A DNA stretch of 35,338 nucleotides from the NCBI GenBank assembly GCA_964372085.1, contig CAYJPQ010000001.1, positions 2,598 through 37,935 on the forward strand, in the 5' to 3' direction. Below, piece by piece: positions 1 to 35,338 of the stretch. Numbering within the stretch: position 1 is the stretch's first letter; each line of letters starts with the position of its first letter. The position numbers and the translations under genes are program-made. This stretch comes from an uncultured Bifidobacteriaceae bacterium. GTDB lineage: Bacteria; Acidobacteriota; Vicinamibacteria; Vicinamibacterales; UBA2999. The notes beneath the pieces were generated by a model. It was not told the origin of the DNA. It did no database searches and worked only from the letters and a program-made list of their open reading frames with translations.

Positions 1-10
1 GGACGCCGGG

Positions 11-472
11 TTATCCCCGCATGTCGAAACCGAGGGTCGAAGAGCCGCGGCGCGCCTGGATGCGTTCGCGCTGCTGGGCCATCTCACGAGCCTCTTCGCA
101 ATCCTTGCAGCGGACGGCGAAGGGCAGCGCCCGCAGCCTCGGCTGGGCGATCTCCTCGCCGCACTCGAAGCAGCGACCGTAGGTCCCCTCTTCGAGCCGC
201 GAGAGCGCCTCGTTGATCTTGTTCAGCGTTTCCGCCTTCATCTGGATGAGGGCGAACTCGATGTCTTCCTGGATGTCGACCTCGGAGGTCTCACCCGGAT
301 CGAGCACCTCGTGCGGCTTTTCCGATCCCTCGGCACGCACGTCCCGAATCTTGCCCTGAACCTCGTTCAGGATTTCCCGCTGACGCTCGAGGAGCATCGT
401 CTTGAGTTCCTCGTAGCGCGCAGCCGTGGGTACCTCGGCTACTGCCGTCGTGCGCTTCTTTGCTTTGGCCAT
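11..472 (-). CDS. dksA: DksA/TraR family C4-type zinc-finger protein
   Basis: Coiled-coil N-terminal half, then GTYGRCFECGEEI...RLRALPFAVRCKDC (CxxC-x17-CxxC), typical of DksA/TraR. AAGGAG lies upstream. Confidence 0.88.
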   Translation of the reverse strand: MAKAKKRTTAVAEVPTAARYEELKTMLLERQREILNEVQGKIRDVRAEGSEKPHEVLDPGETSEVDIQEDIEFALIQMKAETLNKINEALSRLEEGTYGRCFECGEEIAQPRLRALPFAVRCKDCEEAREMAQQRERIQARRGSSTLGFDMRG

Positions 473-536
473 GATGCTCAGCCGCTCCTTCTGTCCGCCT
501 CCTCGTAATCGGGAGGTTATGATTGCCCGCTCCTAA

Positions 537-552
537 TGCAAGAGCGGTGCCG
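537..552 (-). promoter_or_regulatory. Putative sigma54 (-24/-12) promoter upstream of the dksA-like gene
   Basis: Minus strand reads CGGCAC-CGCTC-TTGCA, an exact GG-N10-GC spacing matching TGGCAC-N5-TTGC, about 65 bp upstream of the start codon. Confidence 0.65.
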
Positions 553-827
553 AAAAATGTGTTTCACAAACGTGTCGCGAACCAACCGTATGAAGCGACA
601 AAAAGGAATTACCTGGGGGTCGTCCTGATCTATCGCGTTTATCTATAGCTACTTACACCGGGCCGATCTTTCAGGCCAAAGCGGTCCGAACACCGTTCAC
701 TGCTCATTAGACGCCGCCTGGCCGAATTGGGTTCTCCCTTCCACGTGTCCTGTAGTTGGGACACCCACAAACGGCGGAAAGGTAGCACATGGAGCCCCAT
801 TGTGGCAAGAATTACACAGGAGACGTG

Positions 828-1463
828 ATGACTTGCCCTGAATGTCAGAAACGACCAGCGAAACGGGCGTGTCCCGCCCTCCACCGCGACATCTGCGGGG
901 TGTGCTGCGCCACCAGGCGGCGCGTGGAGATTGCCTGTCCCGAGGACTGTGTGCACCTGGACCGGGCGCTGAAGCATCCGGCAGCGACGGTAAAGCGTCA
1001 GTTGGACCGGGACGTGGCCCTGTTGATGGCCACCATGGGCCGGCTGTCGGAACAGCAACTCCATGTGTTTTTCCTCATTCAGTCCGTGGTTCTGGCGCAC
1101 AAGCCGGCCGGCCTGGGCCGCCTGGCCGACAGCGATCTGGCGCTGGCTGCCGGGGCGCTGGCAGGGTCGCTGGAAACCGCCAGCCGAGGCGTGATTTTCG
1201 AGGAGCCCACGGCGTCGATTGTTGCGGAAAATCTGAGAAAAGAGATGAAAGCCCTGGTTGACGAGCTCGTCAAAGGGGGCGGCTCCCGGGCGGAACGTCA
1301 GGCCGCCGAGGTGTTGCGGGGCATCGAGCGCGGCGCGCGCCATGAGGTGGCCGCGATTGGCGACGACACTGCCGGCTACCTGGCCCTGGTGGCCCGCGTG
1401 CTCCAGCAGCACGTTGCGGCGCCCCCTGCTCGGCCCCACAGGCCGCTCATCATCACCCCCTGA
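828..1463 (+). CDS. Hypothetical protein with an N-terminal Cys-rich putative metal-binding domain
   Basis: AGGAG at 818-822 precedes GTG825/ATG828. N-terminus MTCPECQKRPAKRACPALHRDICGVCCATRRRVEIACPEDCVHL has 8 Cys, followed by a helical C-terminal region. Confidence 0.75.
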   Translation: MTCPECQKRPAKRACPALHRDICGVCCATRRRVEIACPEDCVHLDRALKHPAATVKRQLDRDVALLMATMGRLSEQQLHVFFLIQSVVLAHKPAGLGRLADSDLALAAGALAGSLETASRGVIFEEPTASIVAENLRKEMKALVDELVKGGGSRAERQAAEVLRGIERGARHEVAAIGDDTAGYLALVARVLQQHVAAPPARPHRPLIITP

Positions 1464-1535
1464 GTATTCGGAGGTTTCCCCGTCCCGCCGGGGGCTTCGG
1501 AGGCTGCGGGCGGGAGTGGAGCCCGTTGGGACCCG

Positions 1536-1544
1536 TGATAGGAT
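1536..1544 (+). promoter_or_regulatory. Possible extended -10 element for rpmB
   Basis: TG-a-TAGGAT about 40 bp upstream of the ATG. SD GAGGAG at 1569-1574. Confidence 0.4.
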
Positions 1545-1583
1545 TGGGGTTTCCGTTTACGAGCTTTTGAGGAGCCTGTTGTT

Positions 1584-1775
1584 ATGGCAATGCGCTGTGA
1601 AATCTGTGGCAAGGGCCCGGTGGTGGGTCGCCGGGTGTCGCACGCCCACAACGTCCGTCCCCGCCGTTTCGAGCCGAACCTGCAGACCGTGCGCGCCGTG
1701 GTGAACGGCGCCAACAAGCGGATGCGGGTGTGCACGCGCTGCATCCGCTCGAGCAAGGTCGTCAAGGCGGCGTAG
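1584..1775 (+). CDS. rpmB: 50S ribosomal protein L28 (zinc-ribbon, C+ type)
   Basis: MAMRCEICGKGPVVGRRVSHAHN...RRFEPNLQ...MRVCTRCIRS is the typical bL28 signature, with a strong SD. Confidence 0.97.
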   Translation: MAMRCEICGKGPVVGRRVSHAHNVRPRRFEPNLQTVRAVVNGANKRMRVCTRCIRSSKVVKAA

Positions 1776-1937
1776 GCGGGTGCAGCAGGTGCATCACGTG
1801 CAACAGGTGCAACAGGTGCAGCAGGTGCAGCAGGTGCAGCAGGTGCAACAGGTGCAGCAGGTGCAACAGGTGCAGCAGGTGCAACAGGTGCAGCAGGTGC
1901 AGCAGGTGCAGCAGGTGCAGCAGGTGCGGCAGGTGCG
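1776..1937 (+). repeat. Tandem array of 18 x 9-bp units (mostly GCAGGTGCA / ACAGGTGCA)
   Basis: Counted directly. It starts at the base after the rpmB TAG and fills almost all of the 165-bp rpmB-ridA spacer. Confidence 0.95.
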
Positions 1938-1940
1938 GGC

Positions 1941-2318
1941 GTGAAGGAGCTGATCACCGCGGCCGGCACGCCGACGGCCATCGGGCCCTACTCGCCCGGG
2001 CTCAAGGTTGGCAACCTGGTGTTCCTGTCGGGGTCGATCCCGCTGGATCCGGCCACCGGCCAGGTCGTGCCGGGGGACATCGCCGCACAGGCCACGCGGG
2101 TGATGGAGAACATCAAGGCGCTGCTGGCGGCCGCCGGCGGCGACTGCTCGCACATCGTCCGGACGACGGTGTTCATGGTGGACCTGGCGGAATTCGCCGC
2201 CATGAACGAGGTCTACGCCGGCTACTTCGCGGCGCCGTATCCGGCCCGCTCCACGGTGCAGGTGTCGCGCCTGCCCAGGGACGTGCGGGTCGAGATCGAC
2301 GTCATCGCCGTCCTGTAA
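1941..2318 (+). CDS. ridA: RidA/YjgF/UK114 family reactive-intermediate deaminase
   Basis: AIGPYS, LVFLSGSIPLDP, FAAMNEVYAGYF, PARSTVQVSRLP (catalytic Arg) and VEID motifs. GTG start. Confidence 0.9.
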   Translation: MKELITAAGTPTAIGPYSPGLKVGNLVFLSGSIPLDPATGQVVPGDIAAQATRVMENIKALLAAAGGDCSHIVRTTVFMVDLAEFAAMNEVYAGYFAAPYPARSTVQVSRLPRDVRVEIDVIAVL

Positions 2319-2342
2319 AAAAGGGGACAGTCCCCTTTTTTA
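2316..2342. terminator. Perfect 27-bp palindrome, probable bidirectional terminator between ridA and rel
   Basis: TAAAAAAGGGGAC-A-GTCCCCTTTTTTA, with U-tracts on both strands. Its ends are the two TAA stop codons. Confidence 0.8.
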
Positions 2343-4496
2343 CTTGCCGCGCCCCACGTCCAGCACCCCTTCCACACCGCGGATCGACTTGATCACCTTC
2401 TCGAGGTGCTTCACGTCCTTGATCTCCAGCGTCATCTCGATGCGGCCGCGCTGATCGCCGGTGGTGGCTTCCATGTTGGTGATGTTCGTGTTGATGTCGG
2501 CGACCGCCGCGCTGAGCTCGGCGAGAATTCCCTTGCGGTCTTCCACCTCCATCAGCAGCCGCACGGTGTAAGGGGCCGGGTCGGCGCCCTTGTCCCACTC
2601 CACGTCGATGCGCCGCTCGGGGTCGTACATCAGGTTCACGACGTTGGGGCACTTGGCGGCGTGGACCGAGACGCCCTTGCCGCGCGTGATGTAGCCGACG
2701 ATCTGCTCGCCGCGAATGGGGTTGCAGCATCTGGCGCGGAACACCATCACGTCGTCGGCGCCGCGCACCTTGATGCGATCGGGCTCGGCGCCGGCGCGGA
2801 GCACCCGCTTGACGGCCGAGAGCACGGCGTTCTCAGGCGCCTGCTCCTTGAGCTGGCCCTCGGGCACGATCTTGTCGAGCACCTGGCGGGGCGACACCTT
2901 GCCGTAGCCGATTTGCGCGAGCAGGTCCTCGGGTTTGGGCGCGGCGAACTCGGCGCACACCTTGAGGATGGCCTCGCCGTCGAGCAGCTTGGCCGGGTTG
3001 AGGCCGAAGCGGCGGGCCTCCTTGTCGAACACGCGGCGTCCCAGCTCGACGGCCCGTTCCTTCTCCTCGGCCTGGATCAGGTGCTTGATCTTGTTGCGCG
3101 CGCGCGAGGTGACGGCGAAGTTCAGCCAGTCGCGGCTCGGCTTGTGCTTGGCGTCGCGCACCACCTCCACGATGTCGCCGTTCTTCAGGCGGGTGCGGAG
3201 GGGCACCATGCGCCCGTTGACGCGGGCGCCCACGCACTGGTGTCCCACGTCGGTGTGGATGGCGTAGGCGAAGTCGATGGCCGTCGAGCCCCTGGGCAGC
3301 ACCTTCACCGACCCGCGCGGCGTGAACGTGTAGACCTCCTCTGGGTACAGGTCGATCTTCAGGTTGGCCAGGAACTCCTGCGGGTCGCGGGTGTCCTGCT
3401 GCACCTCGAGCAACTGGCGCAGCCAGTGGAAGTACTGCTCGTCGCGGCCGGCGCCGACGCGGCCCTCCTTGTATTTCCAGTGGGCGGCGATGCCCTCTTC
3501 GGCAAGCTGGTGCATCTCCTCGGTCCGGATCTGCACCTCGAACGGGAAGCCCTTTTCGCTGATCACCGAGGTGTGCAGCGACTGGTAGCCGTTGGGCCGC
3601 GGCATCGCGATGAAGTCCTTGATGCGGCCCGGCACGGGCGACCACGTCTGGTGGATGATGCCGAGCGCGGCGTAGCAGTCCTTTACCGACGGCGTGACGA
3701 TGCGGAGCGCCACGAAGTCGTACACCTGATCGAGGTCGATCTTCTGGCGCTTGAGCTTGAGCCAGATGCTGTAGAGGCGCTTGACGCGGCCGTCCACGCT
3801 CACCACGGGCACGCCGGCCTCGAGGAGCTTGGCCTTGATGTCGGAGGCGAGCTGCTCGATCATGCCCCCGGTGGACTTGCGCTTGGCCTCCACCTTGGTG
3901 CGCAGCGACTCGAAGGCCGCGGGCTCGAGGTAGCGGAACGAGAGCTCCTCGAGCTCGTTCTTGACGCGGCTCATGCCCAGGCGGTTGGCGATGGGCGCGT
4001 AGATGTCGAGCGTCTCCTGGGCGATGCGCACGCGCCGGTCGTCGGGCATGTGCTGCAGGGTGCGCATGTTGTGGAGGCGGTCAGCGAGCTTGACGAGGAT
4101 GACGCGGATGTCGTCGACCATCGCCAGCAGCATCTTGCGGAAATTCTCGGCCTGGCGCGCTTCGGTGGACGAGAACGGGATGGCGCCGATCTTGGTGACG
4201 CCTTCCACGATGTGGGCGACGTCCTCGCCGAATTTGTCTCTGATTTTCTCCGGGGTGGTCAGGGTGTCTTCGACGACATCGTGGAGCAGGCCGGCGGCGA
4301 TGCAGACGGCATCGAGCTTCATGTCGGCCAGAATGTCCGCAACCTCAAGCGGATGGACGAGATACGGCTCTCCGGAGTGGCGGATCTGTCCCTTGTGCTC
4401 CAGGGCCGAAAACACGTAGGCCCGGCGGAGCAACTCGAGGTCCACGTCAGGGCTGTAGCCCCGGACCTTGTCGAGCAGATCCTCGAAGCGAATCAT
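2340..4496 (-). CDS. rel: Bifunctional (p)ppGpp synthetase/hydrolase (long RSH, Rel/SpoT type)
   Basis: Intact HD motif LLHDVVEDT, synthetase RIKD motif and GYQSLHT, TGS domain (DFAYAIHTDVG), CCNP zinc-finger region and a C-terminal ACT domain. Confidence 0.96.
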   Translation of the reverse strand: MIRFEDLLDKVRGYSPDVDLELLRRAYVFSALEHKGQIRHSGEPYLVHPLEVADILADMKLDAVCIAAGLLHDVVEDTLTTPEKIRDKFGEDVAHIVEGVTKIGAIPFSSTEARQAENFRKMLLAMVDDIRVILVKLADRLHNMRTLQHMPDDRRVRIAQETLDIYAPIANRLGMSRVKNELEELSFRYLEPAAFESLRTKVEAKRKSTGGMIEQLASDIKAKLLEAGVPVVSVDGRVKRLYSIWLKLKRQKIDLDQVYDFVALRIVTPSVKDCYAALGIIHQTWSPVPGRIKDFIAMPRPNGYQSLHTSVISEKGFPFEVQIRTEEMHQLAEEGIAAHWKYKEGRVGAGRDEQYFHWLRQLLEVQQDTRDPQEFLANLKIDLYPEEVYTFTPRGSVKVLPRGSTAIDFAYAIHTDVGHQCVGARVNGRMVPLRTRLKNGDIVEVVRDAKHKPSRDWLNFAVTSRARNKIKHLIQAEEKERAVELGRRVFDKEARRFGLNPAKLLDGEAILKVCAEFAAPKPEDLLAQIGYGKVSPRQVLDKIVPEGQLKEQAPENAVLSAVKRVLRAGAEPDRIKVRGADDVMVFRARCCNPIRGEQIVGYITRGKGVSVHAAKCPNVVNLMYDPERRIDVEWDKGADPAPYTVRLLMEVEDRKGILAELSAAVADINTNITNMEATTGDQRGRIEMTLEIKDVKHLEKVIKSIRGVEGVLDVGRGK

Positions 4497-4555
4497 GGAG
4501 TTCGGTGTCTAATGAACTATCGGTGGGACGCCGTCGACCCATCATAGGGTCGAGG

Positions 4556-4585
4556 TTGCGGGGGGTCAAGAAACGAGGCTATACT
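4556..4585 (+). promoter_or_regulatory. Possible sigma70 promoter for the TPR lipoprotein
   Basis: TTGCGG-N18-TATACT about 50 bp upstream of ATG4634. Confidence 0.4.
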
Positions 4586-4633
4586 TTGCGGCCTTGCGGC
4601 TTGTTTTCTCATAGGGACGTGAAGGGGGAACTG

Positions 4634-5569
4634 ATGAAGATTCGGTCTACGGCGGCGCTGGTTGTGGTGGCCGGTCTCGGCCTCGCGCTGTCCGGGTGCA
4701 CGTATTTGGGGGAAGTTCGCTCGATGAAGGCATTCAAGGATGCCAACAAGCTCTATGCAGCGAGCGACTGGCGCCCCGCGGCGGAGAAGTACGAAGAAGC
4801 CATCGCGATGAACCCTGAGTTCTCGGTGATCTACTTCTACCTGGGCAATTCGTACGACAACTTGTATCGCCCAGCCCGCAAGGGCGAGCCGGCCAACGAC
4901 GCGCTGCTTGAGAAGGCGATCGCCAACTACAAGCTGGCCAGCGAGAAGATCGAGGATCCGAAGCTGCGGAACTTGGCCCTCGAGTACCTGGTGGCGTCGT
5001 ACGGCCCCGACAAGCTGAACGACCCCACCCAAGCCGAACCGGTGGTGCTGCGCATGATTGAACTGGCGCCCGGCGAACCGACCAACTACTTCGCCCTGGC
5101 GAAGATCTACGAAGACTCGGGTGAGTACGAGCTGGCCGAGAGCACGCTGCTCAAGGCCCAGTCCGCCAAGCCCAACGACCCCGCCGTCCACATGCAACTG
5201 GCGGGCTACTACAACCGGCAGGGCGACTTCCCCAAGACCATCCAGGCGCTGGGCGAGCGCATCAAGGTGGAGCCGACCAACCCCGAGGCCCACTACACCG
5301 TGGCCACCTACTACTGGGACAAGGCCTACCGCGACTTCCGGCTGGCCGACAAGGAGAAGCTCCAGTACGTGATGGACGGCATCGCGGCGGTCGACAAGGC
5401 CATCGAGATCAAGAGCGACTACATGGAGGCCATCACCTACAAGAACCTCCTGCTCCGCCTCCAGGCCAACCTGGAGAAGGACCGCGCCAAGCAGCTTGCG
5501 CTGCTCAAGGAGGCCGACGAGCTCCGTGACAAGGCCAACGAAATGCGCAAGGCCAAGCAGGCAAGCTAA
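4634..5569 (+). CDS. TPR-repeat lipoprotein
   Basis: Start moved to ATG4634, after GAAGGGGGAA. Signal peptide with lipobox LSG|C and repeated TPR-like motifs (YFYLGNSY, YFALAKIY, HMQLAGYY). Confidence 0.85.
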   Translation: MKIRSTAALVVVAGLGLALSGCTYLGEVRSMKAFKDANKLYAASDWRPAAEKYEEAIAMNPEFSVIYFYLGNSYDNLYRPARKGEPANDALLEKAIANYKLASEKIEDPKLRNLALEYLVASYGPDKLNDPTQAEPVVLRMIELAPGEPTNYFALAKIYEDSGEYELAESTLLKAQSAKPNDPAVHMQLAGYYNRQGDFPKTIQALGERIKVEPTNPEAHYTVATYYWDKAYRDFRLADKEKLQYVMDGIAAVDKAIEIKSDYMEAITYKNLLLRLQANLEKDRAKQLALLKEADELRDKANEMRKAKQAS

Positions 5570-5592
5570 GGTCATACGACCAAATCGACATG

Positions 5593-5639
5593 GCGGGTCG
5601 GTTCGCGCGAGTGCGCGGGCCGGCCCGTTTTTTCTTTTT
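5593..5639 (+). terminator. Intrinsic terminator
   Basis: GCGGGTCGGTTCGCGC-GAGT-GCGCGGGCCGGCCCGT stem (with G.U pairs) followed by TTTTTCTTTTT. Confidence 0.8.
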
Positions 5640-5666
5640 GCGGGGGCGTCACGCGCAGGTGATAAT
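5638..5666 (+). promoter_or_regulatory. Possible sigma70 promoter for the TonB-dependent receptor
   Basis: TTGCGG-N17-GATAAT overlapping the terminator U-tract. SD GGAG at 5683-5686. Confidence 0.35.
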
Positions 5667-5692
5667 TTCAAGCTGACTCCATGGAGCGATAC

Positions 5693-8600
5693 ATGAAACA
5701 CCTGACCAGATTTGCATTGTCGTTGTTCGCCGTGGCGCTCTTCGCCACCGGTGCCGCCGCGCAGGGCGTCACGACGGGTTCACTTGCCGGCCGCGTCATC
5801 GGCCCCAACCAGCAGCCGGTGGAGGGCGCGTCGGTCATTGCCATCCACCTGCCCTCGGGCGCCGGCTACGAGAGCAAGAGCCGCGCGGACGGGCGCTTCT
5901 CCATTCCGGGCATGCGCGTGGGCGGCCCCTACTCGGTGACGGTGGCCTACGGCGGCGCCGGCACGGCCTTCGAGCCGCAGACGCTCGAGAACATCGAGGT
6001 CAACCTCGGCGTGGCCACCGACCTGGAGTTCACCGTCCGCGCCATCTCGGTCACCGAAACGGTGACGGTGACGGCGCAGTCGGATGCGGTGTTCAGCTCC
6101 GAGCGCACGGGCTCGGCCACGGCGGTGAGCCGCGAAACCATCGCGTCGCTCCCGACCATCAGCAACCGCCTCGACTCGATCATCCGCCTGGCGCCAGAGG
6201 CCCGCGGCTACTCGGTGGCCGGCCAGGACAACCGGATGAACAACATCACGGTGGACGGGTCGTACTTCAACAACTCGTTCGGCCTGGGCGGCGCGCCCGG
6301 CGAGCGCACCAACGTGGCCCCCATCTCGATGGAGGCCGTGGAGCAGGTGCAGGTGAGCGTGGCCCCCTACGACGTGCGGCAGGGCAACTTCGTGGGCGCG
6401 GGCATCAACACCGTCACGCGCAGCGGCGCCAACAAGTTCGCCGGCTCGGGCTTCTACCAGTTCCGCGACGACAGCATGGTGGGCACCACGGCCAAGGACA
6501 GCACGGTGAACCCCGGCACGTTCGACTTCAAGAACGGCGGCGCCTGGGTGTCTGGCCCCGTCCTGCAGAACAAGCTGTTCTTCTTCGGCAGCATGGAAGG
6601 CGAGAAGTTCCTGCAGCCCGGCACCACCTTCCGCGCCAATCAGGGTGGCGAGGCCGCGGGCGGCAGCGTGACCCGCGTGCTGGCGTCGGACCTGGATGCG
6701 CTGAGCAGTTTCCTCAAGAGCAACTTCGACTACGACACGGGCGGCTATCAGGACTACGAGTTCGCCACCCCCGGCCGCCGCGTGCTGGCCAAGTTTGACT
6801 ACAACCTGAACAACCGCAACAAGCTGACCTTCCGCTACAACCAGCTCGACTCGAGCACCGATGTGCTGCTCTCGTCCTCGTCGTCACTCGGCTTCGGCGG
6901 GCGGCGCAGCAACACGACGGGTCTCAACTTCGAGGCCTCCAACTACTCGATTCTCGAGAACATCAAGTCGGGCGTGGGCGAGCTGAACACCATCATCGGC
7001 ACGACGATGGCCAACTCGCTCATCGTGGGCTACAGCAGTTCCGACGAGAGCCGCGGCTACAAGGGCGAGTTCTTCCCGCTGGTCGACATCCTGCAGGGCG
7101 GGTCGGTCTACACCACGTTCGGCTTCGAGCCGTTCACGCCCAACAACGAGCTGCGCTACAAGACGTTCCAGATGCAGGACAGCTTCACGAAGTTCGGCGA
7201 GAAGCACTCCATCACCGTCGGCGGCAGCTTCGAGAAGTACCACTCCGACAACGTGTTCTTCCCGGGCTCCCAGAGCGTCTACGTGTACCGGTCGCTGGAC
7301 GACTTCTACACCGACGCGCGCGACTTCCTGGCCAACCCAAACCGCACGACGTCGCCCGTCAACCTGGAGCGCTTCCAAGTGCGCTGGAACAACATCCCCG
7401 GCAACGATAAGCCGCTGCAGCCGCTGGACGTGATCTACTCAGGCGGGTACGTCCAGGACGAATGGGCCATGGCCGACAACGTGAAGGTGATCGCGGGCGT
7501 CCGCATGGACATCGCAAGCTTCGGCGACACCGGCTTTGCCAACGCCGTGGCCGACGCCATGAGCTTCCGCGACGAGACGGGCGCGACGGTGCAGTACGCA
7601 ACGAAGAAGCTGCCCGACGCCAGCCCGCTGTGGTCGCCGCGCGTGGGCTTCAACTGGGACGTGTTCAAGGACCGCAACACGCAGGTGCGCGGCGGCACGG
7701 GCGTGTTCACCGGCAAGCCGGCCTTCGTGTGGATCTCGAACCAGATCGGCAACACCGGTGTGCTCACCGGGTTCGCGGACGTGCGCAGCACGACCACGCG
7801 CCCGTTCAACCCCAACCCGGACGCCTACAAGCCCACCGACGTCACCGGCGCCCCGGCCTCGAGCTTCGAGCTGGCGCTCACCAACGACGACTTCAAGTTC
7901 CCGCAGACCTGGCGCACCAACATCGCCATCGACCACCGGCTGCCCGGCGGCATCGTGGCCACCGGCGAGTTCCTCTACAGCCGCGACGTGAACGGCATGT
8001 ACTACATCAATGCCAACCTGCCGGGCGCGCAGAGCTCCCTGGCGGGCGCAGACACCCGTCCCCGCTGGACGAGCAATCGCATCAACACCACGGTGGCCAA
8101 CGCCACCGTGCTGAAGAACGTCAGCGACGGCACAAACTGGAACACCTCGTTCTCGGCCAAGAAGACCATGCGCGACGCCTTCGTCCAGGTGGCGTACAAC
8201 TACGGCGAGGCGAAGAACAGCTTCGACCCGGGCTCCATCGCCTCGGGGTCGTGGACCAACAACCACCACTCGAGCGACCCAAACAGCCCGGGCGTCGGCT
8301 TCAGCCAGTATTCCCCTGGCCACCGCTTCTTCGTCAACGCCAACTACCGCAAGGAGTACTTCGGCTTCGGCGCCACGGCGTTCTCGATGTTCTGGGAGAC
8401 CCGGACCATCGGCAACGCCAGCTACATCTTCTCGGGCGACGCCAACGGCGACGGCTCGTCGTTCAACGACCTGGTCTACATCCACCGCGACCAGGGCGAG
8501 ATGAACTTCTCGCAGTTCACCTCTGGCGGCGTCGTCTACACCGCCGCCGCGCAGGCCGCGGCGTGGGACGCTTACATCGCGCAGGACGCCTACCTCAGCG

Positions 8601-8950
8601 AGCACCGCGGCGAGTACGCGCAGCGCGGCGCCGTGTTCCTGCCCAGGGTCACGCGCATGGACCTGAGCGTGTCGCAGGACATCTTTAAGCAACTGGGCGG
8701 CACCCGTCACCGCCTCCAGATCCGTGCCGATCTCATCAACTTCGGCAACATGCTCAACTCCGACTGGGGCGTGTCACAGCGCCTGGTGAACAACTCGCCG
8801 CTCACCAACCCCGGTGTCGATTCGCAGGGCCGGCTCACCTACCGGATGCGCGTGGTGAACAGCCAGCTGATGAACACGTCGCTGCAGCAGACGGCCGACC
8901 TCAACGACGTCTACAAGGTGATGATCAGCCTTCGGTATTTCTTTAACTAA
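5693..8950 (+). CDS. Oar-like TonB-dependent outer-membrane receptor with an N-terminal carboxypeptidase-regulatory-like domain
   Basis: Signal peptide ending AAA|Q, GSLAGRV...GASV...GRF...GGPYSVTV domain, plug motifs (NNITVDG, GAGINTVTRSG), SPRVGFNWD barrel strand and C-terminal LRYFFN. Confidence 0.92.
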   Translation: MKHLTRFALSLFAVALFATGAAAQGVTTGSLAGRVIGPNQQPVEGASVIAIHLPSGAGYESKSRADGRFSIPGMRVGGPYSVTVAYGGAGTAFEPQTLENIEVNLGVATDLEFTVRAISVTETVTVTAQSDAVFSSERTGSATAVSRETIASLPTISNRLDSIIRLAPEARGYSVAGQDNRMNNITVDGSYFNNSFGLGGAPGERTNVAPISMEAVEQVQVSVAPYDVRQGNFVGAGINTVTRSGANKFAGSGFYQFRDDSMVGTTAKDSTVNPGTFDFKNGGAWVSGPVLQNKLFFFGSMEGEKFLQPGTTFRANQGGEAAGGSVTRVLASDLDALSSFLKSNFDYDTGGYQDYEFATPGRRVLAKFDYNLNNRNKLTFRYNQLDSSTDVLLSSSSSLGFGGRRSNTTGLNFEASNYSILENIKSGVGELNTIIGTTMANSLIVGYSSSDESRGYKGEFFPLVDILQGGSVYTTFGFEPFTPNNELRYKTFQMQDSFTKFGEKHSITVGGSFEKYHSDNVFFPGSQSVYVYRSLDDFYTDARDFLANPNRTTSPVNLERFQVRWNNIPGNDKPLQPLDVIYSGGYVQDEWAMADNVKVIAGVRMDIASFGDTGFANAVADAMSFRDETGATVQYATKKLPDASPLWSPRVGFNWDVFKDRNTQVRGGTGVFTGKPAFVWISNQIGNTGVLTGFADVRSTTTRPFNPNPDAYKPTDVTGAPASSFELALTNDDFKFPQTWRTNIAIDHRLPGGIVATGEFLYSRDVNGMYYINANLPGAQSSLAGADTRPRWTSNRINTTVANATVLKNVSDGTNWNTSFSAKKTMRDAFVQVAYNYGEAKNSFDPGSIASGSWTNNHHSSDPNSPGVGFSQYSPGHRFFVNANYRKEYFGFGATAFSMFWETRTIGNASYIFSGDANGDGSSFNDLVYIHRDQGEMNFSQFTSGGVVYTAAAQAAAWDAYIAQDAYLSEHRGEYAQRGAVFLPRVTRMDLSVSQDIFKQLGGTRHRLQIRADLINFGNMLNSDWGVSQRLVNNSPLTNPGVDSQGRLTYRMRVVNSQLMNTSLQQTADLNDVYKVMISLRYFFN

Positions 8951-8951
8951 C

Positions 8952-8992
8952 GGCTTGGGGCTTGGGGCTTAGGGCTTAGGGCTTAGGGCTTA
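8952..8992 (+). repeat. About 6 x 7-bp tandem repeat GGGCTT(A/G)
   Basis: ggcttg gggcttg gggctta gggctta gggctta gggctta, starting 1 bp after the receptor TAA. Confidence 0.9.
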
Positions 8993-9002
8993 CAAGAGAG
9001 GG

Positions 9003-9038
9003 AGGGGCGGGTCTTCGGATCCGCCCCTTTTTCTTTTT
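9003..9038 (+). terminator. Intrinsic terminator with a cUUCGg tetraloop
   Basis: AGGGGCGGGTC-TTCG-GATCCGCCCCT followed by TTTTCTTTTT. Confidence 0.88.
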
Positions 9039-9069
9039 GGGCTATTCTCACGTCAGGAGTTCCCCCGAC

Positions 9070-10728
9070 ATGACGCGGCGAGCCCTCACCCTGTTCGCGG
9101 TCCTGGCCTTCGTTGCGCTCGTGCCGTCCTCGCCGCGCGCGCAGCAGGGCCTGGGCCGGATCGACTTCCCCACCTCGGGCACCGGGGCCGCCCAGGAGGC
9201 CTTCCTCCGCGGCGTGCTCCTCATGCACAGCTTCGAGTACGACGATGCCAAGGAGGCCTTCCTGGAGGCCCAGGAGGCCGACCCGGGCTTTGCCATGGCC
9301 TACTGGGGTGAGGCCATGACCTACAACCACCCCATATGGCAGCAGACGGCCCCCGAGGCGGCCAAGGCCGCCCTGGCCCGCCTGGCGCCCACGGCCGCGG
9401 CCCGCCTGGCCAAGGCGCCCACCGCGCGCGAAAGGGACTGGCTGGCGTCGCTCGAGGCCCTGTACGGCCCCGGCGACGCTTCGACTCCGCTCGGCGCAAG
9501 CAAGCTCGTCCGCGATCGCGCCTATGCCGACCACATGCGCCGCATGCACGAGAAATACCCGGCCGACGATGAGGTCACCGCCTTCTACGCCCTGGCCCTT
9601 CTCGGCGCCAGCCACACCGGCCGCGACTTCGCCATCTACATGCGCGCGGCGGCCCTGCTGGAGGAGGTGTCCGCGAAGAACCCGCTGCACCCCGGCGCCG
9701 CCCACTACCTGATTCACTCGTACGACGACCCCATCCACGCGCCGCTCGGCCTGCGCTACGCCGACGCCTACGCGAAGATTGCGCCCTCGGCGGCGCACGC
9801 CCTCCACATGCCCTCGCACATCTACTTCGCGCTGGGGATGTGGGACGAGGCGTCGCAGCTCAACGAGCGATCGGCCCGGGCCGCCGACGAGCGCGTGGCG
9901 CGAAAGGGCCTGGGCGTGGACAACCGCGGCTTCCACGCCATGCTCTGGCTCGTCTACAGCTACACGCAGCAGGGCCGGTACGACGAGGCCAAGGCGGTGC
10001 TGGCGCAGGTCGAGGCCGATGCCGCCAGGAGCGGGTCGGTGCGGACGCGCAGCCACCTGGCGCTCGCGCGGGCGGCCTGGCTGGTGGAGACGCGGCGATG
10101 GGCCGACGCCAAGGCACCCGTCAGCGCCGCGGGCCTGGGCGCCGAGGCCGCCGCGGCCGACCTGTTTGCCATTGGCTTCGCGGCGCTCAAGACGGGCAAC
10201 GGCATGGGCGCCAACAACGCCCTGCAGCAAATGGCCACGCTGACGGGCGACACCCCGCTCGACCAGCGCCAGGATCACGCGGCCCAGCCCCAGGCCGGGC
10301 TGCCGAGCGGGGGCGCGGGCGGCGACCGCAAGCTGCCCGCGGTGATGGCGCAGCAGCTGGAGGCCGCCCTGCTCTTCGTGGAGGGCCGCCGCGAGGAAGC
10401 GCTGGTGCTGGCCCGCCAGGCGGCGGTGGTGGAAGACAGCGTGTCGTTCGAGTTTGGCCCGCCGGTGCCGGTGAAGCCGGCTCACGAGCTGGTGGGCGAG
10501 ATGCTGATGGACCTGCGGCGGCCGAAGGAGGCGATCCCCGCGTTCGAGGCGTCGCTGAAGAAGGCCCCGGGGCGCGCGCTGTCGCTGCTGGGGCTCGCCC
10601 GGGCCGCCACCGCGGCCCGCGACCAGGCCACCGCCCGCCGCGCCTGGGCCGAGCTGCGTCAGGTGTGGGCCAGGGCCGACAAGACGCTGCCCGAGCTGAA
10701 GGAACTGCCTCGCGTTCCACCGTCGTGA
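9070..10728 (+). CDS. Exported TPR-like repeat protein
   Basis: AGGAG at 9055-9059, signal peptide, and motifs FLRGVLLMHSFEY, DPGFAMAYWG, HPGAAHYLIHSYD and HALHMPSHIY, typical of a widespread TPR family. Confidence 0.85.
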   Translation: MTRRALTLFAVLAFVALVPSSPRAQQGLGRIDFPTSGTGAAQEAFLRGVLLMHSFEYDDAKEAFLEAQEADPGFAMAYWGEAMTYNHPIWQQTAPEAAKAALARLAPTAAARLAKAPTARERDWLASLEALYGPGDASTPLGASKLVRDRAYADHMRRMHEKYPADDEVTAFYALALLGASHTGRDFAIYMRAAALLEEVSAKNPLHPGAAHYLIHSYDDPIHAPLGLRYADAYAKIAPSAAHALHMPSHIYFALGMWDEASQLNERSARAADERVARKGLGVDNRGFHAMLWLVYSYTQQGRYDEAKAVLAQVEADAARSGSVRTRSHLALARAAWLVETRRWADAKAPVSAAGLGAEAAAADLFAIGFAALKTGNGMGANNALQQMATLTGDTPLDQRQDHAAQPQAGLPSGGAGGDRKLPAVMAQQLEAALLFVEGRREEALVLARQAAVVEDSVSFEFGPPVPVKPAHELVGEMLMDLRRPKEAIPAFEASLKKAPGRALSLLGLARAATAARDQATARRAWAELRQVWARADKTLPELKELPRVPPS

Positions 10729-10771
10729 AGCGCCTCAGCGAAGCATCCTCGCGCGGCGCCTTCGTACACCT

Positions 10772-10803
10772 AAAACGGCCGCCCGGGATGCCCCGGGCGG
10801 CCG
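10772..10803 (-). terminator. Intrinsic terminator of the tonB-exbB-exbD-exbD operon (possibly bidirectional)
   Basis: CGGCCGCCCGGG-ATGC-CCCGGGCGGCCG 12-bp stem with a TTTT tail on the minus strand. Confidence 0.7.
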
Positions 10804-10830
10804 CTTGGGTATATAGCGTGGTGGTGCGGG

Positions 10831-11301
10831 TCAGGACGAGCCGGCGCCGCCCGCGGCGCGGCGCATGCCGTCCGTGACGATGCCGACCTTCTCGACGCCC
10901 GCGCCCTTGGCGGCGTCGATCACCTCGACGATGTCGCCGTAGCGCAGCGAGCCGGCGGCGGCGATGAACATCGTCTTGTCCTTCCGCTCCTCGTAGATGG
11001 TGCGGAGGCGGCTTTCGAGATCGGCGACGCTGACGTCCTGCTTGTTGATCGAGATCCGCCTGTCGGCGGTGTACTCGAGCACGATCTGCGAGACGTCGAC
11101 CTGGGTCTGCTCGGCGTTCTTGGTTTCGGCCGGCAGGTTCACGTCGAGGCCACGCTGCGAGAGCGGGAGGGCGGCCATGAAGATGACGAGGAGCACGAGC
11201 AGCACGTCGATCATCGGCGTGATGTTCATGTCCGAGTTGGCTTCGAGCTTCTTGGCGCTGACAACCTTGTCGGCGCCGAGATGATGATGCGCGTGCGACA
11301 T
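10831..11301 (-). CDS. exbD: ExbD/TolR family biopolymer transport protein (copy 2, His-rich N-terminus)
   Basis: MNITPMIDVLLVLLVIFM transmembrane helix with the essential Asp, and LRYGDIVEVIDAAKGAG. Confidence 0.93.
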   Translation of the reverse strand: MSHAHHHLGADKVVSAKKLEANSDMNITPMIDVLLVLLVIFMAALPLSQRGLDVNLPAETKNAEQTQVDVSQIVLEYTADRRISINKQDVSVADLESRLRTIYEERKDKTMFIAAAGSLRYGDIVEVIDAAKGAGVEKVGIVTDGMRRAAGGAGSS

Positions 11302-11302
11302 G

Positions 11303-11740
11303 TCAGTTGCCTCCCGTCTGTCCGGGGCGCACCTTGCGTTCGGTGATGAGCCCCATGTCTTCGATGCCGCTGGCGCGCAGTTCGTCCATCGCGTCCATCA
11401 CGGCGGAGTAGCGGGCGTCCTCATCGGCCTTGATGAGGATGATGCGCTCCTTCTTGGTCTCGAGCACTTCCTCGACCTTCTGGCGCAGTTCCTCGCGGCG
11501 CACGGGCAGGCCGTTGACGAAGTACCGGTCGGCCTTGTCGATGGCGACAACCGTCTGGTCCTGGGTCTCGGGCTTGTCCGTCGTGTTCGCGGCCGAGGGC
11601 ATCTTCACGTCGGCGCCCTTCTGGAGCAGCGGGGCAACGATCATCATGATGATGAGCAGCACCAGCATGACGTCCACGAGGGGCGTGACGTTGATGTCCG
11701 ACTTGATTCCGCCTTTGTTGCCGCCGACATCCATTGACAT
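11303..11740 (-). CDS. exbD: ExbD/TolR family biopolymer transport protein (copy 1)
   Basis: INVTPLVDVMLVLLIIMMI and IKADEDARYSAVMDAMD. SD AGGAG at 11753-11749. Confidence 0.93.
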   Translation of the reverse strand: MSMDVGGNKGGIKSDINVTPLVDVMLVLLIIMMIVAPLLQKGADVKMPSAANTTDKPETQDQTVVAIDKADRYFVNGLPVRREELRQKVEEVLETKKERIILIKADEDARYSAVMDAMDELRASGIEDMGLITERKVRPGQTGGN

Positions 11741-11753
11741 TGCAGTAACTCCT

Positions 11754-11818
11754 GAAGTGAGAGGTGTGAAGTGCGAAGTGAGAAGTCTTCCGACTTCTCA
11801 CTTCCAACTTCTCACTTC
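11754..11818. repeat. Tandem-inverted heptamer array (GAAGTGA)n...(TCACTTC)n
   Basis: About 5 forward and 4 inverted 7-mers around a 4-nt loop, with a perfect 13-bp core stem at 11775-11787/11792-11804. Confidence 0.9.
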
Positions 11819-11820
11819 TA

Positions 11821-12591
11821 TTACGCCGTCTTCTTGATGAAGTAGTCGACCATCTCCGACGAGGAGTTGTCCATCTCCACGTTGAAGAACTCGAGCTTGC
11901 CCGACAGGTAGTTGTAGAACCACACCGCGGGGATCGCCACGAAGAGGCCGAGCGCCGTTTCGACGAGCGCCTCGGCGATACCGGCCGAGACGGCGCCGAT
12001 GCCGCCCGAGCCCGACGAGGCGATGCCGACAAACGCGTTGATGACGCCGACCACCGTGCCGAGCAGGCCCACGAACGGCGCGGTCGCGCCGATGGTGGCG
12101 AGACCCGAGACGCCCTTCTTGAGGTCGTTCGAGGTCAGCGCGGTCGCGCGCTGGATCGAGCGGCGGACGGTGTCGAGCAGGTCTTCACGCGACAGGTTGC
12201 CGCCGCTCTCCTGCTGGAACTGGTATTCCTGGAGGCCGGCGAGCACCACCTTGGCGAGGTGGCTGTAGCGGTATTCCTTGGCCGACGACAGGGCGATGGC
12301 CTCCTTCAGGCGGCCCTCCTTGAGGTGCTTGGCCACGAGGGGCGCGTACATCTTCGACTGCTTGGTCGCCTGGGTGAAGGTGTAGATGCGCTCGACGGCG
12401 ACACCCACCGACCAGAACGACATGATGAAGAGGATCACGGCGACGGCGATCGCCGCGGGACCCATCTGCTCGAACATGTCGATGAGGTCGAGGCCGCCGC
12501 CTTCCTGCGCAAACGCCGGCGTGCTCGCAAGCGTGAGTGCGAAACCCGCAAACGCGATCCGTCCGAACTGAGCCATCTTCCGAACTTCCAT
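11821..12591 (-). CDS. exbB: MotA/TolQ/ExbB proton-channel family protein
   Basis: LATIGATAPFVGLLGTVVG and GIAEALVETALGLFVAIPA. Start placed at ATG12591 after GGAGG. Confidence 0.93.
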   Translation of the reverse strand: MEVRKMAQFGRIAFAGFALTLASTPAFAQEGGGLDLIDMFEQMGPAAIAVAVILFIMSFWSVGVAVERIYTFTQATKQSKMYAPLVAKHLKEGRLKEAIALSSAKEYRYSHLAKVVLAGLQEYQFQQESGGNLSREDLLDTVRRSIQRATALTSNDLKKGVSGLATIGATAPFVGLLGTVVGVINAFVGIASSGSGGIGAVSAGIAEALVETALGLFVAIPAVWFYNYLSGKLEFFNVEMDNSSSEMVDYFIKKTA

Positions 12592-12642
12592 CGCTATCCT
12601 CCAGAAAAGAACGCTACGAACCGTTGACAACCTGTGACGCGC

Positions 12643-13356
12643 CTACTGCAGGGTGAACTGCACCGTGACGGTCATGATGACGGGCACCGGCATGCCGTTG
12701 AGCAGCGTCGGCGTGAACACCCACTGTCGTACCGCGTCGAGCGCCGACTGGTCGAGCAGCGGGATCGAACGGAGCACTTTCGCGTTCTGCACCGTCCCGT
12801 CGGGGCCGATGGTGGCCTCGATGATGACGATACCCTGGACGCGCGCCGACTGGGCGATCGGCGGGTAGACGGGACGCACGTCCTTGGTCTTCTGGGGCGG
12901 TTTGATGTTGCCGCCCACGCGCACCGGCGCCGCCGGCGGCGGCGGGGGGGGCGGGGGCTCGGGAATGCCGCCGGTGATGCCACCGGCAACGCCGCCGATG
13001 ATGCCGCCTTCGACACCCGCGGCGCGCTCGAAGCCGGCTTCGAGGCCGGTTTCAGGCTTGATTTCCGACGGGGCCTCCACGGGCGCCGCGGTCGGGCTGA
13101 CGTCCATGGGCGGCGGCGGCGCCTTCGCCTCGGGTGGAGGCGGGGGCGGCGGGGGCGGTGGCGGCGGCGGCGGAGCCGCGACAAACGCCATCATGGATGG
13201 GGGGGTCGGCAGCATGTCTGCCGCCATCAACGGGATGATGACCATCGCCCCAACGATCACAGCCTGACCGAGCATCGTGAGTGGCACGGTGTACCACATC
13301 TTGTTGCCCATCTTGATCGATGGATCGACGACATCACCAAACATGTCGCGTGGCAC
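12643..13356 (-). CDS. tonB: TonB family energy transducer
   Basis: N-terminal TM helix, polyproline linker and TonB-C domain (PVYPPIAQSARVQGIV...ALDAVRQWVFTP). AGGAGG precedes the GTG. Confidence 0.93.
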   Translation of the reverse strand: MPRDMFGDVVDPSIKMGNKMWYTVPLTMLGQAVIVGAMVIIPLMAADMLPTPPSMMAFVAAPPPPPPPPPPPPPPEAKAPPPPMDVSPTAAPVEAPSEIKPETGLEAGFERAAGVEGGIIGGVAGGITGGIPEPPPPPPPPAAPVRVGGNIKPPQKTKDVRPVYPPIAQSARVQGIVIIEATIGPDGTVQNAKVLRSIPLLDQSALDAVRQWVFTPTLLNGMPVPVIMTVTVQFTLQ

Positions 13357-13396
13357 TGTTCCTCCTGACCTCCCGCAGTGGCGGCGAAGACCGCCG

Positions 13397-13402
13397 ATTA
13401 TA
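13397..13402 (-). promoter_or_regulatory. Consensus -10 element for the tonB operon
   Basis: TATAAT on the minus strand 40 bp upstream of the GTG, followed by a small GGCGG-TCTTCG-CCGCC hairpin. No good -35 seen. Confidence 0.5.
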
Positions 13403-13612
13403 CCCTAGCGTCACGGGGACGCCGTCTACGCCTGGCACCGCCAAACCGGGCCGGTGCTTCTCTTAGACACCGGATCCCAGAATCGGCTCCCGGCGGTTCA
13501 TGCAGCCCGGCGATTTTAGTCGGGCCGCGAGACGCCCGTCAACGGCTGGATCGCAAAAAAGGCATGAATTTCACCGATGCTGACGAACTGTTACAAGTGC
13601 CCCCGGCGGGGC

Positions 13613-13780
13613 GATTACACAGATTGGGGGGTTATCCACAGATGACACGGATTTCACAGATTCACTTCTTTCAAGAATGCCTGGCTCCCTGGCGTCCGAT
13701 AAGCCTGGCTCCCTGGCGTCCGAAAAAATGGAATCTGTGTAATCTGCGTCATCTGTGGATGACCCCATATCTGCGTAATC
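13613..13780. repeat. About 170-bp inverted-repeat element built from CACAGAT/CGCAGAT 9-mers, with an internal 21-bp direct repeat
   Basis: Arms 13628-13663 and 13731-13766 match at 32/36 positions. GCCTGGCTCCCTGGCGTCCGA occurs at 13679-13699 and 13703-13723. Confidence 0.88.
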
Positions 13781-13790
13781 TCCGACCGAA

Positions 13791-16272
<2,482 letters not shown>

Positions 16273-16292
<20 letters not shown>

Positions 16293-16887
16293 CGTGTCCT
16301 GTCCTCGTCCGAAGCCGCGTGGGCAGGGCCATCCCGCCCGTCAGAAACACCCGGATCCCGTCCTCCACCGAGAGGTCGGGAAAACTCACCCGCTCGCGCG
16401 GGACCACCACCACGTCACCCAGGTAGAGGTGATTGGTCGGCACGTACACCGCCACCATCGCCTCTGGCCCCGTGCCGCGGTCGACCGTGAACTCCCGCGT
16501 CAGGAACCCCAGCACCAGGCCGCGCCGGTCGTCCTCGGCGATCACGACCTTCTTGAACCCCGCCTCGTTGTCGGGCGAGAACGCCGCCACCAGCTGCTTG
16601 ACCGGCGCGTACACGGTCTTGAACAGCGGCACGTGCAGCAGCCAGCCCTCGGCCTGCTGCAGCACCCGCCGGCCAATCACGTTGCTCGCCACGGCGCCCA
16701 CCAGCAGGATGGCCGCCGAGGTGATGAGCACCCCGAGCCCCGGCACGTCGCGCCCGAGGAACCGGGTCGAGAACGGCGTCGCCACGCCGTCGACGAACTG
16801 GAACGTCCACACCAGCACCGCCACCGTGAAGAGCAGCGGCACGGTGACGATCAGGCCGGTCAAGAAACTACGACGCAGCCACGACAT
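16273..16887 (-). CDS. DUF502 family membrane protein
   Basis: LRRSFLTGLIVTVPL, VPLFKTVYAPVKQL, VAVYVPT and LSVEDGIRVFLTGG pattern. Confidence 0.85.
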
Positions 16888-16893
16888 CCGGTA

Positions 16894-17703
16894 TCACCCC
16901 GCCAGCAGCCACGCCACCGTGACGCCCGCCAGCAGAAAGCGGTAGGCCGCAAACCCCGTCAGCGTGTGCGCGGCCAGGTAGCGGATGAAGTACTTCACCG
17001 TCAGGTACCCCACCACGCCCGACACGACCACGCCTATCGTAAACAATCCGACCGGCAACCCGTCGACACCCGACTCGGCCAGCGCCAGGCCCTCTTTCGC
17101 CGCCGCCGCCACCACCGCCGGCAGGCTCATGAGGAACGTGAACCGCGCCGCCGACTCGCGCCGCAGGCCCATCAGCATGGCCACCGTCAGCGTGGCGCCC
17201 GATCGCGAGATGCCGGGCGCGAGCGCCGCAGCCTGTGCCAGGCCAATCACGAACGCCTCGCCATAGCCCAGCGTGGACGCCTCGCGGCTGTGCCCGCCCT
17301 TCCATTCCGCCAGCACCAGCCCCGCGCCGCCCAGCGCCAGTGTGACCGCCACCACCGCGGGCGACCGCAGCGTGGTCTCGATCACGTCCGCAAACAGCAC
17401 GCCGATCACGACGATGGGCACGGTGCCCGCGAGGATGAGCCGCCCGAACCGCTCCCAGTCGCCGTCGCGTCCCGCCACGCTGCCCGGCGCCGCCGCCACC
17501 AGTCGCACGATGTCGCGGCGGAAGTAGGCCACCACCGCCAGCAGCGTCCCCACGTGGCACGCCACGTCAAATGCCAGCCCGAACCGCCCCGCATCCCACC
17601 CGAAAAAGGCGCGCGCCAGAATCAGGTGCCCCGAACTCGACACGGGCAGGAACTCGGTGAGTCCCTGCACCACCCCCAACAGCGTGGCCGAGAGCCAGTC
17701 CAC
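16894..17703 (-). CDS. uppP: Undecaprenyl-diphosphate phosphatase (BacA/UppP)
   Basis: LGVVQGLTEFLPVSSSGHL and PGISRSGAT catalytic motifs. Confidence 0.96.
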   Translation of the reverse strand: MDWLSATLLGVVQGLTEFLPVSSSGHLILARAFFGWDAGRFGLAFDVACHVGTLLAVVAYFRRDIVRLVAAAPGSVAGRDGDWERFGRLILAGTVPIVVIGVLFADVIETTLRSPAVVAVTLALGGAGLVLAEWKGGHSREASTLGYGEAFVIGLAQAAALAPGISRSGATLTVAMLMGLRRESAARFTFLMSLPAVVAAAAKEGLALAESGVDGLPVGLFTIGVVVSGVVGYLTVKYFIRYLAAHTLTGFAAYRFLLAGVTVAWLLAG

Positions 17704-17718
17704 CGGGGCGTCCGCTGC

Positions 17719-18648
17719 CTACGACGCCTTGCGCGCGGCCTGCGGGCGGCCCTTGGCCTGCCGGCCGCTGACCAGGATCGCGATCGCCGCCGCGATGAAC
17801 ACCGTCGAGTAGGTGCCGCTCACGATGCCCACCAGCATCGTGAAGGCAAACCCCTCGAGCACCTCGCCGCCGAAGATGTACAGCGACAGCACCGCCAGGA
17901 ACGTGGTGCCCGCCGTGATGACGGTGCGGCTCAGCGTCTGGTTGACGCTCAGGTTCACCACCTGCTCGAGCGGGTCACGCCGCTTGGTGCGCAGGTTCTC
18001 GCGCACGCGGTCGAAGATGACGATGGTGTCGTTCACCGAGTAGCCGGTGATGGTCAGGAGCGCCGCCACCACGTTGAGCGACAGGTCGTAGCCCATGAAC
18101 GTGAGGAAGGCGATCGTCACCAGCACGTCGTGGAGGGTCGCGGCGATGGCGCCAATCGCGAAGGCGAAGCGGAACCGCACGCCGATGTAGAGCGTGATGC
18201 CCACAATCGACGCCAGCGTGGCGTAGATGCCCTTCAGTTGCAGGTCGCGGCCGATCACCGGGCCCACGATTTCCTGGCTGATCACCTCGAACGTGCCGAT
18301 GTTGGCCTTGGTGATGGCGTCCACCACGGCGCGCGCGCCCTGCTCGAGCGAGGCGCCCTCCTCGACCGCAATCTGGGGCAGCCGGACGAGCACCTCGTTG
18401 TTGGCGGCATCACCGTACTGCTGCACCACCTTCTCGCCCGGCAGCGCCGTGTCGAGCGCGGCGCGCACCGCGTCGTCACCAGTCGGCTGCTCGAACTTGA
18501 CCACGACGATCGTGCCGCCCGAGAAGTCGATGCCCAGGGGCAGGCCCTTGGTGGCCACCATGACGAGGCCGGCCACGACGATCAGCGTGGAGAGGGCGAT
18601 GGCGTGCCAGCGCCACTGGATGAAGTTGTAGTGTGCGTTGTTGAACAT
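17719..18648 (-). CDS. secF: Protein translocase subunit SecF
   Basis: LGIDFSGGT, HDV, GYSVNDTIVIFDRVREN and QTLSRTVIT motifs. Confidence 0.96.
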   Translation of the reverse strand: MFNNAHYNFIQWRWHAIALSTLIVVAGLVMVATKGLPLGIDFSGGTIVVVKFEQPTGDDAVRAALDTALPGEKVVQQYGDAANNEVLVRLPQIAVEEGASLEQGARAVVDAITKANIGTFEVISQEIVGPVIGRDLQLKGIYATLASIVGITLYIGVRFRFAFAIGAIAATLHDVLVTIAFLTFMGYDLSLNVVAALLTITGYSVNDTIVIFDRVRENLRTKRRDPLEQVVNLSVNQTLSRTVITAGTTFLAVLSLYIFGGEVLEGFAFTMLVGIVSGTYSTVFIAAAIAILVSGRQAKGRPQAARKAS

Positions 18649-18664
18649 GCTCAGCAGGTCTCGG

Positions 18665-20221
18665 TTAAATGCTCAGCTTCGCCGTCTGGCGGCCCGACAG
18701 CGACAGCTCGAACAGCGTGCGTGACACGAAATACGCCGTGAACACGTTCGACAGCAGCCCGAAGGTGAGGGTCAGCGCAAAGCCCCGGATGGGCCCCGTG
18801 CCGAACTGGAAGAGAAACGCCGCCGAGATGAGCGACGCCACGTGGGTGTCGAGGATGGTCAGCAGCACCCGGTCGAACCCGGCGCCCACGGCCTGCTTCA
18901 CGCCCCTGGCGGTGGCCAGTTCTTCCTTGATGCGCTCGAAGATCAGCACGTTCGAGTCGACGCCCATGCCGATGGTGAGAATGAAGCCCGCAATGCCCGG
19001 CAGCGTCATGGTGGCGCCCGCGTAGGCCATGATGCCCAGCAGCACCGTGAGGTTGATGGCAATCGAGATGAGCGCGTTGATGCCGGCCAGCTTGTAATAG
19101 AACAGCATGAACAGCGTGACCAGCGCGAGGCCGCCCGCGGCCGCGGTCACACCGGCGCGGATGGAGTCGGCGCCGAGCGACGGGCCGACCGTGCGCTCTT
19201 CGAGGTAGGTCAGCGACGCCGGCAGCGCGCCCGACCGGAGCACCAGCGACAGGTCGGTGGCCTCCTGGTTGGTGAAGTTGCCGGTGATGCGCCCCTCGTC
19301 GTCGATCCGCGACTGGATCTGCGGGGCCGACATCACGCGGTTGTCGAGGACAATGGCCAGCTGCCGGCCGATGTTGGCCTGCGTGAACGCGCCGAACTTG
19401 CGGGCGCCCTCGTTGTTGAGCGTGAAGCTCACGGCGGGCCGGCTGTTCTCGTCGAGCGTGGGGCGCGCGTTGCGCAGGTCGCGGCCCGTCACCGCCGGCA
19501 CGCGGCGCAGCGCGTAGTACACCGTCGAAGGCGTCTGCCCGGGCGCCAGGCCCTCGGCGGGTCCCGGCACCAGTTGGATGTCGGACGGCACGTTGCCTGC
19601 GTAGGCCTGCCGCGCCGACGCCTCGTCGGCGAAGGGCCCCTGCTCCACCTGCTTCAGCTCGAGCAGCGCCGTGGAGCGGATGATCTCCTTGGCGCGGTTC
19701 ACGTCGGTCACGCCCGGCAGCTGCACCAGGATCTGGTCGGCCGTGCTGTGCCGCGCCACGATGGGCTCGGCCACGCCCAGCTCGTTGACGCGGCGCTCGA
19801 TGGTCTGCAGCGCCTGGTTCACCGTGTCCTCGCGCAACTGCACGGTGACGTTCGGCTTGAGCTGGAAGGTGTAGCCGGCCACGCCCGACGAGCGGTCGTA
19901 GTTGAGCTCGGCCTCGGTGAGCGACGCGCGGAACTGGGCGTCCTGGTCGGGCGTCACGCCCGACACGGTGAACGAGGTGGCGTTGGCCACCGTCGCCGTG
20001 GCGCCGATGTTCGCCGTGCGCAGTTGCTCACGCAGCCGGTCGGCCGTCGTCTCGGTCTCGAGACGCAGCGCGTCGTCGGTCTGCACCCGCATGACGAGGT
20101 GCACGCCGCCCTTGAGGTCGAGCCCGAGCCGCACCTTCTGGCTTGGCGGATAGAACGACCAGATGGCCAGTGCGACGACGCCGAGAATGAAAAGGGCTTT
20201 CCAACGAAGGTTCTTCGCCAT
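18665..20221 (-). CDS. secD: Protein translocase subunit SecD
   Basis: LGLDLKGGVH, RRVNELGVAEP, VGPSLG and TLPGIAGFILTIGMGVDSNVLIFERIKEE. Start trimmed to MAKNLRW, just after the yajC stop. Confidence 0.96.
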   Translation of the reverse strand: MAKNLRWKALFILGVVALAIWSFYPPSQKVRLGLDLKGGVHLVMRVQTDDALRLETETTADRLREQLRTANIGATATVANATSFTVSGVTPDQDAQFRASLTEAELNYDRSSGVAGYTFQLKPNVTVQLREDTVNQALQTIERRVNELGVAEPIVARHSTADQILVQLPGVTDVNRAKEIIRSTALLELKQVEQGPFADEASARQAYAGNVPSDIQLVPGPAEGLAPGQTPSTVYYALRRVPAVTGRDLRNARPTLDENSRPAVSFTLNNEGARKFGAFTQANIGRQLAIVLDNRVMSAPQIQSRIDDEGRITGNFTNQEATDLSLVLRSGALPASLTYLEERTVGPSLGADSIRAGVTAAAGGLALVTLFMLFYYKLAGINALISIAINLTVLLGIMAYAGATMTLPGIAGFILTIGMGVDSNVLIFERIKEELATARGVKQAVGAGFDRVLLTILDTHVASLISAAFLFQFGTGPIRGFALTLTFGLLSNVFTAYFVSRTLFELSLSGRQTAKLSI

Positions 20222-20225
20222 GTGT

Positions 20226-22823
<2,598 letters not shown>

Positions 22824-22827
<4 letters not shown>

Positions 22828-23879
22828 AGCGTCGGCACCTCATGCGGTGCCTTGGGTGCCTGGCGTGCCTGGTGGGCCTCGGGGTGGGTGCCGGGCGCCT
22901 CGTGCTCGCTGCCGCGCAACCGCAACGTGGCATCACGGCCGCGCCGGTCGTCGCCCGGGTTTACGACCTCATCCTCGACGCTGATTTCGATCGACTGAAG
23001 GCGGGACTGCCGGCCGCCTGCGGGCCGGCGCCGCGTGCGGCCTGCCTGGGCCTGGAGGCGCTGTCGCTCTGGTGGCAGATCCAGATCGACCCCGACAGCC
23101 GCGCGCTCGACGCGGCGTTCCTCGACAAGACCAACCAGGCCATCGCCGAGGCCGAACGCTGGAGCCGGGCCGAGCCCGAGCGGGCCGAGGCCTGGTTCTA
23201 CGTGGGCGCCGCCTACGGCGTGCGGGCGCAGTGGAAGGTCCTGCGCCGGGAGCGGCTGTCGGCGGCCCGCGACGGCAAGCGCATCAAGACGGCGCTCGAG
23301 CGCGCGCTGGCCCTCGACCCCGCGATGCACGACGCCGAGTTCGGGGTGGGCCTCTACCGGTACTACGCCGACGTGGCCCCGGCCGCGCTGAAGTTCCTGC
23401 GGTGGCTGCTGCTGTTGCCGGGCGGCAACCGCGAGGAGGGCCTCGCGCAGCTCGAACGCGCCAGCCGGCAGGGCCAGTTGGTCGGCGGCGAGGCCGCCTA
23501 CCAGATGCACGTGTTGTACCTCTGGTACGAGGACCGGTCGCGCGACGCGCTGCAGATCGTGCGCGACCTGCAGGGCCGCTACCCCCACAATCCCCTGTTC
23601 CACCACATCGAGGCCGAGGTGCGCGACGTGTACTTCCACGACCACGCCGGCAGCCTGGCGGCCTCCGAGCGGCTGCTGGCGCTCGCGCAGGCCCGACAGG
23701 TGCACCGCGCCGACATCGCCGAGGTGCGCGCGCGCCTCAACATGGCCGCGCAGCTTGACGCCCTCGGCCGGCGCGACCGCGCCCTCGCCGAGCTCGACAC
23801 GATCATCGCGCAGCGGCCGGCGGCGCCCGCGGGAGCCCTGGCCCGCGCTCGGCAGATGCGCCAGCAGATAACGCGGTGA
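22824..23879 (+). CDS. Exported TPR-like protein
   Basis: ATGA overlap with the ddl stop, N-terminal signal-like segment, and AEAWFYVGAAYG and ALALDPAMHDAEFGVGLY TPR-like motifs. Confidence 0.8.
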
Positions 23880-23880
23880 G

Positions 23881-23934
23881 GCGGGTGCATCGGGTGCATC
23901 GGGTGCATCGGGTGCATCGGGTGCAGCGGGTGCA
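23881..23934 (+). repeat. Tandem array of 6 x 9-bp units (T/G)CGGGTGCA
   Basis: Begins 1 bp after TGA23879. Same family as 1776-1937, with an identical first unit GCGGGTGCA. Confidence 0.92.
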
Positions 23935-24043
23935 GCCCCGCGCCCCTATTGACGCGCGCGGCCGCGTCCGAAAGTCTCTCTTGAAGGTGTAGAGGGATGG
24001 GCGGCGCCAGGCGGTTGGTTTGACAACCACAAACGCTTTGTGC

Positions 24044-24071
24044 TTGACAACACAAATTTCTCATCCATAAT
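24044..24071 (+). promoter_or_regulatory. Near-consensus sigma70 promoter for the micro-ORF unit
   Basis: TTGACA-N16-CATAAT in an AT-rich island. A second TTGACA lies at 24020 and a CACAAA-N3-TTTGTG palindrome at 24028-24042. Confidence 0.72.
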
Positions 24072-24175
24072 CTACATCTGGTATGAGGGTGGAAGGCTCA
24101 GGCCACTGATTGTGAACACGTAAAAACAATCAGCGGTTGCCATCAGGCAGAGTCACCCCCCATCAGGAGAGAACA

Positions 24176-24226
24176 ATGGCGAAGAAGGCAAAGAAGGCGG
24201 CGAAGAAGAAGGCCAAGAAGCGCTAG
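24176..24226 (+). CDS. 16-aa Lys/Ala-rich micropeptide MAKKAKKAAKKKAKKR
   Basis: SD AGGAG at 24165-24169, 6 nt before the ATG. A paralogous ORF lies 241 bp downstream. Below the ORF-track cutoff. Confidence 0.72.
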   Translation: MAKKAKKAAKKKAKKR

Positions 24227-24236
24227 GCCGCTTACA

Positions 24237-24270
24237 GGGGCGGTTCCTCAAAAAACTGCCCCACCCTTTT
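24237..24270 (+). terminator. Weak or partial terminator hairpin after micro-ORF 1
   Basis: GGGGCGGTT-N8-AACTGCCCC followed by ACCCTTTT (displaced U-tract). Confidence 0.45.
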
Positions 24271-24416
24271 CACCAGCAGATGGCGCGCCCGTTCCGGGCG
24301 CGCACCAAGGCGCGAGGAACGCCGGCACGCACGGAGCCGAGTGCCAGGCGGCAGGAGCTCAGACGTGGAGCGGCGAGTTCTTCCGCATAACCCAACCTGA
24401 AGGGGGGGATAGACCG

Positions 24417-24464
24417 ATGGCCAAGAAAGCAAAGAAGGCGGCGAAGAAGGCGAAGAAGCGCTAG
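24417..24464 (+). CDS. 15-aa Lys/Ala-rich micropeptide MAKKAKKAAKKAKKR
   Basis: Purine-rich SD AAGGGGGGGA about 7 nt before the ATG. Differs from copy 1 only by three synonymous changes and one missing AAG codon. Confidence 0.7.
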   Translation: MAKKAKKAAKKAKKR

Positions 24465-24484
24465 GCTTCATCAGCCAGAAGATT

Positions 24485-24517
24485 AAAGAGGGGGCGACAA
24501 CGTTCGCCCCCTTTTTT
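24485..24517. terminator. Intrinsic terminator closing the micro-ORF unit (probably bidirectional)
   Basis: AGGGGGCGA-CAACGT-TCGCCCCCT plus TTTTT. The A-rich 5' flank could serve the convergent cyclophilin gene. Confidence 0.85.
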
Positions 24518-24526
24518 AATGCCCGC

Positions 24527-26608
24527 CTACTGGCCGATCCAGTTGACGCCGTCCCACACGCGGATGCGCACGATGGTGTCCCACTGCGAGAGCCGGTCCA
24601 CGACGTCCATCCCCGACACCACCTGGCCGAACACGGTGTAGCGGCCGTCGAGGTGGGGCTGCGGCGAGTGGGTGATGAAGAACTGGCTGCCGCCGGTGTC
24701 GGCCCAGTCGAGGGCCATCCCCACGGTGCCCCGCAGGTAGGGCCGCTGGTTGATCTCGTCGCGAATCGTGTAGCCGGGCCCGCCCTCGCCGTCGCCGCGC
24801 GGGTCGCCGTCCTGCACCACGAAGTCGGGCACCACCCGGTGCAGGCTCACGCCGTTGAAGTAGCCCTTGCGCGCCAGCGCGATGAAGTTGGCCACGGTGC
24901 GCGGCGCGTCGATCACCGCCAGCTCGAACTGCACCGTGCCCTTCGCCGTGTCGATATAGGCGGCCGGCGAATAGGGCGGCGCCACGAAGAGGTCCACCTC
25001 CGCCAGTTCGGGCAGCGCCGGCGCCGGCGCGGGGCGCATCGCCGAGGTGTCGGCGGCGGCGTCGATGCCGCGCAGCAGCTCTGCGGCCTTCAGGCGCACC
25101 GCCCAGTCCTTGTCGGCGAGCGCTGTGGCGAGCACGGGCTTCGCCCGCGCCGGATCCACCGCCGCCAGCGCCTCGAGCGCCGCCGCGCGCGCCACGTACA
25201 GCCCGTCGCTGGCCGCCCGCGTCACGGCGATCTCCAGCGCCTGCGCCGCGCCGGCCGGCCTGACCACGGCCAGGCCCCGGGCCGCCGCCGCCCGCACCAC
25301 CGGATCGTCACTCGCCAGCCGCTCGTGCAGCGCCGCCGCCGCGTTCGAGGCCCCCACCTTCGCCAGCGCCGCCAGCACCGACGGAATCACCCGCTGGTCG
25401 CCGTCGCGCAGCATGCTCGTCAGCGGCGCCTCGGCGCGCGCCTTCCCCATCTCGCCCACGGAGGTGGCCAGCGCCGCCCGCACCGACCAGTGCGGGTCGG
25501 GATCGAGCCCTGAGATGGCCGTCACGAACGTGTCCACGTCGGCCCGCATCAGCCCCGTCAGCGCCGCCGCCCGGATCGACGGCGACGGGGCCGACGCCAG
25601 GTCGATCAGCAGATCGACCGACCCGGCCGGGCGCAACGCGCCGAGCGCCGTGAGGGCCTCCAGCTGGAGGTTGGCCTCCACCTTCGGGGCGGTGACGATA
25701 CGCGTGAGAACGGCGCCAGCGCGGGCCTCCCCGAGCGCGGCCAGCGCGCGAATGGCCTGGATGCGGACTGCTTGCGGCTCGGCGGCGTCGCCGGCGATGG
25801 TGAGCATCGGCGCCGCGGCGCGCGGCTCCTTCAGTGCCGCGAGGCCCCGGGCCGCGAACGCGCGCGTCAGTTGTCCCTCGCCCTGCAGCAGCGCCAGCAG
25901 CACCGGCGCGGCCTTGGGGTCGCCAACCCGCTGGAAGGCGTAGGCCAGCGGCCACCAGCGGGTGCGCGGCTGGCCGGCGGAGTCGAGCAGGCTCGAGGCC
26001 AGCGCGTCGTAGCTGCCCAACCGCACCAGCGCGTAGGCGCCCAGCCGCACCGCCTCGAGGGCGGCGCTCTTCGGGTAGCCCATGTCGTCGGCGTCGAGGC
26101 CGTTCAGCGCGCCGGCGGCGATGTGTCCCGACATCATCGTGGCGATGGCCGTGGCCGCGGGCTTGTGCCCGACCTGCCCCAGGGCCTCGGCCGCGCGCGC
26201 ATGGACGATCGGGTCGGGGTCGGCCAGCGCGGCCAGCAACGGATCGGCGGCCGACGGGTGGCCGATGAGCCCCAGCGCGAACGCGGCCATCTGCCTCACT
26301 TCGGGATCGGCCTCGGTGGAGAGGAGCGCGCCGAGCGGCGCCACGCCCTCGGCCATGCGCACGCGGCCCAGCGCCAGGGCGGCCCGGCGCCTGACGCGGG
26401 CCTCGGGGTCCTGCAGCAGCGCCACCAGGTCCACGCCCCCCGCCCGCAAGTGGCGCTCGTCTTCAAGGCGCAGCAGGGCCCGCATCTTCTGCTCGTAGCC
26501 CGCCAGGGGCGCGGCGCCCGACACCTGGGGCGCGGCCTGGGGCCCGCACCCGGCGGCCGCGACCGCCGCCAGGAGCACGGCACAGACGCAACGCTCGAAT
26601 GGGATCAT
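24527..26608 (-). CDS. HEAT-repeat lipoprotein with a C-terminal cyclophilin-type peptidyl-prolyl isomerase domain
   Basis: ATG26608 overlaps the menC stop (ATGA). Lipobox-like AAG|C, multiple VRxxAAxALG HEAT repeats, and HRVVPDFVVQDGDP...GTVGMA...GGSQFFIT...HLDGRYTVFG. Confidence 0.92.
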   Translation of the reverse strand: MIPFERCVCAVLLAAVAAAGCGPQAAPQVSGAAPLAGYEQKMRALLRLEDERHLRAGGVDLVALLQDPEARVRRRAALALGRVRMAEGVAPLGALLSTEADPEVRQMAAFALGLIGHPSAADPLLAALADPDPIVHARAAEALGQVGHKPAATAIATMMSGHIAAGALNGLDADDMGYPKSAALEAVRLGAYALVRLGSYDALASSLLDSAGQPRTRWWPLAYAFQRVGDPKAAPVLLALLQGEGQLTRAFAARGLAALKEPRAAAPMLTIAGDAAEPQAVRIQAIRALAALGEARAGAVLTRIVTAPKVEANLQLEALTALGALRPAGSVDLLIDLASAPSPSIRAAALTGLMRADVDTFVTAISGLDPDPHWSVRAALATSVGEMGKARAEAPLTSMLRDGDQRVIPSVLAALAKVGASNAAAALHERLASDDPVVRAAAARGLAVVRPAGAAQALEIAVTRAASDGLYVARAAALEALAAVDPARAKPVLATALADKDWAVRLKAAELLRGIDAAADTSAMRPAPAPALPELAEVDLFVAPPYSPAAYIDTAKGTVQFELAVIDAPRTVANFIALARKGYFNGVSLHRVVPDFVVQDGDPRGDGEGGPGYTIRDEINQRPYLRGTVGMALDWADTGGSQFFITHSPQPHLDGRYTVFGQVVSGMDVVDRLSQWDTIVRIRVWDGVNWIGQ

Positions 26609-27708
26609 AGGCTGATGTGGCGCAGCGTCGCCTGCGCGATGCGGTCCCGTACGATGTTGACCCCGATGCCGGGGCCGTCTGGCACGGCGATGGTCCCGTC
26701 GGCAGCCACCTCGATGGCCGGCTCGATCAGGTCGGGCTGGTAGTACCGCTTGCTGGCCGCGATGTCGCCGGGCAGGCTGAAGTTGGGCAGGCTGGCCAGA
26801 TGGATGTTGTGCGCGCGGCCAATGCCGCTTTCGAGCATGCCGCCGTGCCACACGGGGATCCCGCTCGCGGCGCACAGGTCGTGCAGCTCGATGGACGCCT
26901 GGTGGCCGCCCACCCGACCCGGCTTGATGTTGATGATGCGGCAGGCCCTGGCGGCAATGGCGTCGCGCGCGATGCGCACGGTGTGGATCGACTCGTCCAG
27001 GCAGATGGGCGTCTTGATGGCCCGCTGCAACTCCGCATGATCCATCACATCGTCATAATCCAGCGGCTGCTCGATCATCATCAGGTTGTAGGGATCGAGC
27101 CGCGCGAGGTGGGCCGCGTCCGACAGGTGGTAGGCCGCGTTGGCGTCGACCATCAGCGGCACGGCGGGGTGCGTGGCGCGCACGCGCTCCACGGCCTCGA
27201 CGTCCCAGCCGGGCTTGATCTTGATCTTGATGCGCTGGTAGCCGGCGGCCAGCTCGCGATCCACCTTCTCCATCAACTGATCGAGCGAATCCTGGATGCC
27301 GATGGACACGCCCGACGCGATGCGGGGCCGGGTGCCGCCGAGCACACGCGACAGGGGTTGGCCGGCCAGGCGGGCGTACAGGTCCCACGCGGCCATCTCG
27401 ATCCCGGCCTTGGCCATGTTGTGGCCGCGCACGCGCGCCATCGCCGGGAACACCTCGCGGGGATGGCCGAACTCGCGCCCGATGACCAGCGGGGCCAGGA
27501 AGCCCGACACGATGTGCCAGACGGTTTCGGTGGTCTCGCTGCTGTAGTAGGGATTGGCCTCGGCCACCGACTCGCCCCAGCCTTCGTGGCCGCCGCCCTC
27601 GACGCGCACCAGCACGAAGGTGCGATCGTACGAGCGGCCGAAGCTGGTTTCGAAGAAGTGGACGAGGGGCAGCCGGCAGAGGAACAGCTCGACCTTGTCG
27701 ATTCGCAT
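26605..27708 (-). CDS. menC: o-Succinylbenzoate synthase / N-acyl(succinyl)amino-acid racemase (enolase superfamily)
   Basis: FETSFG, KIKIKPG, MVDANAAY, IEQP, LDESI, NIKPGRVGG and WHGGMLESGIGRA. Start trimmed to MRIDKVEL. Confidence 0.88.
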   Translation of the reverse strand: MRIDKVELFLCRLPLVHFFETSFGRSYDRTFVLVRVEGGGHEGWGESVAEANPYYSSETTETVWHIVSGFLAPLVIGREFGHPREVFPAMARVRGHNMAKAGIEMAAWDLYARLAGQPLSRVLGGTRPRIASGVSIGIQDSLDQLMEKVDRELAAGYQRIKIKIKPGWDVEAVERVRATHPAVPLMVDANAAYHLSDAAHLARLDPYNLMMIEQPLDYDDVMDHAELQRAIKTPICLDESIHTVRIARDAIAARACRIINIKPGRVGGHQASIELHDLCAASGIPVWHGGMLESGIGRAHNIHLASLPNFSLPGDIAASKRYYQPDLIEPAIEVAADGTIAVPDGPGIGVNIVRDRIAQATLRHISL

Positions 27709-27732
27709 GCGTGAACTATAGTAGCTCTCGCC

Positions 27733-28371
27733 GTGGCCTTTCACTATCTCGCCATTGAGGGCCCGATCGGGGCGGGCAAGACGCGGCTGGCCGAGCGGCT
27801 CGCCAGCCGCCTCGACGCCACCACGATCCTCGAGGACGCCGAGAACCCGTTCCTCGCCGAGTTCTACGCCGAACGGCCCGGGGCGGCGCTGCAGGCGCAG
27901 CTCTTCTACCTGCTCAACCGGCACCGCCAGCTCGCCAACCTCCGGCAGGCCGACCTCTTCCTGCAGGCGACAATCTGCGACTACGTCTTCGACAAGGACA
28001 AGATCTTCGCCTACCTGAACCTCGACGACAACGAGCTCTTCATCTACCAGCGCCTGTTCGACCTGCTGGCCAGGGACGTGCCGACGCCCGACCTGGTGGT
28101 GTACCTGCAGGCGCCCACCGACCTGCTGGTGCAGCGCCTGAAGGCGCGGGCCGCCGACCCCGACAATCCCCAGCCCTCGCCCGGCCCCGACTACCTGCGG
28201 GAGCTGAACGAGGCGTACCAGCACTTCTTCTTCCACTACACCGCCACGCCGCTCCTGGTGGTGGACACCTCCGAATTCGACCCCGAATCAGACGATGCAG
28301 CGCTCGACGAGCTGGTCAGGCAGATTCGGGGGATGGGCAAGGGGACGCGCTACTACGTGGCCAGGAAGTGA
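27733..28371 (+). CDS. Deoxynucleoside kinase (dCK/dGK family)
   Basis: P-loop IEGPIGAGKT, ENPFLAEFY, QLFYLLNR, PDLVVYLQA and YLRELNEAY. Confidence 0.92.
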   Translation: MAFHYLAIEGPIGAGKTRLAERLASRLDATTILEDAENPFLAEFYAERPGAALQAQLFYLLNRHRQLANLRQADLFLQATICDYVFDKDKIFAYLNLDDNELFIYQRLFDLLARDVPTPDLVVYLQAPTDLLVQRLKARAADPDNPQPSPGPDYLRELNEAYQHFFFHYTATPLLVVDTSEFDPESDDAALDELVRQIRGMGKGTRYYVARK

Positions 28372-28446
28372 GAAGTGGGAGGTGACAAGTGAGAAAGGAG
28401 GGAAAGTGGCCCAGGTTCTCACTTCTGACTTCTCACTTCCAACTTT
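28365..28446. repeat. Tandem-inverted heptamer array (GAAGTGA)n...(TCACTTC)n
   Basis: 4 forward and 4 inverted 7-mers, same family as 11754-11818. The first unit contains the kinase TGA stop. Confidence 0.88.
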
Positions 28447-28462
28447 GATAAGCTGATCGCCT

Positions 28463-29308
28463 ATGGCATGGTTCAAGAAGGCCCGCAAACCGATTGCGGC
28501 GCCCGAGAAGACCAGCCGCGTGCCCGAGGGGCTGTGGGTGAAGTGTCCGGAGTGCGACACCATCATCTACACCAAGGACCTCGTCAAGAACCTGCACGTC
28601 TGCCACAAGTGCGCGCACCACTTCCGGCTGAACGCCACCGAGCGGCTGAAGACGCTGTTCGACGACGAGACGTGGGAGGAGCTGGCGCCCAACCTGGTCT
28701 CGAACGACCCCCTGCAGTTCACCGACACCAAGCCGTACAAGGCGCGCCTGGCCGCGTCGAAGAAGTCGGTGGGCCAGAACGACGCGGTCATCGTGGGCGT
28801 GGGCCGCATCAACGGGGTCGACGCGGTCGTGGCGGCGATGGAGTACAGCTTCATCGGCGGATCGATGGGCGTGGTGGTGGGCGAGAAGATCGTGCGCGGC
28901 ATCGAGCTGGCGCTCGCCCGGCGCATCCCGATGGTGATTGTCTCGTGCTCGGGCGGCGCGCGCATGATGGAGGGCGCGCTGTCGCTGATGCAGATGGCGA
29001 AGATCTCGGCGGCGCTGGCCCGCCTCGACCGGGCGCGGCTGCCCTACGTGTCGATTCTCACCGACCCCACCACGGGCGGTGTCACCGCGAGCTTCGCGAT
29101 GCTCGGCGACCTCAACATCGCCGAGCCGAAGGCGCTCATCGGCTTTGCGGGCCCCCGCATCATCGAGCAGACCATCCGGCAGAAGCTGCCTGACGGCTTC
29201 CAGCGCAGCGAGTTCCTGGTGGAGCACGGCATGCTCGACCTGGTGGTGGACCGCCGCGAGATGAAGGCCACGCTCGGCAAGATGCTCGCGTTCATGGGTC
29301 GCAGATGA
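28463..29308 (+). CDS. accD: Acetyl-CoA carboxylase carboxyltransferase beta subunit
   Basis: PEGLWVKCPEC...VCHKC zinc finger, GGSMG, SGGARMMEG, PTTGGVTASFA, IGFAGPRII and FQRSEFL. Confidence 0.97.
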   Translation: MAWFKKARKPIAAPEKTSRVPEGLWVKCPECDTIIYTKDLVKNLHVCHKCAHHFRLNATERLKTLFDDETWEELAPNLVSNDPLQFTDTKPYKARLAASKKSVGQNDAVIVGVGRINGVDAVVAAMEYSFIGGSMGVVVGEKIVRGIELALARRIPMVIVSCSGGARMMEGALSLMQMAKISAALARLDRARLPYVSILTDPTTGGVTASFAMLGDLNIAEPKALIGFAGPRIIEQTIRQKLPDGFQRSEFLVEHGMLDLVVDRREMKATLGKMLAFMGRR

Positions 29309-29394
29309 CGCAGGGCCGCAGATGACGCAGATGACGCAGACCGGCCACCCCTGACCGGGCCCAGGACCTCAGGACCTCAAGACCTCAAGACCTC
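29300..29394 (+). repeat. Composite array: CGCAGATGA 9-mers (29300-29340), then 4 x 8-bp CA(G/A)GACCT (29362-29394)
   Basis: Read directly. The first 9-mer contains the accD TGA. Confidence 0.82.
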
Positions 29395-29411
29395 CCCGAC
29401 ACCCTTCCGCA

Positions 29412-30722
29412 ATGTCCCCCGTCGAACGGCTGTTCGCCCTCGAACAATTCGGCATCAAGCTCGGCCTCGACAACATCCGCGCGCTCCTGCAGGCGCTGGG
29501 CCATCCCGAGCGGGCCTTTCGATCCATCCACGTCGCGGGCACCAACGGCAAGGGGTCGGTCGCGGCCATGGTGGAGCGCGCCCTGCGCGCCGCCGGGGTG
29601 CGCACCGGCCGGTACACCTCCCCCCACCTCGACCGGATCGAGGAGCGCGTGGCCCTCGACGGCGTCCCGGTGGCGGCCAGCGCCTTCGGGTTGGCGGCCG
29701 CCCGGGTGATGGCGGCCATCGACGCCTCGCTCGACACGGGCGCGCTCGGCGTGACCCCGACGTTTTTCGAGGCGTCCACGGCCATCGCCTTCGACCTGTT
29801 CCGCGAGGCGCGCGTGGAGGCCGGCGTGGTGGAAGTGGGGCTGGGCGGCCGCTTCGACGCCACCAACGTGCTGGCGCCGGACGTGTCGGCCATCACGTCG
29901 ATTGCGCTCGACCACGAGCGCCACCTGGGCAGCACCCTTCGCGCCATCGCGTTCGAGAAGGCCGGCATCGCGCGCCGGGGCGTGCCGCTGGTGGTGGGGC
30001 GCGTGCCCGCCGACGCGGCCGCCGCCATCCGGCAGGCGGCCCTGGACGAGGGCGCGCCGATTGTCGAGGCGCACGGCGGCGTGACCGCCGGTGTCAGCCT
30101 CTCGGCGGGGCGGGCCACCCTGGCGCTGACCACGCCCGACCGCGCCTATCCGCCGATGCGCCTGGCGCTGCTCGGGCGGCACCAGGCCGACAACGCGGTG
30201 GTGGCCGTCCGCGTGCTGGAACAGTGGTCGCACCGCGCGGCGGCGCTTTCTCCGGCAGCCATCGCCGCCGGGATCGAGGAATGCGAGTGGCCGGGCCGGC
30301 TCGAGTGGCTCCAGTTGCCGGACGGACGCCGGGTGCTGCTGGACGCGGCGCACAACCCGGCCGGGGCGCTGGCGCTCTCCGGCTACCTGGAGGACGCGGG
30401 CCTGGCGCCGCTGCCGATCGTGATGGCGGTGATGGCCGACAAGGACCTGGCCGGGATGGTGATGCCGCTCGTGCCGCTGGCGTCACGCTTTGTGGCCACC
30501 ACCGTGCCGCATGCCCGGGCGCGATCGGCGGACGACCTGGCGCGCGATCTGGCCGCGCTCGCCCCCGGCGTGCCCGTGGCCGCGGTCGCGTCGGCCGACG
30601 CCGCGGTGGCCGAGGCGCTGGCCGCGGGCCCGGCCGCAGTGGCGGCCGGATCGATCTTCCTCATCGGCCCCCTGCGCGCGCGCCTGATCGCTCGGGGCGC
30701 GTGTTATTCTCGACTCCCGTGA
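29412..30722 (+). CDS. folC: Folylpolyglutamate synthase / dihydrofolate synthase
   Basis: HVAGTNGKGS, YTSPHL, TFFE, EVGLGGRFDATN, AFEKAGI, WPGRLE and LDAAHNPAG, in the accD-folC order. Confidence 0.95.
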   Translation: MSPVERLFALEQFGIKLGLDNIRALLQALGHPERAFRSIHVAGTNGKGSVAAMVERALRAAGVRTGRYTSPHLDRIEERVALDGVPVAASAFGLAAARVMAAIDASLDTGALGVTPTFFEASTAIAFDLFREARVEAGVVEVGLGGRFDATNVLAPDVSAITSIALDHERHLGSTLRAIAFEKAGIARRGVPLVVGRVPADAAAAIRQAALDEGAPIVEAHGGVTAGVSLSAGRATLALTTPDRAYPPMRLALLGRHQADNAVVAVRVLEQWSHRAAALSPAAIAAGIEECEWPGRLEWLQLPDGRRVLLDAAHNPAGALALSGYLEDAGLAPLPIVMAVMADKDLAGMVMPLVPLASRFVATTVPHARARSADDLARDLAALAPGVPVAAVASADAAVAEALAAGPAAVAAGSIFLIGPLRARLIARGACYSRLP

Positions 30723-33013
30723 CCATGCGCGTCCGACTCGGCCTCTTCGTGTGCGCGCTCGTGGCCGTGGGGGCGGCCCGTCCCGCCTCCGCGCAGTCGC
30801 TCCCGGGATGGACCACCAAGCAGTTCGCGCTCGAGCGCCTCGATGCCGATCGCGTGCGGCTCATGCGCGAGGTGGAGATCGAGGGCGAGGCCGGCAGCGC
30901 CAACGCCGGCCAGAAGTTCTTCGCCGACGACCTCGAGATGAACCTGCGCACCGGGGAGCTCGTCGCCAGCGGCAACGTGGTCTTCGCCACGCCCACCTCG
31001 CGCATCTCGGCCGAGACCGTCGTGTTCAACACCCGCACCAAGGTCGGCACCTTCAACAACGCGTCGGGCATCGCGCAGTTGGGCGAGCGCGGCGCCCGCA
31101 ACATGAGCATGTTCGGCACGGTCGAGCCCGACGTGTACTTCTACGGCGCCACCATCGAGAAGGTGGGGCCCGACAAGTACAAGATTACGCGCGGCGGCTT
31201 CACCACGTGCGTGCAGCCCACGCCCCGGTGGGAGATCGTGAGCAACAGCGCCACCGTGAACCTGGGCGATTACGTGGTGCTCACGCATGCCGTCATCCGG
31301 GCGAAGGACGTCCCGGTGTTCTACCTGCCCGTGTTGTACTACCCCATCCAGAAGGACGGCCGGTCAACCGGCATCCTGATGCCCACCTACGGCGCGTCCA
31401 CCTATCGGGGGCAGTCGATCAGCAATGCGCTCTTCTGGGCCATCAACCGCAGCCACGACGCCACGTTCTTCCACGACTGGTTCTTCTCACGAGGGCAAGG
31501 CATGGGCAGCGAGTACCGCTACATGCTGGCGCCGCAGTCGCAAGGCAACTTCAAGGCGTACTGGCTGAACGAACACGAGGCCGAGGTGAACGGCGTGCTG
31601 CAGCCGGCGCGCAGGAGCCAGCAGTTCACGGGCGGCCTCAGCCAGGCGCTGCCCCTGGGGCTGTCCGCCCGGGCGCGCGTCGAGTACTTCACCGACGTGA
31701 CGGTGCAGCAGCTCTACAACAACAACTTCTACGACGCCTCGCGCAGCACGCGCACCCTGGGTGGCGCCGTGTCGGGCGCGTGGCGGGGTCTGTCGGTGAG
31801 CGGCAACTTCCAGCGCAACGAGTACTTCACCGGGTCGACCGACTCGTTCGTGAGCGGCTCGGCGCCGGGCGTGATCCTCTCGTACGCCGGGCAGCAGCTG
31901 GGGCCGCTGCCCCTCTTCGCGCAGGTCAATGCCGAGGCCAGCCGCATCCTGTACCAGCAGAAGTCGTCGGGGCGCATCAGCGATCTCGGCCTGACCAAGG
32001 TCGACCTGCAGCCCTCGCTGCGCGCGCCGCTCAGCACGCTGCCCTACCTCACGGTGAACGCCACCCTGGCCTATCGCACCACCTACTTCAGTGAGAGCCT
32101 CGACGAGCGGGGCCTGCAGGTGGAATCGCCGGTCACGCGCAGCTACGCCGACATGCGGGCCGAGGCCATCGGCCCGGTGTTCTCGCGCGTGTTTTCGCCC
32201 AACAACGCGTTCGCCGACCGGCTGAAGCACGTGATCGAGCCCTCGTACTCGGTGCAGCGGCGAACGGCCATCGACAACCAGAGGAACATCCCCACGGCGG
32301 CGGGCGGCGGCTACGACACCGTGATCGGCGGCTCCACGCAGGTGTCGTACGGCGTGGCCAACCGCCTACTGGTGCGCAAGGCCGGGGCCGGCGATGACCT
32401 GTCGGGCGGCGCACCGCGCGAGCTGCTGAATGTCGCCGTTCGGCAGACCTACTACACCGACCCGCTCGCCAGCCGGTTCGACTCGTCGTTTTCCTACGCG
32501 TACCTGTCCCGCCCCCCGAGTCCCTACTCGCCCATCTCGGTGGTGGCCCGGGCGGCGCCGGCCACGCCGGTGAACATCGACTTCAGGCTGGAGTACGACC
32601 CCATCAAGGACGCCACGGTGCGGATGCTGGGCTTCGGCCTGAACGGGACGATTCGCATCCCGCTCGTCGACGCCACGGCGGGCTGGAGCCGGCGCGCCTC
32701 CGCCGGCGGGTCGTCCGCCTCGTCGGCCGACTACCTGCAGTCGGCGGCCGCCCTGCGGTTTGCGGACGGCAAGTACGGCACCACCGTGTCGTTCAACTAC
32801 GACATCGGGCGGTCCACGCTGCTCAACCATCGCTACATCGCGTTCTACAACGCGCAGTGCTGCGGCGTGAGCTTCGAGTACCAGGCGTACAACTACCCCA
32901 ACACCTCGAACTTCCCCGTGCCCAGGGACCGCCGCTTCAACATGTCCTTCACCCTGGCCGGCGTGGGCTCGTTCTCGAACTTCTTCGGCGCGTTCGGCGG
33001 TCGCACATATTAA
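30719..33013 (+). CDS. lptD: LPS-assembly outer-membrane protein LptD family
   Basis: Start at GTG30719 (overlapping the folC stop) or ATG30725. Signal peptide, FTTC...PRWEI, VPVFYLP, RSTGILMP, LKHVIEP and C-terminal QCC. Confidence 0.88.
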   Translation: MTMRVRLGLFVCALVAVGAARPASAQSLPGWTTKQFALERLDADRVRLMREVEIEGEAGSANAGQKFFADDLEMNLRTGELVASGNVVFATPTSRISAETVVFNTRTKVGTFNNASGIAQLGERGARNMSMFGTVEPDVYFYGATIEKVGPDKYKITRGGFTTCVQPTPRWEIVSNSATVNLGDYVVLTHAVIRAKDVPVFYLPVLYYPIQKDGRSTGILMPTYGASTYRGQSISNALFWAINRSHDATFFHDWFFSRGQGMGSEYRYMLAPQSQGNFKAYWLNEHEAEVNGVLQPARRSQQFTGGLSQALPLGLSARARVEYFTDVTVQQLYNNNFYDASRSTRTLGGAVSGAWRGLSVSGNFQRNEYFTGSTDSFVSGSAPGVILSYAGQQLGPLPLFAQVNAEASRILYQQKSSGRISDLGLTKVDLQPSLRAPLSTLPYLTVNATLAYRTTYFSESLDERGLQVESPVTRSYADMRAEAIGPVFSRVFSPNNAFADRLKHVIEPSYSVQRRTAIDNQRNIPTAAGGGYDTVIGGSTQVSYGVANRLLVRKAGAGDDLSGGAPRELLNVAVRQTYYTDPLASRFDSSFSYAYLSRPPSPYSPISVVARAAPATPVNIDFRLEYDPIKDATVRMLGFGLNGTIRIPLVDATAGWSRRASAGGSSASSADYLQSAAALRFADGKYGTTVSFNYDIGRSTLLNHRYIAFYNAQCCGVSFEYQAYNYPNTSNFPVPRDRRFNMSFTLAGVGSFSNFFGAFGGRTY

Positions 33014-33027
33014 GATGATCCGTTGAT

Positions 33028-34035
33028 ATGAAGGTACTGGTCACCGGCGGAGCCGGGTTCATCGGCAGCAACTTCGTGCGCTACGCGCTGCAGGCGCACC
33101 CCGACTGGCACGTCACCAACCTCGACAAGCTCACCTACGCGGGGCGGCTCGAGAACCTGCACGACCTGAAGGACAACCCGCGGCACACCTTCGTCCACGG
33201 GGACATCTGCGACCCCGCCGTCGCGGGCCCGCTCGTGGAGGCCGCCGACTACGTGGTGCACTTCGCCGCCGAGACCCACGTGGACCGGTCGATCATGGCG
33301 GCCGGCGAGTTCATCAAGACCGACGTCGAGGGATCGTTCGTGCTGCTCGAGGCGGCGCGCCGCAACCCCGCGCTCAAGCGCTTCGTGCAGATCTCCACCG
33401 ACGAGGTCTACGGCAGCGTGCCCGAGGGCTCGAGCACCGAGACCGACGAGCTCAAGCCGCGCAACCCGTACGCGGCCAGCAAGGCCGGCGCCGATCGGCT
33501 GGCCTACAGCTACTGGGCCACGCACGACGTGCCGGTGATCGTCACGCGGGCATCGAACAACTACGGCCCGTACCAGTTCCCCGAGAAGATCATCCCGCTG
33601 TTTGTCACCAACCTGATGGACGACATCCCGGTGCCGCTCTACGGCGACGGCGGCAACGTGCGCGACTGGCTGCACGTGCTCGACCACTGCCGCGCGCTCG
33701 ACCTGCTCATCCACACCGGCGTGAACGGCGAGGTGTACAACATCGGCGGCGGCAACGAGGTGAAGAACCTCGACCTCACCCACGACATCATCCGCCTGGC
33801 CGGCAAGACCGACCGGCTGATCAAGCCGGTGGCCGACCGCAAGGGCCACGACCGCCGGTACAGCCTCGGCACGGCCAAGCTGCGCGCGATGGGCTGGGCG
33901 CCGCAGGTGCCCTTCGAGCAGGGCCTCGCCGACACCGTGCAGTGGTACCAGGCCAACGAGTGGTGGTGGCGCCCCATCAAGGAAGCCGACCCCGCCTACC
34001 AGGCCTACATCGACGCGCAGTACGGCACGCGCTGA
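33028..34035 (+). CDS. rfbB: dTDP-glucose 4,6-dehydratase
   Basis: GGAGFIGSNF, DKLTYAG, HFAAETHVDRSI, ISTDEVYG, PYAASK, NNYGPYQFPEK and DRKGHDRRY. Confidence 0.96.
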   Translation: MKVLVTGGAGFIGSNFVRYALQAHPDWHVTNLDKLTYAGRLENLHDLKDNPRHTFVHGDICDPAVAGPLVEAADYVVHFAAETHVDRSIMAAGEFIKTDVEGSFVLLEAARRNPALKRFVQISTDEVYGSVPEGSSTETDELKPRNPYAASKAGADRLAYSYWATHDVPVIVTRASNNYGPYQFPEKIIPLFVTNLMDDIPVPLYGDGGNVRDWLHVLDHCRALDLLIHTGVNGEVYNIGGGNEVKNLDLTHDIIRLAGKTDRLIKPVADRKGHDRRYSLGTAKLRAMGWAPQVPFEQGLADTVQWYQANEWWWRPIKEADPAYQAYIDAQYGTR

Positions 34036-34985
34036 TGGCCGGCCCGGTCCTCGTCACCGGCGCGGCCGGCTTCGTGGGCAGCCACCTGCTGGAGCTCCTC
34101 GAGCAGGACGACACCGACATCGTGGCCTGGAAGCGCCCCGGCACCGATCCCCTGGTACCGGGACGCCGCGTGCGATGGGACACCGTCGAGATGCACGACC
34201 GCGCGGGGGTGGCGGCGGCCGTGGCCGCCACCAGGCCGGCCGCGGTGTACCACCTGGCCGGCGCCGCCCACGTCGGCGATTCGTGGCGCTACACGCGCGA
34301 GACCTTCGCCGGCAACGTGCTGGCCTCGCACCACCTCTACGACGGCCTACGGCGGGCCGGCCTGCGCCCCCGGGTGCTCGTCACCCTCTCGGCCACCATC
34401 TACACGCCCCTCGACCGGGCCATCACCGAGCACGATCCCGTCCGCCCCACCAGCCCGTACGGCACCAGCAAGCTGGCCCAGGAGATGCTCTCGTTTCGCG
34501 CGTGGGAGGACGATGGGCTGCCGGCGCTGCTGGCGAGATCGTTCAATCACATGGGGCCGCGCCAGGCCCCGTCGTTCGTGGCGCCGAGCATCGCGCGCCA
34601 GATCGCGCTGATTGAAGCCGGCGCGCGTCCGCCGGTGCTGACGCTCGGCAACCTCGATCCCCGCCGCGACCTCATGGACGTGCGCGACACAGTGCGGGCC
34701 TACCGCGCGATGATGCAGTCGGCCGCGCCGGGCGTGCCCTACAACGTGTGCTCGGGCCGCGCGGTGGCGATTCGGGAGGTGGTGGAGCTGTTCGTGGCGC
34801 ACGCGCGCGTGCCGGTGCGGGTGGAGCAGGATCCCGCGCTGCTGCGCCCCAACGACATCCCGCTGCTGCTGGGCGACGCCTCCCGGCTGCGCGCGGCCAC
34901 CGGCTGGGCCGCGGATATCCCTCTCGAACAGACCGTGAGCGACCTGCTGGAGTATTGGCGCGGTCAAGCCACGGGCCACAGATGA
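34035..34985 (+). CDS. NDP-sugar SDR, GDP-4-keto-6-deoxy-D-mannose reductase (Rmd)/GMD-like
   Basis: TGATG coupling to rfbB. GAAGFVG, HLAGAAHVGDSW, YGTSK, RSFNHMGPRQ, LGNLDPRRD...DVRD and LRPNDIP. Confidence 0.85.
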   Translation: MAGPVLVTGAAGFVGSHLLELLEQDDTDIVAWKRPGTDPLVPGRRVRWDTVEMHDRAGVAAAVAATRPAAVYHLAGAAHVGDSWRYTRETFAGNVLASHHLYDGLRRAGLRPRVLVTLSATIYTPLDRAITEHDPVRPTSPYGTSKLAQEMLSFRAWEDDGLPALLARSFNHMGPRQAPSFVAPSIARQIALIEAGARPPVLTLGNLDPRRDLMDVRDTVRAYRAMMQSAAPGVPYNVCSGRAVAIREVVELFVAHARVPVRVEQDPALLRPNDIPLLLGDASRLRAATGWAADIPLEQTVSDLLEYWRGQATGHR

Positions 34986-35144
34986 AACACAGATACGGGA
35001 GGCTCCTAAGTGTCTTGCGCCACCTCGAAGCCACAGCTCCCGCGCGGCTGCGCAACGACACCGCCCCCTGGACCTGATCTGCATTTTGTCTGTGTTTTAT
35101 CTGTGGCCTGTCCTGTGGCCTGATCTGTGGCCTGATCTGTGGCC
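34974..35144. repeat. CACAGAT-family inverted-repeat element with terminal 12-bp tandem repeats
   Basis: Arms 34974-34995 and 35087-35108 match at 20/22, and both differences are G.U-compatible. CTGTGGCCTGAT-type 12-mers occur about 3.7 times at 35101-35144. Confidence 0.85.
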
Positions 35145-35147
35145 CCG

Positions 35148-35213
35148 CTACCCTGTCAGGCGCCGCAGTACCCCGGCGATCAGCGCCGCGCGGGGCACCA
35201 GCGCCTCGACCTC
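35148..35213 (-). other. 3' end of a truncated minus-strand gene (C-terminus resembles M20/carboxypeptidase G2-like peptidases)
   Basis: Reads EVEALVPRAALIAGVLRRLTG* in GC-rich codons. Upstream the frame runs into the duplicated block. Confidence 0.45.
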
Positions 35214-35338
35214 CTGGGCCGCGGATATCCCTCTCGAACAGACCGTGAGCGACCTGCTGGAGTATTGGCGCGGTCAAGCCACGGGCCACAGATGAAACAC
35301 AGATACGGGAGGCTCCTAAGTGTCTTGCGCCACCTCGA
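35214..35338 (+). repeat. Exact 125-bp direct duplicate of 34904-35028, running to the window end
   Basis: Base-by-base identical from CTGGGCCGCGG to CACCTCGA, offset 310 bp. Confidence 0.95.

Follow-up and report, generated by a model that had tools for sequence, protein, structure and literature searches.

In the 35,338-nucleotide stretch of DNA analysed here (the window), two convergent genes ending at 23879 (+ strand) and 24527 (- strand) leave a gap of 647 bp. A first-pass annotation had proposed that this gap hides a transcription unit encoding two paralogous, very small lysine- and alanine-rich (K/A) peptides. The locus raises the question of whether such short reading frames are genes and, if they are, what their products could do in the cell.

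A transcription unit between convergent genes

The promoter, leader, Shine-Dalgarno (SD) sites, open reading frames (ORFs), hairpin and terminator that had been placed in the gap were all recovered at the same coordinates (Table 1). ORF1 and ORF2 are flanked by a near-consensus sigma-70 promoter on one side and by an intrinsic terminator on the other. The promoter, TTGACA-16-CATAAT (24044-24071), matches the consensus at 11 of 12 positions and was the sole promoter-like site within 23500-25000 (shuffled sequence gave 0.1 +/- 0.2). Genome-wide, 14 near-consensus promoters were found, and the closest to the consensus were that of the unit and one preceding dnaK. Transcription from this promoter would start at about 24078-24080.

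Table 1. Features of the transcription unit (positions in the window)
Feature	Position	Strand	Remarks
Promoter block	24036..24092	+	-35, 16-bp spacer, -10, then conserved initial transcribed bases
-35 TTGACA	24044-24049	+	Promoter block
-10 CATAAT	24066-24071	+	Promoter block
Structured 5' leader (~97 nt)	24079..24175	+	Inverted repeat I7; covariation on 27 family-level leaders
ORF1 SD, AGGAG (SD1)	24165-24169	+	Precedes ORF1
ORF1, MAKKAKKAAKKKAKKR then stop	24176..24226	+	ATG...TAG; 16 aa, 10 basic residues
Inter-ORF spacer	24227..24399	+	Conservation confined to genus and family
Hairpin GGGGCGGTT/AACTGCCCC, then ACCCTTTTC	24237..24271	+	Weak, possibly partial terminator after ORF1
Extended G-rich SD of ORF2 (SD2), AAGGGGGGGAT	24400..24410	+	Order, sister orders, one other-class genome
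ORF2, MAKKAKKAAKKAKKR then stop	24417..24464	+	ATG...TAG; 15 aa, 9 basic residues
Intrinsic terminator	24485..24517	.	Stem 24490-24497/24504-24511, loop CAACGT, T6 24512-24517

The terminator corresponds to inverted repeat I4 and was listed on the - strand by the terminator scan (9 pairs, 7 GC). It is bidirectional, being common to the unit and the convergent HEAT-cyclophilin gene that ends at 24527, and the sequence of its stem varies between genomes with the pairing kept. A terminator-like element was found past ORF2 in 93 of the 114 two-ORF units, and a terminator-like hairpin with a T-run within 70 nt past ORF1 in 47 of them; in the window, the hairpin after ORF1 spans 24237-24262. In 5-6 of 128 loci the unit has the opposite orientation at the same site, which we counted toward its autonomy. 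Its own promoter and terminator, together with the coding selection described below, bear out the proposal that two paralogous micro-ORFs under selection form a transcription unit of their own.

The RNA libraries of four studies yielded near-identical contigs (1 difference) that cover 24156-24440, so the lack of transcription over the ORFs that would have counted against the proposal was not seen. None of the four runs had any contig depth over 23937-24081 or 24488-24574, and each was likewise without an RNA-library contig over the promoter stretch (24024-24081); these parts serve as a contrast to the covered unit and not as proof of silence. The coverage was drawn from 4 of the 23 runs listed, and contigs carry no information on ends, strand or level. 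The promoter, the SD and the presence of the RNA in small metatranscriptomes may point to high expression. Other K/A-coding RNAs were also present in metatranscriptomes.

Coding selection on the two micro-ORFs

ORF1 and ORF2 differ exactly as the first-pass annotation had described, by GCG/GCC, AAG/AAA and GCC/GCG and by one whole Lys codon, and the two copies are 88% identical over 43 nt, including 10 nt ahead of the ATG. A 33-nt degenerate pattern for MAKKAKKAAKK (up to 2 mismatches) matched twice in the window, compared with 0.00 matches in 100 shuffles, and in the 3.95-Mb genome it matched only at ORF1 and ORF2. A comparably dense K/A 12-mer was found in only five reading-frame segments genome-wide.

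For the comparison between genomes, 126 units were picked by a promoter regex, and 179 distinct ORF sequences by a MAKK-type start and at least 60% K/A/R. The C-terminal residue of the 179 ORFs is either Arg, for which all six codons occur, or Lys (last sense codon CGC 64, CGG 64, CGT 11, AGA 11, CGA 4, AGG 1, AAG 24). Ala is encoded by all four of its codons, with GCG 114, GCA 39, GCT 16 and GCC 10 at the second position, and the stops are TAA (112) or TAG (67), with TGA at 0. In 167 sequences from two-ORF units, Lys is encoded by AAG 1405 times and by AAA 119 times, with AAC/AAT at 0. The peptides are 14-35 aa long as whole ORFs, and all length changes are therefore in frame. We looked for loss of the SD, ATG, stop or frame, which had been named as grounds for giving up the proposal; all four were kept, and there was no frameshifted homologue among the 179 ORFs. 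The peptides of the window are built from M, A, K and R alone, those elsewhere including an occasional T, G, S, V or P, and on this composition we rejected a type I toxin, a hydrophobic membrane-spanning peptide.

Two loci, L237 (locus GC 69%) and L214 (another class, GC 47%), encode an identical 17-mer behind the same SD. Their coding sequences differ at 12 of 54 nt, and all 12 differences fall at third codon positions. The codon-level conservation analysis that had been called for thus came out on the side of coding: AAY is never used for Lys, six Arg codons are used terminally, and the cross-class divergence is at third positions only. These patterns indicate that both ORFs are real coding genes with the amino-acid sequence under selection, and ORF1 and ORF2 are presumably translated. 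Micro-ORFs of about 15 codons can be proven to code by comparative genomics alone, using a six-codon Arg, third-position-only divergence and a 22-point GC gap.

The size, promoter and terminator of the unit are typical of a small RNA, and Rfam 15 returned eight weak matches at E <=10, none of which reached its gathering threshold; the best, Xoo2, scored 28.8 against a threshold of 45 and lay over the end of ORF2 and the terminator. However, third-position-only divergence, six Arg codons, the absence of AAY and a conserved SD, ATG and stop would not be expected of a non-coding small RNA with incidental ORFs, and we regard this explanation as very improbable. An attenuator leader peptide resembles the unit in being a 14-16-codon ORF that is rich in one amino acid and close to hairpins and a terminator. 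Here, on the other hand, no regulated gene follows, as the terminator comes after ORF2 and the next gene is convergent (the same arrangement in 117 of 128 loci), and the peptide sequence itself is selected; an attenuator was therefore rejected. An antisense ORF of 79 aa (24232-24471) was also rejected, as it is not conserved and the longest antisense frames, of 46-161 aa, differ among 20 units of the genus.

Distribution and RNA structure of the unit

Of 201 genomes of the order to which the window belongs (Vicinamibacterales by record title), 185 carry the unit in single copy by BLASTN. It usually sits between ddl and a HEAT-cyclophilin gene, and the synteny that had been predicted (ddl or an unknown gene upstream, HEAT-cyclophilin downstream) was seen in 117 of 128 loci. 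Across the order the promoter block is the best-conserved part (query 7-77, 83-95% identity), and distant families align over promoter, leader and ORF1 (query 8-199) and over SD2, ORF2 and terminator (query 369-488), without the spacer. Of 36 other genomes of the order, 24 have the exact promoter pattern, each of them once, and none of 364 genomes from the rest of the phylum has it; the exact peptide pattern occurred in 21 of 24 other genomes of the genus.

Among other orders of the class, a strict SD-plus-start pattern matched 16 of 67 genomes. In sister orders there is one gene, MAAKK...KKKK, behind the same G-rich ribosome-binding site, and the syntenic site was occupied in three of five sister-order genomes; we therefore rejected absence from the sister orders, although the MAKK...KKR pattern matched 0 of 41 genomes. 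The G-rich SD, which is rare in the window's own genome (12 matches), also precedes an ORF in one genome of another class. Because the sister orders and the one other class carry the G-rich-SD gene alone, this gene looks ancestral, and ORF1 with the conserved promoter block looks like a duplication and innovation inside the window's order. Seven records bore odd labels (a cyanobacterium, two Acidimicrobiia, two Bifidobacterium/Bifidobacteriaceae, a Thermoleophilaceae and an "uncultured bacterium"), but the same ORF and SD context in seven of seven, the promoter block in five of seven and a GC of 64-72% led us to reject spread to other phyla.

In family f10, BLASTN gave no match in 11 of 16 genomes (diverged copies elsewhere are possible), and the unit was absent from the syntenic site in five of five genomes examined. 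The SD-plus-start pattern matched 0 of 21 genomes of f106 and 0 of 8 genomes of f108. Since the unit was not found in most of the f10, f106 and f108 genomes searched, it would be dispensable or replaceable. Taken across genomes, the comparisons indicate conservation of the unit at the level of a class of Acidobacteriota from soil and freshwater.

The first-pass annotation had described the flanks of the ORFs as diverged. This is correct only in part, as conservation is higher in the promoter, in the first part of the leader and in the G-rich SD than in the ORFs. Order-wide, with 40 of the 111 distinct leaders, RNAalifold yielded no more than one invariant hairpin of 4 bp, the alignment being poor in its middle part, and the covariation analysis was then limited to 27 family-level leaders. 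For these, a model of 25 pairs had 96.4% of cells paired, compared with 39-49% when the partners were slid, and a covariation score of 0.209, compared with at most 0.054; five pairs change on both sides. In the model, a closing helix pairs the 5' end with a C-rich tract just before and into SD1 and would probably stabilise the RNA and tune initiation at the first ribosome-binding site. The other elements are an inner helix GCUC:GAGU, a hairpin at 24103-24136 and a small hairpin, GCCAUCAGGC.

Folding of the complete RNA is far more stable than that of shuffled sequences (z = -6.55), and positions 24378-24407 in the spacer, before SD2, are complementary to the ORF1 initiation region at 24156-24186 (inverted repeats I5 and I11). 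Within the genus, the nucleotide sequence of ORF1 hardly varies, so RNA-level constraints also act on it. Together with the structured, conserved leader, these features would suit an RNA for which the peptides are by-products and the Lys-dense translation controls a trans-acting RNA or senses lysyl-tRNA or translation capacity. We nevertheless consider this explanation improbable. The long-range pairing is strong within the family only; across the order it shows no covariation, and cognate pairs (-16.7 kcal/mol) have no advantage over cross pairs (-15.4 kcal/mol), so we make no case for a conserved switch here. Conservation of the spacer ends at the family, and there is no downstream gene to regulate, the next one being convergent and beyond the terminator. 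Moreover, a pure codon sensor needs neither selection for a C-terminal Arg through six codons nor identity of a 17-mer across classes.

Candidate functions of the K/A peptides

Gene callers had been predicted to miss the peptides, and 0 of 9 variants of at least 20 aa were present in a 15-billion-protein collection; annotation pipelines are blind to these genes because of length cut-offs. Protein-level searches are themselves insensitive to such short, low-complexity sequences. A 28-aa variant used in a six-frame search gave weak matches in 3 of 61 genomes and missed even the genome of the window, and the 0 hits of a HMMER search with a 35-aa variant against 1.84 billion representatives are uninformative about relatives. 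One 35-aa variant was found in the ESM Atlas, where the nearest named cluster is HC2, a label carried by 21% of its members. Using the six longest of 73 distinct peptides, we found no Pfam or NCBIfam family above its cut-off: Pfam HC2 (PF07382) scored 16.6 bits (cut-off 40) with one variant, the other five being without any match, and NCBIfam NF038052 scored 12.6 bits (cut-off 135). The peptide strings had no match in the literature, and in the literature covered, with supplementary sORF lists outside its scope, no stand-alone K/A micro-peptide and no report of the unit's RNA was found.

The explanation that we favor, as somewhat more probable than not, is an mRNA of about 440 nt from which two K/A peptides are translated and act as free polycations, similar to histone H1 tails or protamines, that bind polyanions. 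ORF1 would be translated from AGGAG and ORF2 from the extended G-rich site AAGGGGGGGAU, and the bidirectional terminator would end the unit. Since Ala is at position 2, the initiator Met is probably removed, which would leave oligocations of +10 and +9. The peptides, which may be abundant, would then bind and charge-neutralise cellular polyanions, nucleic acid first, in the nucleoid and/or as rRNA. Against this, free 15-mers may be short-lived in cells.

By analogy, we counted the likeness to DNA- and RNA-binding K/A tails in favor of the H1-tail reading, the sub-threshold HC2 match being the only family signal. Chlamydial Hc1/Hc2 (PF07382; NF038052) are likewise Lys/Ala-dominated, low-complexity polycations; however, Hc2 has about 200 residues (profile length 194), compared with 14-35 aa here, and the profile score is far below the cut-off. 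The C terminus of mycobacterial HupB is a K/A-rich tail. In the window's genome, a SWIB-domain protein begins with MAKKTAKKAAKKPAKKKAAKRK, a MAKK...AKK motif, and bL31 has a K/A tail at its end. AlgP is described in one report as a histone H1-like protein tied to polyphosphate granules (10.1101/2021.08.24.457604). The tails of these four proteins have the same composition as the peptides but are tethered to a folded targeting domain, whereas in the unit the tail is the whole gene product.

The C-terminal tail of eukaryotic histone H1, protamines and polyamines neutralise nucleic-acid charge through dense basic groups. H1 tails and protamines differ from the K/A peptides in origin and size, and polyamines are made by enzymes. 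The window's genome encodes spermidine-synthase-type and Orn/Arg-decarboxylase-type genes as well as four HU/IHF genes, so there is no obvious gap to fill, and we rejected a replacement of missing polyamines or HU. The suggestion of the first-pass annotation that the peptides are a polyamine analogue gains nothing from the gene content.

A bolder proposal, to which we give rather less than an even chance, is that Vicinamibacteria make free, oligolysine-like polycations of 14-35 residues from a stand-alone H1-tail/protamine micro-gene, as abundant counter-ions dosed by copy number and length. They would compact or protect DNA, ribosomes or polyphosphate. If so, few conserved stand-alone protein-coding genes known from bacteria would be as small, and these would be the first seen of a broader class without annotation, to which the unnamed ESM Atlas clusters of look-alikes of 30-45 aa and the other K/A-coding RNAs of the metatranscriptomes would belong. 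The identical 17-mer in two classes, however, is easier to reconcile with a specific binding site than with a bulk counter-ion.

The main rival is that the peptides are dedicated ribosomal or ribosome-associated micro-proteins at a defined rRNA site. It draws on the same 17-mer, with its synonymous changes only, on the very strong promoter and the very long SD, and on the K/A tail of bL31. Tiny basic ribosomal proteins include bTHX and eL41, and typically contain Arg, aromatic or His residues, which the K/A peptides are without. A precedent is provided by bS22 and bL37 of other phyla, which were reportedly revealed only by cryo-EM and are also very small, very basic, encoded by stand-alone genes and long missed by annotation. 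On the other hand, bS22 and bL37 reportedly have a fixed, information-rich sequence and a fixed copy number, whereas the K/A peptides are of low complexity, vary within one order in copy number (1 or 2) and length (14-35 aa), and were not found in most of the f10, f106 and f108 genomes searched. No ribosomal protein family in Pfam or NCBIfam matched the six variants at E <=10. We judge the ribosomal explanation unlikely.

An exported cationic peptide, acting at the cell envelope or on competitors, was suggested by the neighbours: the HEAT-cyclophilin has a lipoprotein-like N-terminus, and its counterpart beside the unit in genome G438 is a cyclophilin whose N-terminus resembles a signal peptide. 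These genes are not co-transcribed with the unit, however, being convergent here and divergent in G438. The peptides have neither a signal sequence nor a hydrophobic face, and a Pfam scan of four neighbours on each side found no transporter or maturation gene. Export thus seems most improbable.

The peptides would add a gene class that is invisible to annotation pipelines in a lineage abundant in soil, freshwater and wastewater. If they bind DNA or ribosomes, they would represent a new kind of nucleoid- or ribosome-associated factor and a minimal model, accessible to genetics, of how charge compacts or stabilises nucleic acids. The promoter block, structured leader and G-run ribosome-binding site could serve as ready-made strong expression signals for Acidobacteriota, for which genetic tools are scarce.

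Signals of the unit and chance expectation

A compact unit of promoter, leader and two paralogous Lys/Ala micro-ORFs (16 and 15 amino acids) lies on the forward strand between two convergent genes. All elements listed by the first-pass annotation for this gap were found in place.

Features of the micro-ORF unit and its surroundings
Feature	Position	Strand	Remarks
Intergenic gap, 647 bp	between convergent genes ending at 23879 (+) and 24527 (-)		
Promoter TTGACA-16-CATAAT	24044-24071	+	11/12 consensus matches
Leader			~97 nt
ORF1, MAKKAKKAAKKKAKKR, then stop	24176-24226	+	AGGAG ahead
Hairpin after ORF1	24237-24262		
ORF2, MAKKAKKAAKKAKKR, then stop	24417-24464	+	AAGGGGGGGAT ahead
GC-rich hairpin with T6 run	24490-24517		
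HEAT-repeat + cyclophilin fusion gene	24527-26875	-	convergent neighbour; lipoprotein-like N-terminus

As the annotation had claimed, three synonymous changes and one Lys codon separate the two ORFs; the repeat search found a 43-nt stretch with 88% identity, 10 nt of which precede the ATG. A degenerate 33-nt pattern of the peptide matched twice in the window versus 0.00 times in 100 shuffles. The same pattern matched only these two sites in the 3.95-Mb, 68.5%-GC genome, and a comparably dense Lys/Ala 12-mer occurred in only five frame segments genome-wide. Thus, the two Lys/Ala ORFs are not due to chance.

The promoter was the sole promoter-like site in 23500-25000 (shuffles, 0.1 +/- 0.2). The genome has few near-consensus promoters (14), and the closest to consensus among them are this promoter and the one ahead of dnaK. 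The exact pattern was present as a single copy in 24 of 36 other genomes of the order and in none of 364 genomes from the rest of the phylum. A second TTGACAAC lies 24 bp 5' of the -35 element within a 19-nt inverted repeat (24015-24055; repeats D4 and I1). In the alignment, it was present in most genus loci whose extract extended that far, and TTGACA also stood at that place in the single locus from another family (L003). The upstream TTGACAAC with its inverted repeat may be a regulator site.

A tRNA search of the window found none. An attenuator leader was ruled out because no downstream gene exists, and an antisense 79-aa frame was ruled out as a gene, not being conserved. Directly 3' of the upstream gene's stop, about six copies of a 9-nt tandem repeat (GGGTGCATC, then GGGTGCAGC) occupy 23883-23935, with weak, diverged contig cover in two metatranscriptome runs.

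Conservation in the order

The exact peptide pattern was found in 21 of 24 other genomes of the genus, and BLASTN with 24030-24520 matched 185 of 201 genomes of the order, including 5 of 16 in the family f10. In distant families, the aligned parts were promoter, leader and ORF1 (query 8-199) and SD2, ORF2 and terminator (369-488); the spacer between the ORFs gave no BLASTN alignment. A scan of genome contigs matched at least 119 stretches, and the titles among the 80 matches listed were Vicinamibacterales, Vicinamibacteria or Acidobacteriota MAGs. Seven carriers (L093, L101, L136, L126, L161, L129 and L115) are oddly labelled as cyanobacterium, Acidimicrobiia, Bifidobacterium/Bifidobacteriaceae, Thermoleophilaceae or "uncultured bacterium." They share the ORF/SD context (7/7) and mostly the promoter block (5/7) at a GC content of 64-72%, and are probably mislabelled or mis-binned Vicinamibacterales MAGs.

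Among 126 distinct complete units selected by a promoter regular expression, 114 had two ORFs and 12 had one, including L055, which retains a degraded K-rich frame. ORFs were selected by a MAKK-type start and at least 60% Lys, Ala or Arg, so N-terminal counts are circular and counts at other positions are not. The 179 distinct ORF nucleotide sequences ended in TAA (112) or TAG (67), and the two-ORF units gave 37 distinct ORF1 and 36 distinct ORF2 peptides. Peptide lengths across the order were 14-35 aa, and one f10 genome had a single gene of 29 aa. Lys was encoded by AAG 1,405 times and AAA 119 times in sequences from two-ORF units, and AAC or AAT never occurred among the ORF codons. The final sense codon was Arg, using all six codons (CGC 64, CGG 64, CGT 11, AGA 11, CGA 4 and AGG 1), or otherwise Lys (AAG 24). 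Codon 2, an Ala position subject to the circularity, used all four codons.

The synteny named by the first-pass annotation held: the HEAT-cyclophilin gene was downstream and convergent in 117 of 128 distinct loci, and ddl was upstream in 89. In five to six of these loci (L138, L143, L167, L184 and L052), the unit was inverted between the same two neighbours. This inversion in place marks the unit, which has strong signals, as an autonomous module. The HEAT-cyclophilin gene adjoins the micro-gene in sister orders too, and in G438, a genome of another class (locus L214), the micro-gene is again beside a cyclophilin, here divergent and with a signal-peptide-like N-terminus. This neighbourhood could reflect functional linkage or old synteny. 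That the micro-peptides are themselves exported is the least probable reading.

Relatives outside the order and selection on the peptides

In sister orders of the class, the gene is single, of the form MAAKK...KKKK, with the same GAAAGGGGGGAT site ahead and a different promoter. The MAKK...KKR pattern is unsuited to these orders, missing such genes (0/41 genomes); they were found beside the HEAT-cyclophilin orthologue in three of five sister-order genomes. A strict SD-plus-start pattern, applied to 67 genomes from other orders in the class, matched 16 and gave peptides of 14-24 aa. By family, the matches were f20, 10/26; f109, 4/6; f107, 1/1; and f110, 1/4, with none in f106 (0/21), f108 (0/8) or f105 (0/1). 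Two sister-order genomes, G609 (L233) and G638 (L236), have their own tandem pairs about 165 nt apart with G-run SDs before both, and these duplications are independent of that in the window's order.

In G438, the sole match in its class (1/81), the single-gene arrangement recurs at a locus GC of 47%, with a TTGACA-17-TATATT promoter and a terminator of its own. G438 and G597 (L237; locus GC, 69%) encode the same 17-mer; 12 of 54 nt differ, all 12 at third positions. These third-position-only differences, together with the six-codon use of Arg, are decisive sequence evidence that selection acts on the protein, and the two Lys/Ala peptides are under selection. Beside these substitutions, a non-coding RNA is a very improbable reading.

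Six variants matched no Pfam or NCBIfam family (best, HC2 at 16.6 bits versus a cut-off of 40, in one variant), and Rfam gave no family at threshold. None of nine variants of at least 20 aa was present in a 15-billion-protein collection. The ESM Atlas contains a 35-aa variant; the nearest clusters are unnamed 30- to 45-aa "hypothetical proteins," and the nearest named cluster has HC2 in 21% of its members. Literature searches with the peptide strings found no paper, and among titles and abstract openings nothing on stand-alone Lys/Ala micro-peptides or this RNA was found. Lys/Ala polycation domains are a known kind, as are tiny basic ribosomal proteins; the novelty here lies in the variant, a conserved stand-alone Lys/Ala gene of 14-35 codons that occurs in tandem and brings a conserved promoter, leader and G-run ribosome-binding site of its own.

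Transcription, RNA structure and possible action

Thirteen RNA-recorded runs, part of a set of 20 runs spanning 14 studies, contain 0.33-0.43 of the sampled words. Contig cover was examined in four runs, one per study, out of the 23 listed; contigs give no ends, strand or level. RNA of the unit is present in these libraries: contigs that differ only once from the window covered 24156-24439 (run X2), 24172-24440 (X1) and 24160-24409 (X5), with additional X1 cover at 24095-24179. Depth was zero over 23937-24081 and 24488-24574 in all four runs, and the flanking genes were covered only by diverged contigs and only in X3. Because contaminating DNA would cover the flanks as well, the unit appears to be transcribed above its neighbours.

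The folding energy of the whole RNA is -183.2 kcal/mol versus -150.1 +/- 5.1 for shuffles (z = -6.55). RNAalifold on 27 family-level leaders (of 111 distinct) gave a four-helix fold of 25 pairs, in which the closing helix pairs the 5' end with the tract before and into SD1. In this fold, 96.4% of cells were paired versus 39-49% with partners slid, and the covariation score of 0.209, versus at most 0.054, was reached by 0/500 shuffles, in a test biased in the fold's favour by using the alignment from which it was derived. Five pairs, all within one helix, changed on both sides. Order-wide, only an invariant 4-bp hairpin was recovered.

The ORF1 initiation region (24156-24186; C-run, SD and ATG) shares two complementary blocks of 12 and 11 nt (I5 and I11) with 24378-24407, which immediately precedes and enters the G-run SD of ORF2; the minimum-free-energy fold contains this pairing too. 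Strong pairing is confined to the window's family, and there is no order-wide covariation. The pairing might couple translation of both genes. A regulatory RNA coupled to translation is an improbable account of the unit. Of 114 units, 93 have a terminator-like element after ORF2 and 47 have one after ORF1.

Peptides would be made from both ORFs, lose their Met and act through their charge (+10 and +9). The same genome encodes a 103-aa SWIB/MDM2-domain protein (C31; L226:80-388) with an N-terminal 22-residue Lys/Ala tail and a micro-peptide-like MAKK start, and ribosomal protein bL31 (C99; L227:52-354) with a Lys/Ala tail at its C-terminal end. Since both bear such segments, DNA and the ribosome are both plausible targets. 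Gene content brings no gain to the idea of a polyamine substitute. A dedicated ribosomal micro-protein is rather unlikely; a specific ribosomal site would fit a 17-mer that is exactly the same in two classes, and bS22 and bL37 offer a precedent. We place slightly better than even odds on the peptides being free polyanion-binding tails. A bulk role like that of the H1 tail would suit the composition, the variation in length and copy number, and the fact that f10, f106 and f108 can apparently dispense with the unit.

In a wastewater metatranscriptome (X3 and X5), depth over the ORFs reached 300-500 from other Lys/Ala-coding contigs, some with unrelated leaders directly 5' of the ATG-GCC-AAG start. 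Other organisms may strongly express similar micro-genes or Lys/Ala-tailed genes there.
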